Source of the DNA: Candidatus Poribacteria bacterium | GTDB taxonomy: Bacteria; Poribacteria; WGA-4E; WGA-3G | DNA: 64,000 nucleotides | Assembly: GCA_965197475.1 (NCBI GenBank) | Contig: CBDANF010000003.1 | Coordinates: 3,168,001-3,232,000, forward strand | Direction: 5' to 3' | In this document: one piece after another, positions 1-64,000 of the stretch | Layout of the letters: the number at the start of each line of letters is the position of its first letter | Numbering within the stretch: position 1 is the first letter of the stretch | Notes under the pieces: model-generated | The model's database searches: none | Seen by the model: only the letters and a program-made list of their open reading frames with translations | Told to the model about the DNA's origin: nothing | Made by a program: the position numbers and the translations under genes

Positions 1-189
1 TGGGATGGCGTATTCGGTGCGCTTGCAAAGGTAAACTACGACAGATGGCTTGTAATAGAGTCGTTTACGCCTGCTGTCAAAGAAATTGCGGCTGCGACAT
101 GTATCTGGCGTGATATTGCACCGAGTGCCGAAAGTCTCGCTACAGACGGGCTTGCGTTCCTCAAACAGAAGGCGGCTCAGTATCTATAG
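1..189 (+). CDS. 3' end of sugar phosphate isomerase/epimerase (D-tagatose/D-psicose 3-epimerase family), partial
   Basis: Frame 1 reads WDGVFGALAKVNYDRWLVIESFTPAVKEIAAATCIWRDIAPSAESLATDGLAFLK...*, a typical ketose 3-epimerase C-terminus (IESF, CIWR). Confidence 0.75.
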   Translation, partial: WDGVFGALAKVNYDRWLVIESFTPAVKEIAAATCIWRDIAPSAESLATDGLAFLKQKAAQYL

Positions 190-238
190 CATGCCAAAAA
201 AGGAAACTTGATAGGAACTCTACGGAATTTTTACCAAA

Positions 239-3238
239 ATGGGAGGGATTGAGATGCCCCGTATCAAATGGATCAGTCTGTTATGTGTGATGTTTATTAC
301 TGTTTCTCTAACGAGTAACGCATCACTACCCAATGCTAATGGAGATGAAATAGAAAGTGATTCTATTGGAGAGGAAAGATTTCTCAGTAATATCCGCCAA
401 CTCACTTATGATGGAAAACGTGCAGGAGAAGGTTATTTCTCCGAAGATGGAAACGCGCTGATCTTTCAAAGTGAACGCGAGTCGGACAACCCGTTCTATC
501 AAATTTATCTCTTAAATCTTTTAACGGGAGATACACATAGGGTTTCACCTGGCGTTGGAAAAACCACGTGTGCTTTCTTTCGTCCCAGTACTGACGAAGT
601 GCTTTACGCCTCTACGCATCACGATATTTTTGCAGAAGCGAAGCAGGAAGAGGAACTTAATTTCCGAGCGTCTGGGAAAGAACGCCGCTATAGTTGGGAT
701 TACGATGAGGCTATGGACATTTTCTCAGCGAATCGCGATGGAAGCAATCTGACGCAACTGACAGACGCGCACGGTTACGATGCGGAAGGTTCATATTCTC
801 CTGATGGCAAATACATCGTTTTCTGCTCTTTGCGAGACGCATATCCAAAAAGTGAACTGTCTCCAAAGGACCTAAAACAGCTTGAAGTTGATCCAGCCTA
901 TTTTGGTGAAATCTATATTATGGACGCTGACGGTTCCAATCAGATACGTTTGACAGATTCGCCGGGATATGATGGCGGTCCCTTTTTCACCCCAGATGGA
1001 CAATACATTGTCTGGCGGCACTTTTCACCGGATGGCAGCACAGCAGATATCTATACGATGCGGATGGACGGTTCCGGCATAAGACGTTTGACAGATTTCG
1101 ACAGCATGTCTTGGGCACCCTATTTCCATCCGAGTGGTGCTTATGTCATTTTTGCTTCTAACAAGCTCGGCTTTTCCAATTTTGAGTTATATCTTGTAGA
1201 TGCAATGGGCAGACATGACCCGGTTCAGGTCACCTCAACTGATGGATTTGATGGACTTCCTGTCTTTTCACCCGATGGTAATCGCTTGTGCTGGACCTCA
1301 ACACGCAACAATCAAAAGGTTTCACAACTCTATCTTGCATCATGGAATCATGAAGCGGCGTTAGAAGCGATTTCGATTTCACCGAGACGCGAAATTTCAA
1401 GAATTCCAGAACCTATAGAGACGGAATCCGAATCCGAATTAGCGTTTACTGATTTTGCTAATGAAATAAAAAGCCGTATCCAGGAACACGTTGAATTCCT
1501 GGCAGACGATGCTTTAGAAGGCAGGATGACCGGTTCTAAAGGTTCAAAACGCGCTGCAGATTACATTGTAGAGCAATTTTCCAAACTCAACCTACCACCT
1601 GCAGGTGAAGAAGGCAGTTATTTTCAAACTTTTGAGTTCACGGCAGGAAGAAAAATTATACCAAATGAGAACCTTTTCTATCTCACACGCAAAATAGCGG
1701 GTTCTGAGGGGCAGCTTGAATTCAAGGTAGAGCAGGATTTCTTACCGCTTTCTTTTTCAAGCAACGGTGTAGTTGAGGGTGAAGTCGTGTTTGTTGGATA
1801 TGGGTTATCAGTCCCCGGAGAGGCGGGTGAAGGTTATAATTCTTATGCCGGTATAGATGTGAAGGATAAGATTGTTGTTGCACTTCGCTACGTTCCAGAA
1901 GGCGTGAAGGCTGAACGCCGACAGCAATTGATTCGGTATGCAGGAATCCGCTATAAGGCAGTACAGGCACGGGAAAACGGTGCGAAAGCGTTCCTTGTCG
2001 TTGCCGGTCCAAATTCTCCAAACGCCGGCAAGATAATCCCACTTAATTTTGACAGCGGCAGTGCTGATTCTGGCATTATCGCGGGTTCTATTACCCATAC
2101 TGTCGCAAATGCCCTCTTAGCACAAGCAGGCAAAGACTTGACAGAAGTTCAAACTGGACTTGACGATGAGAATCCGCACTTTGTCGGACAATTTCCGTTA
2201 CCCGATGTCAAAATCAAGATAGCTGCCTCCATTGAAAAGATTAAGAAATCGGATAATAATGTCCTCGCGATGCTCCCGCCAACCCATCAAACTGAGGACA
2301 GCGAATATATCATCGTTGGTGCACACTACGATCATATCGGTTACGGTGAGATCGGATCACTCGCGAAAAAAGGAGAAAAAGGACAAATTCATAACGGTGC
2401 TGATGATAACGCTTCAGGCACTGCTGTTGTCCTAAAATTAGCAGAGATGTTCAGTGAAGAACGTCAAAATCAGCCAGAAAAATTTAAGAGAGGTATTATC
2501 TTTGCATTATGGTCGGGTGAAGAACTCGGACTCATCGGGTCTACGCATTTTGTGAATGATCCTGTGCTTCCTTTAAAGGACGTTGCTGCTTACATTAACT
2601 TTGATATGGTAGGACGACTCCGCAATAACAAGCTTGTCCTGCAAGGTATCGGGTCTTCGCCTATTTGGACAAAGTTAATTGAAAAACGGAATGTCCTTAT
2701 CGGTTTTAATCTGGCACTAAAAAAAGATCCGTATATGCCAACAGATGTGACAGCCTTCTATCCGAAAAATGTTCCTGTCCTCAGTTTCTTTACTGGGTTA
2801 CACAAGAACTATAACCGTCCGACCGATGATCCTGAGACCCTCAACTATGCTGGTTTAGAACGTATCTCAAGTCTGGCTTATGGAATTATTTCAGACCTAA
2901 TCAGCGCGGATACGCGACCAGAATACGTAAAAGTAGAACGAAACAAACCTGAGGAGGGAAGTCGTGGCACGCTACGAGCATATTTAGGGACTATTCCTGA
3001 TTATACCACCGAAGACGTTGGTGTTAAACTCTCTGGCGTTATCGCTGGTGGTCCTGCTGATAAAGCGGGTTTAAAAAGTGGAGATGTCATCATTGAATTC
3101 GGCACTAAAAAGATTGGAAATATCTATGACTTTACCTATGCGCTTGATGCAGTGAAAATTGGGGAGCCTGTTGAGGTTGTTGTGATGCGCGATGGGAAAC
3201 AGGTAAAGTTGAAAGTCACCCCTGAAGCGCGGAATTAA
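239..3238 (+). CDS. Secreted M28 aminopeptidase with TolB-like PD40 beta-propeller, PA domain and C-terminal PDZ
   Basis: Signal peptide; repeated YDAEGSYSPDG/FSPDG motifs; M28 motifs GAHYDH, GADDNASG, GEELGLIGS, NFDMVG; PDZ motifs YLGTIPD and GGPADKAGLKSGDVI. Confidence 0.9.
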   Translation: MGGIEMPRIKWISLLCVMFITVSLTSNASLPNANGDEIESDSIGEERFLSNIRQLTYDGKRAGEGYFSEDGNALIFQSERESDNPFYQIYLLNLLTGDTHRVSPGVGKTTCAFFRPSTDEVLYASTHHDIFAEAKQEEELNFRASGKERRYSWDYDEAMDIFSANRDGSNLTQLTDAHGYDAEGSYSPDGKYIVFCSLRDAYPKSELSPKDLKQLEVDPAYFGEIYIMDADGSNQIRLTDSPGYDGGPFFTPDGQYIVWRHFSPDGSTADIYTMRMDGSGIRRLTDFDSMSWAPYFHPSGAYVIFASNKLGFSNFELYLVDAMGRHDPVQVTSTDGFDGLPVFSPDGNRLCWTSTRNNQKVSQLYLASWNHEAALEAISISPRREISRIPEPIETESESELAFTDFANEIKSRIQEHVEFLADDALEGRMTGSKGSKRAADYIVEQFSKLNLPPAGEEGSYFQTFEFTAGRKIIPNENLFYLTRKIAGSEGQLEFKVEQDFLPLSFSSNGVVEGEVVFVGYGLSVPGEAGEGYNSYAGIDVKDKIVVALRYVPEGVKAERRQQLIRYAGIRYKAVQARENGAKAFLVVAGPNSPNAGKIIPLNFDSGSADSGIIAGSITHTVANALLAQAGKDLTEVQTGLDDENPHFVGQFPLPDVKIKIAASIEKIKKSDNNVLAMLPPTHQTEDSEYIIVGAHYDHIGYGEIGSLAKKGEKGQIHNGADDNASGTAVVLKLAEMFSEERQNQPEKFKRGIIFALWSGEELGLIGSTHFVNDPVLPLKDVAAYINFDMVGRLRNNKLVLQGIGSSPIWTKLIEKRNVLIGFNLALKKDPYMPTDVTAFYPKNVPVLSFFTGLHKNYNRPTDDPETLNYAGLERISSLAYGIISDLISADTRPEYVKVERNKPEEGSRGTLRAYLGTIPDYTTEDVGVKLSGVIAGGPADKAGLKSGDVIIEFGTKKIGNIYDFTYALDAVKIGEPVEVVVMRDGKQVKLKVTPEARN

Positions 3239-3265
3239 TTTCTCATTGTAACACTGTTTTATGTC

Positions 3266-4262
3266 TGAACTCATAGCGAGTAAGAGCTAAGCATCGTTGA
3301 AAGTTCTCCGAAAGTTTATCATTGAATATGCTAAATTACGAAAACCTAAGCGTGTTTCTTTGAGTTTATCATAACTAAGGGCAAGTTTCCGATAAGTCTC
3401 TTGCCAACCCAAGGTTCGCTCCACTTTATATCGGTCTTTGTCCATTTCTTTGTTAAACCACCGGAACGGACGGGCAATCACAATAGGTTCTTTGGCATTC
3501 CGCCGGTTCGGATATATCACCGGGAGCAGCCCGTGTTGTTTGATAATCTTATGATTCTTTTTGGAATCAAAACCGGAGTCCAGTGTTAGAACGGAAGCAT
3601 TGAGGTCCATTCCAATACGATTAGCAAAGGCGATAAGATCGGTGAATGTTTCGGGCAAAATCTTTGTCCCATGTTGGTTGACAGGTTTGATGGTTATCGG
3701 GCTGATGATGAACCCTTGATTGTCAGTGATGATCAACTCTTTTTCACCTTTTTGATGTTTGTGGCCTGAATAACCGATGTTGTCCCCTTTTTTCACGGCG
3801 GTATTTGACCCATCTCCATGAAGTTGAGAGGTGTCAAGTTGGTCGGTGTCAAGCAGGTGTATCACTGATGCCTCAAAAAGTTTCTGATACGAGCCATCTT
3901 TTGACCACCGATTATGCCATTTATAGATATTAGACCAATGGAGTTCAGGATGCCGGGTTCGGAGTTGATCCCATTGAATACCCGTATGTAAAACATAGAG
4001 GATATAGTTGAATATCTTGTCCAAGGAGAGTTTCGGCTTTGGGCCTTTGACTCGTTTCGCTAAATGAGGTAAGATATAATGATTGAAATCCTTACGGGAA
4101 ACCTGCTTCGGAATACATTTGTATTTTGGGGCTTTTGAGTCTTGTCTGTCATAATAACATCTTTCATAATGTGAATGGATATATGAGGTAGAAAGGGACG
4201 TAAAGATCCCCTTTTCTTTCTCTATTTTACCACATCTTTATGTTTTACTCAATATGACTTCA
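3266..4262 (-). mobile_element. IS5-family insertion sequence (~1.0 kb)
   Basis: Imperfect 18-bp TIRs TGAACTCATAGCGAGTAA (3266-3283) and TTACTCAATATGACTTCA (4245-4262), 15/18 identity; encloses a DDE transposase. Confidence 0.75.
3287..4152 (-). pseudogene. IS5-family transposase, frameshifted near the N-terminus (ORF 3287-4024 intact)
   Basis: YVLHTGIQWDQL, WSKDGSY, GDGS, LDSGFD and RYKVERTLGW motifs; the ATG at 4152 (MTDKTQKP) is out of frame with KYKCIPKQVSRK... Confidence 0.7.
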
Positions 4263-4873
4263 TGTATTATCGGGGCAAAGGGAGAATAACACCCGAACAG
4301 ACCGGTTTACTTGTGATCGATGGGGACCTGGGTAAGTGGGAGCGCGTGCAGCACACCCCTGTCATTCCTGCAGATACTGAACACGACCGGCACGGTTCGA
4401 CTCATCCTTCGGTTGCTATAGTGGAGGATACGATTCATATCATTTATACCGGGAAGGCGACACGGTCGTTCGGAGAGGGATTGACGATGTGTCATGCAAC
4501 CGCACCGACGAACGATCCAACATCGGTCACAAAAAATCCTGCCAATCCTGTTTTCACAGGTAGCGGGCAAACATGGGACAGCCAATCTGTTCGCGAAACC
4601 GAATTGTTCAAAGGACCACAGTATTTCCATATTCTCTATGGTGGATTCGATGGCGAAGTCTGGCGGATCGGACATGTGCGGACTCGTGATTTTCGCACCT
4701 TTGAGCCAAATCCGTACAATCCCGTATTTACACCATCGGACGACCCTGATGCTTATGATTGCGACGGTGTGCTGACGGGTCAAATCCTTAAAATCGATGA
4801 TACTTATGTCATGCTCTACGCAGGTAAAAAAGGTAAAGAATGGCAAACTGGTCTGGCTACAATTCCAGATTAA
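4262..4873 (+). pseudogene. N-terminally truncated five-bladed beta-propeller glycoside hydrolase (GH32/43/130-like)
   Basis: Blade repeats (HPSVAIVEDTIHIIYTG; KNPANPVF...WDS; YHILYGG...WRIGHV; PYNPVF...YD; YVMLYAG...GLAT); begins abruptly at the IS end. Confidence 0.65.
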
Positions 4874-4933
4874 AGTTATGGACGAAATATGAATTCGGCA
4901 GGAGAAAGAAAAAATCACAAAGGGGTTGGATAG

Positions 4934-6643
4934 ATGATTCGTTTTAGTTTTGTGCTTACCGTAATAGCTTTTATCAGCATGTCTGCATGCATCGCCTTCA
5001 CAGACGATAAAGCTGCGGAGGGTGGAACCATCCGAGGCAAGATTACTGACACAACCCCAGAACAAAATCCAATTGAAGGCGTTGAAGTCAAGATTTTCAC
5101 CACAGACAGCAAGAAGAAGTTTACAGTAAAGACTGATGCCAACGGTAATTATAAATGCGCCAATCTTCCTGCAGGTATCTATAATGTCTACTCCAAAAAA
5201 GAAGGATACGGAGACAGATTTAGAATCTCTGCTGTGGTAGTTAATGGGAAAAACGAAATTGTTGATCTCAAAATGTTCAACTTCATGAATCATGCCAGAC
5301 AGCGTGTCAAACATAGAATTATGCCTTTATTCCATTACGTTACCGAAAATATGGTGAAGCACCATGATTTGGACGAGACAGTTGCCGATGCACTTCTTCA
5401 GTCAATTCGTAAAACATTTGAGACTGCCATCAAACGTCACAGAACCTTGTCAACCTACTTAGTTGATGTGAATGATCGAAACTTGGACGTACTTGAGGGA
5501 TTGTTGTTGCATTTTGACATTAAAGTGATATTTACCGAACACCTAACCGAGACGCAACTACAAGATTACACCGATTTCATCAACACACGAAGACACCGAG
5601 AGAAACAAGCTATCGCCTACCAATTGACTGCATTGTTTGATCAGGAACTTTGCTTGACTGCGGAGCAACGCAAATATGTTGTGCAATTGCTACATGACAA
5701 AACGGATGGATTAAAATTAACTTCAAGTAACATGTTGACGTTAGATTCACTGAAAGCAGCAGACCTTGTCCGCCACAGATCGGAAATCTCGCTAAATGGG
5801 ATATTGACCAAAACCCAGAGGAAAATTTGGCAGGCGTTGGTAAACGTGGACGATGACGAGAAAGAGAGCCGCAAAATTTTCTTCGCCAGAACCGAAGCAA
5901 ATATTAAGAAGGCGGTTGATGACGGTAGAATGACCGAGGAAGAAGCTGCAGCAAAACTTGATGAATTACAGAAAAAATTGGGCATAGGACCTAAAGACGA
6001 AAAACTGGAATCTCAGGAACGCATGAAACAGTTCCTTGAAGCTAAACTCACAGCACACACCGAGATGTTAGGGAAACTCAATGAACGCGCATCACAACGG
6101 TTAACTTTAGCCGTTAAAGGTGTGGTTCAGCAATACCTTGAAACTAAAGAACGTATGGCAATGTACCGCGAAGCCGAAGCCAAAATCATGGGCGCACTCG
6201 CGGCTCGCGAATTAACCCCTGAACAAGCCGATAAAAAACTCGGAGACCTGACCGAAAAGTTATGGGGTGAGAATATTGAATATGAAGAAACAGGTGAACC
6301 CTATGCTGTTGACATCACAAATCATCCGCTCTATCAAGAAGCAATCAAAGATATTCTTTCTGAAGATGCATACGCCCAATATACCTCACGCCAAGCGGAA
6401 AGAGACAATTTTCGACAACAAGCTTCGCGAGATTTAGCAGTAGCGTTGATGGATATACGGCTGCTCTTAAACGACGCACAACGGAAACAGTTAGAAACGA
6501 CAGCAGCACAGTTAACTCTGCCACCATTAGAGGGGGATGCTCCAATGAATATGTTCTATCAACTTTTCCAACAGGTAAACCACGACATGTTAAGTCCTTG
6601 GCAGCGGAATGAACTTGAGATTCAGCATGGGGCTGCAGAGTAA
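4934..6643 (+). CDS. Exported protein: carboxypeptidase-regulatory-like Ig domain plus large helical domain (paralog 1)
   Basis: Signal peptide; GTIRGKITD...PIEGVEVKI...TDANGNY...LPAGIY...KEGY is a CarboxypepD_reg-like pattern; aligns with the next ORF. Confidence 0.7.
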   Translation: MIRFSFVLTVIAFISMSACIAFTDDKAAEGGTIRGKITDTTPEQNPIEGVEVKIFTTDSKKKFTVKTDANGNYKCANLPAGIYNVYSKKEGYGDRFRISAVVVNGKNEIVDLKMFNFMNHARQRVKHRIMPLFHYVTENMVKHHDLDETVADALLQSIRKTFETAIKRHRTLSTYLVDVNDRNLDVLEGLLLHFDIKVIFTEHLTETQLQDYTDFINTRRHREKQAIAYQLTALFDQELCLTAEQRKYVVQLLHDKTDGLKLTSSNMLTLDSLKAADLVRHRSEISLNGILTKTQRKIWQALVNVDDDEKESRKIFFARTEANIKKAVDDGRMTEEEAAAKLDELQKKLGIGPKDEKLESQERMKQFLEAKLTAHTEMLGKLNERASQRLTLAVKGVVQQYLETKERMAMYREAEAKIMGALAARELTPEQADKKLGDLTEKLWGENIEYEETGEPYAVDITNHPLYQEAIKDILSEDAYAQYTSRQAERDNFRQQASRDLAVALMDIRLLLNDAQRKQLETTAAQLTLPPLEGDAPMNMFYQLFQQVNHDMLSPWQRNELEIQHGAAE

Positions 6644-6668
6644 ATAATTACAAGGATAATCAGAACAA

Positions 6669-8444
6669 ATGACCTGTCTTATAGTAAAATCAAAAAACAC
6701 CTATACATTTTTCTTTGGATTAGCGGCGTTTGTAGTCACGCAATTCATTGCGCCTCTTACATACGCATTAACATGTTTGAAATTAATCTGGGGACTAAAA
6801 TGTATCAATAATTATAGGCGTTACTTTAGTTTTGTACTAATAATTGCTTGTATCAGTATGTCCGCATGCATCGCTTTCGCAGAAAAAAACGCTATAAATG
6901 GCGCAACCATCGGAGGCGAGGTTATTGAAGTAATGGGCGAAAACGCCCCAATTCAAGGTGCTACAGTTAAGATTGTTGGTTCAGATGGAAAAGAGTGGAA
7001 AGTAAAAACTGATGTCGAAGGTAAATATGAATATACAGGTCTCCCAGCAGGACGTTATACTATCAATGTCTATAAAAGAGGATACAATCCTTGGGTTGGA
7101 AAATCAAAGGTAGTCGCTGCCGGTGGTGAACGTTTTGACCGGATCAAAATGAGAAAAAAAGACGATTTTGAAACACGTTTTGCTGAAGGTTTACTACAGC
7201 ATGTTGCTGAAGATATCGGCAAACGTTACAAGTTGGATGCGTCTATTGTTAAAAAACTTCACAGGTCAATTTTTGAAGCACTTGATACTGTGTTAGAGCA
7301 GAAAAACGGAGAAGAAATAGAAGACTTTGCAGAGGCAGAAAAATATGGCAGCATAGGATTTATTTTAGGAATGTTATCACACCCTAATTATAAGCCAGCA
7401 TTCGCCAAATACCTAACGGAAACACAACTTCAGGATTATCTGGATTTCATGAAAGCGCGGCAACAGCAAGTTCAACAAGCAATTGCTCAATTTATGACAG
7501 CATTCCTTGACCAAGCACTCAGTCTGACAGTCAACCAACGCGAAAAAATTGAGAAATTGTTGCTCAACACAATAAATGATAAACCAGAGTTGGACTTAAT
7601 GAATATTATGAATGGACCATTGCCGAAGGCAATAGGCGATCTGTTACATAATAAATTGCACATATCTCTGGATAGCGTACTGAACCAAACACAGTCAAAA
7701 ATTTGGGAAGTGATGATTGATTTTTATGATGGAAAGGATTTAGTTGGTATTGAGACTTTTGAAGTGCCATCGGAAAATGCTGCTGAGAAGGATGAAATCA
7801 ATAAGGTCCCCCCCAAATCTCAAAAGTGGATCTTGGCTGAAGCAATACTGATGGCACATACTGAACAGTTAGGCACGCTCAACGAAAGTGCATCAAAGCG
7901 TTTGGAAATCGCTACTAAAGGAGTGATCCAACAATACCTTGAAGCGCAAATTCCGAACATTGATGATGATTTCAAATTTATTGCTGAAATAGGAGATCTC
8001 ATGCAGGCGTTCATGTGGCAATCCATATCTCGCGATGAGGCTATTGAGAAGCTTGGATCCATGAAGAACGAGTTATGGGGCGAGAAAGACACAAATAAAC
8101 GGTGGGATAAAATTGAACTGCACCAGATTACTAATCATCCCCTGTACCAACAGGCAATCAAAGATGTCCTCTCTGAAGATGTCTACTTACAATACAAAGC
8201 ACATCAAGCGGAACGAAAGAATTTCCGCATACAAGCATCTCGGAATCTCGCTTTGGCTTTCATAGATATGATTGTGCTGCTTAACGAGGCACAGCGGCAA
8301 CAGATAAAAATGATAACAGCACAGTTAACTATACCCTCATTGAATTATAAGGAACTGCAAATGATGTTTGCTGAATTATTCATTCGGATGGACCACGAGA
8401 TACTGAGTCCTTGGCAGCAAAGTGTATTTAAAGGAGGTAGATAA
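6669..8444 (+). CDS. Exported CarboxypepD_reg-like plus helical protein (paralog 2); true start probably later (~6777-6858)
   Basis: Shares FSFVL..ISMSACIAF, LTETQLQDY, ITNHPLYQ.AIKD.LSED and LSPWQ with paralog 1; the annotated N-terminus overlaps a REP-like repeat at ~6730. Confidence 0.7.
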   Translation: MTCLIVKSKNTYTFFFGLAAFVVTQFIAPLTYALTCLKLIWGLKCINNYRRYFSFVLIIACISMSACIAFAEKNAINGATIGGEVIEVMGENAPIQGATVKIVGSDGKEWKVKTDVEGKYEYTGLPAGRYTINVYKRGYNPWVGKSKVVAAGGERFDRIKMRKKDDFETRFAEGLLQHVAEDIGKRYKLDASIVKKLHRSIFEALDTVLEQKNGEEIEDFAEAEKYGSIGFILGMLSHPNYKPAFAKYLTETQLQDYLDFMKARQQQVQQAIAQFMTAFLDQALSLTVNQREKIEKLLLNTINDKPELDLMNIMNGPLPKAIGDLLHNKLHISLDSVLNQTQSKIWEVMIDFYDGKDLVGIETFEVPSENAAEKDEINKVPPKSQKWILAEAILMAHTEQLGTLNESASKRLEIATKGVIQQYLEAQIPNIDDDFKFIAEIGDLMQAFMWQSISRDEAIEKLGSMKNELWGEKDTNKRWDKIELHQITNHPLYQQAIKDVLSEDVYLQYKAHQAERKNFRIQASRNLALAFIDMIVLLNEAQRQQIKMITAQLTIPSLNYKELQMMFAELFIRMDHEILSPWQQSVFKGGR

Positions 8445-8446
8445 TC

Positions 8447-9550
8447 ATGACAAGATACAAAAAAGTTTCAGGTTTACTGATAAATAGAAACACATTCATT
8501 ATGGGATTTTCGGGTTTCCTAATGTTGCTGGGCACGTTTTTCAGCGAACCAGCTTACGCACAAGATCCCACTCTCCGCTACGGCACGGGTGTCCCGCCAG
8601 CGGTTAGAAGCATCAATGACCGAAGTTTGCGGTATCTCGCTAATACGCAGTTGCAAGACGGAAGTTGGCCAGGTTCACGAAATGGCGCAGGAATCACAGG
8701 TATTTGTGTCATGGCATTGATGGCAAGTGGTGAAGACCCTGATTACGGACCTTATGCCACAAACATTCGTAGAGCCTTGCACCACATCATCGCTAATCAA
8801 AACGCTAAAACAGGATACATGGGGACGAGCGGTCATGCATCAATGTACCACCACGGGTTTGCCATGTTAGCACTGTCCGAGGCGTACGGTGCAGTAAGCG
8901 AAGAGCTGCTTTGGAAAGGGAGTGATGTACCTGCAAATCGCAGACGAACTCTCAGTGCATCTTTAGAACTTGCAGTGCGATGTGCGTTAACAGCACAAGA
9001 AAAAAATCCTTGGGGTGCTTGGCGTTATTCACCACAAGCTCGAGATGCGGACACAACTGTCGCGGGAACCGTATTAATGGGGATATTTGGTGCGCGAAAC
9101 GCTGGTGTTGAAGTTTCCAATGAAGCTATTGACAAGGCATTGAACTTTTTTCAAACCTGCACTACGCGAAGCGGGAGTGTCTCCTATACACCTTCAGGGA
9201 GCCATGGCGATGGACTCACTCGTACTGCAATCGCAACCCTCGTTTACGCTATTGGAAAGCGAAAGGATACGCCAGAATACAAAGCCGCTTCCGAATTCAT
9301 CAAACGCAGAGCTACCTATAATCTCAGTGGGGGTTACATGTTCTATACGCTATATTATATGGCTCAGGCTCTGTTTCAAAGCGATTTCGAAACATGGCAA
9401 GCTTGGAATCAACGCACCATCGCGCGACTTCAACAGATGCAACAAGAAGATGGAAGTTTCAACAGTTCCTATGGCAAAGCCTACGGCACAGGGATGGCTG
9501 TGCTAACCTTAGCTTTGAACTATCGCCTTTTGCCTATTTACGAAAGATAG
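8447..9550 (+). CDS. Prenyltransferase/squalene oxidase repeat (alpha-alpha toroid) protein, planctomycete type
   Basis: QW-like repeats LRYLANTQLQDGSW and LQQMQQEDGSF; MYHHGFAMLALSEAYG; GAWRYSP..DADTTV; C-terminal LALNYRLLPIYER; no DXDD cyclase motif. Confidence 0.8.
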   Translation: MTRYKKVSGLLINRNTFIMGFSGFLMLLGTFFSEPAYAQDPTLRYGTGVPPAVRSINDRSLRYLANTQLQDGSWPGSRNGAGITGICVMALMASGEDPDYGPYATNIRRALHHIIANQNAKTGYMGTSGHASMYHHGFAMLALSEAYGAVSEELLWKGSDVPANRRRTLSASLELAVRCALTAQEKNPWGAWRYSPQARDADTTVAGTVLMGIFGARNAGVEVSNEAIDKALNFFQTCTTRSGSVSYTPSGSHGDGLTRTAIATLVYAIGKRKDTPEYKAASEFIKRRATYNLSGGYMFYTLYYMAQALFQSDFETWQAWNQRTIARLQQMQQEDGSFNSSYGKAYGTGMAVLTLALNYRLLPIYER

Positions 9551-9611
9551 ACAGCCATTGACAGTAGTTTGGACAATTTATGTGCTATTCAGGTAAATTT
9601 TCAAGTTGTAT

Positions 9612-9895
9612 TTGTAGGTTGGGTAGAGCGCAGCGAAACCATAAGTGTCAATTTAAGGAATGAATCCGTTTTTAGCTGTGGTGTAGCCTCGTAGAGGCGG
9701 AATGTTTATAGCAAAAGCGTCAACCCTTCTTGAGTTCCGTAGGAGCGGTATGTGTATGCAAATCGTGTCTCTATAAACATATCGTTCCTACGGAACTCAA
9801 GAGGGGTGGTAACATTTTTCTATAAACATATCGTCCCTACGGGACTAAATATGGGACAGTCTCAATCATAGTAAGTATTGAACTCACGTTAACAA
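9612..9895. repeat. GTAG-type REP with inserted IS4-like MITE end and a cluster of CCGTAGG-type hairpins
   Basis: GTAGGTTGGGTAGAGCGCAGCGAAAC followed by CATAAGTGTCAATTTAAG; repeated CTATAAACATATCG..CCTACGG units also seen at 26.1-26.4 kb and 48.0-48.3 kb. Confidence 0.75.
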
Positions 9896-9923
9896 TATGT
9901 AAACATCTGCTGGTAAGCACCGA

Positions 9924-12371
9924 ATGCTGAATACTACAAGAAGGAGAAATGCAATGCAGAGGGGCCTAAAAAATATATTGGCGATTGCCATTACGCTCGC
10001 GAGTTTGTGGCTTTCTGCCACGACACAAGCTCAGGAAACACTTTTACGTTGGAAAAATGGTGATACGCTTTCCGGTAAGTTATTAGACAGTAAATCAGGG
10101 AAGATTCGTTGGACATCACCTTATTTTGCAGATGAGTTGGTTGTTGACATTAGCGTTTTGGATTCAATTGTTTTCTCCAAACAACCGACAACAGCAACGG
10201 AGACTTTTCGCGTCGGCACCGTATCAGGTGATATCTGGACTGCGGATATTATCGGTTCAGATGAAGACACACTTCTCTTTTCCAGTAAACGTTATGGTAG
10301 GTTTCGAGTGAATCGATCATCAATTTACTTATTTGAAAATCGCGAGCATTCCAACCTCGTTTTTGACGGTTCTCGACTGTCAGCTTGGAAAGCATCTCAG
10401 AAAGGTGAAACTAAAAACCAAAAGCAATTGCCCGATAATAATCAACACACCGGTTGGTATGCCGATAGCGGAGGACATCCGCACACAGATCAAGGCAAAG
10501 CGAACATCTTCTACCCGACTGAATGGCCGAAGCGTTTTGAAATTGACCTTGAACTGGCATCCACGACAGGTTCCCCCGGTTTTGTTTTTGCACTCGGTAA
10601 AAACCTGTACGAGGCGTTGCGGTTAGAAACGTGGGTTAACGAACTCGTAGTTGTTCAAGGCACACTATTTGAACCTATAATGAAAATTGAACCAGATCGC
10701 CATAACTTTCGTTTGCGACTCGCTTATGATCAAGACCTCCGTATGCTAAAGATCCTTGACCTAAATGGCAATTTGCTGTTGGAACTTAACGATGTTAGTC
10801 CCACCGTTGAAGCCTCCGGACTCTATATCTATAATCGAGGGCAAAATCTGACAGTGCGACGGTTAAGGGTCTATCAGCAGTCCGGCAATCTTAAAATTCA
10901 ACAAGTAGATTATTCTAAACCCAGAGTTCACATGATGAATGAGGAAGTCTTCTACGGAAAGTTGTTTGTTGAAAAAGACAAAGGCTATGTCCTCGGCACG
11001 GATGGAACACGATCCGATATTGACCTACTGGAGATTGATCGTGTTGTTCAACTGGGTATGACATTGGCAACAAACAACGAACATCTTGCATTGACATATA
11101 CTGATGGGGCTGTTGTACGGGGAAAGGTTCTGCAATTGAACCCAGATAGTGTTTTACTACAGACATCCTTTGCAGACGAACCAATAACCTGTTCATTCGC
11201 TGGTGCTTCACTATTTCGGCTTGAGTCTAAAGTTGAAACTAAACAACCTATCAAAGATTATGATAAGATGTTTTTTCCAACGGGCAGTCTACGTGGTTAC
11301 GTTATATTTGACAGTAACGACATATCCAGTATCCAATGGCAGCCTGTAGGTGCGTCGGAGCCGGCGCGTCTTGCAAATAACCGATCCGCCCGCATAGAGC
11401 GCAATAATAAACGGATATCAAGACTACAACCTTTTGATGTGAAGATGTTCCCGCATCTATTGCATCTGAAAAATGGAGAAGTCATCCCATGTCAAATCCT
11501 GTCTTACGATGAAACCGCTATCAATTTTCGTTCCCCCTTTATCAGCACGACGCGCATAGACTCAGCTTATATGAAAGGTATTGAGTTTTCCCGCGGAAAA
11601 ACGCATGGTAGGAAGGAAAACCGAAATCCAATTACCATTACAGGTGGAGATAAACATCGCATCATTTTAGAAGATGGCAGAATTCTGGAGGCTACGGTGC
11701 GTAGAAACAAAGATGGTAATAGCCTGGAATTTACAGTAAAAGGCGGCAACCTGGATGTACAGATGTTACAAAATATTAAAATCGTGGGAGACTTCGCGGC
11801 AAATGATTTTGTAACAGCCGCTGCCTTAAAGCGCGGGGTTGAAATCTTGTTTGACCCACTTGAAACCCAAGCTGAGAAGTTGGATGAGAAAGTAGAACGC
11901 GCGTTAACCGTGCCACGTTTCAACCGAGATAATCCACCGAACCATATTCTTGTGGCAAACAACGGTGATTTAAAGCGCGGAAAATTAATCAGTTTCAATG
12001 GAGAGACAATTCAGTTTGAATCAAAACTGAAGAAGATTATCATTCCTATAAACCGGGTGGCTCGAATAATTGATATTAGCGTTGACGATCCCAAGGAATC
12101 AGCAAAAGACGCAGACGATGACCAAAAACCAAAAACCACTCAGTCCGAAGTCCGTTTCGCGTTGATCCACAATCCGATCCTGATTTTTGAACCACTTGAG
12201 GTTAAAGGCGACAACTTGCTTGGACGTTCACCAATTTACGAATCTGTCTCTGTTCCAGTGAACAGTATTCAGTATATCCACTTTGGAGACAAAGCAAAGT
12301 CATTTAAGTCTGTTTTCGCAGAATGGGTCGTCCGCTCGGGAAAAGAACCAGATTACGGTGCTGACCGGTAG
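9924..12371 (+). CDS. Large exported hypothetical protein with repeated beta-rich modules (probable start ATG 9954)
   Basis: Signal peptide; repeated L...NGD/E.L.G.L modules (LLRWKNGDTLSGKL, LTYTDGAVVRGKV, LHLKNGEVIPCQI, LVANNGDLKRGKL). Confidence 0.65.
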   Translation: MLNTTRRRNAMQRGLKNILAIAITLASLWLSATTQAQETLLRWKNGDTLSGKLLDSKSGKIRWTSPYFADELVVDISVLDSIVFSKQPTTATETFRVGTVSGDIWTADIIGSDEDTLLFSSKRYGRFRVNRSSIYLFENREHSNLVFDGSRLSAWKASQKGETKNQKQLPDNNQHTGWYADSGGHPHTDQGKANIFYPTEWPKRFEIDLELASTTGSPGFVFALGKNLYEALRLETWVNELVVVQGTLFEPIMKIEPDRHNFRLRLAYDQDLRMLKILDLNGNLLLELNDVSPTVEASGLYIYNRGQNLTVRRLRVYQQSGNLKIQQVDYSKPRVHMMNEEVFYGKLFVEKDKGYVLGTDGTRSDIDLLEIDRVVQLGMTLATNNEHLALTYTDGAVVRGKVLQLNPDSVLLQTSFADEPITCSFAGASLFRLESKVETKQPIKDYDKMFFPTGSLRGYVIFDSNDISSIQWQPVGASEPARLANNRSARIERNNKRISRLQPFDVKMFPHLLHLKNGEVIPCQILSYDETAINFRSPFISTTRIDSAYMKGIEFSRGKTHGRKENRNPITITGGDKHRIILEDGRILEATVRRNKDGNSLEFTVKGGNLDVQMLQNIKIVGDFAANDFVTAAALKRGVEILFDPLETQAEKLDEKVERALTVPRFNRDNPPNHILVANNGDLKRGKLISFNGETIQFESKLKKIIIPINRVARIIDISVDDPKESAKDADDDQKPKTTQSEVRFALIHNPILIFEPLEVKGDNLLGRSPIYESVSVPVNSIQYIHFGDKAKSFKSVFAEWVVRSGKEPDYGADR

Positions 12372-12427
12372 AATAGTCATCCATAGAAATTTAAGATCGG
12401 AAAAACGAAAATTGCACTTTTTAAAAA

Positions 12428-12456
12428 TTGCATTCTGCTTTATTTCGTGTTATAAT
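12428..12456 (+). promoter_or_regulatory. sigma70-type promoter
   Basis: TTGCAT-17 bp-TATAAT with an upstream TG (extended -10). Confidence 0.6.
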
Positions 12457-12516
12457 GCTAATAACGACTAAAACAGAGTTTTCAACATGGGTACCCTTTA
12501 TCTAAAATTATATTAG

Positions 12517-12639
12517 CAGGACTTACGCAATAGGTTCAAAAGTCCCCTTGATAAGGGGGATTTAGGGGGTTAAAAACACCGAAACAACTACTTTTTAAGT
12601 CCAATACTTCCTTTTTCTCCCCAATTTGCGTAAGTCCTG
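12517..12639. mobile_element. MITE (CAGGACTTACGCAA ends) with 5-bp target duplication ATTAG
   Basis: Perfect 14-bp TIR; ATTAG at 12512-12516 and 12640-12644; internal hairpin AAGTCCCCTTGATAAGGGGGATTT. Confidence 0.8.
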
Positions 12640-12653
12640 ATTAGATAACTCTG

Positions 12654-12733
12654 GTTTAGTCGCCAAGGGTGCCTGTTCCTTTTTAAGCAGGTGGGAAAGA
12701 CCACCGCAGGAACAGGTACCCTGGCGACTAAAC
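12654..12733 (+). promoter_or_regulatory. Long structured 5'-leader hairpin (putative attenuator/antisense element)
   Basis: GTTTAGTCGCC/GGCGACTAAAC and AGGGTGCCTGTTCCT/AGGAACAGGTACCCT stems around an inner GGTGG-GAAAGA-CCACC hairpin. Confidence 0.55.
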
Positions 12734-12785
12734 ACAACACCATACAATGTGCACGTGTGGTAGAACTCACAACAAGGAGGTCTAT

Positions 12786-13548
12786 GATGGCACGTAACAT
12801 CATACCCTACAAATGGATAATCGGCGGCGTTGCGCTGCTGATTATCGTTGCCGGTGCGTGTTATTTATGGTACCAACACGACACGGCACCGGACAGAAAA
12901 GCAGCAGCGAAATCTGCTGAAATGGCACGCCAATGGGAAATAGACCAAAAGGCGGATGCAAACAACGTGCCGAAAAACGAAACCAAACCCCCTGCGGATA
13001 GCACCACGCCAACCGCGGAGAAACCCATAACAACCGATGCGATGGTGACTACAGATGCCGAAGCAATAGAGGCACAAGGCGAAACCGAAACGGCAACAGA
13101 CATTCGCGTGTCACCATTCGGGTTTGGTCCTTACCCAGAACTGCCACCCGACTTTCCACATCAAGATATGTTTGATCCACCGAACCCGAACGACCCATAT
13201 AAAGACGATCCAAATTACGAATTAATGTATCGTCTTTGGGTAGAGTTATGGAAACGTGGTGAGAAAGTTGAAGGCTTCGGGACGCTAAAGTCAACCGGGC
13301 TATTTTACCCAACGATACGTGGCACAATCTACGTTAAATGGGGACCGCGTTGGAAGATTTTTGGGCATGAAGTCGGAAGAAAAATTCGATATGTAGATGG
13401 ACATCCGGATGATATCGAAGCCCTCCGTGCCCGTAGAAGTGATGAAACCGGTTTATTAGAAAGCGACATTCCCCCTGGCATAAAAGTTTTAGATATATCA
13501 GAAGGAATTAATCCTTATACTTTTTTAGACTTACCGAAACCTAAATAA
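12786..13548 (+). CDS. Membrane-anchored hypothetical protein
   Basis: AGGAGG RBS before ATG 12786; N-terminal TM helix; low-complexity linker; VSPFGFGPYPELP motif. Confidence 0.65.
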
Positions 13549-13559
13549 AGGAGAAACAG

Positions 13560-14596
13560 ATGAGAAAAGTGTTTTGTATAATCGCAATACTTGCTTCAAT
13601 ATTGACAATCCAATCCGACATTCGTTCCCACAACTATGTCTCCAATGAGGGCAAAAAGAGAGTAAGTCTTATACCTGGAGAGGTACGGTTTGGAAGGTGC
13701 AGATGCTTGGATCAGATTATGAAGGGGCTCTCTTAACGCATGTCCGTGTGACTGCAGCACAACTGGATTGGGCACATGAGCTCGTCGCCTACGCCTCGTT
13801 TTCATCAGGCTATGAGTACTCAAATGTTAAAGGTACCTGGCATCTGATAGCGCAGCTCGAGCATAGCTGGGCAACAGACGAAGAACCTTATGACAAGGAA
13901 GGTAAAATCGTAGGGAAAAAAGGCGGCATGAGTGAACATGGTAGTCAAAAGGATAGAGACTGGTTAACTACATACGATCCGTCGATCACCATTTGGGATT
14001 GTGATGCGTTTGCTAAGGCAAAAGTCTACCATCCCACCGAAAATAAACATTATAGGGCTGTCGCGGCTCCCTTTTTCTCTACTACGTCAACATTGATCAG
14101 AAAGAGACCTGGAGACATTAGTCCTGATGAGGAGGAGGATATTATCGATATCCCTGACCGCACTCCTGATGATGATGACGATGATGATGATGATCCAGTT
14201 ACCCCCTTCCCAGATCCTACCCCCGCCCCCCGCATTTACCTTGTCAATGCAGACCAGATACCCGAACCCGGAGACAGTGCTACACTGACTCTTGTCACCA
14301 GTGAACCTTATTACAATGTAAGTTGGTATGTGAAGGCACCGTGGGAGACAAATGCCCGTGGAACATATATAGAAGATGACTACGGTGACGGCACATCAAC
14401 GACAGCATCGCTCACCTACACGTTTCCAAGCGGATCCATGCATACCGGAGATTTTCTGATAACCGCGAGCATTTACCGATGGTCCGACATGTCTGAGTAT
14501 GGTGAGGAAACCTATACCGTGACTGTGGATATGACACCAAATTGTAGCGACTGCACAGACGAGAGTATCAATTGTCCTAATGCAAACAACCACTGA
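13560..14596 (+). pseudogene. Secreted hypothetical protein with acidic linker and Ig-like domain; frameshift near 13655
   Basis: AAGGAG + ATG 13560 gives a signal peptide (MRKVFCIIAILASILTIQS) that is out of frame with the 13697-14596 ORF; the shift lies near an A5 run. Confidence 0.55.
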
Positions 14597-14616
14597 CGGT
14601 GCTTTTTTCCTTTGAA

Positions 14617-14660
14617 CAACAGGCAGGTATCCTTTTTGGGTATCTGCCTGTTTCTTTTTC
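14617..14660 (+). terminator. Rho-independent terminator-like hairpin
   Basis: AACAGGCAGGTATCC-TTTTT-GGGTATCTGCCTGTT followed by a T-rich tract, just after the 14596 stop. Confidence 0.6.
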
Positions 14661-14702
14661 GGTGCGTTGTAGTGTTTCTTTGCTCGCTCGGCACTTGTGC
14701 TT

Positions 14703-14796
14703 ATACCAAATTAACCCGATTTGTAGCGCAAGGTCTCTGGGTTCTCCTCGCAATGCTGACTTTATCAGAAAAATAATAATAACGTTAATTTGGTAT
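14703..14796. mobile_element. MITE (ATACCAAATTAAC ends)
   Basis: Perfect 13-bp TIR; related copies at 33324-33413 and 59337-59427. Confidence 0.7.
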
Positions 14797-14797
14797 T

Positions 14798-14922
14798 ATA
14801 CCATTTCTATTTGAAAAACTTACATAACGACTATTCTTTAAAAGTCCCCCTGATAAGGGGGACTTAGGGGGTTTCTTCCACGGACAAATCCCTAATGAAA
14901 AATAATTTATTAGAAATGGTAT
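14798..14922. mobile_element. IS630-derived MITE (ATACCATTTCT ends)
   Basis: 11-bp TIR identical to the ends of the IS630 at 19038-21187; cargo hairpin AAGTCCCCCTGATAAGGGGGACTT. Confidence 0.75.
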
Positions 14923-14981
14923 TAGTAGTAGGCTTGCCAACCTGCTATAGTTGCGTCATTTCGTTTTAGCAACCATGAAAA

Positions 14982-16478
14982 CTACTCATTAGGTGCAGAA
15001 ATCGTTTCCCATTCAGGCCAAATCTCTATTGCAGATTCTGGCAAAATAGTTACTGCTCCCTTTTGGCTGACAAGTTCAACACGCAAGTCGTTTTGCCCCA
15101 CTTTTCTCTCTAATGGCAGTAACCAATAAGCGTGATACATATCCCCATCAACATGGCCACCGACACAAATATCTTCAATATGCTGAAAGACGATGTGCGT
15201 GTTACCTTTCAACTCTTGGATATTTTGACCGTTTTGCTTAATCCGAAGCACAAGCGAAGATGATACTGAATTCAACCAATCCGCCCGAAGGAATAGAATC
15301 GGTTGACCGTCCTCCTCAGCGATGTTGAAGTTTGATTCAACAGCATTCTGCCCTTGTGATTTGAGAAATACCACGGATTCGACCAGCGGATGCTTGGCAA
15401 AAACTGGATCGGCTATTCCTTGATGTAGACAGGCAAAAGGCGAACCATACGCGTGCCACTCAAGAAACGTCAGTAGGTGTGTTCGCATATCTCCCGCAAA
15501 CTTGTGTATAGTCTCTACCTGTTCAAGTTCTAATAATATCTCAGGAAGCAGAGTCACGCGTGCGTATTCGGCGCGTGCTTCGGTAAAAAGTTTGGCAACA
15601 GACCAGTCTGGATGTGTTTTGTAAGCATTCAGAAAATGCATAATTAGTTGATTCGTATACCGTGCAGGAATCATTCCCGGAACAACAGCAGTACTGCCGA
15701 GGTAGGTGCGACAACCGTTATTCAAAAATGCTCGTAAAAGCGATGAACCGGGCGGTGTGGTTGCACATCCGTTAATAATCGCAATCGGATGTCGTGGCAA
15801 TGCTGGCATGCCTTTCGTTGTCACAAAGTCTTCACCGAACCGATTGCTCAAATTTTGCGGACTGCCATGTCCAAAATGGATAATCAAATCCGACTGCGGC
15901 AGACGTTTCGTTCCACCTCTGCCGATCACTTTGACCTGATGTCCCTGTTGTGCCAACACATCAAGAAACTGCTGCGTTTCCAAATGGATACGGGTATCCT
16001 CCGAGCACATAATCGTCGCATCCGGTCCACAGGATTCGGCAGTTTTGCTCAGTTGCCGCTTCATCGCCTCAGGATTCCCAAGCATCCGTGCCGTCACAAC
16101 TTCAGGAAGACCATCGCCATTCAAATCCGCATAAAAAGAATCGGTGTGGAGGCGCGTCCCACCCAAGCCAATTTCCCACATCGGAATAATGGATTCATCT
16201 CCCAACAATATCAGATAATCCAGTTCTCCACCAGTTTTCGAGATTATTTCAGCTTTGATTTCCTTTGCCATTGCTGTTAGATTGGAATTTGGATACGCGG
16301 GTATTGTAATATGTTGGCCTGTCTTTTCTTGGTAAACTTCATCAATATCAAGTATCTCAGCACTATGCCTACGAGCAAATGATTCAATGGCTTTCTGAAT
16401 ATCCAACACATCTACGGGATAGGCATTTGTAAGTGCAATCATATTAACCACTATTAATATCTTCATTGAAATCTCCAT
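14982..16478 (-). CDS. Peptidase C25 (gingipain)-like protein
   Basis: YLILLGDE.IIP, TDSFYADLNGDGLPEV..AR, HFGHGS (His) and INGCAT (Cys) motifs. Confidence 0.7.
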   Translation of the reverse strand: MEISMKILIVVNMIALTNAYPVDVLDIQKAIESFARRHSAEILDIDEVYQEKTGQHITIPAYPNSNLTAMAKEIKAEIISKTGGELDYLILLGDESIIPMWEIGLGGTRLHTDSFYADLNGDGLPEVVTARMLGNPEAMKRQLSKTAESCGPDATIMCSEDTRIHLETQQFLDVLAQQGHQVKVIGRGGTKRLPQSDLIIHFGHGSPQNLSNRFGEDFVTTKGMPALPRHPIAIINGCATTPPGSSLLRAFLNNGCRTYLGSTAVVPGMIPARYTNQLIMHFLNAYKTHPDWSVAKLFTEARAEYARVTLLPEILLELEQVETIHKFAGDMRTHLLTFLEWHAYGSPFACLHQGIADPVFAKHPLVESVVFLKSQGQNAVESNFNIAEEDGQPILFLRADWLNSVSSSLVLRIKQNGQNIQELKGNTHIVFQHIEDICVGGHVDGDMYHAYWLLPLERKVGQNDLRVELVSQKGAVTILPESAIEIWPEWETISAPNE

Positions 16479-16650
16479 GTTTTCTTTTCTATTTGCACTA
16501 TTAGCATACCAACATAATCGCTATTTTTCAAGTCCAAATTGGGAACCGTAAAATTTTTCTTACTTGAAAGGCAAAGATTTGATAAAATAGTTGATAACTT
16601 ACGAACTTCAATAAACGCAGTTTACTCGGTAGGAACGGAAAGGAATAACA

Positions 16651-18111
16651 ATGGAAAAACGTCCAAATATCCTATGGTATTGTACAGATCAACAACGTTT
16701 TGACACCATCGGAGCGTTAGGAAATCCACATATCCACACCCCAAGACTTGACGAATTTGTTCGTCAATCAACAGCATTCACCCATGCCTATTGCCAATCT
16801 CCGATTTGCACACCTTCTCGTGCGAGTTTTATGACCGGCATGTATCCTTCAGCTGTGAGTGTTACCGGAAACGGCAACCCGGTTTTTCCGCAATATTACG
16901 AAGACCGACTTATCTCTCATGTGCTCGCACAAAACGGTTACGACTGCGGTTTGATTGGCAAACTTCATCTCGCAAGTGCGTTTGATGGACAAGAACACCG
17001 CGTGAACGATGGCTACCGCTACTTTCAATATAGCCACGACCACGGAAAGCCAAACGCATTCGGACACGAATATGCAGATTGGCTACGCTCACAAGGTGAG
17101 GAGCTTGGTAAACTGCTGCAACAGCGAGTGGTCGTCCAAAAGCCAAAGAAAAATACTGGACGTTTTCCTGAACCGACACCTGAATGCAATAATATCCCAC
17201 CCCATCTCCATCAGACTTATTGGTGCACCGAAAAAACGATCGAATTTATCAACAAAAATCGCCGGAAAAATCAGCCGTGGATGCTAAACATCAATCCGTT
17301 TGACCCTCACCCTGGTTTTGACGCACCCTGGGAATATTATCGGCGGTATGACCCAGAGACACTGCCTGGTTCTCACTTTCAGGAAAGCGACATACCCTTT
17401 CAGTCCAAATTAACTGATGCTGGCATCGATTTTCAATCTCAGGCGAAACCACCTTCAGAGTGGGATGATAAGCAGATGCAGGCTTCCTATTATGCCATGA
17501 TTGAACAGATTGACGATGAGTTTGGACGTATACTTGACCACCTTGATGCTGAAGGGCTTCGTGAAAACACCATCGTTATTTTCACTTCCGATCACGGAGA
17601 ATTGCTTGGGGACCACGGGTTGGCATACAAAGGATGCCGTTTTTATGAAGGATTGGCAAGGGTGCCGCTTATCATCTCTTGTCCAATACACTTCTTGCAA
17701 AACGTTCAAAGCGATGTGCTCGTTGAACTACTTGATATTGTCCCCACACTATATGATGTGTTAGGTATGGAGATACCCTATTATGTGCAGGGTAGATCAC
17801 TCGCGCCACTACTACGTGGTGATGTTTCTATCAGCGAACATCGAGAAGCTGTCCGTTGCGAATTTTTCGGAGCACTTTCAACACCTGACCAAACCCATGC
17901 CACAATGTATCGAAACCGACGTTGGAAACTCGTTGTGTATCATCAGAAAGGGATTTGCGAACTGTATGATCTTGATAACGATCCTTGGGAACACAACGAC
18001 CTCTCTGACGATGCCGATTACCAAGCCATCAAGTGGGAACTCATGCAAAAGAGTTTTGACGCAACCGTCTATGCACATCCACAGATGATACCTCGTGTCG
18101 CTTCACACTAA
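16651..18111 (+). CDS. Formylglycine-dependent sulfatase (S1 family)
   Basis: RPNILW..TDQ; CTPSRAS..TG; GKLH; DPH; FTSDHG; ELYDL.NDPWE. Confidence 0.93.
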   Translation: MEKRPNILWYCTDQQRFDTIGALGNPHIHTPRLDEFVRQSTAFTHAYCQSPICTPSRASFMTGMYPSAVSVTGNGNPVFPQYYEDRLISHVLAQNGYDCGLIGKLHLASAFDGQEHRVNDGYRYFQYSHDHGKPNAFGHEYADWLRSQGEELGKLLQQRVVVQKPKKNTGRFPEPTPECNNIPPHLHQTYWCTEKTIEFINKNRRKNQPWMLNINPFDPHPGFDAPWEYYRRYDPETLPGSHFQESDIPFQSKLTDAGIDFQSQAKPPSEWDDKQMQASYYAMIEQIDDEFGRILDHLDAEGLRENTIVIFTSDHGELLGDHGLAYKGCRFYEGLARVPLIISCPIHFLQNVQSDVLVELLDIVPTLYDVLGMEIPYYVQGRSLAPLLRGDVSISEHREAVRCEFFGALSTPDQTHATMYRNRRWKLVVYHQKGICELYDLDNDPWEHNDLSDDADYQAIKWELMQKSFDATVYAHPQMIPRVASH

Positions 18112-18165
18112 CGTACTGTCTACTTTCAACATTAAAAATTATGCCCAAAACGAGGTGGAAAATAG

Positions 18166-19037
18166 ATGACCTTGAGAGCACTTCTAATCGGTTTAGCACT
18201 CGTCATCTTACAAACCGCAATTACACCTTACAACGACTACTACCTCCAAGGAACAGACATAGCCGGAAATCACTTTCCTTTAGGGGCAGTATTTACACTG
18301 ATTTTTCTTACGATTGCCATCAACCCAATTCTAAAGAAGGTATTTCCTCGCGCAACGTTAAAACCAGTGGAGTTGATAATAATATGGGTGATGATGGGGG
18401 TAAGTTCAGCGATTCCGTCGAAAGGGATGATAGGGTTTTTACTTCCCAACTTGGCTGCACCGGTCTATTTTGCCACGTCTGAAAACGAATGGGCAGAAAC
18501 GCTACATCCACACTTACCCGAATGGTTAATAGTGTGGGATAAACACGCCGTTACAAATTTTTATGAGGGAGAGTCGTTTGTTCCGTGGGCACTCTGGGTA
18601 AAGCCTCTTTTAGTATGGACAGTTTTCATCATCCTGCTCTATTGTGTAACAATCTGTGTATCGATTGTTGTGCGAAAACAGTGGATAGAACGCGAAAGAT
18701 TTATTTTTCCACTCGTTACTGTTCCCGTAGAGATGGTTCAGCAAACCTCAACGCACGGTAATCTGGATGGTTTTTTTAAGAATCGGCTCGTATGGATAGG
18801 GTTTGGGATCGCCGCAGCATTTCATCTGCTCAATGGTCTGCACGAATATTTCCCCGCACTTCCCTCTATTCCGAATCGGTATGACCTTTACACACCATTT
18901 ACAGAACGTCCGTGGGTTGTGATAGGTTGGTGGCCCCAATTTCGGTTCTTTCTCTATTTTTCCGTCATAGGGATAACCTACTTTCTCGCTATGGAGGTGT
19001 CGTTTAGCTGTTGGTTTTTCTTTCTGTTCTTCAAGTT
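18166..19037 (+). pseudogene. DUF6785/DUF6784-type multi-pass membrane protein, truncated by IS630
   Basis: Aligns with the N-half of 33437-35398 (T.RA.LI, VRKQWIERERFIFP, FFKNRLVWIGF, SFSCWFF); ends at the IS630 TIR. Confidence 0.75.
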
Positions 19038-19065
19038 ATACCATTTCTTGTATATATTTATCCTT

Positions 19066-20051
19066 CGCTCATGTCAAGAGTAAGTGCTTTTGACGAGTTT
19101 TGCTATAAAATCAACACTGACAGCTTTTAGATTCATGACGAACTCACAGATTGCGACGTAACCGGCGAGGAACTTTTTATGAACGCCACGAAAGGGACGA
19201 AGGAAGTTTCGCAGCGTCGTCCAGACACCTTCAATCGTCCTTGTATGGATCTCGTAAAGACCATCACCGTCTGCGTCTCTTGCCCACTCGCCATCCTTAT
19301 GGAGAACAATCTCACGGGCGCGCTGAATACGGTTATAGCCACGCCAACCATCCGTATACACCGTTGAAGTCGGCAACGTCCACTGATGAACGTGTGTTGA
19401 AAGCGTCGCAGAATCGGTGTGCCGCACAACACGTAATCTCAGGAGACCGCTTTCGCGACCTTTCGTCCCAACAATAGGCGGACGATCATTGTCATAAGTC
19501 CCATGTCCCCTGCGTTTATTGCCACGCCGACGCGGCGGATCCGAAGCATCAACGTGCTTATCGCCTTTTTCACCGGCGTTTTGAAACATCTCATCTGTTT
19601 CGACTTCAGCATCAGGTAAAGCAGCTTCGGGTTGTATCTGCTCTGCCGAAGTTTGGAGTTTACGTCTTATAGAAAGAACGGTTTGACGACTTAGACCCAG
19701 TTCACGCCCGAGTTGTGCACTTGAAACACCTTGACAGACACCGCGCAAAAGCAGAACGACCTGTGAGGGACGAAACTGCGTGCCAGCAAAGACCGTCCCG
19801 GTATAGAGGTTGTAGATGCTCTCACAGTGTTTGCAGCGATACACTTGTAGACCACTTGTTTCAGTCGGACGGAACTTGCGTGCCTCCGCCACGCTCGCTT
19901 GGCATTTTGGGCAACACAGCCCTTGAGGGTGGAAATGATCCAACACCCACGCTTGAGTTTTTTCTTCATCCATGAGAGATTGTATTGGAAAGTCCATAGG
20001 TAACACGCTAACATAACTTTGAAAAAATAGCACTTACTTTTTACATGAGCC
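19066..20051 (-). mobile_element. IS1595-family IS (986 bp), copy 1, with direct repeat TTTATCCTT
   Basis: TIRs CGCTCATGTCAAGAGTAAGTGC / GCACTTACTTTTTACATGAGCC; flanking 9-bp repeat at 19057-19065 and 20052-20060. Confidence 0.92.
19074..20033 (-). CDS. IS1595-family transposase
   Basis: Zn ribbon CPKC...CKHC; HTH; ETDE, YTDGW and HT.TIEGVW motifs. Confidence 0.92.
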   Translation of the reverse strand: MLFFQSYVSVLPMDFPIQSLMDEEKTQAWVLDHFHPQGLCCPKCQASVAEARKFRPTETSGLQVYRCKHCESIYNLYTGTVFAGTQFRPSQVVLLLRGVCQGVSSAQLGRELGLSRQTVLSIRRKLQTSAEQIQPEAALPDAEVETDEMFQNAGEKGDKHVDASDPPRRRGNKRRGHGTYDNDRPPIVGTKGRESGLLRLRVVRHTDSATLSTHVHQWTLPTSTVYTDGWRGYNRIQRAREIVLHKDGEWARDADGDGLYEIHTRTIEGVWTTLRNFLRPFRGVHKKFLAGYVAICEFVMNLKAVSVDFIAKLVKSTYS

Positions 20052-21266
20052 TTTATCCTTTTAAAAGTTTTCAATTTCTGCTATACTTTTTCCAATTATA
20101 CAAATCATAGGATTGATACCAATGCACATAAAGCCTCCAGAGATTACAGAAAGTGTTTCAGAGTTGAAAAGCCTGTTGAGAAAGACATCAGTAGGTTATC
20201 AAAAGCAAAGATTGACAGCCCTTTACCTATTTCGTAGTGGTCAAGCAATAACTCGCAAGCAAGTCGCTGAGAGGTTAGGTGTCAGCCGAAAAACGATTGG
20301 ACACTGGATAGCGACTTATGAGACTAAAGGACTTGATGCGCTTTTGGATCGTGATTATTCCCCGGGCGTCCCCCTCGGTTATCCAAAGAACAACAAGAGC
20401 TGCTGCGAGCGGAACTTCAAAAACCAGAAGGTTTTTCCAGTTATCAACAGATAACAGATTATATTGAAGAAACCTTCGGTGTCCAAATGCACTATAAAAC
20501 AGTTCATGCGTTAGTTCGGTATAAATGGAATGCGAAACTCAAAGTGCCTCGCAAAAGTCATAAAAAAAACGATGTAGCGTGTGATGCGTTCGTTGCTAAC
20601 TTCGCTACCAAAGTTGAGGAGGTGATTTCGGAGAAGGCATCTTCTTTTCAAAGCGTCCGACTTTTTTGCCAAGACGAGTCAAGGTGTGGTCTTTTGCCTG
20701 TGTCGTCTCGGCGTCCCACTTTACGCGGTGTTAAACCGATTGCCAATGTTGATCACACTTACCAGAGCCTTTATCTATACGGAGCTGTGGAACCGATAAC
20801 AGGAGAAAGTTTCTTCCTTGAAATGCCCTGGCTCAATGGTGTCTGTTTCCAAGTATTCATTGATGAGTTAGCAAAGACTTTTCCAAAGACGCTAAATGTC
20901 CTTGTGCTTGATAATGGTCGTTTTCATCAGGCGAAATCGCTACAACTTCCTGACAATATCGCCTTGATTTTTCTACCCCCTTATAGTCCAGAGTTGAACC
21001 CGATCGAAAGACTCTGGCAAGACATCAAAGCCAAATTGTTTCAGCACACATTGGGGTCAATAGAGGAAATGCAGGACAAAATCACACAAATCTTGAGAAA
21101 GTATACGAAGGCAGCTATTGCTCAAATCACAAATTTTAAATATTTCACGAAAGTCGCAAATGGAATATAATTATTCAGAAATGGTATTAGGATGCTATCT
21201 CATGCTATAAAAGTCAAGGAAAATGGACACAGCAAAAACGCATTTCCATGGCGTTACACCTTGTTT

Positions 21267-21605
21267 CTATTGATGATTATTAGGTTGAAGACCATTCTGA
21301 GAAATATCAGTAAGACTATGTTGTCCACCAAGTTGTAGACCTTTCAACACTTGAATCCTTGTAGACAAGCAACCTTCTTCAATTTTCGCATCCCGACTTA
21401 TACCGTAAGGTAGCATGTTGGTGCGACCATTCTCAATTAGGGGTATGCCATACTTTAGTTCATCACAGAGTTCTTGTAGCATAGAGGTATCTATTTTAAA
21501 AATTTCTCCAGGAACAATTTCGAGATCTAAAAAGGCTGAATCGGGTTTTGCTGGATCGTCGTAGACTTTTTTGAGAATAGCTGGTAGTTTTAGTGTGTCT
21601 ATCAT
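21267..21605 (-). CDS. Hypothetical protein
   Basis: 112-aa ORF with AGGAG RBS; no recognisable motif. Confidence 0.4.
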   Translation of the reverse strand: MIDTLKLPAILKKVYDDPAKPDSAFLDLEIVPGEIFKIDTSMLQELCDELKYGIPLIENGRTNMLPYGISRDAKIEEGCLSTRIQVLKGLQLGGQHSLTDISQNGLQPNNHQ

Positions 21606-21942
21606 TTACTTTGCTCCTCTTTCAATATTGAATTATGTTACACATTTCGCCCACTGGGGCTAAGGAGGTTGGTTTTACCACGTTCTATATACCTGTCGCC
21701 CTGCTGGGGCTTTATAATTCGGACAGATTACGGAAAGTGTAAGATTCTATTGACATAGCGTTACAAACCGCTTCCACAGGAGTTCTGTAGTTGCGATTCG
21801 GAGATCGCTCCTACAGAATGTAAGAGGCGACAAATGCCAATATTCAAATGTAAGAGATGCAATGAATTGCGCGACTACAAACCCCGCAAACCTATAGAGA
21901 ATTGTAAAGGTAATTTTAGATTTCACTATAGCCTCACTTTAT

Positions 21943-22820
21943 TTACTCGGATCCTAAAATTGGTATAACGTCCCATTGAACTTCATCTGCCATACCCGGG
22001 TAGGTTTCACCACGAATCCACATGGGAGGTCGTTTTTTATTTACAGCCTCAGGACGTGTCCATTCTGCTTTTGCACTGACATAATGTGCTTTGCGCTGAC
22101 ATAATGTGCTACGTTTGCACGTCTGAAACGTAGACTTTGGTTATCAGTGCTTTTATGTAGAACTTGGCTATTGAACCAGATTACTGCTCCAGCAGGGACT
22201 TCTACCGCAACACCATCTTCATCACGAACACCTTGTGCCTGTCTAAACTCTCCTTGTTGTGGACCTTCAATTTCTTTATGTTCATGAACTTCATACTTGT
22301 GGCTGCCAGGGATAACGTATAGACAACCGTTTTCTTTATCTGCTGCATCAATTGCAGTCCATGTTGCGACTGTCGTTCCGGTTTTATATTGATGGTTAAA
22401 ATACCATTTATCTTGATGCCACGGGAAACCTAAGCCAATCTTTGGAGGCTTCCAAAAATACAGATTGTTGAGACCAAGGATATCTGGACCGAGTATGTCA
22501 ACGACGGGATCCGTTAGACGACAATCGCGGGTACGCGCAAGAAATTCTGGATTATTACAACTTACATATTGGATATTGTGCATCGCGTAGATGCCTTGTG
22601 CTTTAACTTTACCGTCTCTGACTAAAGCGTTTTCAAAGATATGATAGTCTGGGAAGGGTCGTTTTCCATCAACAATGCCATCAGCGATTTGACCTAAACA
22701 GTCGTTTTCTTCTTCGGTAAAAACGTTTAGGCGGACAAAGTATCCGTTTTCGTTCCAATGTGAAAGTTCGTCAGCATTTAGTCCAAACTTCCGTTCCTCC
22801 GATGTTGTATTTGTGTTCAC
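21943..22820 (-). pseudogene. Phytanoyl-CoA dioxygenase (PhyH) family protein, C-terminus frameshifted by a 20-bp tandem duplication
   Basis: ENGYF, PWHQD, WTAIDAADKENGCL and H.S..N.S..FRR motifs; AGGAG + GTG start at 22820; duplication at 22071-22110. Confidence 0.8.
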
Positions 22821-23061
22821 TAATTCTCCTATCAATACATTTTCGCAATGAGTAGTTTTGGACTTGATAAAAAATTTTAAAAATCGCTATAAAGCCTTGT
22901 GTCCACTGGGTTTATATGGTATAATATAGATAAGAAAAAAGGGAGGTTGTAGCCTCCCAATTAACCCAAAAAGCAGAGTTGCTTTCTGAAGGTTTAATCT
23001 TATCTGATATTGTATCAGAAGTCCGTCAGAAAAAGCAACTCCTATTTCAAGGAGTTATCTG

Positions 23062-23942
23062 ATGGATTTGTTGAAGGTGATGGAACGTTTCCCGGATCAA
23101 GAGAGTTGTATTTCGCATTTAGAGAAGATTCGTTGGCGAGGTAAACCTGTGTGTCCGCATTGTGAAAGCGGTCATGTGGGCAGGCGTGAGGAGACAAAGA
23201 TCGGTCGTATCGGTCGTTGGAACTGCCACGAGTGCCAAGTGAGTTTCAAGGTGACGTGCAGGTCGGTGTTTCACGGGACAAAGGTAGTGTTACAGAAGTG
23301 GTTTTTAGCTATTTCGTTGATAACGAATGCGAAGAAAAGTTTGTCAAGTCATCAACTTGCGCGCGATTTAGACTTGAATCAAAAGACAGCATGGTTTATA
23401 ATGACTCGTATCCGTGCTGAAATGGCGAAGAAAGGCGGGGCTTTACTACAAGGTATCATTGAAGCAGATGAGACCTATATTGGCGGTAAACCTCGTAAAA
23501 AGAACAAACGTGAAGATGATGAACCACATAAACGTGGCAGAGGCACTGAAAAAACTGCTATAATAGGAGCAGTGCAGCGTGGAGGTAGGGTTGTCGCACA
23601 AGTGGCACACAACCTCACAGGACGCACTATCCTTGAGTTTATTCGGAGTGCTGTAAACCTAAAAAATCGGAACTAATAACCGATGAATATCAGGCTTACA
23701 ACGCTATTGGGAAAGAAATGAAGCACGCTGTTATCAACCACAAGGTGCAGTTTGCTGAGGGTGATGTCCATACGAACACGATTGAGGGCTTCTGGTCGCT
23801 TCTCAAACGCGCTTGGTATGGAAGTCATCACCACTATCAGACAGGATACACACCGCTATATGTGGCGGAAGCGTGCTATAAGTATAACTATAGGAGCGTT
23901 GACAGCATCTTTGATAAGTTTGTCAATGAAAGTATGAGATGA
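23062..23942 (+). pseudogene. IS1595-family (ISXO2-like) transposase, frameshifted at the A-run ~23660
   Basis: CPHC..CHEC, EADETYIGG and HTNTIEGFWS motifs split over two frames. Confidence 0.88.
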
Positions 23943-24124
23943 GTGAACAAATTGAAGTAAGAAAAGAAGGACCACGCAGTAAAGAACAACATATCCAATT
24001 CCTACGCGGTCCTATGACTGATTTAGTAAAAAGAACGAATATCGGTGACACAAAAAGACTTAACAAAGGTCTTCATCTTATTGATGAAATGTGTCAAAAG
24101 GTTAATTCTGTGAAAGATAATTAA
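23939..24124 (+). CDS. Small hypothetical passenger protein
   Basis: ATGA overlap with the transposase stop. Confidence 0.35.
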   Translation: MSEQIEVRKEGPRSKEQHIQFLRGPMTDLVKRTNIGDTKRLNKGLHLIDEMCQKVNSVKDN

Positions 24125-24353
24125 GAACACTATTCACATAACTAACTTGTGAATTAATTTCATTTGTCTTTTTCACAAATATACTCAAAGCCTGTGTTAG
24201 TTGATGGATAGATTTTAAATCTTTACTTTTAAAATCGTTATATGCTTTTTCAAGGTCATCCAGAAGTGGAGTAATTAAAAGTTCTGCTACTCCTTTCTGA
24301 ATATCTTCTTTTCGTTGAAGTTGTCCTTGTTGTTCTTGGACTAAATTATTCAT
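24102..24353 (-). CDS. Small hypothetical passenger protein
   Basis: 83-aa helical ORF with AAAGGAG RBS. Confidence 0.45.
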   Translation of the reverse strand: MNNLVQEQQGQLQRKEDIQKGVAELLITPLLDDLEKAYNDFKSKDLKSIHQLTQALSIFVKKTNEINSQVSYVNSVLNYLSQN

Positions 24354-24402
24354 CGGATTTCTCCTTTGTGGTTAGAGGGGACAGAGTCCCCTCGTTGTTG
24401 GG

Positions 24403-24895
24403 TTATTTAGGTGGGTTGCCATACTTGTTTGGTTCGGGATCACCTTTACTGAAAGCAAGCATAAACCAAATGACTATACCAATCGGAGGTATGTAAAATA
24501 GGATAAGATACCAAGCAGATCTACCAAAATCATGGCATCGTTTCACGATAACAGCGTTATCACACCAGAAGAATTTCACGATACTAATTGGTATCATAAA
24601 AGCGTAATACGCAATTTCACCTACTGTATATATCAAAAATGCCCCAAAAAGTTATGTATAATAAACCAGTACCTAAGAAATATATCCAAAAGTCTTTTCG
24701 GTTTATTCTACCTTTGAATGAAAACGACAATTGTTTCCAGTTGGTTTTAAATTCATCTGGACGTGACAATGCTGGAGGTATTATAACCTCATCTATTGGT
24801 GATTCCCACGGTGGTGTGCTTACAGGATTAAGAATAACGCCACCAGGTCCAACTTTTTTGTGCATCCTAAACTCCTTTGGCATAGGACACAGCAC
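24403..24895 (-). pseudogene. DUF805 (YhaH-like) membrane protein, frameshifted
   Basis: FSFKGRINRKDFW in one frame; VKRCHDFGRSAW...GDPEPNKYG in another. Confidence 0.8.
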
Positions 24896-25129
24896 AATGG
24901 GGTTTTAGATGCAAAGACTCCATTGTGTGAGTCCATAAAATATATGAAATGTGTTGCATTGATTCACGAATTCACACACACGAATTTTCCGATGTTAGGC
25001 GGTTGAGGTAGAGACCGCGCCTTGCGACGCGGCTAACATTCTCTACCAAAATTCGTGATGTTAATAGGATACTATACTGGCAGGATTTTGTCAAGTGAAA
25101 AATTTTTCTCAAATTTATCAAGTCCAAAA

Positions 25130-26008
25130 CTACTCATTGCGAAATTCTATATACACCATAGGCACCGCCGTTCGGCTACCAATAGATGCCAACGTGTTCG
25201 GCATAAAAACCACAAAACTCACCCAGATTAACAGCAGCACTACAAGACTCACCCCACTCTCTCGCACTGCAGCGGAAACGAGGATCCCTAACGCGATAAA
25301 GAGGCACGTATAGAGGATAACGATAACGGACAAGATGCCTAAACGTCCGCACGACTCGGCAGTCAGCTGCACTGCATCTGAAGAGGAAATCAGAAGTAGG
25401 TTCATTAAAACCGCAATAGCAAACGGAATATTAATGCTGATAAATGTGCCTAAAAACTTCCCAATCAGTATAGTGTGCCGCGGGATAGGGTTTGCCAATA
25501 TCAATCGCAATGTCCCTCGTTCCAGTTCACCAGAAACCGAATCAAAGGCAAACAGTATTGCCACGAAACTCAGCACATAGCCGACAATAAACGCCCAATC
25601 CAGCGTGGTAAAATCAGGGCGGATATTGTGGAGATTTGGTGTCTTTTGTGGGTAAGTCACCCGCCAGAGCGGTCTCACATTGGCAATGTCGCTAAAGTAG
25701 TTTTCTCCGCGAGCGTGAGTTGACAGAAACGCTTCATCACCTTCTGCACAGAAGCGGAGGGGTGAAGGTGCTTTGTGGAAATCGCCAGGACCTTCTGTCG
25801 CGAGGCGGTATAAACTGGTGCTGCGTGCTTCTAATGTCTTTACAGCATCGGCAGCTGCGTTGTGATACGCCTGTGTCCGTGAGGGATGTTCGCGCAGATA
25901 CACAACGGCATTGGTGAGCATCAATGCCAGCAGGAGAACTGTCGTCAATGCGAAACGAAGACTATTGAGAGTGTCGTAAATTTCGCGTTTTGCGATATGC
26001 CAAATCAT
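25130..26008 (-). pseudogene. ABC-2 type transporter permease, C-terminus truncated by the IS1595 element
   Basis: MIWHIAKREI and FDSVSGELERGTLRLILANPIPR..ILIGK motifs; the stop codon lies inside the TIR. Confidence 0.8.
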
Positions 26009-26087
26009 TATTTTAAGTTCCTTGCAGTCCGTTCTGGGTATCTTTATAAAAGCGAGTAGGTTAGGTTAGGTAGAGTGTAGCGAAACC

Positions 26088-26373
26088 TATAGATGTCAAT
26101 TTAAGAAAATATCTGTGTTTTTATGAACACTTCTCAATAGGCATGATGATTGAGACTGTCCTATATTTAGTCCCGTAGGGACTATATGTTTATAGTACCC
26201 GATGTTCTCAATCTCTTTCGCTCCGTAGGTGCGATATCTGTATAACGTTTTTGTTGGACATATCGCACCTACGGAGCGAAAGAGGCTATAATACGTTTTT
26301 CTATAAACATACAGTCCCTACGGGACTGAAGAGTATTACTCGTATTCGGAAATCGCTTAAGTTGACAGTTATG
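26088..26373. mobile_element. IS4/IS231-like MITE inserted in a REP, with 19-bp direct repeat GGTAGAGTGTAGCGAAACC
   Basis: Ends (T/C)ATAGATGTCAATTTAAG ... CTTAAGTTGACAGTTATG; repeat at 26069-26087 and 26374-26392; three internal CCGTAGG-type hairpins. Confidence 0.82.
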
Positions 26374-26392
26374 GGTAGAGTGTAGCGAAACC

Positions 26393-26524
26393 CATAGATG
26401 TCAATTTAAGGACAAATATCTGTATTTTAGCGATTAAAAAGTGTTGCAAAGTGGAGACACCTCTTGCATAATGTAGAAAATAACACTACTTAATTCTACA
26501 AAAGAGGTGTTCCAATGTCTATAC
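26393..26524 (+). mobile_element. Left-end remnant of the IS4/IS231-like element (TIR to the start of the transposase)
   Basis: CATAGATGTCAATTTAAG end; TTCTACAAAAGAGGTGTT(T)CCAATG matches the transposase start region near 42073-42100. Confidence 0.65.
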
Positions 26525-26710
26525 TAACTTAAGTTCCCATGGATAAAATTTCAAGTATACAGAACTGTTTTTAATTGAAAGGACAAGGATTTTCCTCTTG
26601 ATATGATGTCTTCCGCTATAAATCCAAATCAACGATGAATGCGCGTATGGCATTCATCGGGTTAGAAACCCCTACAAGAGCATTCGCGAAATAAGTGGCA
26701 ACTTGGGTTA
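26525..26710. mobile_element. MITE (TAACYYAAGTTGCCAC-type ends)
   Basis: Imperfect TIR TAACTTAAGTTCCCAT / GTGGCAACTTGGGTTA; same family as 47893-48413. Confidence 0.6.
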
Positions 26711-26813
26711 TACTAACATAGGTTTCCGACAAAATGCAAGAGATACTTCAAACCACACAGTGTTATTTAGTTTTAGGTTTTCTTTTGATATTTTTCACAA
26801 AGGTTAATATTCT

Positions 26814-27125
26814 ATGATATGCAGATGTAGCGTGCCTTTCACACTACGTCTGCTATACTTCACCTTTAAACAAGATGCGACAACAAAACACGGACTCTCT
26901 GTCGTTTCTCAGGAGTTAGGGATCACACTCACGCAACGCGGTATCAGCGACAAAACTTACGAAGTGCCTGTCTCAACACAAATCCTCAAAGCATTTGATG
27001 TCAGTGGTAAAATCATAACAACGGATGCCCTTTTGACACAGCGTGCTTGCTGCGCCCAATTGGCAGATGCGGGTGGAGACTATGTGCTACCTGTCCATAG
27101 GAACGACCCTCTTCCTATCTTTTAG
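26814..27125 (+). pseudogene. ISAs1-family transposase fragment
   Basis: GITLTQ...E.P...L..FDVSGKIITTDALLTQR......GGDYVLPV is the ISAs1 core motif. Confidence 0.75.
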
Positions 27126-27212
27126 TAGAAGCACTTTGTAAGCGCGCCGAGCAAAGATGTATTGTTAATTGTAAAATCTACTATAATAACCCTGAATAGC
27201 CATGGAATTATC

Positions 27213-27241
27213 TTGACATCAGTCCGAAATAATACTATACT
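27213..27241 (+). promoter_or_regulatory. sigma70-type promoter of the LamG gene
   Basis: TTGACA-17 bp-TATACT. Confidence 0.6.
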
Positions 27242-27352
27242 TGTTTTTAACTATATGTGAAAAGCGAGTAATTTGAAAACGGTAGCGAAAGTTGTCGTGA
27301 ATTTATTTTGCCTACAAAACTCCTATAACTCCTTATATAAGGAGGCTCTCTA

Positions 27353-28129
27353 ATGAGAGGAAAAATGTTTAACAAAGTTTTGTCCCTGACTTTTACCCTT
27401 GTTATAGTACTCACTTTTATGTGTGCTAATATGGCGAATGCCCAATTTGTTACTGAAGGACTCGTTAGTTATTGGACCTTTAATAAGGCGAGTATGCAAG
27501 GAGAAACGGTTAAAGATGTCTGGGGAGAGAATAATGGAACTATCAAAGGTGAACCAAAAGCAGTAGAAGGTAAATTCAGCGAGGCGATGGAATTTGATGG
27601 AAGGGACGATTTTGTTGAGGTGCCTGATTCAAAGTCGCTCCAGATAGATAAAGCAGGCACCATAGAAATGTGGATCCAAATCGCGGAAACACAAAATTAT
27701 CAAGGCATTTTCATTAAGGCGGCAGGCTGGAGCAGGACAGGATATGTCCTAAGATATAGTTCCCAGTATCAGTTTCAAGGTGGTTGGGAATGGGTTGACT
27801 TCCACCAAGACGGTGAATTGAAAGAAGGAGAATAGTCTCATATAGCAATGTTGACCGACGGTGAGACAGCGTCCCTATATCAAGATGGAGAGTTAATAAA
27901 ATCCCAAGAAACTACTGTTGCTGTAGACAATGAACCGTTTTTATTAGGCTTTACTGTAGATGTCTATTGGAAGGGACTCATTGACGAAGTTCGCGTTTAT
28001 AATCGAGATCTAAGTGAAGATGAGGTCAATCAGAACATGAATGCAGAAGGTTTAGATGTCGTAAGTCCTACTGAGAAACTATCTCTCACTTGGGACAGAT
28101 TAAATCTCAGTAGCTTTAGAGAGCTATAA
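27353..28129 (+). pseudogene. Secreted LamG/concanavalin-like protein with in-frame TAG and C-terminal frameshift
   Basis: GLVSYWTF, GKF..AMEFDG.DD and GLIDEVRVYNRDLS motifs; TAG at 27833-27835 where Trp (EWSHIA) is expected. Confidence 0.8.
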
Positions 28130-28187
28130 GAATTGTTCATACTATGCCATAATTGGCGGGGTTACGTAAGTCTTATTTTTTATAGAA

Positions 28188-29336
28188 TTGAGAACTATGA
28201 ATGCAATAGAATTGACACAAACACTTATCGGATATGACACAGTGAGTCCTAAAAGCAACGTTGAGGTGATGGACTTTCTCACCAGAACGTTGGAATCCGT
28301 TGATTGCGAAGTGGAACGGGTTGAATATACCGATCCGGAGGGTGTACTAAAAGTAAATCTGATCGGCAGAAAAGGACGCAACACAAGTGAGCGTGGATTG
28401 GCACTTCTCGGACACATAGATACCGTCCCCGCAATCGGTTGGTCAGAAAACCCTTTTGAGGCACGGATCGTTGATGGCAAGATGTATGGACGCGGCAGCT
28501 GTGATATGAAAGGGAGTGTCGCTTGTATGATTGAGGTGGCATCCTATTATGCTGCGTCCCAGTTAGATGCTCCACTCTATGTGGTTATCACGGCTGATGA
28601 GGAGGTAGGTTATTTTGGGGCAAGTGCTGTCGCCGAAAAGTCGGAGATGTTTAAAAAACATGGGTTTCCACAATACGGGGTAGTTGGCGAACCGACTGAA
28701 CTGAAAGCCGTTTACGCGCACAAAGGTGCAGTTCGTTTTTCCGTCACTGCACACGGGCGCGCCGCACACAGCAGCACAGGTGAAGGTGACAATGCGAACC
28801 TCAAACTCATTCCGTTTCTTTCAGAAATGCGGGAAGTCCATCAGGAATTGACAACCGATACCCGATACTTCAATTCTGAATTCACTCCCCCCTTTACTGA
28901 TTGGAATATCACTATCAGTGATGGAGAATGTACCGCTAATATTACCTCACCGCTAAGTATATGTAATATTAACTATCGTCCGATGCCGGGTGATGCTCCG
29001 CAGGTATGGATAGATCGGGGACGCGATGCAGCGGAAAAATATGGGTTGGAGTTTGACCTATTCATCAATGCCGGTCCCGTGCGTACGCCGCCTGATGCTG
29101 AAATCATCCAAGCAGCACTCGAAATCACCAGAGACACGAAACCTCATACTGTCGCTTACAGCACTGATGCAGCGGTCTTCTCCAAGCACATGGAAACAGT
29201 CATTATAGGTCCGGGAAGTATTTTACAGGCACATACCGTTGATGAATGGATGGCATTAGACCAATTTGATAAAGCAATCAATATTTTTAGCCAGTTTGTT
29301 GATCGGTTTTGTGTTTCGTCCAATCTCCACAGATAA
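28188..29336 (+). CDS. argE: M20 family amidohydrolase, acetylornithine deacetylase-like
   Basis: GHIDTVP, YGRGSCDMKG, DEEVG, GEPT, HKG, AAHSS and GPGSILQAHTVDE motifs. Confidence 0.75.
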   Translation: MRTMNAIELTQTLIGYDTVSPKSNVEVMDFLTRTLESVDCEVERVEYTDPEGVLKVNLIGRKGRNTSERGLALLGHIDTVPAIGWSENPFEARIVDGKMYGRGSCDMKGSVACMIEVASYYAASQLDAPLYVVITADEEVGYFGASAVAEKSEMFKKHGFPQYGVVGEPTELKAVYAHKGAVRFSVTAHGRAAHSSTGEGDNANLKLIPFLSEMREVHQELTTDTRYFNSEFTPPFTDWNITISDGECTANITSPLSICNINYRPMPGDAPQVWIDRGRDAAEKYGLEFDLFINAGPVRTPPDAEIIQAALEITRDTKPHTVAYSTDAAVFSKHMETVIIGPGSILQAHTVDEWMALDQFDKAINIFSQFVDRFCVSSNLHR

Positions 29337-29370
29337 CGGTTTTGTTCCCTACGGTTGCATTAGGTTCACT

Positions 29371-29486
29371 AGACATTATAACTAATTAGTTGTCCGTTTG
29401 GTTAGTCTCTATTATACTTATTACAATCGGACAATAGGAGGCTAACTCATGATAAGTTTTCAAGAACTAAAGGACAAACCTGATAC
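29371..29486 (+). mobile_element. Left-end remnant of the ISL2-like element, truncated by IS3
   Basis: Near-identical to the reverse complement of 44047-44162. Confidence 0.8.
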
Positions 29487-30731
29487 TGAAGTGCTACCGT
29501 TTATTCAGACCAAAATTTAGCAAAGTTAAGACAAGTTTTTTTGCTCAAATTCCACAGGTGTCAAATACCCTAACGCAGAGTGAGGGCGTTTGTGATTATA
29601 CACTTGTGTAATAAAATGCCCAATGCGGGTTCTTGCTTCGTGGATGTCCTCATAGTCATTGAGATGAACTTCTTCTTCCTTGAGCGTGCGGATAAGTCTT
29701 TCAGCATATCCGTTCTCCCAAGGACACCCTCTCCGGGCGACTGAAATCTCAATCCCATGATGCCTAAGCAGTGAGATGGACGCATTTGAAAGATATTGAA
29801 CGCCTTGATCAGAATGATGGATCTCTGGGACACTTTGACATAATGCTGTCTCCAAGGGTTTCAACGTCAGAGATTGCGTCAAGTGTTGACTGATATGCCA
29901 CCCTCTGATCATGCGAGTGAAGACATCCATGAGCAGACAAACATAGATAAAGTGTCCTTTGAGGCGGACGTAGGTAATATCGCCCACCCAGGCCTGATTA
30001 CATCGGGAGACATCAAGGTTTTCAAGGCGATTGCTCCAGGGACGCACACCCGCAACGGATGTCGTGGTTTGACAGACACGCTTGACAGAAACCGAGAGGT
30101 TGGCGGACTTCATCAATCGGGCAACACGTTTATACCCGATGGTGTATCCGTTACGCACCAACAACTGTGTGGGACGCCTATATCCGTATGTTGGATATAG
30201 CAAAGATAACGTCTCTATTTCATCCTGGAGGCCCGCTTCACACGGGGCCTGCTTGGAGTGATAATAGAGGTTGCTTCGGTTGAAACCGAGTGTCTCACAT
30301 ATCTGCCGAACCGAAAAGTCTGTCCGTAATGCCGTAACCATTTCTCGCTGCTCCATCGAGGCTAACTCAAGTAAGTTGAGGCTTTTTTTTGGATGTCAAG
30401 TGCCAAGGTCAACCGCCCAACGAGTTGCTCAAGTTGGGCGATCCGCTCCGCAGAGGCATCAGACTGTTTATCAGCGGGTTCAAAGAGGGTCGCCGCTTTT
30501 TCAAGAAGCTGTCGCTTCCACTTTGAAAGTTGTTCATCGATGAGGTTATGTCGCCGACACACTTCTGCTTGGGAACTTTCAACGCTGAGAGCCTCAAGAA
30601 CAACTTCGGCTTTAAACTCGGAGGTGAAGTTTCTTCGTTTTCGTTTCGCCATCGGATACTCCTTTCAAGTAGATGGATATTATACCATAATCTTGTCTTA
30701 GAGAGTGGCCCGAATTTCCGATGGCAGTACA
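29487..30731 (-). mobile_element. IS3-family IS (orfA 30362-30652, orfB 29526-30356)
   Basis: TG...CA imperfect TIRs; orfA HTH (FTSEFKAEVV); orfB rve motifs (WVGDITY, HHSDQG, NGYAER, YNHKRPHSALGY); A8G slippery site at ~30383-30390. Confidence 0.92.
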
Positions 30732-30873
30732 GTATTTTTGGTGCTGTATTGGTTGCGGTAAGAAGAGCGGAGCAATACCACATATCCTCGCCGAACATTT
30801 AATTGAAAATGAAGGACAGGCGGTACGTGATATAGAGTAATTGGTTATTAGGTGAATAAAAGGAAAGCTTATA

Positions 30874-30994
30874 TAGGACTTACGCAAATTGAGTAGAAAA
30901 GGACATATTGGACTTAAACGGTCGTTATTTCGGAATTTTAACCCTCTAAATCCCCTTATCAAGAGGCACTTTAAGAGGAAATGCGTAAGTCCTA
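30874..30994. mobile_element. MITE (AGGACTTACGCA ends), second copy
   Basis: TAGGACTTACGCA/TGCGTAAGTCCTA; cargo is the reverse complement of the 12.5-kb hairpin. Confidence 0.7.
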
Positions 30995-31057
30995 AATATA
31001 TTAAGTGGTATAATAAAACCACAATAATGCGTTCAAAAGAACCGAGTATCAGAAAAA

Positions 31058-31747
31058 ATGAAAATCTCGTATGTATATATTGCTACTACAGTTATTGGCG
31101 CAATTGTTGTTTTCTGTGTTCGCCTTATCAGAAAAACTAAGGAAATCAATAAACACCCCATGATGCGTTTACTTCATTGCATGCGTAAGATAATCAAAGA
31201 AGTAGAGGGCATATCAGACCGTGATATGGACGCATATATACATATTGTCCTATACAGTTTAGACCGTATAATCTCCCGAACAGAAAATAGGAGATCCTGG
31301 ACTCGGCGTTCTGCAAGAAAGCAAGAAGCACGGAAAATTGCGGCATTATTACTAAACGACTCAATTATTGACTATTATTCTTTCATAATCAATGACGAGG
31401 AAGCGAAAATGGAAGAGAAAAAGTTTCTTGAAAACCTACCCTACGGCAGATTAAGACTCCTATCAGGACGCGCCGACCCCTATGATTATATAGATGATGA
31501 ATTGCGTATGACCCCTAAACAACACATGGAACGCTTACTTAATAGCGCGCGTGTAATAATCAAAGAAATAGAGAGAATTCCAGAACACCCAGATACGAAA
31601 GAGTATCTGAATCAGGTTTTATATTGGTTAGACCGTATAATACATCGTGCTGAAGAAAGACCTATGACTGATCCTTTTGGCAGAAAGCAAAAAGCACAGA
31701 AAACTGCAGCAATAGCACTCAAACACTTAATTATACAACTGAATTGA
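31058..31747 (+). CDS. Membrane-anchored hypothetical protein with two ~70-aa internal repeats
   Basis: N-terminal TM helix; repeats M.RLL...R.IIKE.E...VLY.LDRII.R.E.R...RKQ.A.K.AA. Confidence 0.6.
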   Translation: MKISYVYIATTVIGAIVVFCVRLIRKTKEINKHPMMRLLHCMRKIIKEVEGISDRDMDAYIHIVLYSLDRIISRTENRRSWTRRSARKQEARKIAALLLNDSIIDYYSFIINDEEAKMEEKKFLENLPYGRLRLLSGRADPYDYIDDELRMTPKQHMERLLNSARVIIKEIERIPEHPDTKEYLNQVLYWLDRIIHRAEERPMTDPFGRKQKAQKTAAIALKHLIIQLN

Positions 31748-31756
31748 ACTAAGCTA

Positions 31757-33223
31757 ATGAAAGTTGAGCAGCTTCACGGTCCCAAAGAAAAAACGCTTCA
31801 GGTTGTTGAACTTGAATACCTTTTACAATGTGATTCCCCAGATGTCTTGTGGCCACACGGCTTACAGAAAGAAGGGAGGATCATCGTTACCCGCGCGCCA
31901 GCAAGGCTTGATATAATGGGTGGTATCGCGGACTACTGCGGCTCAAACGTCTTTGAGATGACGTTAAACCGTGCGGCTGCCGCAGCATGCCAAGCAAGGG
32001 AAGATAGAAACCTCTATGCGCTCACGCTTGAAGCCGATGACCAGTTAAAACCAAGTTTTCAGATGTCGCTTGACGATTTTTACGCTGAAGGTGTTCTCAA
32101 ATCGTATACACAGGTTCGCAATCTATTCAGTGAGGATGAGCGAACAACATGGGCAGGGTACGTACTCGGTTGTTTTTACACACTGCTAAAAGAAGAAAAG
32201 ATTGAAAATTTTCCACACGGTGCGGTAGTTGTTATCAAAAGCGATATTCCGATGGGTGCAGGCATCGCTTCATCTGCAGCGATTGAAGTGGCAACTTTGA
32301 CGGCACTCAATCAACTCTACGATTTAAAATTAGAAGCGATGGAAATTGCACGGCTGGCACAAATTGTAGAAAATAGAATTGTTGGAGCACCTTGCGGTAT
32401 TATGGACCAGGTAACTTCTGTCCTTGGGACGAGGAACAAGATTCTCTCTATTCTGTGCCAACCCGATAAAATCCTTGAATTCGTTGCTTGTCCACCCAAT
32501 GTTAGTTTCATCGGTATCCACACCAAAGTCCCTCGAAGTACAAAAAGCACTGCCTATATTGACACGCGAACCGCAGCATTCATGGGGTTGACGATTTTGA
32601 AAAAAGAACTTGGATGGGAAAAGTTGAAAGACAACTATCTGTGTAACCTGTCTGTCCAAGAATTTCAGGAACATTGTGAACCGCTTTTACCTGAACAGAT
32701 GCAAGGTAGCGAATTTCTAAATAAATATGGTGACATCGTTGATACCGTCACAAAGGTAGAAGCTGAAAAAATTTATGCTGTCAGAGATCGGGTGACGCAT
32801 CCGATTTATGAAAACGCACGGGTTAAGCAATTTATAGAGGCACTAAAAAATGTCAATCAATATCCAGATCGCGCACATATCTATCTCAAAGAGGCAGGTA
32901 ACCTCATGTATGAATCGAATGCAAGTTATCGGGATTTGGCGGGACTCGGCTCTCCCGAAATAGATGGACTTGTCAATATCGCACAAAAAATTGGCGAACA
33001 AGGCGGCATCTACGGTGCTAAAATCACGGGCGGTGGCGGTGGCGGTACGGTCGCTATGCTCTGCTATGGGGATGTCTCCACTTCTTTGACACAAATTCTC
33101 TCTGCCTATAAATTGGCGTGGGGGATTGCAACGACAACCTTTAGTGGTTCAACACCCGGTGCTTGCGAATTCGGTCATTGCGAATGGGAATTGAAAGAGA
33201 ACGAACCGCTGACCCATTTTTAA
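31757..33223 (+). CDS. GHMP-family sugar kinase (galactokinase/L-arabinokinase-like)
   Basis: RAPARLDIMGGIADY, IPMGAGIASSAA, GAPCGIMDQ and GAKITGGGGGG motifs. Confidence 0.88.
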   Translation: MKVEQLHGPKEKTLQVVELEYLLQCDSPDVLWPHGLQKEGRIIVTRAPARLDIMGGIADYCGSNVFEMTLNRAAAAACQAREDRNLYALTLEADDQLKPSFQMSLDDFYAEGVLKSYTQVRNLFSEDERTTWAGYVLGCFYTLLKEEKIENFPHGAVVVIKSDIPMGAGIASSAAIEVATLTALNQLYDLKLEAMEIARLAQIVENRIVGAPCGIMDQVTSVLGTRNKILSILCQPDKILEFVACPPNVSFIGIHTKVPRSTKSTAYIDTRTAAFMGLTILKKELGWEKLKDNYLCNLSVQEFQEHCEPLLPEQMQGSEFLNKYGDIVDTVTKVEAEKIYAVRDRVTHPIYENARVKQFIEALKNVNQYPDRAHIYLKEAGNLMYESNASYRDLAGLGSPEIDGLVNIAQKIGEQGGIYGAKITGGGGGGTVAMLCYGDVSTSLTQILSAYKLAWGIATTTFSGSTPGACEFGHCEWELKENEPLTHF

Positions 33224-33323
33224 CTTCCGAAGAAAAATTGATTGTGACGCATCATAATTTGTACATCTTTTTATCGAGAGGAAAATTTCTTGTGGGACGG
33301 AAACTTTGAAAGCCCGATTTATT

Positions 33324-33413
33324 ATACTAAATTAACGGGATTTGTCCTATTTCCGGACGGTAGGTGCGGTTTCCTAACCGCACCGATAAATTGGAATCAA
33401 GTTAATTTGGTAT
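33324..33413. mobile_element. MITE (ATACYAAATTAAC ends) carrying a GTAG REP hairpin
   Basis: TIR 12/13; cargo GTAGGTGCGGTTTCCTAACCGCACC. Confidence 0.65.
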
Positions 33414-33436
33414 TATATGAATAATGGAAATCAACT

Positions 33437-35398
33437 GTGCAAAACCTGAGCGAACCAAACGAACGTCATGATTTCGGTGTTACTTGGCGTGCTATACTCA
33501 TTGCCATTTTCTTAATCCCACCCAACGTGTTTTGGATCGTTGAAGTTGAGTGCGTATGGCACTCCGGGCATCCAACCACTATCTCCTTGTTCTGGAATGT
33601 TGTTCTCAACATCTTTTTCCTAATCCTGATAAATCTCTGCCTAAAACGAGTAGCACCAGGATATGCATTGAAACAGGGTGAGATGATAACCATATATGCG
33701 ATGCTTTCGATCGCCTCTGGTTTGGCAGGACACGATATGTTGGCTTTAACTATACCCGCACTTCCGCACGCGTTTTGGTTTGCTACTATAGAGAACGATT
33801 GGGCTGGCACATTCCACAGTTATATCCCACAACACCTCGTTGTATCCGACAAAGAAATACTGCGCGGATTTTATGAAGGAGATACGCCGTTTTATAACGC
33901 ACAGATTGGCGGTGCGTGGATAATCCCAACCTTGTGGTGGACATCATTTATACTTGCTCTTGGTGCCATCATGATTTGTCTAAATGTCCTCATTCGTAAA
34001 CAGTGGACTGAAAACGAAAAACTGGCATATCCCATAATCCAACTCCCGATGGCGATTACTGAAGGTGGCGGCAGAGCGCAGCTCTTCCGAAACAGGCTCC
34101 TATGGTATGGATTTATCATCGCTGCGGTACTGAACGTTTGGCACGGGTTAGCGCACTTTTTCCCAATTTTACCCGATTTCAGCGTTCGACATAATGCCCG
34201 GAATTGGGGGACGTTTTTCACCGAAAAACCTTGGAACGCAGTGGGCAATATTCCTGTTCCACTCTACCCCTTTGTAATCGGGTTAGGTTTTCTTTTACCA
34301 CTTGATCTATCTTTCTCGTTATGGTTCTTCTATCTGTTCGAAAAGATTCAACGCGTTTTCGGCAGTGCGGTCGGGTTCCCTGCCCCCTTCCCATATAGCA
34401 GTGAACAGTCCATAGGGGGTTGGATGGCGATTTTTGTCATCGCGCTATTGGTAACGCGCAGACATATTGTCCGAGTCGTCCGAACTATAATGGGGATGAA
34501 GGGAGGTATTGACGATTCAGAGGAACCGATCCGATATCGCACGGCATTCCTATTGATTATCATAGCAAGTCTGTATATTATCTGGTTCTGTATGAAAGCA
34601 GGCATGACGTTACCAATTATCCTTCCCTTCTTCGGATTTTTCTATGCTATCTCAATCGCTATTACACGAGTGCGCGCTGAACTTGGTCCCCCGGCACATG
34701 AGATGGCGGGGATGTGTAATGCACAACAATTCTTAGTTAATATCCTTGGAACACGCCGCATTGGTCCGAACAATCTAACAGTTTTTCCATACTTTTGGTT
34801 TTTCAGTGGACGCGGGTATCGTGAACATATCATGCCGCATCAACTTGAAGCCTTCAAGATGGCAGAACGGGCAAATATGAACACGAAACGTTTAGTATTG
34901 GCAATGTTAATTGCTGTTGTGCTGGGTTCAATCTCAGCATTTTGGGCAACGCTTAGTGAACTTTACCGCCTTGGCGGAGCAATCACTGGGGCAGGGGGTG
35001 GAATAGGTCCATCAGTTGGTCATATCGGTCAATTCGGATGGTTATCCGGTCTTTTCGCTTTTCCGCGCGATCCGAACGTCCCAGCTATGAGTTTCATGGC
35101 AAGCGGTATGGGATTTACCTTTTTACTCATGTTTATGCGGATGCGTTTTATTTGGTGGCCCCTACATCCTGCAGGCTATCCTATTTCCATGACGTACGGG
35201 GTTGGCTATTTTTGGAGTTGTCTCGTAATCAGTACATTCCTTAAGTGGATGGCACTCCGATTTGGCGGACCCAGCACATATCGAAAAATGATTTTCTTCT
35301 TCTTTGGAGTTATTCTCGGTGAATACTGCGTAGGTGCGTTCTGGAGTGTCTTAAGTGTCATTATCCGTGAACCTATCTATGACTTTGCACCGGGCTAA
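33437..35398 (+). CDS. DUF6785/DUF6784-type multi-pass membrane protein (putative transporter)
   Basis: ~15 hydrophobic segments; RKQWTENEKLAYP, RVRAELG, WWPLHPAGY and FFFGVILGE motifs. Confidence 0.75.
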   Translation: MQNLSEPNERHDFGVTWRAILIAIFLIPPNVFWIVEVECVWHSGHPTTISLFWNVVLNIFFLILINLCLKRVAPGYALKQGEMITIYAMLSIASGLAGHDMLALTIPALPHAFWFATIENDWAGTFHSYIPQHLVVSDKEILRGFYEGDTPFYNAQIGGAWIIPTLWWTSFILALGAIMICLNVLIRKQWTENEKLAYPIIQLPMAITEGGGRAQLFRNRLLWYGFIIAAVLNVWHGLAHFFPILPDFSVRHNARNWGTFFTEKPWNAVGNIPVPLYPFVIGLGFLLPLDLSFSLWFFYLFEKIQRVFGSAVGFPAPFPYSSEQSIGGWMAIFVIALLVTRRHIVRVVRTIMGMKGGIDDSEEPIRYRTAFLLIIIASLYIIWFCMKAGMTLPIILPFFGFFYAISIAITRVRAELGPPAHEMAGMCNAQQFLVNILGTRRIGPNNLTVFPYFWFFSGRGYREHIMPHQLEAFKMAERANMNTKRLVLAMLIAVVLGSISAFWATLSELYRLGGAITGAGGGIGPSVGHIGQFGWLSGLFAFPRDPNVPAMSFMASGMGFTFLLMFMRMRFIWWPLHPAGYPISMTYGVGYFWSCLVISTFLKWMALRFGGPSTYRKMIFFFFGVILGEYCVGAFWSVLSVIIREPIYDFAPG

Positions 35399-35400
35399 AA

Positions 35401-36468
35401 ATGATTATGAAAATATCAAAAATCTCTTTCTCTTTACTCATACTATGTCTAATTATCTTACCCTTAATCGCTTTCGCCGCTGATGAAGGGTCGCACGCAG
35501 CTGATTTTCTCAGCCATGGCGTGGGTGCGCGTGCGCTCGGAATGGGAAGCGCATTTGTTGCAATCGCTGACGATGCGACTGCTACCTATTGGAATCCGGC
35601 AGGATTGACGAAAGTCAAAAGACATAGTTTTTCTGCTATGTATTCCGATACCTTTAGTACTGGTGATGGCGGTTTTCTTAGCAAAGGCTTAGTTAACTAC
35701 AATTTCGTTAACTATGTCCATCAGATTGAGGATATCGGTAGCCTCGGTCTGAGCTGGATTCGACTTGGGGTTGACGATATACCGCGCACAACCTTTATTG
35801 ATGTTGATAATAACGGCTTTCTCGGCGATTATCAGGACATAAACGGCAACGGCACTAAAGATGAAGGTGAACCTTACATTGACAGACCCACAGTTGCGGA
35901 GTATTTCAGTAATACAGACAACGCGCTGCTTATCTCCTATGCCCGTCAAATACACTCGATTGCTGCTGTCGGTGGCAACCTTAAACTTCTTAACCAATCT
36001 ATTTTTGAGTACAGTGGAAACGGTTTTGGCATTGACATCGGTTTTATTCTGACACCGTATAAAGGTTTGCGGTTCGGTGCAATGTTGCTTGATGCCACTG
36101 GCACACAAATTCGGTGGGATACAGCAGATAAACCAACATTCACTCGCGGACGAAGACTACGATTTGGCGGAGCATACCAATTTACCTTTCCAAGTTTCGG
36201 CAAAGGCAGCATCGGCGCAGACTTTGAAACTGACCAAGGTGATTTGGAAGAAGGAACTGATACAGAGGGAGGAGTTGTCTTTCGCACTGGGGCAGAATAT
36301 TGGCTCTTCAACACACTTGCTTTGCGCTGCGGTTGGAATGGGCATGGATTTTCTGCTGGAACTGGACTCCAATTGCGTGTTAGCACTATGACGTTTTTTG
36401 TTGATTACGCTTTCAACACGCACACCCTCGGCGGTTCGCAACGTATCTCTGTCTCTGGGCAATTTTAG
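35401..36468 (+). CDS. PorV/PorQ-family outer-membrane beta-barrel (T9SS shuttle-like)
   Basis: Signal peptide; FL..GVGARALGMGSAFVAIADDATATYWNPAGL; C-terminal RISVSGQF. Confidence 0.85.
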   Translation: MIMKISKISFSLLILCLIILPLIAFAADEGSHAADFLSHGVGARALGMGSAFVAIADDATATYWNPAGLTKVKRHSFSAMYSDTFSTGDGGFLSKGLVNYNFVNYVHQIEDIGSLGLSWIRLGVDDIPRTTFIDVDNNGFLGDYQDINGNGTKDEGEPYIDRPTVAEYFSNTDNALLISYARQIHSIAAVGGNLKLLNQSIFEYSGNGFGIDIGFILTPYKGLRFGAMLLDATGTQIRWDTADKPTFTRGRRLRFGGAYQFTFPSFGKGSIGADFETDQGDLEEGTDTEGGVVFRTGAEYWLFNTLALRCGWNGHGFSAGTGLQLRVSTMTFFVDYAFNTHTLGGSQRISVSGQF

Positions 36469-36661
36469 CCGAATTATAGTGTATAATACCATTTCTGAAT
36501 GATGGCATCACATTAACAAAAAACCCGTTTGTAGTCGCGCAATTCATTGCGCCTCTTATATTAGTTGGCAGACGCGCTATCTAAGCGCGCTGATCAAAAT
36601 GTATCGTTAATTGTAAAATCTACTATAATATTTCCTCAATCAGGAAAAGGAGAATTTTATT

Positions 36662-39241
36662 GTGAAAAAAAGTTTGTTTTTTATATTTTTGACACTACTT
36701 TGTGTTTCAACGTTCTATCAACCCAACGTTTTCGCTCAAGATTCGCCGCAATGGCATCTGCCTGAAGGTGCTACAGCGCGTCTCGGCAAAGGCTGGCTAT
36801 ATGAAATTCAGTATTCGCCGGATGGCACACGACTTGCAGCTGCAGGCTGCCTCGGTATTTGGATTTATGACACCGCAACCGATGAAGAAATTACACTATT
36901 GACTGGATATGGATATGCCATTTCTGCACTTTCATATTCCCCTGATGGGAGCATTCTTGCAGGGGGCAGTGCGGATGGGGTCATCCGTTTATGGGATCCT
37001 GTAACAGGTGAAATCCTACAGACACTCGATCGACATTGGGCAAGTATCCGTAGCCTCGTTTTCAGTCCTGATGGGAAAACGCTCGCCAGTGGTAGTAGAG
37101 ACAGAACTATTCGACTGTGGAATCTTGAAACAGGCGAACTGCTACACACCCTAAGAGGACATACAGATGGTATCAACAGTGTTGCTTTCAGTGCTGACGG
37201 AAGCACGATTATCAGTGGTAGTCGAGATGATACGATCAGAATATGGGATGTTGCCACAGGAGAAGAGCTGCAAACACTTAAAGAACATCGAGATAATGTT
37301 GACAGTGTTGTGGTCAGTCCCGATGGTAAAACGCTCGCAAGCGGAGATTTGAACGCGCTTATTCATCTATGGGATACGACAACATGGACGATCAAGGACA
37401 CCCTTATCGGACATACCTCACATATCTATGACATGAAATTTAGTCCCGATGGCAGTATTCTGGCGAGTGCGGGTGAAGATGACACCGTCCGATTGTGGGA
37501 TGCAGCCACAGGCAATCACTTAAACACACTTACCGATCATACCGCTGATGTCTACGGACTTGCTTTCACGCCGGATGGCACCGTGCTCACAAGTGGTGCA
37601 TGGGATGCGTCAATACGTTCATGGGACCCTGTTACAGGTGAACATCTGGAGACTATCACTGGACATACTGATGCTGTTGTGAGCGTCACCTTCAGTGCTG
37701 ATGGTACCATCCTTGCGACTCGGAGTTGGGACAAAACTATCCGCCTCTGGGATGCGGATACGGGTCAACTTCGGCATACCCTCATCGGTCACCAAGATGA
37801 TGTTGACATTGTTGTGTTCAGTCCTGATGGCAGAACACTCGCAAGTGGTAGCCAAGACAACACCGTCCGATTGTGGGACGCACTTACAGGCGAACACATA
37901 AAGACACTCAGAGGACATTATTCTTATCTGATTAGTCTTGCGTTCAGTCCGGATGGTAGCATCTTGGCGAGTGGTAGTGAGGACGACAGCATCCGTTTGT
38001 GGAATGTTGCCACAGGTCGTTACATGGGCGGGTTGTGGGAGCATGAAGCAGGTGTTGAGACACTTGCGTTCAGTCCGGATGGCACTATGCTTGCCAGTGG
38101 TAGTCGTGACGATAAGATTATCTTATGGGACATGGAAACACGCGATGTTATACACACTATCAGCGAACATGAGGATGATGTTTGGGCAGTTGCATTCAGT
38201 CCGGATGGCACCATGCTTGCCAGTGGTGGTGGTGACAAGGTCTCCTTATGGGATGTTCAAACAGCGGATCTTCTTCAGACATTCCGCAGACCGATTGATC
38301 GCGAAATTCCAGTAGGCGCGCCGGAAGAATTGACTGGAGATGTACCCACAGATCTTCCTGCGAATGCTACAAGTATTGTTTTTAGTCCAGATGGTAAAGT
38401 ACTCGTTAGTGGCAGTTACGACGCAACTATCCGCTTGTGGGACATTGCAACTGGAGAGCAGCTTCATACACTTGAAGGTCACACATATTCTATCACTAGT
38501 GTGGCAGTAAGTCCGAATGGAAGCATAATTGCAAGCGGCAGTTTCGATGGAACAGTCCTTTTGTGGGCATTCCCACTCCCGATGAGTTTAAAGCAAGTTC
38601 TCACGGTATTCGCAGATGTGAACAACGACGGTGTACTGAATATATTGGATGTAGTGCTGGTTGCGTCAAGTTTCGGAGAAACTGGGGCCAGTCCCGCAGA
38701 CCTCAACGGTGATGGTATTGTCAATATTTCGGATCTCTATTTGCTTGTGAACGCATTGAGAAATATTGAATCTGCGCCTTCTGTGCAATCGCTTTCAAGA
38801 GAGCAACTTACTGCAGCGCAGGTGCAGGAGTGGTTAACGCTTGCTAAGCAAGTACCGTCACAAATCATCCATACCTCAGAGTCAAATCGACTTTCTTATG
38901 AACGAGGAATTCAGGTGTTGGAACAAATTTTGCAAACATTGGCTCCGCAAGAGACAGCACTGCTTGCTAACTATCCAAATCCGTTCAATCCTGAAACATG
39001 GATACCGTATCAGTTGGCAGCACCTGCCGATGTTAGCATCTCTATCTATGCTGCAGATGGTAGGTTAGTTCGGACGCTTGCATTAGGACATTTATCCGCT
39101 GGCACCTATCAAAGTCGCAGTCGTGCAGCGTATTGGGATGGCAAAAACGCTTTAGGTGAATCTGTTGTGAGTGGCGTGTATTTCTATACGCTTACCACAG
39201 GTGATTTCACTGCAACACGAAAGATGTTGATTCTGAAATAG
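36662..39241 (+). CDS. Secreted WD40-repeat protein with dockerin-like EF-hands and FlgD-Ig/T9SS-like C-terminal domain
   Basis: ~13 GH...FSPDG..LASGS.D.TIRLWD repeats; DVNNDGVLNILD/DLNGDGIVNISD; LLANYPNPFNPETWIPY...AAYWDGKN..GE.V.SGVYFY...TRKMLILK. Confidence 0.92.
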   Translation: MKKSLFFIFLTLLCVSTFYQPNVFAQDSPQWHLPEGATARLGKGWLYEIQYSPDGTRLAAAGCLGIWIYDTATDEEITLLTGYGYAISALSYSPDGSILAGGSADGVIRLWDPVTGEILQTLDRHWASIRSLVFSPDGKTLASGSRDRTIRLWNLETGELLHTLRGHTDGINSVAFSADGSTIISGSRDDTIRIWDVATGEELQTLKEHRDNVDSVVVSPDGKTLASGDLNALIHLWDTTTWTIKDTLIGHTSHIYDMKFSPDGSILASAGEDDTVRLWDAATGNHLNTLTDHTADVYGLAFTPDGTVLTSGAWDASIRSWDPVTGEHLETITGHTDAVVSVTFSADGTILATRSWDKTIRLWDADTGQLRHTLIGHQDDVDIVVFSPDGRTLASGSQDNTVRLWDALTGEHIKTLRGHYSYLISLAFSPDGSILASGSEDDSIRLWNVATGRYMGGLWEHEAGVETLAFSPDGTMLASGSRDDKIILWDMETRDVIHTISEHEDDVWAVAFSPDGTMLASGGGDKVSLWDVQTADLLQTFRRPIDREIPVGAPEELTGDVPTDLPANATSIVFSPDGKVLVSGSYDATIRLWDIATGEQLHTLEGHTYSITSVAVSPNGSIIASGSFDGTVLLWAFPLPMSLKQVLTVFADVNNDGVLNILDVVLVASSFGETGASPADLNGDGIVNISDLYLLVNALRNIESAPSVQSLSREQLTAAQVQEWLTLAKQVPSQIIHTSESNRLSYERGIQVLEQILQTLAPQETALLANYPNPFNPETWIPYQLAAPADVSISIYAADGRLVRTLALGHLSAGTYQSRSRAAYWDGKNALGESVVSGVYFYTLTTGDFTATRKMLILK

Positions 39242-39367
39242 TATCAAATGACCATAGGATAGCTGGAAGGCTGATGTTTATTGGCTTCCCAGCGATCGTT
39301 GATGAGTGGGTTGCGTTGGGATCGCGAGCATCCTCTTTGAGAAATGATGCGTTTAGCGATAAACGTG
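39241..39367 (-). ncRNA. Candidate structured non-coding RNA at the downstream end of the DUF1670 element
   Basis: Directly downstream of a near-consensus promoter; four consecutive stems: CGTTTA/TAAACG, GCATC..CTC/GAG.GATGC, GCGATC/GATCGC (22-nt loop), GGAAG/CTTCC (15-nt loop). Confidence 0.4.
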
Positions 39368-39372
39368 TCTAA

Positions 39373-39401
39373 AGTATAGCAAAACCAGTAGCGGTTGTCA
39401 A
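39373..39401 (-). promoter_or_regulatory. Near-consensus sigma70 promoter inside the DUF1670 element, facing the terminal repeat
   Basis: Minus strand TTGACA (39401-39396) - 17 bp - TATACT (39378-39373). Confidence 0.7.
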
Positions 39402-39468
39402 CCATATTTTCAAGGCACCTGCCCCGGTTTTGCGAAGTAAAGTTCGTCGGGAACATAGGATTAGGGTC

Positions 39469-40353
39469 TCATTGGGCTTCTCCTTGGTGAGTGGCTTCAT
39501 CGTTTGAGTCTGAATTGGCAAGGTCTGCATCTATGGCTTGGAGTTGGTGCTGCGGTATGAGGTCGAGATATTGAGAGATGACGCGTTTAGAAAGTCGTGT
39601 AATCTGTGAGATTTTATCAATATCTGCGGTTGCTTTCCGAACGACTTTGACGCTCTCATAATCGCGAATGTATCGGTCAACTGCCTCCTTAGAGTGTTTG
39701 GTCTTTGCGGCAATCCTGGGGGTGAGATGTCCTTGAAGATAGAGGGTTATGATCTCTTTCTTATGGGTAATAGCCCCCGATAAGTCATGGATATTGCCAC
39801 GGGTGGGCAAGAGTTCTCCAGTGGTTTTTTGCCATTCATTAACATAATCACAGACAACGGCATCGCAGACATTGAGCAAAACTGCCAAGTCGAGTTGTGT
39901 CAATAATGCCCCTTGGTCATAAGCTTGATGACACCAGCGGACCAAGCGATTGATCCGCAATTGCCGGGAGGTGAAACCGTTGCGAAAGGATTCAATATCC
40001 TCTGCGGCGAGGTAAGTCAGGATGACGGGTTTCATGCGGGTTTTGACGATGGACTTTCCTCTTTCTGGATGCTCTTCAATAGGGACGGCCATCCAAACGA
40101 GTTGTCCATAACTCAAGAAACGCTCATCCGGGAGTTGATCGCCGGTGGCGAGTTTCTCCAAAGGAAGGGTAATCACGAAATAGTCTTCAACGGTCTTAAG
40201 AATATCATCAACAATGGCGGTGGCAGTGACTTCGCCTTTGTCATAACCATAGTCATTGAGAAAGCGGTGAATGAGCAACTGTCGTAGGGACTTATCGTTG
40301 ATGCGTCTGAATTTCTTCTCGTTGATTTGCGTGCGGGTTAGAGGTTTGCTCAT
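39469..40353 (-). CDS. DUF1670-like protein (paralog B)
   Basis: QAYDQGALLTQLDLAVLL..., LPTRGNIHDL...THKKEIITLYLQG..., HSKEAVDRYIRDY; ATGA-coupled to the upstream paralog. Confidence 0.8.
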   Translation of the reverse strand: MSKPLTRTQINEKKFRRINDKSLRQLLIHRFLNDYGYDKGEVTATAIVDDILKTVEDYFVITLPLEKLATGDQLPDERFLSYGQLVWMAVPIEEHPERGKSIVKTRMKPVILTYLAAEDIESFRNGFTSRQLRINRLVRWCHQAYDQGALLTQLDLAVLLNVCDAVVCDYVNEWQKTTGELLPTRGNIHDLSGAITHKKEIITLYLQGHLTPRIAAKTKHSKEAVDRYIRDYESVKVVRKATADIDKISQITRLSKRVISQYLDLIPQHQLQAIDADLANSDSNDEATHQGEAQ

Positions 40354-41162
40354 GAGAGGTCCCCCTTTTTTGTGTCCTCAGGTTCTGGGTGAAGGAGTTG
40401 GGTCATGCGATCTGTGTGTTGGTATTCCTCATAGAGTGAGAGATACTCGCGGATCAACCGGTCAGATAGATGGGTGATCAGGCGTATCTGTGCGTTAGGA
40501 AAGCCTTGATGATGGAGCGTAGCGACTTGTGTAAAGTCTTTCAAGTAGCGGTAGACAGCTCGTTCGCTGTGGTTCGTCTTTTTCTCGATTTCGGTGAAGG
40601 TATAGGCTTTGAAATATAACTCCAGGACCTGGGTTTTATGAGAAGTGCCGGGGCCCATGTCGTGTTTCGTCCCGCGCGTCATAACGAAATACCCATCCTG
40701 CTTCAAGTGTCGAATGTCGCGTTTGACTGTAGCAGGACTGGTGGTTAATAATACAGCTAAATCCTCGTAGCTCAGTAAGGCATCTTGGTCATAAGCTTCT
40801 TGGGTCAATCGGAGGATCCGATGCCGTCTGAGTCCTGCGAGACCATAATTCGCTAAGACTTCAAGATCGGCGTTTGTGTCATTGAGAGTTAGCCGACAGG
40901 AAACTTTTTTCGCTAAAGCGATATGTTTACCTGCGGGTTCCTCTGCGGCGACTGCCTCGTAGCAGATTTGCCCTGATGTCAGGTGCACATCGGCGTGTTG
41001 TTCAAAGTAGGTGGAAATCTGTTTATAGTAGGCTTCAGCAACGAGAGGCATTAGATTAAAGTCTGCTGAAATCTTCTGAATAATCGCGGCTCTGGCATTC
41101 TTGGATTCGAGCCGAGTGATACCGTAAGCGGTATCCTTCTTGCGGTTCATATTGACCTCCAT
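40350..41162 (-). CDS. DUF1670-like protein (paralog A); probable start ATG 41150
   Basis: EAYDQDALLSYEDLAVLL.TS..TV.RDI, TRG..HDMGPGTSHK, HSERAVYRYLKDF; GGAGG RBS precedes 41150. Confidence 0.8.
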   Translation of the reverse strand: MEVNMNRKKDTAYGITRLESKNARAAIIQKISADFNLMPLVAEAYYKQISTYFEQHADVHLTSGQICYEAVAAEEPAGKHIALAKKVSCRLTLNDTNADLEVLANYGLAGLRRHRILRLTQEAYDQDALLSYEDLAVLLTTSPATVKRDIRHLKQDGYFVMTRGTKHDMGPGTSHKTQVLELYFKAYTFTEIEKKTNHSERAVYRYLKDFTQVATLHHQGFPNAQIRLITHLSDRLIREYLSLYEEYQHTDRMTQLLHPEPEDTKKGDLS

Positions 41163-41417
41163 GAATAGATTATCGGGGATCCGAGGACATCTACTCGTTA
41201 GTTTAACGAATACTAATAGTATAACTCATGGGGTCATTTGATACAAACTATAAGTAGCGGTCAGGGGTCAGTTTAGCACCGTTTTGCTAAACCATACACA
41301 AAATTGACAGTTATGGGTAGAGCGATAGCGAGACACGACATAGAGGCATTCGGCTATCGGCTGTCGGCCATCAGTCTTGTAGGTCGGGTAGAGTATGCGA
41401 AACCCATAGGCATCAAT

Positions 41418-42075
41418 TTAGTGATTTTTTCGCGATATTTGATCTCCTTGATGCGTTTTTGGGTCTCCTGTTCGGAAAGTTTTTGAGCCACCAAGCGCGC
41501 TTGGATACGCTTTGTTTTCCCAACAGCGACTTGTATTTCGCAAGTGTGTGGTTTGGGTCTTGAGCCATTTTAGTAAACAAAATGGTGTTTCTGCGTCGTC
41601 AAAGAGAGAACAATCAACTTTCAACTGTGTTATCCAAAAGACACCTGCCTCGGAAAGTTTTCCGAGGGTGTCAAGTGAAAAATAATCGCGATCTGCCAGA
41701 CGTAAACGCCCCGGTGTCCGCATCGGCATCTGTTTTCAGCCGTGCAATCCTGTGTGGTACCATCAGTGAATTGAAAGTGTTCAAAAGTGCCAGTGGCAAC
41801 ATCAAAGTGGTTTTCAAGGTCGATGCAGCTTCGGGCGTGAAACGCTGTTCAATCGCCTGTCGTATGATAGGTGTGCCGAGAACACCAGCGGTTTGGGCAA
41901 GTTCGGTATAGGTTGCATCTGGACTTGCTAACCAAGTGAAAACAAGTGTCTCAACAAACCGACTGCCTGTGAGTTTACGACTTCTTTCAACAAAACCATG
42001 TTGATGTGCGGTTTCATCGGCAGTCGTTGTTAGAATCTGTTGCATTTTATTGGGAACCTGTGATAATGTATACAT
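41418..42075 (-). pseudogene. IS4-family transposase remnant
   Basis: A..A...GFVERSRKLTG..F..TLVF..L, QAIEQRF and LADRDYF...GVFWITQLK motifs; deleted and frameshifted. Confidence 0.78.
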
Positions 42076-42127
42076 TGGAAACACCTCTTTTGTAGAAGTA
42101 AAATGTAGTTTTTCTACACTATATAAT

Positions 42128-44162
42128 AGACATTATAATGAATTAAATAGAAGGAGTTTCATAACGCCAGGGTCTGAAGTTTAGGCGAAAATTGTGTAAA
42201 CCACAACAGGTTTCCATAACTAAATCACAAAACCCTTTCTTCCAATTCCTGAGTTTATCTTTGACAATGCGGCATCTTTTGACACCACTAATCGCATGTT
42301 CAACGCGTATGCGTATAGACGCTATCTTTCTATTGTTTTCTTTTTCTTCATTCGTCCGTTCTCTACCTCTCGGTTTTTTCTTCGGTTGAATGATGTTTAT
42401 ATCCGGGAGAACGAAACCCTGAAAACCGGTATCTTGGGACAATGTGCTACCCTGTGGCACACAATAGCCCACCATATCGGCTATGTGTTTGTCATGGTGT
42501 CTTCCTTCAAAAGAGGGTGTTAATAGGACAACTTTGCAGGCCTCATTGATAATCAGATTATTTTTCACTGTATGACATTTCTTTTTACCACTATAATAAC
42601 CCTTTTGAGTTTGTGGGTCTTTGGGGCGTCGTATCGGGCGTTCGGTGCTATCATGAAAAAAATGTTCTCCTTCTTGATTTTGAGTTGATACTTTTGATGG
42701 AGCACATATAGGTGCGGGGTCTGTTTCCCGAGATGGCAACTCTCCAAGTTCTGCTAATGCTTTGTTCAATATCGATAAAAGCAAGTGAATCCATCTATTA
42801 GCAAGAGGTTGAGACATGCCAAAGAGCGCACCGAATAGCACTTGTTTCGGTGCTTCACGAAGGTAAATCAGTATAAATAGCAACATATCTTCAGGTGTAT
42901 CAAAACGACTATTTTTATACGGTTTATATCTCCGTTTTTTGCGCGGTTTTCCTGCAAGGGTATGTGTTTGAACATACTCTAAAAAACATTCGCTCATGTC
43001 AAGAGTAAGTGCTTTTGACGAGTTTTGCTATAAAATCAACACTGACAGCTTTTAGATTCATGACGAACTCACAGATTGCGACGTAACCGGCGAGGAACTT
43101 TTTATGAACGCCACGAAAGGGACGAAGGAAGTTTCGCAGCGTCGTCCAGACACCTTCAATCGTCCTTGTATGGATCTCGTAAAGACCATCACCGTCTGCG
43201 TCTCTTGCCCACTCGCCATCCTTATGGAGAACAATCTCACGGGCGCGCTGAATACGGTTATAGCCACGCCAACCATCCGTATACACCGTTGAAGTCGGCA
43301 ACGTCCACTGATGAACGTGTGTTGAAAGCGTCGCAGAATCGGTGTGCCGCACAACACGTAATCTCAGGAGACCGCTTTCGCGACCTTTCGTCCCAACAAT
43401 AGGCGGACGATCATTGTCATAAGTCCCATGTCCCCTGCGTTTATTGCCACGCCGACGCGGCGGATCCGAAGCATCAACGTGCTTATCGCCTTTTTCACCG
43501 GCGTTTTGAAACATCTCATCTGTTTCGACTTCAGCATCAGGTAAAGCAGCTTCGGGTTGTATCTGCTCTGCCGAAGTTTGGAGTTTACGTCTTATAGAAA
43601 GAACGGTTTGACGACTTAGACCCAGTTCACACCCGAGTTGTGCACTTGAAACACCTTGACAGACACCGCGCAAAAGCAGAACGACCTGTGAGGGACGAAA
43701 CTGCGTGCCAGCAAAGACCGTCCCGGTATAGAGGTTGTAGATGCTCTCACAGTGTTTGCAGCGATACACTTGTAGACCACTTGTTTCAGTCGGACGGAAC
43801 TTGCGTGCCTCCGCCACGCTCGCTTGGCATTTTGGGCAACACAGCCCTTGAAGGTGGAAATGATCCAACACCCACGCTTGAGTTTTTTCTTCATCCAGGA
43901 GAGATTGTATTGGAAAGTCCATAGGTAACACGCTAACATAACTTTGAAAAAATAGCACTTACTTTTTACATGAGCCAAAACATTTAGTAAAATAAGGTGA
44001 TAGTTCAGTCCAATCTTCTAAGGTATATCCGGTGAGGGACAGGAGCGTATCAGGTTTGTCCCTTAGTTCTTGAAAACTTATCATGAGTTAGCCTCCTATT
44101 GTCCGATTGTAATAAGTATAATAGAGACTAACCAAACGGACAACTAATTAGTTATAATGTCT
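42128..44162 (-). mobile_element. IS5/ISL2-group (DDE_Tnp_4/HARBI-like) element; transposase 44084 to 42143 interrupted by IS1595
   Basis: TIR AGACATTATAA/TTATAATGTCT; DSTE.PI.RP, YSGKKKCHT, DTGFQG and RIRVEHAISGVK motifs. Confidence 0.85.
42991..43976 (-). mobile_element. IS1595-family IS (986 bp), copy 2, with 8-bp TSD AAAACATT (transposase 42999-43958)
   Basis: Near-identical to copy 1 (3 aa differences); TSD at 42983-42990 and 43977-43984. Confidence 0.93.
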
Positions 44163-44322
44163 AATATAAGAGGTGTTTTCACTTGACAACACCTCTTATA
44201 TTAAGAAACAAGTTTACTTATTTCTTAAATTGATGCCTATGGGTAAAGCAAAGCGAAACCCAACTTTTTTCGTTATCGGACTATTTTGGTTCGGACAATA
44301 TCCAACAACCAAAGGAGAAATC

Positions 44323-45132
44323 ATGAAAATCTATCATGTATTAATGTTAACTATCCTCTTAACCGGTCTATTTCTTGCAAGCAGCGCAGATGCTGATAGT
44401 ATAAAAGATGAGCTTGAGAAATCACCACGTCATGGGGAGTGGGTTAAAATCACCGCCGCTGATGCACACGAAATCAACGCCTTTATTGTTTATCCAGAAG
44501 TGAAAGAACCCGCGACCGCCATCATCGTCATCCACGAAATATTTGGGTTAACCGATTGGATACGTCTCGTCGCAGATAGACTTGCTGCCGATGGGTTTGT
44601 TGCGATCTGTCCAGACCTGCTTTCAGGTATGGGGCCCGATGGAGGCGGAACAGACAGTTTTGACTCTGGTGATGATGTCCGTCGTGCTATTCGTGGACTC
44701 AAATCGGAGCGCGTGACAGCAGATCTGGATGCGGTGTCTAAATATCTTCGCGACCTACCTTCAACGAACGATAAGGTTGCTGTTTCTGGATTCTGCTGGG
44801 GTGGTGGAAAAACATTTAACTACGCTGTTAAATCTGATGAGATCGCTGCAGGTTTTGTGTTTTACGGTTCAGCTCCACCTGTTGAGGATATACCCAAGAT
44901 TTCTGCACCAGTATACGGGTTCTATGGAGAGAATGACAACCGTATTAATGCCACAATTGATGCTACCAAAGCGGCAGCAGACGCAGCAAAAGTCACCTAC
45001 GAACCAGTTATATATAAAGGTGTAGGGCACGGATTCTTAAGACGAGGCATGGAAGAAGATGCAAGCGAAACTCAGAAAGCCGCAGTCAAAGCAACATGGG
45101 ATCGGTGGGTTAAGCTTCTGGGAAAACTCTAA
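44323..45132 (+). CDS. Dienelactone hydrolase family protein, exported
   Basis: AAAGGAG + ATG 44323; IHEIFG, GFCWGG, YG.ND and GHGF motifs; the upstream ORF extension lies in IS DNA. Confidence 0.88.
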   Translation: MKIYHVLMLTILLTGLFLASSADADSIKDELEKSPRHGEWVKITAADAHEINAFIVYPEVKEPATAIIVIHEIFGLTDWIRLVADRLAADGFVAICPDLLSGMGPDGGGTDSFDSGDDVRRAIRGLKSERVTADLDAVSKYLRDLPSTNDKVAVSGFCWGGGKTFNYAVKSDEIAAGFVFYGSAPPVEDIPKISAPVYGFYGENDNRINATIDATKAAADAAKVTYEPVIYKGVGHGFLRRGMEEDASETQKAAVKATWDRWVKLLGKL

Positions 45133-45306
45133 ATATACACCTTTCGCCCCGCTGGGGCATATCTCTGGGAGAATGCAATTTCTATACACCTTCCACACCT
45201 CTGGTGCTTGTGAAACATTTTTCCGCGCCCCAAATCAATGCATCGTGTGCGTATGGCAGGCAGCGGGCTTAGAAGCTCTCCCACAAGAAGCCAATAAGGA
45301 ACACAC

Positions 45307-46071
45307 ATGCCGAATCGACTGAAAGATAAAATCGCAATTATCACAGGAGCAGCGCGCGGCATCGGCGCAAAAAGCGCAGAACTCTTTGCAGCAGAAGGCG
45401 CAGCTGTGGCTATCTGGGATCTGAATGCAGAACGCGGCGAAGCGGTCACACACCAAATTCAAACGGAAGGCGGCACGTCAATTTTCTGCCAGTGCGATGT
45501 GACAGATACCGCACAGATTGAAGCTGCCGCGCATCAAGTCACCTCGGAACTTGGATCACCGAATGTATTGTTTAACAATGCGGGAATCGCTGTCGTTGGT
45601 GAATTGGAGCATATTTCTGAAGCGGACTGGGATCGGCAATACGCAGTCAATGTCAAGAGTATCTATCTCGTCTCAAGATCAGTTATCCCGTTGATGCGTG
45701 CTGCGGGTGGCGGCACGATTATCAATATGGGAAGTGAATCCGCATTCGTCGGATTTCCGATGCACCCTGCCTATACGTCCTCAAAGGCAGCGGTGGTACA
45801 TCTAACACGCAGCATGGCAGTGCGGTATGCTGAAGACAATATCCGCGTCAACAGTCTGTGTCCCGGCACGATTAACACCGAGTTGTATCAAGAATTTATA
45901 GCACAACAGGAAAACCCCGAAGCGATAAACAGAGAGATTGAGGATATGCATCCGTTAGGTATCGGTGAACCGGAAGACATCGCTTGGGCAGCAGTCTATT
46001 TAGCATCTGATGAATCCCGATATATGACCGGAGCACCGATGCTGGTTGAGGGTGGTATCTTATCTCTGTAA
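45307..46071 (+). CDS. Short-chain dehydrogenase/reductase (SDR)
   Basis: TGAARGIG, NNAG, YTSSK and PGTINT motifs. Confidence 0.92.
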   Translation: MPNRLKDKIAIITGAARGIGAKSAELFAAEGAAVAIWDLNAERGEAVTHQIQTEGGTSIFCQCDVTDTAQIEAAAHQVTSELGSPNVLFNNAGIAVVGELEHISEADWDRQYAVNVKSIYLVSRSVIPLMRAAGGGTIINMGSESAFVGFPMHPAYTSSKAAVVHLTRSMAVRYAEDNIRVNSLCPGTINTELYQEFIAQQENPEAINREIEDMHPLGIGEPEDIAWAAVYLASDESRYMTGAPMLVEGGILSL

Positions 46072-46134
46072 GTTTGTCTCTGAATCGCGAATTAGATGGA
46101 TTACGCAGATTTGCTGGGTTTCGCACACTCAACC

Positions 46135-46401
46135 CATAGGTGTCAATTTAGTGTGCTATATGCAAAAAGATGCTGATTTGTGATGAAAGCAGCACCAGCG
46201 GTGCGGAATGTGTCCAGAAAACAGTGTCAAACAGTCTCTTGAACCCCAGCGGGGTGACAGGTGTCTGACAACACGTACACATATACACCTTTCGCCCCTC
46301 TGGGGTTTGAGTTTGGTAGGGGGCGCGTGTCTATACACCTTTCGCCCCTCTGGGGCTTAGATATCCAAATATAGGTTTATTTCCTTAAATTGACACCTAT
46401 G
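46135..46401. mobile_element. IS4/IS231-like MITE in a REP, with 18-bp direct repeat (1 mismatch)
   Basis: CATAGGTGTCAATTTA ... TAAATTGACACCTATG; flanks GGTTTCGCACACTCA(A/C)CC; cargo CCCC.C.GGGG hairpins. Confidence 0.82.
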
Positions 46402-46548
46402 GGTTTCGCACACTCACCCCAACCTACAAAAAACGGACATTCTCTTGTAGGGGCATTTCAAACGCCGATAGGCAAGAAGGAAAATCGGGCTTGGAAAGCC
46501 CTCCCACAAGAAAGTGGGCCCTACCTTAGTGGGAACAGAAACCTCGTC

Positions 46549-47505
46549 CTACAACGCATGATCAGAGGGTTTAAAACCCTTCTCAAACGTACCGAAACCG
46601 AAGAAAGTCGGCGCATAATCCCCGACATAATCAACGACACTCGCCTCAGGAATTACGTCCTCCATCCCCATGCACCAATAACATCCGTTCACAAGGAGAC
46701 GGCGAAGTCCTTCGCTCTCTAAATCGACAGATGCGCCCGCCGTAGTGTTGAAGACGCGCGAGGTGTTCCCCGTATCGCCGGTATAGGTTTTGATCCATGC
46801 CAACGGCATCGTGACGGTATCTGCTTTCGGCGCGTCTGTCGGTTCCATACCGACCAGCACCTGTCCGTGCACCAACACCTGTGCGTCTCCTGTCAATTCT
46901 TTAATACCGTAAACATCCGAAGGACCCCATATATCTGTAACACTCTTAAGGATAGGGTGATCCTTCATCGCCTCATCAATAACACCGCGCGCACTCTCTT
47001 TACCGTGATGTCCGTGATGATTCACCCAAGTTTCCCCGAGCACTTGCCTACCGTAGCCACCTTCGAAATCTTTGTTGTTGAAACTATATTTCGCGTAAGG
47101 GCTCTCAAGGTCTCGGCTATAACTGAAGGCGTGTGTCGCTGTGCGTAGCCCCATCACAGGGTTACCAGCATTCGTATAGTCCACAATATATTTCATCTGT
47201 TCATCGGGCAGCTCGCGGAAACGCGTGAACAATACCAACATATCCGCTGATTCCAGATGATGCAGCCCCGGTATGTTCGTCTGCACATTCGGATCAATCT
47301 CACCAGTTTCCGGATTGATGGCGAACAGTACCGTACATCGGAATCCGTGGTGTGTCGCTAACGCCTTCCCCAACATCGGCAACGCTTCTTCGGAACGATA
47401 CTCCTCATCACCACTTACCAGAACAATATGTTTGCCCCTACCGGGGCCCTCGTTCCCTTCATAAACAACCCATTCAGCATTCATCAAATTAAACTCCAGT
47501 CTCAT
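46549..47505 (-). CDS. ThuA-like (class I GATase-fold) protein
   Basis: SGDEEYRSEE, GLRTATHAF, HPIL, PLAW and LRRLLVNG..W motifs. Confidence 0.75.
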   Translation of the reverse strand: MRLEFNLMNAEWVVYEGNEGPGRGKHIVLVSGDEEYRSEEALPMLGKALATHHGFRCTVLFAINPETGEIDPNVQTNIPGLHHLESADMLVLFTRFRELPDEQMKYIVDYTNAGNPVMGLRTATHAFSYSRDLESPYAKYSFNNKDFEGGYGRQVLGETWVNHHGHHGKESARGVIDEAMKDHPILKSVTDIWGPSDVYGIKELTGDAQVLVHGQVLVGMEPTDAPKADTVTMPLAWIKTYTGDTGNTSRVFNTTAGASVDLESEGLRRLLVNGCYWCMGMEDVIPEASVVDYVGDYAPTFFGFGTFEKGFKPSDHAL

Positions 47506-47725
47506 AAGATTTTATAGTATCAGTATAGCACATGCGCGGTAAAAAGTCATGTTGAATTGGTTTTTGTACAGAGCCTACCATACGGGAAATAAGACAAATC
47601 CCGTTAATTGGTATTACAGGATTACCAAGATTAGTTCTCATCAAAGGTTTTTGTGACAGCCTCGGTAATTATCTATTGTATCATAGCAGATGTTAATGTT
47701 ACGCGGTTACTTTTAGATGTAGACA

Positions 47726-47890
47726 TTCCTAATCCTGAAATTCTGGTAATCTTTGTTCAGACAAAGTATTTCTTGTAAAGTTACCCGTAATATTGTATTA
47801 TGCTATAGGTTTTCGGTGCAGAACTCCCAATCCTGAAAATCCTTGTTCAGACAAGTATTTTGTTTCAAGTTCCCTGTTATATTGTATTAT
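47726..47890. repeat. Two imperfect ~65-75-bp direct repeats (AATCCTGAAA...TTGTTCAGACA...ATATTGTATTAT)
   Basis: Copies at ~47726-47801 and ~47826-47890. Confidence 0.6.
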
Positions 47891-47892
47891 AC

Positions 47893-48413
47893 TAACCTAA
47901 GTTGCCACCGAAACATGGAAAACGTCATCTACACAGAACTCTCAGATAAATGCTACTTACAGTTACTGGACATACCGCTCCGCTGGAGCGGAAGAAGGGA
48001 CTAACTTTTTCTATAAACATATCGCTCCGCTGGAGCGAAGATTAAACACCCCATTATGTGTCAACTTAAGGATTTTCCTAATATGAGTAATGATCTTCAG
48101 TCCCGTAGGGACGATATGTTTATAGAAAACGAGGTAATCAGTCCCTTGAGCCCCGTAGGGCGGTATGTTATAGCATGAGTATGACACTCTATATATGTCG
48201 CTCGGACGGAGCTAAAGAGATATGTTAATACGGTGTGCTATAAACATATCGTCCCTATGGGACTAAATATGGGACAGTCTCAATAATCATGCCTATTGAG
48301 AGGTGTTCATAAAAACACAGATATTTTCTTAAGTTGACACCTATGGAGCGAAGATTAAACACCGTAACGATAAGGGAATTGATCGAATTTTTAAAAGGTA
48401 GCAACTTGGGTTA
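47893..48413. mobile_element. MITE (TAACCYAAGTTGC ends) containing a nested IS4-like MITE (48052-48345) with an 18-bp direct repeat
   Basis: Outer TIR TAACCTAAGTTGCCAC/GTAGCAACTTGGGTTA; inner element flanked by GAGCGAAGATTAAACACC (48033-48050, 48346-48363); ~100 bp shared with the 26088 MITE. Confidence 0.75.
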
Positions 48414-48448
48414 ATATAGAGATTGTGTTATAGAGGAGAGATTTAACA

Positions 48449-49441
48449 ATGAAAGTCTTAGTTATCGGTGGGACAGGCAACATCAGTCGTGGAATTGTGG
48501 CGGCACTGCTAAACAGAAACCGCGAAGTCGTACTATTTAACCGTGGACAGCATGTTGACCTACCACCTGCAGATGTCCGTGTGATTCATGACGACCGGCA
48601 ACATCGCGGCGATTTTGAGGCAAAAGTCGGCGCGGAAAATTGGGATGCCGTTATTGATATGATTAGTTTCAATGCCGAAGATGCAGCATCTGCATTGCGT
48701 GCATGCCAGGGACGCGTTGGACATTTCGTGCAATGCTCCACTGTGATGACATACGGACCGCCGTTCAGCGGAATAAATCTATCCGAAAGAGCACCTTTGC
48801 AAGGCACGTCGGGGTATGGACTCAATAAAGTCGCCGCAGACAACCTTCTGTTAGAAGCTCATGAACGCGATGGATTTCCTGTAACGATTTTCAAGCCATC
48901 TTACACACACGGACCGGGAATTAATCTGCACCGACAGGTGGGAGGAGATGGCAGTTGGATTGATCGATTGCGAAAGGGAAAACCGATCCTTTCAGCGGGT
49001 GATGGATTAAACTATTTTCAATTCCTTGCATCGCGAGATGCAGGTGTTGCGTTCGCAGACATACTCGGCAAATCCGAATGTTTTGGTGAAATATACAATC
49101 TCGTCCATCCGCAGGCACGTACGTGGGACGAATGGCACTGTGCAGCTGCAGAGGCACTCGGTGTTAACATAGAAATTGTGCATGTATCCCAAGAAACACT
49201 AATAACGATGGCACCGGAACGGTTCAGTGGATTGCGGGGTAACTTCGGGCATACACAGATATTCAGCCACGAAAAACTTGCAGCAGCGTTACCTGAATTC
49301 AATCCACAAATTCCGGTAACTGAAAGCGTGGCAGAAAACATCGCTTGGATGGATAAACACAATCGGGTGCCAAATAGCGATGCGGATGACTTAGAAGATA
49401 GAATTATTGAGACAATTCGCAATCTACCACGTATTAAGTAG
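48449..49441 (+). CDS. NAD-dependent epimerase/dehydratase
   Basis: VIGGTGNIS; YGLNK (YxxxK). Confidence 0.88.
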   Translation: MKVLVIGGTGNISRGIVAALLNRNREVVLFNRGQHVDLPPADVRVIHDDRQHRGDFEAKVGAENWDAVIDMISFNAEDAASALRACQGRVGHFVQCSTVMTYGPPFSGINLSERAPLQGTSGYGLNKVAADNLLLEAHERDGFPVTIFKPSYTHGPGINLHRQVGGDGSWIDRLRKGKPILSAGDGLNYFQFLASRDAGVAFADILGKSECFGEIYNLVHPQARTWDEWHCAAAEALGVNIEIVHVSQETLITMAPERFSGLRGNFGHTQIFSHEKLAAALPEFNPQIPVTESVAENIAWMDKHNRVPNSDADDLEDRIIETIRNLPRIK

Positions 49442-49455
49442 TACAGAGGTAAGAC

Positions 49456-50268
49456 ATGATGAAAATTAAATCAGCATTAAATTCAGAAAGGCTTGACCTT
49501 GTTGAACATGATCTACGCGAAATCGGGTTCCATACCATTGAGAATGTGATTTCAGCTGAAGAAGCAGACGAAGCCCGTGAAGCGATCTGGAAACTTGTTG
49601 AAGAAGACATTACAAATGGACGTGATCATAGTTATGGCAACGGTAAAATCCGACGCGTCTGGGCAATTGTCGGAAAATCACCCATCTTCCGTAGCCTCAT
49701 TCAGCATCCGACCGTGGTAGCAGTGTGGAAGCGGATGCTCGGCGAGGATGTGATTGCATCCACATTTACGGCAAATATCGTCGGACCGGGCGCGCCGGCA
49801 GGTGGTTGGCATATTGACTACCCGTATTGGGCGATGCAAGCCCCGTTTCCGTCTGGCTCTCTAACGGGGCAAACGGTATGGATGTTAGATGATTTCACAG
49901 CAGAAAATGGTGCAACGGCGTGTATCGCTGAATCACACAAAACACTCCGCCGACCCGAATTGGGAGAAGCAGAAGGACTTGAGATGAGTGTTGCAATCGC
50001 GCTGAAAGGCTCTATCCTATTCACAAACGGTGCGATCTGGCATCAATGCCTTCCGAATACCACGGACGCACCGCGCGTTGGATTACTCGGCATGTATAAC
50101 CGTTCGGTCGTCTATCCACAAGAGGATATGCCTCGACAGTTAACTGATGATGTGTTAGCAACTGAAAGCGACATCCTAAAACAGTTATTGGGTAGAAGTA
50201 TACCATTTCGTCACCCTGACCAAGGGCAGAACTGGCATCGAACGGAAACAGGATTTCGTCAAGCGTAA
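49456..50268 (+). CDS. Phytanoyl-CoA dioxygenase (PhyH) family protein
   Basis: WHID, WMLDDFTAENGAT and WH...PN.T..PR motifs. Confidence 0.88.
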   Translation: MMKIKSALNSERLDLVEHDLREIGFHTIENVISAEEADEAREAIWKLVEEDITNGRDHSYGNGKIRRVWAIVGKSPIFRSLIQHPTVVAVWKRMLGEDVIASTFTANIVGPGAPAGGWHIDYPYWAMQAPFPSGSLTGQTVWMLDDFTAENGATACIAESHKTLRRPELGEAEGLEMSVAIALKGSILFTNGAIWHQCLPNTTDAPRVGLLGMYNRSVVYPQEDMPRQLTDDVLATESDILKQLLGRSIPFRHPDQGQNWHRTETGFRQA

Positions 50269-50362
50269 ATGCAATATAGGCATAACATTAAAATTGACCG
50301 TTGAATGTTTAGGTGTTTTCAGATGAAACTATAAACAATGACATAATCCTGAATCGTTTAAC

Positions 50363-50391
50363 TTGACTCGCATCATGCTGTGTGTTACAAT
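50363..50391 (+). promoter_or_regulatory. sigma70-type promoter of the acyl-CoA ligase gene
   Basis: TTGACT-17 bp-TACAAT with an upstream TG. Confidence 0.55.
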
Positions 50392-50422
50392 AGCCTCAAA
50401 AAACAACAGCAGGGGAGACAAT

Positions 50423-52198
50423 ATGACACTGATATCTATGTTTGAGCAGTCAATTCAGCAGTACGGTAACAAACCGGCATTGGCATACAAACCGAAAGGT
50501 GGCACCTATCAGGACATTTCTTACACCGAATTCGGTGAATCGGTTGATGCTTTCAGTAAAGGGTTAAAGGCATCAGGCGTGCAAAAGGGGGACAGAGTAG
50601 CCATTCTATCCGAAAATCGTCCCGAATGGGCAATCTCGGACTTCGGTATTCTTAAATCTGGTGCAGTTAACGTGCCGATGTTTTCAACGTTGACTGCGGC
50701 ACAGGTCGGTTATATTCTCAAAGATTCTGGGGCAAAAATTATCTGCGTCTCAACTAAAGCTCAGTTAGAGAAAGTTGTCGCAATCCGCGATGAAGTAGAG
50801 ACACTCAAACAGATAATTATCTTTGATGCGATTGAAGGCGAATCCTCAGAAGGCGTTATCGAATTTGAGGAAGTTTGTCGTCGAGATGCTGAGGCAGATG
50901 CACTTGATGAAAATGAAGTGAATGAAGATGACATTGCTACAATTATCTATACATCCGGCACAACTGGTAACCCGAAAGGCGTTATGCTAACGCATGCGAA
51001 TTTTTTATCAAACTTTCATGCAGCAAAATCGCTGATTGATATCGGAGAAACAGATATATTGTTATCTTTCCTCCCGTTATCGCACGTCTTTGAACGGCTT
51101 GGTGGACACTATGTGGCACTGTTTTCTGGGGCGAAGGTAGCGTACGCTGAAAGCACATTCACAGTCGCGCAGAATATGCAGGAGGTTTCGCCTACGGTAA
51201 TGCTCAGCGTGCCACGTCTGTATGAAACGATGCACGATAGGGTTTTGCGTGCTGTGCAGGCGGGATCATCGCTCAAACAGAAGATTTTCCACTGGGGTGT
51301 ATCGGTCGGTTCAGCGGTGAGTTCAAAAATTCAGCAGGGGGAAAAACCGTCTGCGATATTGCAATTACAGCAAAGCATTGCAGACAAACTTGTTTTTGCA
51401 AAATTAAAAGCGGCAACAGGTGGACAACTACGATTCTTTGTGTCTGGTGGTGCAGCGTTACCGCAGTCAATTGCCGAGTTTTTCCACGCAGCAGGAATTT
51501 TGATATTAGAAGGATACGGCTTAACAGAAACCTCGCCTGTCATCAGCTTAAACCATCCTGCTAAATGGAAGTTCGGGACGGTCGGTGTGCCTATTCCCGG
51601 TATTGAAGTGCGTATCGCTGAAGATGGTGAGATTTTAACCCGTGGCCCGCACGTCATGAAGGGTTATTTTAACAATGAAGATGCAACTGCAGAGGTTATC
51701 AATTCTGAGGGATGGTTTCACACTGGCGACATCGGTATTATTGACGAAGACGGATTTCTCAAAATTACTGATCGGAAGAAAAATATCATCGTGCTTTCCA
51801 ACGGTAAAAATGTGGCACCGCAACCGATAGAGAGCCAACTGGTGCAAAGTCCTTTTATTGATCAGATTATGTTGGTGGGGAATGAACGTAAAAATGTTGC
51901 TGCACTGATTGTGCCGAATTTTGATGCGCTCAAATCATGGGCATCGGATAACGACGTTGATACATCTGATTTGCCGGAGATGCTGAAAACGCGCGAGGTG
52001 CAACAACTCATTCAGCGTGAGATTCGGGAACGTTTGACAGATTTCTCGGACTTTGAACAGGTTAGAAGGTTTGCCCTGCTTGAAAAAGAATTCTCTCAAG
52101 AAGAGGACGAGATGACCCCGACGCTGAAGTTGAAACGGAACGTTATTATTGAAAAGTATGCTGATGTGATAGCGGGTATGTATCCAGACGAATCTTAA
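50423..52198 (+). CDS. Long-chain fatty acid-CoA ligase (AMP-dependent)
   Basis: YTSGTTGNPKG, EGYGLTETSP, GWFHTGDIG, DRKK and TPTLKLKR motifs; GGGGAG RBS before ATG 50423. Confidence 0.92.
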   Translation: MTLISMFEQSIQQYGNKPALAYKPKGGTYQDISYTEFGESVDAFSKGLKASGVQKGDRVAILSENRPEWAISDFGILKSGAVNVPMFSTLTAAQVGYILKDSGAKIICVSTKAQLEKVVAIRDEVETLKQIIIFDAIEGESSEGVIEFEEVCRRDAEADALDENEVNEDDIATIIYTSGTTGNPKGVMLTHANFLSNFHAAKSLIDIGETDILLSFLPLSHVFERLGGHYVALFSGAKVAYAESTFTVAQNMQEVSPTVMLSVPRLYETMHDRVLRAVQAGSSLKQKIFHWGVSVGSAVSSKIQQGEKPSAILQLQQSIADKLVFAKLKAATGGQLRFFVSGGAALPQSIAEFFHAAGILILEGYGLTETSPVISLNHPAKWKFGTVGVPIPGIEVRIAEDGEILTRGPHVMKGYFNNEDATAEVINSEGWFHTGDIGIIDEDGFLKITDRKKNIIVLSNGKNVAPQPIESQLVQSPFIDQIMLVGNERKNVAALIVPNFDALKSWASDNDVDTSDLPEMLKTREVQQLIQREIRERLTDFSDFEQVRRFALLEKEFSQEEDEMTPTLKLKRNVIIEKYADVIAGMYPDES

Positions 52199-52404
52199 TT
52201 TAGGTAGGTTCGAAATAAGGATTCAGATGTATGTTAGGCTTCGCTGACGCTCTACCCAACCTACATAACCCTGACACCGCACCCTCCACAATCGTAATCT
52301 CTTTGTTTCACTGCTATACTTGTGAGGGCGTTAGCATTGCGATGATGTCTTCTTCTGGTAGTTTCACGTTATCTGCTTGATCTCGTTTAGGTAATTTTGT
52401 GTGC

Positions 52405-52797
52405 TCATGACTCATTTAAAATCGCATCTATCTGCTGACTTGCTGTTCCTATCGGCGCATCAGCAGCAATTTCAATATGGGTATCTACAGTTTCTAAAGA
52501 CGCAATTGAAAGACAGCATCCTAAAGCATTGAGTATAGTTCTAAGCGTGTCAATCCGTGGTGCTTCAGTGCTCGTTAACACATCCGAGAGAACTTGTGGC
52601 TCAATGTCGGTTTTCTTGGCGAATTCGGAAATTCCGCCCCTTGCTTCAACGACACTCTGTAAGGATATCTGAATTACGGCTGCATTCCCATGGGTTTGAT
52701 ATTCTTCCATTACAGCAGAGAGGAAACCACTTATATCTTCTTCTTCGGCAAGTTGGTCTATCATGAATGCTTTCCATGTTCCATATATTTTAGTCAT
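52405..52797 (-). CDS. Addiction-module antidote protein (HI1420-like HTH antitoxin)
   Basis: L..VVEARGGISE.AKKT......L...L.....PRIDTL..IL.ALG; AGGAGAG RBS; ATG overlaps the toxin stop. Confidence 0.8.
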   Translation of the reverse strand: MTKIYGTWKAFMIDQLAEEEDISGFLSAVMEEYQTHGNAAVIQISLQSVVEARGGISEFAKKTDIEPQVLSDVLTSTEAPRIDTLRTILNALGCCLSIASLETVDTHIEIAADAPIGTASQQIDAILNES

Positions 52798-53131
52798 TTT
52801 GCCTCTCCTTGTATTCTGTCCAATAGTTTTTTGCCCGTTCAATATCCCGATTTTGCGAAGACTTGTCGCCAGCACAAAGTAGGAGAACGATTGTATTATC
52901 CACTTCACCATAATAGATACGATGACCTGCACCGAAGTCAAGCTTTAGTTCCCAAACGCCGTCACCTACAGATTTATGGTCGCCAAGGTTGCCAGCTTCG
53001 ACGGAAAATAGGCGTGCTTGAATCCGCTTTTTTACCTTTGTATCATTAATTGAATTGAATCATTCTGTGAAAGGTACGGTACCGTTTGGAATTTGATAAA
53101 AATTAATTGTCCGCGGACATGCATCACGCAT
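52790..53131 (-). pseudogene. RelE/ParE-type addiction-module killer toxin (HI1419-like), inactivated
   Basis: PFTE*FNSI...RIQARL...GNLGDHKSVGDGVWELKLDFGAGHRIYY...LLLCAGDKSSQ.RDI.RAK; TGA at 53060-53062 plus an N-terminal frameshift. Confidence 0.85.
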
Positions 53132-53321
53132 TGACGATTTTTCACATGTTAATAAGTGACAAGTGGCTATCCAGAGTTACGCTAATCAAGACCTACTCAA
53201 ACTTTGACATATAGTATCATGTTCATCCTTAAAAGTCAAGGTGGGTTTAAAACGGATTACGCTGATTGTTGGATTTCACGTTGTCCAATCCAACCTACGG
53301 CTTTAGCAGTGGACCAAACAT

Positions 53322-54218
53322 TTATGATGGCACAAGAACAGTGAGTCCATGCTTGATAATCTCAATTGTGGCAGGTGTTTCGCACATCGGCTCTCCATCG
53401 GCGTAAAGCATGACCGGTGGATCGGTCTCAATCTTCAAACTACGGGTCTGATGGATTTCCACAGCAGGATGAGAGGCGTGACCACCCCAGAATAACGTAA
53501 CCATGAGTCGTAGTACCGTAAAGGATGGGAGGGCGCGAATGATACAGATATCAAAAAGTCCATCATCAAAACGTGCGTTTGGTACAATCTTAAACCCACC
53601 GCCATAGCTGCTTGTAATTCCTGTGGCAGCGAGTAGGATATGTCTTTCACGAGTGCCGAAGTCGCCTTCAATTCGGACGAATGGACACTCGTAGTCGGAA
53701 AGTGTAGCGATAGCAGCATAGACGTAAGATGCAGTTCCTGAAAATGGTGTGGTGCGTGCCGCAGCGCGGCGACTGACCTCAGTATCGTAACCACAAGTCG
53801 TTATCGTGGTGAAATAGTGTTCACTCCCCTTTTCTGAACGGACGTGACCTAAATCAATACATCTGGTCTTGCCATTCAATAAAGTCTGAATGGCAAGCTG
53901 CGGTTTTCGTGAGATGCCAACAGCCGTGGCTAAATCGTTGCCGCGTCCGCATGGAAGGATGCTTAAAGTGACATCCGGGACAGTTGCAATACTGTTGACA
54001 ATCTCATGAAGCGTGCCATCTCCCCCGCAGGCAATCACCCACCTAATTCCATTTGAAACTGCTTCGTGTGCAAAACGTTTTGCATCTCCTGTGCCAGTCG
54101 TTAGTGCAATCTCACCGTTGTGGCTCGCTGTAGTTAGCGCGGCGTGTGCTTGCTCAGCAACTGTCTTTGCCTTGCCTTTGCCGGATATTGGGTTTGCGAT
54201 AAGGATAAAATCGTTCAT
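53322..54218 (-). CDS. Diacylglycerol kinase-family lipid kinase (YegS/Rv2252-like)
   Basis: NPISG, GGDGTLHE, P.GRGND, YGGG, DDGLFD and DGE motifs. Confidence 0.92.
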   Translation of the reverse strand: MNDFILIANPISGKGKAKTVAEQAHAALTTASHNGEIALTTGTGDAKRFAHEAVSNGIRWVIACGGDGTLHEIVNSIATVPDVTLSILPCGRGNDLATAVGISRKPQLAIQTLLNGKTRCIDLGHVRSEKGSEHYFTTITTCGYDTEVSRRAAARTTPFSGTASYVYAAIATLSDYECPFVRIEGDFGTRERHILLAATGITSSYGGGFKIVPNARFDDGLFDICIIRALPSFTVLRLMVTLFWGGHASHPAVEIHQTRSLKIETDPPVMLYADGEPMCETPATIEIIKHGLTVLVPS

Positions 54219-54305
54219 ATCGGTTAACTCGTTACAGCTGCGACTTTTCTAAATCGGGCTTACAAAGCCCTCCCACAATTTAGAAGATAGATTGTGATAA
54301 CGAAA

Positions 54306-57300
54306 TCACTTAATCACAGCGATCTTTCCTACTTTTTTTTCTGTTTCAAATTCAAGCATATAGATATAGATACCGGTGGCTATATCACCGATGCTGCCGT
54401 TTGTCAACCACCACTCTTTCCTGTTTCCATCGCTTTCGGTAACGTTCAAATCCTCAATCAATTCTCCCTTAGGTGTAAAAAGTTGAATACGGGTGCCGAT
54501 AGGCACTTTATCAAAAGTAACTGCACCTTTGTCTGATAAATTCGGACGGACCGGGTTCGGGTAGACGCGTAACTTTGTGAAATCTTTCACCGCTGCTTCT
54601 TCAACACTTCGCTGAATTTCAACCGCACTGGTAGCGGCTTGAATCTGGTTTTCATCAGTATCGGCTACGTTGGAAACGGCAATCTCATATCGGTTTGTTG
54701 GAACAGCAATTAGCGATTGTAGGTTTATTGTATCAAAGACTAAGAGCGCGCGTGTTCCCATTCTGTCACGGATAGCGGATACCGGTCGAAGTCCTCCCAG
54801 TTGATTCGGTTCGCGTAAGCGATATCGACGCTCATCACTAATAGTTGCGTTCATCTGTCGATCAAAGGTAACAATTACCCAATTGGGAGGTTGATAGGCA
54901 GCATGAATAATTTTGGGAGAGAGGCGCGGTGTCGCGGATACCGCTTTACTACGTTCTGTTTCTATACCTGTTTCTCCCTTCACTGTAATAGCATACCAAT
55001 AGGTTGTATCTGTCTCAGCTGTCCTGTCTAAGTATCTGGTGGCGGTGAGATTCTGAGCGATTGCCTCAAACTCGGTGTCAGCAGGTGCCTTCCGTTTTCC
55101 CCCATCCGCACGATAGACAGTAAAAACGGTTGACATGTGTGTATCTTCCATAGCCTCCCACTTAACTTGAACGACTTTTGATGTTAAAGGCGTTGCAGAA
55201 ACATCCCATGGTGTGAGCGCAGCAACAGAATTGCTATCAGTCGCAAAAGCAGATTCAATGAAACTTAGACCTCTTTCAAGGTTAACGTAGAATTCATGAA
55301 ATCCATTACTGTTTAAATCCGCTGTGAAGAGGACGGGTGTTTCAGCAACTTCTTGGTGATAAATCGGTATGAATGTTGCGCCATCCCATTTCATTACGTA
55401 GAGGTTCGGATATGTGATGACCGCAAGTTCGTTATGTCTGTCACTGTCAAGATCAGCTATAGCAAGACTGTTCCCATTTAGCCGATACGGTGCTATCGCT
55501 TGTCCCCAAAGCGGTACATACTTACCAGATGTATACGTAAGGACAAGAAACTTCCATATAGGTGAGACCGAAGGAACACCAGGCGGTGATAAAGTGCCGC
55601 CAACAACAAGCTCCGGCATTCCATCCCCAGTTAAATCTCCAGAGATTAACTGCCTAACTTCATCAATACCAAGTTGTGTTTTCCACTGCAAGCGGAAATT
55701 ATCATTTGCCGTAGCAGAATAGATGAACAGTTCGCCTTCACTATCGCCAACAACAAAATCAATGTTTCCATCGGCATTAAAATCGTCAATTACAATGTGT
55801 CGATCAAATATATTTTTCCCTTCTGTTTCATTAACTAACTCGGCAGTTCTGTCATACAGATTATCCCCTCTATTCTCAAAGATGAGGATCCTGCGGTTAT
55901 TGTTATCAACACCAATAATTTCCTTTTTGCCATCGCCATCAAGGTCAGCGATTTCACCACCTGAAATGAATGTCGTCTCCCAAATAATTTGCTCTGGGTA
56001 ACCATTAGGTGTAAGACTCTCTATCAGGAAAGTTCGATCTTTGTCATTTGCGAGGATCTCCAACAAACCATCGTTGTCTGTGTCTTGGACTGCCCACGGT
56101 GTGAGCGTTTCTAAATTTACATCTTGATTCAGGATATCCGCAGAATCAGCAACCGTTGCAATGTCGGAAAGGGCATGTACAAGTTTATATTTGCCTATAG
56201 GCGAGCGTTCATAAATAACGAGACGATGAGGGATGGTAAGTTGGCCTTTAGAGGCATCAGAAAGGGGCGCACCAATAAGTTCGAATAATCCATCTTTGTC
56301 AAAATCCGCAGTAACACTTGCGATGTGCAGGGGTGAAATACCGAGACTGGTCTCAGTGAACCCGTGTGGCGAAATAGAACTACCGATTACGTCAATTGCG
56401 TAGTACTTCCCATTGTTGTCATTAACCGTTTTTAAACCGACGGTGTTCTGTGCCACAATGTAAAACTGGTAATGTCCTGTTCCTAAACCGAGCGAGAAAA
56501 AATGTTCTTTTCCAAGTTCCCTTTCCTCAATAGATGCAAAAGGTGCAATTCCGCCGGTGCGGCGATAATAGAAGGTGTTTCGAGTTACATCGTCTGTCGC
56601 CCATGTGAAAATCATGGTAGAACTGTTTTTGTAAAGCGTTTCAGTTGCGGTGATGGAAAGAATTTCGGGTGGTGTTCGGTCTACCGTTAGGACAACCTGG
56701 TCATGTGTCTGACTACCGTCTCTACCCGTAACGACGAGGCGGACTGTGTAAACGTCTTCGGGCACATTTGTGGTGTCCCATACGACTAACTGTTCCGCGA
56801 TTTTTTGTGTTGATATGGGATCGGTAAACGGAACAAATGCGGCAGGTACAGTAGAACTTCCATAAAATAGCTGCCACGACTTAAACTTATATCCTCCCGC
56901 AGTGCCGATGAATGTAATTGAATTAGACCCACCACTATTCGTTTGCGGCGCATGAATTCGTGCTTGTAAAACACCGCTTGCTAACAACGTTCGTTCGGCA
57001 TTGACAGTGCCGGCACCAGCAAGTTTTGGATCAGGTTCATCGCTATCCTCTTGTAAAACAACATCGGCAGTATTGATGAGTATCTGCCGAATCTCTTCAT
57101 GGGTAAGAGCGGGCCGTTTTGCGCGCATCAATGCTGCAACACCTGCGACGTGTGGTGCAGCCATAGAGGTCCCGGTAAGAATACGATAGTCGTTCCGAAT
57201 TTGTGTGCTGAGGATGGCGTTTCCGGGGGCACCAATATCAATGGATGCTCCGAAATTTGATCGGTAGAATCGCTGTTTGTGTTGGTTCGTTGATGCTACA

Positions 57301-58349
57301 GAGATGACTTTTCTGTAGCCCGCAGGAAAAATGCTCTCGGATTCCTGTGAATTGCCCGCCGCGCCTATTAACACGACACCATGCGCATGGGCATAATCAA
57401 TAGCATCTTGGATAACAAAGGAGTGTTGTGCGCTTCCCCAACTCATATTGATGATGCTTGCGCCGTTATCTGCGGCGTAAACAATCGCTGCGGCGGAGTC
57501 ATCATCCTGCAAGCGAGAACTTCCACCAAGCGAGAGCCCTGCGCGTACTGCCATTAGCGGACAATTCCACGCCACACCCGCAATACCGATACCGTTATTT
57601 GGCATTGCACCTGCGATACCCGCGACATGCGTTCCGTGTCCAGATTCATCAATCGGTTCATTATCACCCTCTATAAAATCGCCTTCCGCCTGTAGATTGG
57701 GGGCATCGGTAAAATCCCATCCGTGCATATCATCAATGTAACCGTTTCCATCATCATCTAAGCCATTGTCGGGGATCTCGCCAGGATTTACCCAAATTTT
57801 TGATGCAAGGTCGTCGTGCCTATAATCAATGCCAGAATCGATGATGGCAATAACTATATTACGGTTCCCCTTCTCAATTGCCCAGGCTTGCGGTAATTTC
57901 ATCAACGGTAAACTCCACTGTTCTGAGTATTTTGGGTCGTTGGGGACAATTTCATCTGCTAAAGTTGGACGAAGATAATTATACGCAACCGCCTCAGTCA
58001 GTTCGCTCTGCTCAAACGCTGCTTTAAGTGCGGGAAGGGCCGCGATTGGTGAAAACCGTAGGAGATAGGTTCGCTTAAGCTTAGCAGCATGGTTAGCGGA
58101 ATCGAGCAAAAATGGAAAGGAGGGTTTCAGAGATTCCACGCCGTGTTTTGCATACAATGCTGCTATCAGTGATTTAGACTGCAATAGGTGTAGATCCGTT
58201 GATGCTTCTGGTGTTAGGCGGATTAATAACTCACCAGGGGTGATCTGTTCGGATAGCGCGGCATTTCCAACAACAGCGCAATTACAAAAAAGTCCGACAA
58301 TTAGGAGTGCCAATAGAGGCAGAATTTTTGAAGATGTCTGCTGATTCAT
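54306..58349 (-). CDS. Secreted S8 subtilisin-like protease with FG-GAP/VCBS propeller, FN3-like and T9SS-like C-terminal domains
   Basis: IIDSG, HGTHVAG and GTSMAAPHVAG triad; DLDGDGKKEI repeats; VYPNPV...GIYIY...GKIAVIK. Confidence 0.92.
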   Translation of the reverse strand: MNQQTSSKILPLLALLIVGLFCNCAVVGNAALSEQITPGELLIRLTPEASTDLHLLQSKSLIAALYAKHGVESLKPSFPFLLDSANHAAKLKRTYLLRFSPIAALPALKAAFEQSELTEAVAYNYLRPTLADEIVPNDPKYSEQWSLPLMKLPQAWAIEKGNRNIVIAIIDSGIDYRHDDLASKIWVNPGEIPDNGLDDDGNGYIDDMHGWDFTDAPNLQAEGDFIEGDNEPIDESGHGTHVAGIAGAMPNNGIGIAGVAWNCPLMAVRAGLSLGGSSRLQDDDSAAAIVYAADNGASIINMSWGSAQHSFVIQDAIDYAHAHGVVLIGAAGNSQESESIFPAGYRKVISVASTNQHKQRFYRSNFGASIDIGAPGNAILSTQIRNDYRILTGTSMAAPHVAGVAALMRAKRPALTHEEIRQILINTADVVLQEDSDEPDPKLAGAGTVNAERTLLASGVLQARIHAPQTNSGGSNSITFIGTAGGYKFKSWQLFYGSSTVPAAFVPFTDPISTQKIAEQLVVWDTTNVPEDVYTVRLVVTGRDGSQTHDQVVLTVDRTPPEILSITATETLYKNSSTMIFTWATDDVTRNTFYYRRTGGIAPFASIEERELGKEHFFSLGLGTGHYQFYIVAQNTVGLKTVNDNNGKYYAIDVIGSSISPHGFTETSLGISPLHIASVTADFDKDGLFELIGAPLSDASKGQLTIPHRLVIYERSPIGKYKLVHALSDIATVADSADILNQDVNLETLTPWAVQDTDNDGLLEILANDKDRTFLIESLTPNGYPEQIIWETTFISGGEIADLDGDGKKEIIGVDNNNRRILIFENRGDNLYDRTAELVNETEGKNIFDRHIVIDDFNADGNIDFVVGDSEGELFIYSATANDNFRLQWKTQLGIDEVRQLISGDLTGDGMPELVVGGTLSPPGVPSVSPIWKFLVLTYTSGKYVPLWGQAIAPYRLNGNSLAIADLDSDRHNELAVITYPNLYVMKWDGATFIPIYHQEVAETPVLFTADLNSNGFHEFYVNLERGLSFIESAFATDSNSVAALTPWDVSATPLTSKVVQVKWEAMEDTHMSTVFTVYRADGGKRKAPADTEFEAIAQNLTATRYLDRTAETDTTYWYAITVKGETGIETERSKAVSATPRLSPKIIHAAYQPPNWVIVTFDRQMNATISDERRYRLREPNQLGGLRPVSAIRDRMGTRALLVFDTINLQSLIAVPTNRYEIAVSNVADTDENQIQAATSAVEIQRSVEEAAVKDFTKLRVYPNPVRPNLSDKGAVTFDKVPIGTRIQLFTPKGELIEDLNVTESDGNRKEWWLTNGSIGDIATGIYIYMLEFETEKKVGKIAVIK

Positions 58350-58355
58350 AGAATG

Positions 58356-59303
58356 CTAATCCAGAGGTTCAAGTTTATTTGTCTCGCGTTCGCCTTTCAA
58401 GATGTTTAAAACTTTTCCTGTCTTGTCGTCAATAATGACAATAGCGAGATTGCCCCAACTGTGGTTATAGAAACTAACTGTCCAGGCAAACCCTTGAAAC
58501 CATGCATATTCACGAACACCTTTCTGAGCTGCCAACAAGGTTTTCAAACGCTGATTAGATTTTGCGATGTTAAGAATTGCATCCGCTTTTTTCTGCGGTG
58601 ATATTTTAGGTTTTGGTTTCTGAAGTTGTATCTGTTTACCAACCTTTACTTCAGGGGGTAATTCTCCCGGGGAATGCTTCGCAATTGTTCGAAGTAGGGT
58701 GGCATGTCGGAGATACGCATCTCGAAGTTTTTCATAACTTTTCAATCCATATTCTATTGGTATTTTTTGATATAGTGACGCGCACATCTCTGCTGCATCG
58801 GCTTCAAATCGGAGAACTTTTGCATAATCTCTTTTCTGTTCAGCGTGCTCCTGTTGTTCTCTAAAAAAGGTCGCGTAGATGCCAAAGTTGTAAAACCTAT
58901 CAGGATAGTGTGGTAGCCAAGTCGTAATGAACTTTGCAATCTTTTCGCGTTCCTTGGTAAGAGCAGCCTCAGTAGTTTTTGATTTTTTCCATGCAGCTTT
59001 GGCACGCGTGAGGTGAAATTGGCGTTGTTCCTGAATTTCTAACCGCTCTTTTTCTGTGCGCTCTACCCACTCCGCGTACCCATTTCTTTTGTAGTAATTG
59101 AGGACGATCTCGTTCATCAGCACAGAAATCAAAGTGAGACATTCTGCAGCAGCTTCGTGCCAGAGAGCAAGCCTACCGAAATCACCACGCTGCTCATAGA
59201 TTTTGATAAAGATGTCGGCATTGGCAGTGCCTTCGAAGATAGCATCACACGGCTTAGTAAGTATGAGCAGAATAGAAAAGAGCATTAGTGTGAACGTTCT
59301 CAT
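58356..59303 (-). CDS. Exported helical hypothetical protein
   Basis: Signal peptide; internal repeat (YE.R.DF..L..W.EAAAEC / AE.K.DY..V..FEADAAEMC); PepSY-like C-terminus IIDDKTGKVL. Confidence 0.6.
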   Translation of the reverse strand: MRTFTLMLFSILLILTKPCDAIFEGTANADIFIKIYEQRGDFGRLALWHEAAAECLTLISVLMNEIVLNYYKRNGYAEWVERTEKERLEIQEQRQFHLTRAKAAWKKSKTTEAALTKEREKIAKFITTWLPHYPDRFYNFGIYATFFREQQEHAEQKRDYAKVLRFEADAAEMCASLYQKIPIEYGLKSYEKLRDAYLRHATLLRTIAKHSPGELPPEVKVGKQIQLQKPKPKISPQKKADAILNIAKSNQRLKTLLAAQKGVREYAWFQGFAWTVSFYNHSWGNLAIVIIDDKTGKVLNILKGERETNKLEPLD

Positions 59304-59336
59304 TTTATTTCATCACCATTATTCGATTTTGGAATT

Positions 59337-59427
59337 ATACCGAATTAACTGGATTTATCCGATTCGTCCGAACGGTAGGCGCGCTTACAAAGCGCGCCTA
59401 CAGAGTAGAATTAAGTTAATCTGATAC
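59337..59427. mobile_element. MITE (ATACC.AATTAAC-type ends) with a GTAG REP hairpin, overlapping the epimerase stop
   Basis: Degenerate TIR; cargo GTAGGCGCGCTTACAAAGCGCGCCTAC. Confidence 0.55.
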
Positions 59428-60420
59428 TATAGGCAATATACGTACAGTTGCCAAAAATGTCTTTTCCGGTGCCAACACTATCACACCTGCAGGAATACCT
59501 TTCACCTCTAAATTGATAGCATCTGTCGGACAGGTGTAAGGTTCAAAACAGATGGCATCTCTTCCTGGTGGCGTATAGATAACCAATTCCCTAAACTGCA
59601 CATCCGATTCCATCACCATGCCGTATCCTGTATCTCGATTTTCAATGTGGCATCGACTTACACCGTCAACCAATTCAACATCTGTGAAAACATGATCAAG
59701 TTTCAATTTTGAAAATGGTTGTCCTTCGCGTAAATCGAGTGTTCCTGTAACATCGTGTTGTATGCCCGTTGGAACGAGAACATCGTCCAATTCCCAATAC
59801 TTGTTGGCAGGAACGGTGATCAAAGCTTTTGATGCATCTGCTGTTCCGGTTAGGTTTACGTTAAAATAGGGATGAATGCCGAACCCCATCGGCATATTCC
59901 CATCGCTTGTGTTTTTGATAGAAACCTCCATCGTTAACACAGCATCTTTTAGGGTATAGGTAATCTCAATTTTGAAAGGAAAAGGATATTGGCGACTGAC
60001 ATCAGGAAAATCTTGAGAATTGAGCGAACAAACCAATGTTGCACCGTTCTCATTAGCTGCATGTTTGTCAACTTCATAAGGACGGTTCAACAGTAGACCG
60101 TGTATTGTCGTAGGCGATTCAGGTTGTTTGTCGAACTGATAAGTTTTCCCCTCAAATTCCCATTTTCCGTTTCGGATTCGGTTGGGAAAAGGAAAAAGAA
60201 TTGGGTTGCCGAAAGCGGTTGGACGTTGTTCTAACGTCGCTAAATCTGGGGGCGGATCAATTAGGTTAAGCCATCCGTTACCATCCGCAACTTTGAACAC
60301 ATAACAGTTATTGCCGAGGGCAGGCGCGATTTCAGCCACTGCCTTCCCGTTTTGTTGTATGTAGTAAACCTGAAATCCATCAACCTTTTTTACACCGACT
60401 GAATACGAAGTATGCGCCAT
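59416..60420 (-). CDS. Aldose 1-epimerase family protein
   Basis: PFPNRI..G, IHG, YPF, HPYF and ICFEP motifs. Confidence 0.9.
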   Translation of the reverse strand: MAHTSYSVGVKKVDGFQVYYIQQNGKAVAEIAPALGNNCYVFKVADGNGWLNLIDPPPDLATLEQRPTAFGNPILFPFPNRIRNGKWEFEGKTYQFDKQPESPTTIHGLLLNRPYEVDKHAANENGATLVCSLNSQDFPDVSRQYPFPFKIEITYTLKDAVLTMEVSIKNTSDGNMPMGFGIHPYFNVNLTGTADASKALITVPANKYWELDDVLVPTGIQHDVTGTLDLREGQPFSKLKLDHVFTDVELVDGVSRCHIENRDTGYGMVMESDVQFRELVIYTPPGRDAICFEPYTCPTDAINLEVKGIPAGVIVLAPEKTFLATVRILPIVSD

Positions 60421-60559
60421 CGTTTTTCCTTTATCTGTGTTTACAAGTATCGTTGAAAGTAAGAGAAGAACACGAGTAATTCCAATTCGGGGGACGCGCT
60501 TCCAAATGCCTCGGAGGTGGCGGAGGGAAAAAAATACGCGGTTTCATTGATGCTCCCGA

Positions 60560-61174
60560 TTATCCTTTGGTGCACCACTCAATACCGCGCCGCAATATCT
60601 TCCGGAAGTTAGGATTAGAATAGGTAACGTCGTTATGTCCGCTCTGTAGGCAAAAGATACGTGAGTTTCCATATTCCCGCGCCCAACCTATCACGTCCAT
60701 ACTATTCGGATGATCAACGGTTAGCAGGATAGTACTGTCACCACCTGCGGATTTCATCATATAGGTTTCGTCACCCATCTCCCAATCAGCGAGCCCTTCA
60801 GTAATCGGGTGGGTAGGATCAGCGATTTGTACCTGTAGCGTCTCCCGCGGGGAGTAGTCAAAATCTCCTCGATCATCAATCCCACACATATCAGAATATG
60901 CATCCCATTCTGGAAAAGCGAGAAGTGCGTGATGCAGTATAACTAATCCCTGCCCACGTTCGGTAAGACCCAGAATGACTTTCGCTTGTGCCTCTGTTGG
61001 ATATGGACGGTGGAAGTTGTAAAAGACAACGGTGTCGTATGCTTTCTGGTTTGGGTCTTCCACAAAGTCATCCAAATCTTCTTGAACGAACGCAATACCT
61101 TCCATGCTTTTAAAGACTGCGTCAAAATCTTTTTCGCGAAATCCGTGTTCTCCGGTTACGACTGCGATCTTCAT
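60560..61174 (-). CDS. ThuA-domain protein
   Basis: GLVILH, HPITEGL, DETY, W...YG..RIF...GH and RGIEW motifs. Confidence 0.85.
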   Translation of the reverse strand: MKIAVVTGEHGFREKDFDAVFKSMEGIAFVQEDLDDFVEDPNQKAYDTVVFYNFHRPYPTEAQAKVILGLTERGQGLVILHHALLAFPEWDAYSDMCGIDDRGDFDYSPRETLQVQIADPTHPITEGLADWEMGDETYMMKSAGGDSTILLTVDHPNSMDVIGWAREYGNSRIFCLQSGHNDVTYSNPNFRKILRRGIEWCTKG

Positions 61175-61219
61175 AGACTTATTCTTCTCCTATAGGAAAT
61201 GATTATTGACACATTCTCC

Positions 61220-62392
61220 CTAATCAATAATAGATTGATAAGTTAGCACCCGGAATTGGGCATGGAAAGGTGAATCGCCGATCAATTGCGTCATTAGAAT
61301 GGCGATCAATTCTTCCACCGGATCGATCCAAAATATAGTGCTTGCAAGACCACCCCAACTATAAATGCCTAAGGAACCGAGGGCGTGTGTATCGGCAACA
61401 TTGGTGACAACAGCAAATCCTAACCCGAAACCGCTTCCTGTTCTCCACATTGGTTGCCAATCTTCAGAGATATGATTCATTGTGGTAAGTTCTACCGTTT
61501 TTCTACCGAGCAAACGGGTACCGTCTAATTCACCTTCATTGAGCATCATTTGGCAAAAGCGGAGGTAATCTGCGGCAGTTGACTGTAGCCCCGCGCCGCC
61601 CGCATGGAAAAAACTAAGGGGTCCACTTGAAACAGGCGCATTCTTAATCACCTGAATACCACCATCTTCAGCGGGTTCGTATAACGTGGCGTATCGATCA
61701 GTCTTTTCTTCTGGAACAGAGAAGTCCGTATCTACCATGTCTAAAGGTTCAAAAATTCGCCTTTTCAAGAACTCTGCAAACGGCATTCCAGAGACCACTT
61801 CCACAAGATAGCCGAGAACATCGGTAGACATGCCGTAATTCCACGCGTCGCCCGGATGATGTAATAACGGGATATTACCGAGTTCATTTACCATGTGTGC
61901 GAGGTCACCAGTGAAAAAATTTGCCTCTCTATACCGATCATTAATCGGGTGCACCCAGTCGCCACCATAGATAAGTCCGGAGGTATGCGTGAGGAGATGT
62001 TTGACCGTCATCTCTCGTTCCGCATCAACAATAGCATCCCCATGATTCGCGTAAACCTTCATGTCTTTAAAAGCGGGGATAAATTCGGACACAGGCGAAT
62101 CGAGTTGAAAATGTCCCTCCTCATAGAGCATCATCACGGCGATGCTGGTAATCGGTTTCGTCATTGAATAGATACGGAAGATGGTATCAAATTCTATCGG
62201 TTTTGCTGTTGCAACGTCCTGCATTCCAAACTTTTCAAAATGGACAAGTCTACCTTCACGTGCTATCATCGTCAATGCGCCAGGGATTTTATCATTGTCA
62301 ACCCAACGTTGCATGACTGGGGAAATCCGCTCCAACCGCGCTGCGGAGATGCCGACTTCTTCAGGCACCGCGCGCGGAATTCCATAGTCCAT
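61220..62392 (-). CDS. Serine hydrolase, beta-lactamase/class C-like family (cytoplasmic)
   Basis: SMTK, LLTHTSG, WNYG and SWGG...FWIDP motifs. Confidence 0.9.
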   Translation of the reverse strand: MDYGIPRAVPEEVGISAARLERISPVMQRWVDNDKIPGALTMIAREGRLVHFEKFGMQDVATAKPIEFDTIFRIYSMTKPITSIAVMMLYEEGHFQLDSPVSEFIPAFKDMKVYANHGDAIVDAEREMTVKHLLTHTSGLIYGGDWVHPINDRYREANFFTGDLAHMVNELGNIPLLHHPGDAWNYGMSTDVLGYLVEVVSGMPFAEFLKRRIFEPLDMVDTDFSVPEEKTDRYATLYEPAEDGGIQVIKNAPVSSGPLSFFHAGGAGLQSTAADYLRFCQMMLNEGELDGTRLLGRKTVELTTMNHISEDWQPMWRTGSGFGLGFAVVTNVADTHALGSLGIYSWGGLASTIFWIDPVEELIAILMTQLIGDSPFHAQFRVLTYQSIID

Positions 62393-62477
62393 AAGTCTAT
62401 CTCTCCTTAGTTAATCACTCAAGTTGTCCGTAATAGATTTAGTGGCAACTTGGATATGTCATTTTTTGCCGATTATC

Positions 62478-63707
62478 CTACTGTTCTGGTTCTGACTCTA
62501 TTAAAGACTGATAGGTGAACTTCCTGAATTCGCCTTGAAAAGGATAACGGTTATTGCGTAGCTGCGTCATCAGAATTCCGATGAGTTCTTTTTCTGGGTC
62601 AATCCAAAAGGTAGTAGCAGCTGCACCGCTCCAACTGAATGCTCCTGTAGACCGTTTTTCCTTATCGCCATCCTCACGGGTTACAACATGAAATCCGAGT
62701 CCGAATGCACCACCTTTTCTATACTGATGATGTGGATAACGCATGAGTTCAACGGTTTCGGATTTTAAAATGCGTACGCCATCCAATTTACCACCATTGA
62801 GTAACATCTGACAGAAACGCAGGTAATCCGCAGCCGTTGCAACAAGCCCACCGCCGCCAGAAGGAAAGAAAGTGACATCATCGGTTGCAAGCGGTGGGTT
62901 TCCCACAAGTTTTAGTCCACCTTCTTCTGTAGGTCTATATAAAGCCGCAAATCGTTCTACTTTTTCCTTCGGCACTGAAAACGCAGTATCTACCATTCCG
63001 AGTGGTTTGAAAATCTTCGTCTGTAAAAATTCTTCAAATGGCATTTCCGAAACTACCTCCACAAGATAACCGAGAACATCCGTAGAAACACCGTAGTTCC
63101 ATCTTTCGCCGGGTTCAGAAACGAGCGGGATTTTCCCCAGTTTTTGTGCCATATCGGCTAAAGTGGATCCACGTTTGAAAACTTTTAATTCACTGTAAAA
63201 CTTATCAATAGGTTTACCACCCCACCCGTAAGTCAATCCGGAAGTATGTGTGAGTAGATGCTTGATCGTCATCTTATTCTTAGCGTCATGCGTTTCTGTC
63301 TGTTCATTGTTAAAAACCTTCATGTCTTTGAATGCGGGAATATAGTTTTCAACAGGATCATCAAGTTTAATATGTCCCTCATCGTAGAGTATCATCACAG
63401 CAACGCTAGTAATCGGTTTCGACATTGAATAGATACGGAATATCGTATCCGCTTCAACCGGTTTTTTATTCTCAACATCTCGCATGCCGATGGTCTCAAA
63501 ATGTGCAATTTTCCCTTTCCTCGCCACAACAGTAAGGAATCCTGGTAGTTGTCCTTTGTCGACGTAGCCTTGCAGGACCGGACGGATACGTTCCAGACGT
63601 TCGGAAGAAACACCAACATCTTCCGGCTCTGCCATCGGGAGTCCCTGTGCGAATGCAAGTGTAGTAATACAAAATAGCAGTAAAAGTAAGCAAGTTAATT
63701 GTTTCAA
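62478..63707 (-). CDS. Serine hydrolase, beta-lactamase/class C-like family (secreted paralog)
   Basis: Signal peptide; SMSK, LLTHTSG, WNYG and FWIDP motifs. Confidence 0.9.
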   Translation of the reverse strand: MKQLTCLLLLLFCITTLAFAQGLPMAEPEDVGVSSERLERIRPVLQGYVDKGQLPGFLTVVARKGKIAHFETIGMRDVENKKPVEADTIFRIYSMSKPITSVAVMILYDEGHIKLDDPVENYIPAFKDMKVFNNEQTETHDAKNKMTIKHLLTHTSGLTYGWGGKPIDKFYSELKVFKRGSTLADMAQKLGKIPLVSEPGERWNYGVSTDVLGYLVEVVSEMPFEEFLQTKIFKPLGMVDTAFSVPKEKVERFAALYRPTEEGGLKLVGNPPLATDDVTFFPSGGGGLVATAADYLRFCQMLLNGGKLDGVRILKSETVELMRYPHHQYRKGGAFGLGFHVVTREDGDKEKRSTGAFSWSGAAATTFWIDPEKELIGILMTQLRNNRYPFQGEFRKFTYQSLIESEPEQ

Positions 63708-64000
63708 TCTATTCTCCTTTTATTATGGTGTAATATAAAACATATCAACATCTGGTGGAAAACGCGCAAATCAATGGAGTATCGTTAATTATAAAATCTT
63801 TTATAGTTTTCAAATTAGGTCTGTTTTTTGTCTCTGATTACGTTATTGTTTCATTTCTGCCCATGTTGTAGTCAACTTATTTTTAGGTTTCACAGATATT
63901 TGTTGATTATTTACAATAGTTTCATCAGATATTAATTTAGCATCACCTATAGCTGGGCGATCACACCAGCTACCATCCAAACTACTATTAATAATAATTT

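Follow-up and report, generated by a model that had tools for sequence, protein, structure and literature searches.

The segment directly downstream of a WD40-repeat gene in the window, the whole 64,000-nucleotide stretch analysed here, raises the question of whether two genes between perfect inverted repeats form a mobile element and, if so, which enzyme moves it. The segment contains two paralogous open reading frames, orfA and orfB, which overlap by ATGA, and is bracketed by the 13-bp sequence GTATCAAATGACC and its exact reverse complement (Table 1). Sequence inspection and ORF calls bear out this arrangement, described in an earlier note, including the start of the left repeat at the last base of the TAG of the WD40 gene (G at 39241). 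The assignment of both proteins to DUF1670 in that note is likewise correct: PF07900 scores 209.9 bits for orfA and 208.3 bits for orfB (E about 1e-62) at a gathering cut-off of 25 bits.

Table 1. Coordinates of the element, its ends and its host gene in the window
Feature	Positions	Strand	Basis or remark
Host gene, WD40-repeat protein with C-terminal T9SS type A sorting domain (residues 771-857)	36662..39241	+	ORF, TIGR04183
Left terminus AAATA	39236..39240	.	Same in 20/20 copies
Left-end region, ~100 bp	39236..39340	.	Retained by MITE-like derivatives; presumed cis requirement for movement
Left subterminal inverted-repeat core GTATCAAATGACC	39241..39253	+	Presumed DUF1670-protein binding site
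Sigma-70-type promoter TTGACA-17-TATACT, TG upstream of -10 box	39373..39401	-	11/12 matches + TG
orfB, DUF1670 paralogue, 294 aa	39469..40353	-	ORF and PF07900
orfA, DUF1670 paralogue, 270 aa	40350..41162	-	ORF and PF07900
Right subterminal inverted-repeat core GGTCATTTGATAC	41232..41244	+	Sequence; only at copy ends in genome
Right terminus AAACTAT	41245..41251	.	20/20 copies; also loci in other genomes
AAG TAG, displaced native Lys-stop of the WD40 gene	41252..41257	+	Host sequence; marks right boundary of the element

The genome searched (5.7 Mb, 92.7% complete) holds 18 full-length copies with identities of 92–100%, four of them at 100%, and in addition one internally deleted and one MITE-like copy. 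All 20 have the same end bases and lie at different loci, so that the multiple copies with identical ends to which the earlier note had tied its reading are abundant. The ends of these copies account for 38 exact occurrences of the 13-mer and for two with one mismatch; outside them, the whole genome contains no exact match and one match with a single mismatch. No other inverted pair of the end motif is present in the genome, and two-mismatch matches and pairs stay at chance level. Similarity among the copies stops at the termini, which leaves no co-travelling gene, and all 39 PF07900 matches of the genome fall inside copies. These data support a discrete IS-like mobile element lacking a recognisable transposase, and the element has been active recently.

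Alignment of the copies shows conserved sequence past the 13-bp repeats, by 5 nt leftward (39236–39240) and by 7 nt rightward (41245–41251). The 13-bp repeat is subterminal, not terminal, and the element extends from about 39236/39238 to 41251; of the earlier delineation, the discrete element stands and the bounds 39241–41244 do not. The outermost ACTAT of the right tip mirrors ATAGT of the left tip, and the inverted repeat typical of insertion sequences thus consists of a 13-bp perfect core and matching ATAGT/ACTAT tips. At the left tip, AAATA and the G at 39241 form AAA TAG; the left flanks end on AAATA in each copy of this genome and on AAATAG at 57 of 63 loci in other genomes. The core is unchanged in elements from Ignavibacteria, KSB1 and Bacteroidetes whose orfA is only 61–68% identical.

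The host gene is recognised by TIGR04183 with 39.9 bits (cut-off 23), and FlgD_ig and Por_Secre_tail match its last 100 residues. Its present Lys-stop (AAA TAG, 39236–39241) comes from the left tip of the element. In T9SS sorting-domain genes, the copies immediately precede the final Lys codon, in one orientation and with base precision; the left tip AAATAG rebuilds the Lys-stop, and the host ORF remains whole. The right flanks read AAR followed by TAA, TAG or TGA in 19 of the 20 copies and vary solely at synonymous positions, the ratio of AAG to AAA being 14:5 at occupied right flanks versus 14:7 at unoccupied sorting-domain gene ends. The same right-flank arrangement is found at 43 of 54 loci in other genomes, including those of Ignavibacteria and KSB1. 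The left flank codes for a T9SS sorting domain in 18/20 copies, and 16 of the 51 TIGR04183 gene ends detected in the genome are occupied. About a third of its type IX secretion cargo genes therefore have a copy on the last codon with the frame preserved—a natural safe-harbour insertion for which a conserved coding motif is the address and which might serve as a scaffold for programmable insertion.

The sister lineage G035 features a different target, namely the loop of a REP-like hairpin. Empty REP hairpins (72 in G035, 34 in G026) read GAAGAAAAAACTCGG, and occupied ones read GAAGAAATAG...ACTATAAAAAACTCGG. Comparison of the two excludes a TA duplication, since there is no TA at the junction of the empty hairpins, and leaves 0 or 2 bp. 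A 5-bp duplication (AAATA) is rejected as well because the left and right pentamers differ in two of the four copies that are 100% identical. The duplicated or shared target sequence thus amounts to at most 2 bp (AA): AAATA either belongs wholly to the element, without duplication, or is composed of an AA target duplicate (39236–39237) and ATA. The earlier statement that there is no target duplication holds for anything larger than this possible AA. Paralogous empty sites are represented by the empty REP hairpins and the unoccupied sorting-domain gene ends. An orthologous empty allele was detected neither by blasting the flanks of the relatives' copies against G000 nor by searching both flanks of copy C3:3736918-3738921 in 30 same-genus genomes; each time, synteny was confined to one of the flanks, which are at least 168 kb apart in relatives. 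The empty site expected at the present locus is ...CTG + AAGTAG..., and the allele predicted earlier, ...CTGAAATA + AAACTATAAG..., was wrong. A target mimic or guide in the loop of a left-end hairpin (GATGTTTATT versus the target GATGTTGATT, matched by eye) was discarded, as it is unconserved in Ignavibacteriales elements with the same kind of target.

The proteins orfA and orfB share 35% identity over 192 residues (E 1e-27). Judged by its homologues, orfA probably starts at the second ATG at 41150, which would shorten it to 266 aa. The length of orfB is 294 aa in 17 of the 18 full copies, and YGYDKGE is an invariant motif of its N-terminal domain; the loop of orfB reads LLPTRGNIHDLS. Two full ORFs are retained in 14/18 copies. 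The dN/dS ratios, compared out to elements of 77% identity, are 0.09–0.15 for orfA and 0.04–0.08 for orfB; both genes are under strong purifying selection. Natural in-frame A–B fusions and triple fusions also exist. Together with the unchanged 13-bp core, the dN/dS ratios, retained ORFs and fusions point to the importance of the proteins for the element. The AlphaFold2 model of orfA (pLDDT 89) combines a small α/β domain at the N terminus with a long helix, a single winged HTH and two HTHs; that of orfB is poor (pLDDT 65). As modelled, the DUF1670 proteins would be arrays of HTH domains without a nuclease or recombinase fold. Prediction of an orfA–orfB complex yielded scores of 0.27 and 0.29, the mark being 0.32, which speaks neither for binding nor against it, and a feature search of a protein atlas with orfB returned only HTH-like archaeal clusters, each at ≤0.81. 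Candidate residues for a catalytic centre, conserved in both paralogues, are, in orfA numbering, D99, R118, D134, R163, H167-D168, H175-K176, H198 and Y206. The invariant TRG sits at the expected wing of the winged helix, where conservation may reflect DNA binding rather than chemistry.

The two genes are the entire gene content of the element, and neither has a recognisable catalytic domain. Pfam and NCBIfam assign only DUF1670 and HTH families to orfA and orfB, and the same libraries name the adjacent IS5 and IS1595 transposases. A profile search of the PDB returned HTH proteins only, and no Foldseek match of the orfA model in PDB or BFVD reached E ≤ 0.001, the top-ranking ones being winged-helix arrays. 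Neither a DDE triad nor an RNase H fold is indicated by Pfam, NCBIfam or, at that threshold, Foldseek; resolvase, integrase and HUH-Y domains were found neither by Pfam and NCBIfam nor by PDB sequence or fold, and the DEDD recombinase domain of IS110 neither by Pfam and NCBIfam nor by fold search. TnsA, TnsB, TnsC and TnsD/TniQ are absent, as only the two DUF1670 ORFs lie inside the ends. The earlier remark that DDE, HUH and serine-recombinase motifs are missing thus extends to profile and fold searches.

The non-coding end downstream of orfB houses the promoter, which is directed outward through the left end. TATACT is present in 30/30 non-redundant 3' non-coding regions drawn from 56, and the full TTGACA-17-TGnTATACT is kept in all 30 while the adjoining sequence diverges. 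A structured RNA in this end was considered and dropped for this lineage: the 228-nt region downstream of orfB folds as a single sequence with z = −2.35, Rfam gives no match to it at E ≤ 1, and RNAalifold over 22 diverse ends yields −0.67 kcal/mol without any truly covarying helix.

Non-autonomous deletion derivatives retain the left end. The MITE in G000 keeps element positions 1–151 and the MITEs of G023 keep about 100 nt, two of the latter being 98% identical to each other. A further derivative joins 39386 to 41217 in public contigs from two runs of one study; the kind of these runs is not on record, and they are taken as DNA. Five same-genus genomes, one of them a single contig, carry MITE-like copies or solo ends and no DUF1670 gene; these copies may have had another mover, or the master copy may have been lost or not assembled.

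The closest likeness among known systems differs from feature to feature. Like the IS110 family (especially the IS1111 subgroup and REP-targeting members such as IS621), the element has subterminal inverted repeats and duplicates little or none of its target. Also common to both are a fixed core dinucleotide that is short and non-palindromic, strict specificity for site and orientation—including REP-like hairpins, here in the G035 lineage—and a long non-coding end beside a promoter. Where IS110 encodes a single recombinase, the present element encodes a pair of HTH-array proteins; it lacks a DEDD/RuvC-like or Tnp domain and has no conserved folded RNA in its non-coding end. Insertion of Tn7 takes place about 25 bp downstream of glmS, produces a 5-bp duplication and requires TnsABC together with TnsD, which recognises attTn7. 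Shared with Tn7 are a conserved protein-coding 3' end as address, the fixed orientation and the intact host gene; here, however, the address is the last codon itself, the Lys-stop is rebuilt, the targets are dozens of paralogues per genome, and no homologue of TnsA, TnsB or TnsC takes part. IS630/Tc1-mariner elements use an invariant 2-bp target, TA, and resemble the element (AA) in this respect as well as in small size, inverted repeats, abundant MITE derivatives and tandem HTH modules (HTH_23/28/29-like, weak matches here). They differ by their DDE/RNase H domain, and the present element has a longer, orientation-specific target context and two paralogous proteins.

We lean towards an autonomous element whose DUF1670 pair itself carries out recombination. 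Autonomy is suggested by the confinement of all PF07900 matches to copies, by the end motif being found nowhere else and by the lack of a co-travelling gene. As the earlier note proposed, the pair would be the mobilisation machinery, possibly as a heterodimer; indirect evidence for this comes from its being the sole gene content of the element, from the low dN/dS, from the natural fusions and from the models as HTH arrays. The two multi-HTH proteins would form a hetero-oligomer that binds the 13-bp subterminal cores, pairs the ends and recognises the target, and they would break and join DNA via a catalytic centre that has escaped recognition so far. Recombination would be conservative: the palindromic junction of an excised circle (GGTCATTTGATAC-12 nt-GTATCAAATGACC) would recombine with the target in a manner similar to IS110 or IS607 and not by staggered DDE cutting. 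Such a conservative reaction would agree with an AA that is both invariant and non-palindromic, with insertion in one orientation and with the near absence of duplication. The outward promoter near the left end would then drive orfA–orfB across the circle junction, the circle and this step both being conjectural. Among the joints listed for four public runs, whose assembled contigs are broken at repeats, there is neither a circle junction nor a precise-excision joint. More tentatively still, and somewhat more easily wrong than right, DUF1670 may constitute a fifth class of DNA transposases or site-specific recombinases: a winged-helix/HTH hetero-oligomer that cuts and rejoins DNA, with targeting switchable between gene end and REP hairpin and with expression gated by the promoter reading across the circle junction.

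The DUF1670 pair could also confer specificity only, with cutting and joining left to a host enzyme such as a Xer-type tyrosine recombinase, a topoisomerase or a repair nuclease. IMEX elements exploit XerCD, the modelled HTH/winged-HTH arrays lack a nuclease or recombinase fold, abutted ends would make a palindromic two-arm site resembling a recombinase substrate, and MITE-like copies persist where there is no DUF1670 gene. However, given that the family occurs in distant phyla and in Methanosarcina, an enzyme recruited in this way would need to exist almost everywhere; elements that exploit Xer use a single dif site and not dozens of gene ends; and the two paralogues share more conserved His, Asp, Arg and Tyr residues than is usual for plain DNA binders. 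We regard a borrowed host enzyme as unlikely, yet as an explanation to be reckoned with. It is quite improbable that the element is non-autonomous, with an unrelated conventional transposase elsewhere acting on its ends and the DUF1670 genes as passengers, for example regulators. A genome rich in other insertion sequences, with IS5- and IS1595-family genes adjoining this copy, no transposase within the element, the MITE-like copies without DUF1670 in the five relatives and a partner gene that might lie in the missing part of the genome would all agree with passengers. Yet the end motif is on no other element, the adjoining IS genes are unlinked to the other copies, and low dN/dS (0.04–0.15 in both genes) over many copies and across phyla, with an unchanged core, is unlike passengers.

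Hardly credible is the last alternative, that of a cassette which is no transposon and which multiplied when sorting-domain genes were duplicated or was transferred by homologous recombination via their conserved sorting-domain coding sequence. The left flanks are indeed paralogous (65–80% identity over about 250 bp), some copies have one flank but not the other in common, the flanks of one copy are far apart in relatives, and recombination between copies does occur. The right flanks, in contrast, are unrelated past the Lys-stop hexamer, the host genes vary in content and in length (open frames of 82 to 3498 aa), two of the 20 copies and the whole G035 lineage lie outside sorting-domain genes, and MITE derivatives occupy further gene ends. 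The four 100%-identical copies, with flanks only about 70% alike, already contradict such a spread. None of the outcomes that the earlier note had named as fatal to a mobile element was encountered: the end motif is conserved among DUF1670 pairs across phyla, multi-locus copies and paralogous empty sites exist, and no separate transposase travels with the pair.

To our knowledge, every characterised prokaryotic transposable element uses an enzyme of the DDE/DEDD, HUH, serine or tyrosine class. Either DUF1670 contains a new catalytic class, or a small element borrows a host enzyme at many sites, and both alternatives are directly testable in a two-gene, 2-kb system. The family is an undescribed one of site- and orientation-specific insertion elements, with about 20 copies in this genome. 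No paper in the literature searched mentions DUF1670 or PF07900, and the Pfam entry reads only 'Protein of unknown function', without a link to mobile DNA; the present results give PF07900 an annotation and account for numerous orphan contigs of 2 kb in metagenome assemblies. In one study, contigs assembled from two metatranscriptome runs also contain element sequence, which does not by itself show transcription. A plasmid collection holds no relative of orfA. Within Poribacteria, the family occurs patchily and in multiple copies, with between one pair and at least 15 matches in each of 46 of the 176 genomes, and DUF1670 proteins overall form about 1,250 clusters at 50% identity across bacteria and archaea.

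The DUF1670 element is mobile, carries only the two genes orfA and orfB, and is present in 18 full-length copies in the window's own genome (5.7 Mb in three contigs, 92.7% complete, contamination 6.97%). Four of these, the window copy included, are 100% identical, five fall at 99.5–99.95%, and nine at 92–97%. In addition, the genome holds one internally deleted copy and one 432-bp MITE-like copy consisting of element positions 1–151 joined to 1719–2004; all 20 copies terminate at identical bases. The 13-bp core GTATCAAATGACC, a subterminal inverted repeat near both ends, occurs within copies 38 times exactly and twice with one mismatch, and outside them never exactly and once with one mismatch. 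Matches with two mismatches number 110 against a chance estimate of about 126, and no convincing inverted pair is found among them. The genome's 39 PF07900 matches all lie inside element copies.

Features of the DUF1670 element and its right-hand neighbors (window coordinates)
Feature	Position	Strand	Remark
Left 13-bp core	39241–39253		exact sequence match
Sigma-70-type promoter, TTGACA-17 nt-TGcTATACT	39401–39373	minus	promoter scan; strong
orfB	39469–40353	minus	ORF, overlaps orfA in ATGA
orfA	40350–41162	minus	ORF, overlaps orfB in ATGA
Right 13-bp core	41232–41244		exact reverse complement of left core
Displaced native Lys-stop of host gene	41252–41257		AAG TAG
Degraded DDE_Tnp_1 fragment	41418–42084	minus	right of element
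IS5-family DDE_Tnp_4 gene	42143–42997		right of element
IS1595-family gene	42999–43958		right of element

At this locus, much of what the earlier note had described from the sequence is borne out: the 13-bp repeats are exact reverse complements, the two overlapping paralogous frames were both recovered (35% identity, E 1e-27), the first base of the left repeat is the G of the TAG terminating the WD40-repeat gene, and the proposed family is the right one, with DUF1670 (PF07900) matched at E about 1e-62 by each protein and helix-turn-helix (HTH) families matched more weakly. Its expectation of several copies with common ends also agrees with the 18 full copies and two derivatives. The WD40-repeat host gene closes with an 87-residue sorting domain of the T9SS type A kind (TIGR04183 at 39.9 bits; cut-off 23), and directly upstream of this cargo gene lies a PorV/PorQ-family gene (window 35401–36468; NF033709, 117.6 bits; cut-off 90). 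Other IS remains are heaped immediately right of the element (window 41258–43958); these DDE_Tnp_1, IS5, and IS1595 remains show no linkage to other copies of the element.

The true ends lie outside the 13-bp cores. Left flanks end in AAATA and right flanks start with AAACTAT in all 20 copies, so that the limits 39241–41244 drawn by the earlier note are too narrow. In 19 of 20 copies AAACTAT is followed by a Lys codon (AAG or AAA) and then TAA, TAG, or TGA, with only synonymous variation; the AAG:AAA ratio is 14:5 here versus 14:7 at 21 unoccupied sorting-domain gene ends, none of which is followed by AAACTAT. Hence, the host gene's own end is found to the right of the element, and a replacement Lys-stop, AAATAG, is furnished by the element's left tip. 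This leads to two models, either of which describes the element: a span of 39236–41251 (2016 bp) with a duplication of 0 bp, or a span of 39238–41251 with a flanking 2-bp AA. The tips, ATAGT...ACTAT, are inverted relative to each other. The statement that there is no obvious target duplication stands under the 0-bp model, and the 2-bp AA also fits the copy flanks and the REP-like hairpins. Since the left and right pentamers disagree in two of the four copies at 100% identity, a duplication of 5 bp is excluded.

The element is inserted by a target rule, at the ends of sorting-domain genes. In 18 of 20 copies the sequence on the left codes for the C-terminus of a sorting domain (...TRKMLIxK), unbroken over 100 codons in 16, and among 10 flanks tested the cut-off is passed by 10 for FlgD_ig and by seven for Por_Secre_tail. 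Comparison of coordinates with the copy list places 16 of the genome's 51 TIGR04183 matches next to a copy. Orientation is invariant, with the element genes antisense to the host gene. A survey of other genomes comprised 79 loci, with both ends located by script in 63, and AAATAG forms the left end in 57 of these. After nine loci mis-paired by the script were left out of the right-end count, the remaining 54 comprise 43 in which the terminus is followed by a Lys-stop (42 matched by pattern, one by eye), five REP sites, and six other or unclear. Elements from MAGs of Ignavibacteria, KSB1, and Bacteroidetes, whose orfA is only 61–68% identical, feature the identical core and AAATAG junction at ...KKMxLLK gene ends; the conserved terminal repeats that the earlier note proposed to look for elsewhere are present.

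In a sister lineage of Poribacteria from a different family (genomes G035 and G026), five of six element copies sit within a REP-like hairpin of the family AAACCGAGTTTT-GAAG-AAAAAACTCGGTTT (loci L041–L056). Occupied hairpins read ...GTTTTGAAGAAATAG-element-ACTATAAAAAACTCGG; the empty form AAACCGAGTTTTGAAGAAAAAACTCGGTTT occurs 72 times in G035 and 34 times in G026, with none in a reversed control. Comparison of empty and occupied hairpins rules out a TA duplication, and the junctions, as read from sequence, fit the 0- or 2-bp model. The hairpins frequently form arrays with a spacing of about 160–490 bp. Two adjacent ones in G035 (C1:1973077 and C1:1973528) carry 11 additional nucleotides in the loop. 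These are similar to the right tip of the element and may be a footprint left by excision or what remains of a solo end.

DUF1670 is distributed in a patchy, multi-copy pattern: of 176 Poribacteria species genomes 46 contain it, or 38 when only the 133 of high quality are counted, and matches per genome range from a single pair to 15 or more. Among 1.84 billion cluster representatives searched, 1252 proteins matched at E≤1e-3; the family is also carried by Methanosarcina acetivorans, a named control, and numerous homologues come from contigs about 2.0 kb long, like collapsed repeats. Among the 18 full copies, 13 encode 270 + 294 aa and one 269 + 294 aa, three have an altered orfA, and one (C3:685919–687923) has a 1-bp change that joins orfA and orfB into a 564-aa frame, likewise seen at another locus, L115. 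Fused A-B proteins of 529–559 aa and triple-DUF1670 proteins of 930–952 aa occur naturally in other sources. Purifying selection on orfA and orfB alike is strong, as judged by dN/dS values of 0.04–0.15 (seven comparisons, out to 77%-identical elements).

AlphaFold2 models orfA with confidence (pLDDT 89); the structure comprises a helical N-terminus, a β-hairpin, and a long helix, together with a winged HTH and two additional HTH units. A profile search of PDB sequences returned nothing but regulators of the HTH type and a designed repeat protein, and Foldseek against PDB and BFVD gave no match at E≤0.001, the best being winged-helix arrays (SelB, MntR) at query-normalized TM-scores of 0.19 or less. 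NCBIfam has no model matching orfA or orfB, and the same library identifies the adjacent IS5 and IS1595 transposases. Across 83 diverse A-type sequences, the positions conserved at 90% or more and also kept in orfB include D99, R118, Q126, D134, R163-G164, H175, H198, Y206, and Y240 (orfA numbering), R163 being invariant; the TRG motif is located at the position of the winged-helix wing, and part of the shared residues may merely contact DNA.

The pair of A and B proteins would bind the 13-bp cores, pair the ends, and select the target, and would most likely carry out a conservative, orientation-fixed recombination at the shared AA. That the pair is the mobilization machinery, as the earlier note proposed, holds best for recognition, a role that is strongly implied; for catalysis, we infer a chance that is about even. 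The longer relatives are A-B or triple fusions only (5 of 5 in one set, 9 of 9 long representatives scanned) and contain no added catalytic domain. The main rival—a host enzyme recruited for the chemistry—appears rather unlikely. MITE-like copies, which retain about 100 nt at the left and about 80 nt at the right and are located at further sorting-domain gene ends, bear on autonomy. Five same-genus genomes (G007, G013, G014, G017, and G023), one of them a single contig, contain MITE-like copies or solo left ends and no DUF1670 gene. In G023, three or more MITEs, each about 443 bp long, lie at the ends of sorting-domain genes, with internal sequence unrelated to the full element; two are 98.2% identical. 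The master copy could have been lost or not assembled, or another factor could have moved them; the observation counts against full autonomy. Trans-mobilization by an unrelated transposase is weakened because no other carrier of the ends was found in the window's genome, and we consider it improbable. Spread through recombination alone is very hard to credit, given that identical copies sit in dissimilar flanks. A further deletion form, joining 39386 to 41217, occurs in contigs from two runs of one study (kind not on record).

In behavior, three known systems come nearest to the element. IS110/IS1111-type elements likewise have subterminal repeats, hardly any duplication, a fixed orientation, and insertion into REP sites; Tn7/TnsD also takes a conserved gene end for its address and leaves the host gene intact; and IS630 shares the unvarying two-base target, the paired HTHs, and MITEs derived from it. 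The DUF1670 element does not show the defining catalytic feature of any of the three. Full-text searches for 'DUF1670' or 'PF07900' found no paper, broader searches brought up nothing relevant, and papers on Poribacteria and insertion sequences, judged by title or abstract, contained no prior description (ISfinder and supplementary files lay outside the scope of these searches).

The sigma-70-type promoter lies downstream of orfB and is directed outward through the left end, reading antisense into the host gene when the element is integrated. Its −10 box was found in 30 of 30 non-redundant 3′ regions (from 56 loci), with divergent adjacent sequence; the scan gave no promoter upstream of orfA within the element, and no conserved RNA fold was found in the left non-coding region. 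In an excised circle, this promoter would drive orfA-orfB across the junction. A 20-nt inverted match (80%) between the promoter region (39366–39385) and the right flank beyond the element (41281–41300) may be coincidental or derive from the end of some other element.

Two pairs of copies share one flank: C2:1160548 and C3:845190 have a common right flank and differ on the left, and C2:1472043 and C3:49950 have a common left flank and differ on the right, which suggests inter-copy exchange, segmental duplication, or a mixed-strain assembly in line with the contamination estimate. One 100%-identical copy (L001, C3:3736918–3738921) lies at a site that is not a sorting-domain gene. It marks a rearrangement, since the sequences on its two sides are separated by at least 168 kb in genomes of the same genus (1.757 Mb versus 1.588 Mb in G020, for example)—probably through recombination between two element copies.

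Follow-up and report, generated by a model that had tools for sequence, protein, structure and literature searches.

The feature described here, at the right end of an insertion sequence in a 64,000-nucleotide window of a Candidatus Poribacteria genome (the window being the whole stretch of DNA that was analysed), is probably the outward promoter, termed P_out, of a two-gene DUF1670 insertion sequence, together with a non-coding leader. The initial annotation had proposed a dedicated strong promoter leading out of the element into flanking DNA, and this is supported by the promoter scan, by conservation and by the lack of a terminator. It had also proposed an RNA component like the IS110 bridge RNA or the TnpB omega-RNA, for which neither a conserved structure nor a target match beyond chance was found. 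In the terms of that annotation, a lack of structural covariation among homologous elements would leave a simple outward-facing insertion-sequence promoter, and since no convincing covariation was found the feature is read here as such a promoter, maintained by selection. Transcription from P_out would start on the minus strand at ~39367, and the transcript would comprise ~115 nt of non-coding leader, the right inverted repeat and then sequence antisense to the last codons of the type IX secretion system (T9SS) sorting-domain gene that holds the element. From the sequence comparisons below we infer that selection keeps transcription across the right end.

The element, its proteins and its insertion site

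Element ends were set by alignment of 19 copies with their flanks and by comparison with empty paralogous sites and orthologous empty sites (coordinates in Table 1). The element end had previously been placed at a terminal inverted repeat, which is present, but the true end lies 3 nt farther out, at 39238, and is flanked by a 2-bp duplication. Eighteen full-length copies with 91–100% identity are present in this Poribacteria genome, both ends being flanked by TT in 18/18, and orthologous empty sites read ...AA/R TAR. The element is multicopy and carries two adjacent PF07900 genes, which overlap by 4 nt, between its inverted repeats. The right terminal repeat has a column conservation of 0.94, and 62 of 80 metagenome loci have retained the terminal repeat, with protein identity as low as ~55%.

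Table 1. Positions in the window of the insertion sequence, its parts and the interrupted host gene.
Feature	Position	Strand	Details
Host gene, WD40-repeat protein with T9SS type A C-terminal sorting domain	36662..39241	+	WD40 family matches
Target-site duplication, right copy	39236..39237	AA on +, TT on -	Bases 1 and 2 of the final host Lys codon
Complete DUF1670 insertion sequence	39238..41251	-	2,014 bp, termini 5'-ATAG...CTAT-3'
Right terminal inverted repeat	39238..39253	-	GGTCATTTGATAC plus TAT; 13-bp perfect inverted repeat
Non-coding leader	39254..39367	-	Predicted start (~39367) to right inverted repeat
Extended hairpin 4	39258..39297	-	GATCGCTGGGAAG / loop CCAATAAACATCAG / CCTTCCAGCTATC; 77.8% of cells paired, 13 pairs, mostly invariant
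Hairpin 1 / palindrome	39350..39365	-	CGTTTA-TCGC-TAAACG, just past predicted start
Outward promoter P_out (predicted)	39373..39401	-	-35 TTGACA 39401-39396; 17-nt spacer; TG 39381-39380; -10 TATACT 39378-39373
DUF1670 gene B	39469..40353	-	294 aa; PF07900 E = 1.2e-61
DUF1670 gene A	40350..41162	-	270 aa; PF07900 E = 4e-62; HTH_11 E = 1e-6
Left end	41218..41251	-	ATAGTTT + inverted repeat GTATCAAATGACC; read from sequence
Candidate weak inward promoter	TTGTAT 41246-41241, 17 nt, TATACT 41223-41218	-	Under scan-tool threshold
Target-site duplication, left copy	41252..41253		Followed by G+TAG, displaced from the original gene end AAG TAG

Of the 18 full copies here, 16 had inserted within the final codon of a T9SS sorting-domain gene and in a single orientation, as was also seen at 53/63 loci from genomes, and the orientation was always convergent with the host gene. 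The right terminal repeat contributes A+TAG on the plus strand, by which the host Lys codon is completed and followed by a stop, such that the last codon and stop of the host gene are rebuilt by the element. Target choice was base-exact in the copies with flanks, the empty orthologous sites and the genome loci. Besides sorting-domain gene ends there are two alternative target classes, one of them a palindromic repeat, and a subfamily of the element diverged by ~10% in DNA has three different targets. About 1/3 of the detectable sites in this sponge symbiont are occupied. The C-terminus of the host protein (last 99 aa) matched TIGR04183 at 40.1 bits (cut-off 23), and the C-terminal region is also matched by PF18962 and FlgD_ig. 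Inspection by eye of orthologous uninterrupted genes located a terminator-like hairpin 15–25 nt past the stop, which is lost on insertion.

Family searches assigned proteins A and B to DUF1670 and HTH families only, and identified no IS110-type recombinase and no TnpB/IscB. The AF2 model of gene B (pLDDT 87.8) is helical and HTH-rich; a PDB fold search with this model gave no match with E < 0.4, and the sole match in a PDB sequence search was HTH-like (E = 2e-4). Across the family, PDB sequence and fold searches, no catalytic fold or DNA-cutting enzyme was recognisable in either DUF1670 protein, and judged by sequence and model the two look like HTH proteins that bind double-stranded DNA. Full-text literature searches for DUF1670 and PF07900, which covered articles as distinct from supplementary files, returned no paper on the element family, and tblastn against a plasmid collection returned no relative of DUF1670-B.

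Conservation of the predicted outward promoter

Sites were scored against the sigma-70 consensus, the use of which by Poribacteria is an assumption. The TTGACA-17-TATACT sequence reported earlier on the minus strand was recovered by the promoter scan with 11/12 matches and a TG extended -10. Of the 4 promoter-like sites in 38900–41600 it scores best, though a count of 4 is by itself unremarkable (shuffle mean 3.5). The annotation had seen no terminator before the element end, and a terminator scan likewise detected no intrinsic terminator on the minus strand in 38900–41600. Its observation that no convincing ORF follows the promoter also held: the ORFs over the tail (70 aa, 39456-39244; 53 aa, 39530-39369) all begin upstream of P_out, and the region is absent in short-tail relatives. 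P_out is situated 3' of gene B, with ~1.8 kb between it and the gene A start, and its promoter elements lie inside the element end and are directed outward, as is characteristic of outward promoters of insertion sequences.

Over 50 distinct elements, the -35 had a column conservation of 0.93 and the extended -10 one of 0.94; the spacer reached 0.69, the segment between the stop codon of gene B and the -35 likewise 0.69, and third codon positions 0.66–0.68. Because the hexamers so exceed the spacer and third codon positions, they are considered to be under purifying selection, and the comparison of elements shows a dedicated, predicted strong outward promoter that is held by purifying selection, as the spacer and most of the leader are not. 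Promoter scores of >=10 were obtained for 58/103 distinct tails on the outward strand versus 3/103 on the inward strand. In a sister clade (73–79% identity), 10/10 distinct tails have TTGACA-16/18-TAnnnT at 37–50 nt from the end, and the transcribed tail is there of unrelated sequence and only ~30–45 nt long. The promoter is also kept in the subfamily sited in the palindromic repeat, outside gene ends. Among elements with protein identity <=64%, only 2 distinct tails attain a score of 10, and P_out is thus not visibly universal in the family. The low-scoring distant elements belong to AT-rich hosts, for which other promoter types are possible.

The conserved blocks could alternatively be nothing but DNA-level end structure, that is, sites for the two HTH proteins to which the promoter likeness is incidental. 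One palindrome lies at the predicted start (hairpin 1) and another surrounds the -35 (GGTTGACAACC), the sister-clade -10 is bracketed by inverted repeats, and the transcribed strand folds no better than its complement, all of which would suit such sites. What is conserved, however, is exactly the hexamers and the TG, at the right spacing and with a neutral spacer, and the same consensus appears in a clade whose tail is otherwise unrelated. With this pattern the reading as transposase sites is hard to sustain and is considered highly improbable. The promoter and DNA-binding readings can coexist, as an operator-controlled promoter.

The leader and the proposed RNA component

Four consecutive stems had been described in the tail and can be drawn in this copy, but hairpin 3 is unconserved and homologues have no consensus fold. 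In the predicted fold of this copy (MFE -27.8 kcal/mol, z -2.38; equalled by 2/200 shuffles), GATCGC is paired to the 3' side of hairpin 4 instead of forming the hairpin 3 first drawn, which was paired in only 51.6% of cells over 43 homologous tails. The RNAalifold consensus contained 0 pairs for the 43 tails, 3 trivial pairs for 29 long tails and 14 invariant pairs for short tails. The covariation check that had been suggested for homologous tails accordingly yielded no consensus structure and no convincing covariation. The opposite strand folded better in 37/43 tails, G-U versus A-C cells numbered 86 versus 69 in a strand test, an indecisive difference, and Rfam 15 gave no match at E <= 1. 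A conserved four-hairpin ncRNA is not supported, in view of the RNAalifold result, the failure of hairpin 3, the opposite-strand folding, the chance-level match of loop 4 to the flank, the near-identical tails at unrelated targets and the very short tails of some relatives. A small tail protein, considered for a 17-codon ORF with its ATG in hairpin 2, was rejected, the ORF being unconserved and its region missing in short tails.

Conservation of the leader in the 50 distinct elements ranged from 0.61 to 0.84, the parts above the neutral baseline being hairpin 2 (0.84), loop 4 (0.81) and the 3' arm of hairpin 4 (0.84). In hairpin 1, 78.7% of cells are paired and 4/6 pairs are altered on both sides; only 22/43 distinct start-proximal 30-mers had z < -1.5, with equally good folding of the opposite strand. 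Hairpin 4 is present in 14 short tails, with no covariation, and its opposite strand is more stable in 31/43. On the strength of the conserved hairpin 2, loop 4 and hairpin 4 arm, and of the two-sided changes in hairpin 1, some constraint appears to be acting on the leader or on the DNA. Deletions have removed hairpin 2 and half of hairpin 3 from the short-tail elements (n = 14), which are nevertheless found in the same targets. In some relatives the tail measures just 16–51 nt, which leaves hardly any space, if any, for a promoter downstream of gene B.

Part of the element is contained in 22 sequencing runs. Contigs from 4 RNA-library runs of 3 studies, compared over 38900–41500, span the tail and continue into gene B; they carry neither strand nor start nor end and may derive from DNA. 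Mean word depth of the tail bin in the RNA-library contigs was 1.5–3.7x that of the next bin, such depth being unable to rank gene parts. No right-end/left-end joint is listed among the 4 RNA-library runs.

A component like the bridge RNA, with tail loops that pair with target and donor DNA and so programme insertion, would be favoured by the resemblance of loop 4 (AATAAACATC), which is among the better conserved parts of the leader, to the adjacent flank (AATCAACATC). This 9/10 match is at chance level when tested on a profile of 69 target flanks, being equalled by 36/300 dinucleotide shuffles, and a search of both strands in 10 elements gave no tail-target match that fewer than 15/200 shuffles equalled. 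Also in favour, tails of the type of loci L065 and L078 contain a stretch like the right repeat (GCTCATTTGATGA). The expectation that loops would track the insertion site failed for L065 and L081, whose 128-nt tails are near-identical (~6 differing positions, counted from the alignment) and whose targets are unrelated, L065 sitting in a sorting-domain gene end and L081 in the palindromic repeat. With the short-tail elements still reaching the same targets, and with neither an IS110-type recombinase nor an Rfam match, the bridge-RNA-like reading is already largely refuted and is regarded as barely credible.

The other RNA reading is that of a flank-reading guide (omega-RNA / reRNA-like), in which the right repeat would be the handle and the host flank the guide for the DUF1670 proteins, its purpose being homing to similar or paralogous gene ends or re-cutting of the emptied donor site. 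This is very unlikely, in mechanism and in purpose. Its appeal lies in the placement of the promoter 37–133 nt inside the right end, outward and with no terminator, in two clades; in targeting exact to one base by proteins with no recognisable catalytic fold; and in the three targets of the ~10% diverged subfamily. Apart from the repeat, however, no scaffold is conserved, the relatives with 16–51 nt tails leave scant room for a promoter, and a sigma-70-type P_out is absent from view in more distant clades. A further point in its favour is that the sequence TTCAGAAT begins the flank at 5/18 occupied sites versus 0/33 empty sorting-domain ends in this genome, an excess that comes from a small sample of related paralogues. 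Paralogous targets have several differences among their first 20 flank bases, which suit a guide poorly, and the proteins resemble those that bind double-stranded DNA. If true, a flank guide would explain both the base-exact targeting and the fast target switching in a 90%-identical subfamily, and would constitute an RNA-guided mobile system unrelated to TnpB, IscB or IS110.

Possible uses of the promoter and comparison with known systems

For the outward promoter itself, the use ranked most likely, tentatively when taken on its own, is conditional expression via joined ends. In an integrated copy P_out would fire outward, harmlessly. An excised circle or head-to-tail tandem would bring a right end up against a left end, and P_out would then drive genes A and B; the promoter that these genes have in the left repeat is predicted to be weak. 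The left-end -35 (TTGTAT) lies inside the repeat, and the -10 in relatives is TAYACT or TAAACT. The right junction CTAT/TT/C re-creates the target TAY/TT/C, and sequence like the right repeat adjoins the left end with a 2-bp spacer at five loci (L070, L110, L143, L150 and L158). The junctions found hold only the terminal ~16–20 nt of a right end. Among 159 genomes of the order, a right-end/NN/left-end junction was found in 1, formed by a solo right repeat, and neither a circle nor a full tandem was found. The use ranked second, which is doubtful, is head-on transcription that would protect the DUF1670 genes and the right end against read-through of the host gene, whose own terminator now lies 2 kb farther off as a result of the insertion. 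Conditional expression and shielding cannot be told apart with the present data.

It is unlikely that the read-out RNA instead acts as an antisense regulator of the host gene, base-pairing to the T9SS cargo mRNA at its 3' end and altering the stability of this mRNA, whether in cis on the host mRNA or in trans on paralogous mRNAs, and whether as a side effect or as a host-directed function. At 16/18 full copies the predicted transcript is perfectly antisense to the last host codons, and the orientation is always convergent. A multicopy element is, however, selected for its own spread and not for 16 host genes, and the promoter is equally retained in the palindromic-repeat subfamily.

Copy-out/paste-in transposition with junction promoters, the -35 and -10 being split between the ends, is known from IS911, IS2, IS30, IS21 and many members of the IS110 family. 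A junction promoter is also reported for ISPpu10 (bioRxiv 10.1101/2025.01.17.633520). P_out would resemble these systems in having outward elements in the right end, a transposase driven only upon joining of the left end and a weak native inward promoter, and differs in that the DUF1670 element has a complete promoter at 125–130 nt inside the end (37–50 nt in the sister clade). That preprint also describes the small RNA ssr9 of ISPpu9 (IS110 family), which is reported to be dispensable for transposition and is, like the leader, a non-coding unit 3' of the transposase gene in a site-specific insertion sequence; ssr9 differs in being a separable module also found alone and in its association with a different enzyme family (bioRxiv 10.1101/2025.01.17.633520). 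The DUF1670 tail in this genome occurs only within element copies or their deletion derivatives.

IS10 has a strong outward promoter, pOUT, just within its end; its product, RNA-OUT, represses the transposase mRNA, with whose 5' end it overlaps. P_out shares with it the outward position near the end of the insertion sequence and a predicted small non-coding transcript beginning with a stem-loop. In contrast to pOUT, P_out occupies the 3' end of its operon, and its transcript would overlap the host gene and not the element genes, leaving the 5' end of the transposase mRNA uncovered. The IS110 bridge RNA and the TnpB/IscB omega-RNA are encoded at the element end, the omega-RNA running through the end into a flank-derived guide. 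Compared with the former, the DUF1670 element has no IS110 recombinase, no target-matching loops and no covarying structure or Rfam match; compared with the latter, it has no RuvC nuclease partner and no conserved scaffold. The direction of P_out and the lack of a terminator would fit read-out into the flank as for an omega-RNA; the RNA data over the tail are contigs, which carry no start, end or strand.

Outward promoters in the ends of insertion sequences are well known, and P_out is ordinary in kind; the interest lies in the family that carries it, which has no recognisable DNA-cutting enzyme, enters the last codon of genes for type IX-secreted proteins and rebuilds that codon and the stop. 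In this symbiont, 16 secreted-protein host genes each face a strong convergent predicted promoter. P_out is the first directly testable regulatory part of the DUF1670 insertion-sequence family, and offers a handle on expression of the element, on any joined-ends form and on any RNA role.

Outward promoter in the right end of the element

In its right end the element, a two-gene DUF1670 insertion sequence on the minus strand, carries a predicted near-consensus promoter under selection that reads outward (P_out). The initial annotation had described TTGACA-17-TATACT on this strand, and the site was present as described, with a 17-nt spacer ending in TGC; it scored 11/12 with an extended -10, the top of four promoter-like sites found by promoter scan of 38900-41600. 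Also in agreement with that annotation, no minus-strand terminator was found by scanning the same interval, and no ORF follows the promoter, as all ORFs overlapping the tail (the segment between the gene B stop and the element end) begin upstream of P_out. Column conservation was computed on an alignment of 50 distinct full elements (see table); conserved hexamers with a baseline-level spacer are the pattern expected of a working promoter.

By a simple scoring rule, a score of at least 10 was reached on the outward strand in 58 of 103 distinct tails versus 3/103 on the inward strand. The 58 include all Poribacteria-type tails and every one of the 10 distinct tails in a clade with 73-79% protein identity. 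There TTGACA-16/18-TAnnnT is placed just 37-50 nt inside the end, and the promoter-to-repeat sequence is unrelated to that of the window. In short-form tails (139-143 nt) the gene B stop abuts the -35. Where the identity of relatives is 64% or lower, just two tails score at least 10 and several are 16-51 nt long; since these tails are AT-rich (15-43% G+C), they may hold other promoter types. In sister-clade tails (L100, L102, L104, L106) the P_out -10 is bracketed or overlapped by an inverted repeat whose arms covary. As the 5' arm of this repeat precedes the transcription start, the P_out transcript cannot form it; its role might be that of an operator or of a hairpin at the 3' end of gene B mRNA. 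Sixteen RNA-library runs hold part of the element, and in four of these, from three studies, contigs span the tail and bridge to gene B, although they may include DNA and carry no start, end or strand information.

Positions and column conservation of features of the element and its relatives
Feature	Position	Strand	Conservation
Element, 5'-ATAG...CTAT-3', flanked by 2-bp duplication (TT, element strand)	39238-41251	minus	
Rebuilt host gene end, A and TAG supplied by element	39236-39241, 41252-41257		
Third codon positions			0.66-0.68
Gene B stop to -35			0.69
P_out -35 hexamer, TTGACA	39401-39396	minus	0.93
P_out spacer			0.69
P_out -10, TATACT (conservation of extended -10)	39378-39373	minus	0.94
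Leader from predicted P_out start, with part of right repeat (127 nt folded; conservation of leader)	39367 to 39241	minus	intermediate, 0.74-0.84 in places
Right inverted repeat			0.94
DUF1670-B gene (residues 144-228, putative catalytic centre)	39469-40353	minus	
Left end, two direct copies of ATGAGTTAnACT	41190-41231		
103-aa ORF, probable insertion sequence remnant	41418-41729	minus	
Miniature derivative	G000:C3:93986-94563		
Internally deleted copy	G000:C3:434718-436636		
Copies with identical left flanks	G000:C2:1162563, C3:847205		
Right-repeat word at left end	L070:3090-3135, L110:40-75, L143:1-25, L150:1530-1575, L158:715-755		

Carrier element and choice of target

The gene pair upstream of P_out (genes A and B) encodes paralogous DUF1670 proteins (PF07900, E about 1e-61; otherwise HTH matches only) and lies between the arms of a perfect 13-bp inverted repeat. 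In the genome of the window there are 18 full-length copies (91-100% identity), a copy with an internal deletion and a miniature derivative that joins about 298 nt of left end to about 285 nt of right end plus flank. Element ends were set by aligning all copies with their flanks and comparing them with empty paralogous sites and with orthologous uninterrupted genes of related genomes. Two copies share an identical 60-nt left flank, but their right flanks are unrelated: that of one copy is a sorting-domain end, that of the other the antisense of an HTH-type gene. Such a pattern points to recombination between copies or to a left flank that is itself repeated. In the left end and its relatives, the first ATGAGTTAnACT copy overlaps the candidate -10, and these copies are likely protein-binding sites; ACTCAT occurs in inverted orientation in the right tail. 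The 103-aa ORF adjoining the element matches DDE_Tnp_1 weakly (E = 0.0089) and is probably what is left of another insertion sequence downstream of the host gene.

The insertion point is within the final sense codon of the host gene, which encodes a WD40 protein. The C-terminal 99 residues of this protein score 40.1 bits (cut-off 23) for the T9SS type A sorting domain, TIGR04183. Before insertion the gene ended CTG AAG TAG; afterwards it reads CTG AA + A TAG, and the last residue and stop are kept. Orientation is always convergent across the following target counts. Of the 18 full copies, 16 are at sorting-domain gene ends, and so are the miniature derivative and the deleted copy; by nhmmer profile, 18 of 51 such ends are occupied (derivatives included) and 33 are empty. 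A flank beginning TTCAGAAT is found at 5/18 occupied versus 0/33 empty sites. Flanks of the sorting-domain kind also border 53/63 copies from other Poribacteria genomes and the majority of 53 metagenome relatives, with protein identity as low as about 55%. The junction dinucleotide varies across the wider family (TT, CG, CT, TG, TA), which fits last codons AAA, CGA, AGA and CAA or the stop codon itself. For one subfamily (L078-L081, L091, L095) the site is a palindromic repeat, GAAACCGAGTTTT|TT|CTTCAAAACTCGGTTTC, with insertion into its loop; this subfamily is about 90% identical to L065, which targets a sorting-domain gene. L084, also about 90% identical, occupies a third kind of site. Another recurring non-sorting-domain target (L100, L134, L170, L171) has right flanks that start TATTTACTGTT(A/C)GG and hold a CCGG-ended palindrome, with the peptide reading ...LPNSK.

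The AlphaFold model of DUF1670-B (the gene B protein) is confident (pLDDT 87.8) and predicts a mostly helical protein with several HTH units. Foldseek against the PDB gave nothing below E = 0.4, only repressor-like and paired-domain-like pieces, and no recombinase fold was found for it. No change is seen across 44 relatives at A144, H197, K198, H220 or Y228; R227 is invariant only among the eight closest sequences, and R139, P183, R185, G186, D190 and G192 are 90% or more conserved; this R/H/K/Y set could form a catalytic centre. The family comprises 1,017 representative clusters (E <= 0.001), with fused forms of two (about 520 aa) and three units (about 930-950 aa).

The tail as a candidate RNA

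The initial annotation had proposed that four consecutive hairpins in the leader form an RNA component of the DUF1670 system. The stems can be drawn in this copy, which folds at -27.8 kcal/mol (z -2.38; 2/200 shuffles fold as well); the conserved four-hairpin fold was rejected. The tail had no match in Rfam 15. RNAalifold predicted 0 pairs for 43 distinct tails, 3 trivial pairs for the 29 long tails and 14 invariant pairs (hairpins 1 and 4) for the 14 short tails, none with compensatory changes. When the annotated helices were counted, hairpin 1 was paired in 78.7% of cells, with both sides changed at 4/6 pairs, and hairpin 2 was conserved in long-form tails; short-form tails lack hairpin 2 and half of hairpin 3. 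Hairpin 3 failed at 51.6%, its 3' arm pairing better in an extended hairpin 4 of 13 bp (77.8%, nearly invariant). A fold with z < -1.5 was obtained for just 22 of the 43 distinct 30-mers next to the start. Over the whole tail the complementary strand is the more stable (-35.2 versus -29.1 kcal/mol), the transcript strand being favored in only 6/43 tails; G-U versus A-C counts are 86 to 69. Given the consensus-fold, helix-count and strand-stability tests, the structure signal is no better than in a palindrome-rich DNA end. The leader's intermediate conservation makes some constraint likely, which could stem from sites for proteins, from an operator placed at the start or from elements of the leader. 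A role of the tail purely as DNA-level sites is quite improbable, and might be an addition rather than an alternative.

A weak match of loop 4 to the adjacent flank had also been noted. When 69 distinct target flanks were used as a profile, its score was equalled by 36/300 dinucleotide shuffles. In ten elements of five types, with both strands considered, at least 15/200 shuffles did as well as the top tail-target match. Nor do loops co-vary with insertion site: L065 and L081, 90% identical over the element with tails differing at about six positions (counted on the alignment), lie in a sorting-domain gene end and a palindromic-repeat loop, respectively. Because of the shuffle results and this target difference, internal guides of the bridge-RNA type are ruled out as far as sequence allows, and a bridge-like RNA of the IS110 kind, which fails both fold and tail-target tests, is scarcely credible. 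The DUF1670 proteins have no recognisable catalytic fold, and an RNA-assisted mechanism is therefore a formal possibility. That, with the geometry, fits a guide RNA derived from the flank, but no scaffold is conserved, and relatives whose tails are very short seem to do without such a guide, which makes it improbable. Judged by these comparisons, the RNA reading of the tail is mostly refuted.

Possible uses of outward transcription

Selection probably acts on transcription across the right end and not on RNA fold. Within this general statement two uses are favored. One, conditional expression, is a plausible reading though somewhat short of an even chance: P_out would point away from the genes in an integrated copy and, once the right end is joined to the left, would read into genes A and B, whose own candidate promoter (TTGTAT-17-TATACT, -35 inside the left repeat) is weak. 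The target motif is re-created by the element's right junction, and at five loci a right-repeat remnant abuts the left end across a 2-bp spacer. These solo right-repeat-like words of about 16-20 nt, ending GATACTAT with unrelated DNA upstream, may be remnants of stacked insertions into this re-created target. In 159 genomes of the order only one such right-repeat/left-end junction was found, and no full tandems.

A second use within the general statement, shielding, is rather less likely. Uninterrupted orthologues have a terminator-like hairpin 15-25 nt after the stop, and each insertion separates the host gene from it; because the hairpin is displaced, host RNA polymerase would enter the right end antisense to the DUF1670 genes, and a strong head-on P_out would oppose this read-through. 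A host-directed antisense role for the outward transcript is unlikely, and might be an addition rather than an alternative.

P_out is of a known kind, the outward promoter of an insertion sequence. It is similar to the junction promoters of IS911, IS30, IS21 and IS110-type elements, which are split whereas P_out is complete, and to pOUT of IS10, except that P_out lies at the opposite end of the operon. Another non-coding unit placed behind a transposase gene is ssr9 of ISPpu9, reported as unneeded for transposition (bioRxiv 10.1101/2025.01.17.633520). For the family that carries P_out, full-text literature searches for DUF1670 or PF07900 found no paper. P_out gives experiments direct access to this enigmatic mobile element, which inserts with single-base precision.
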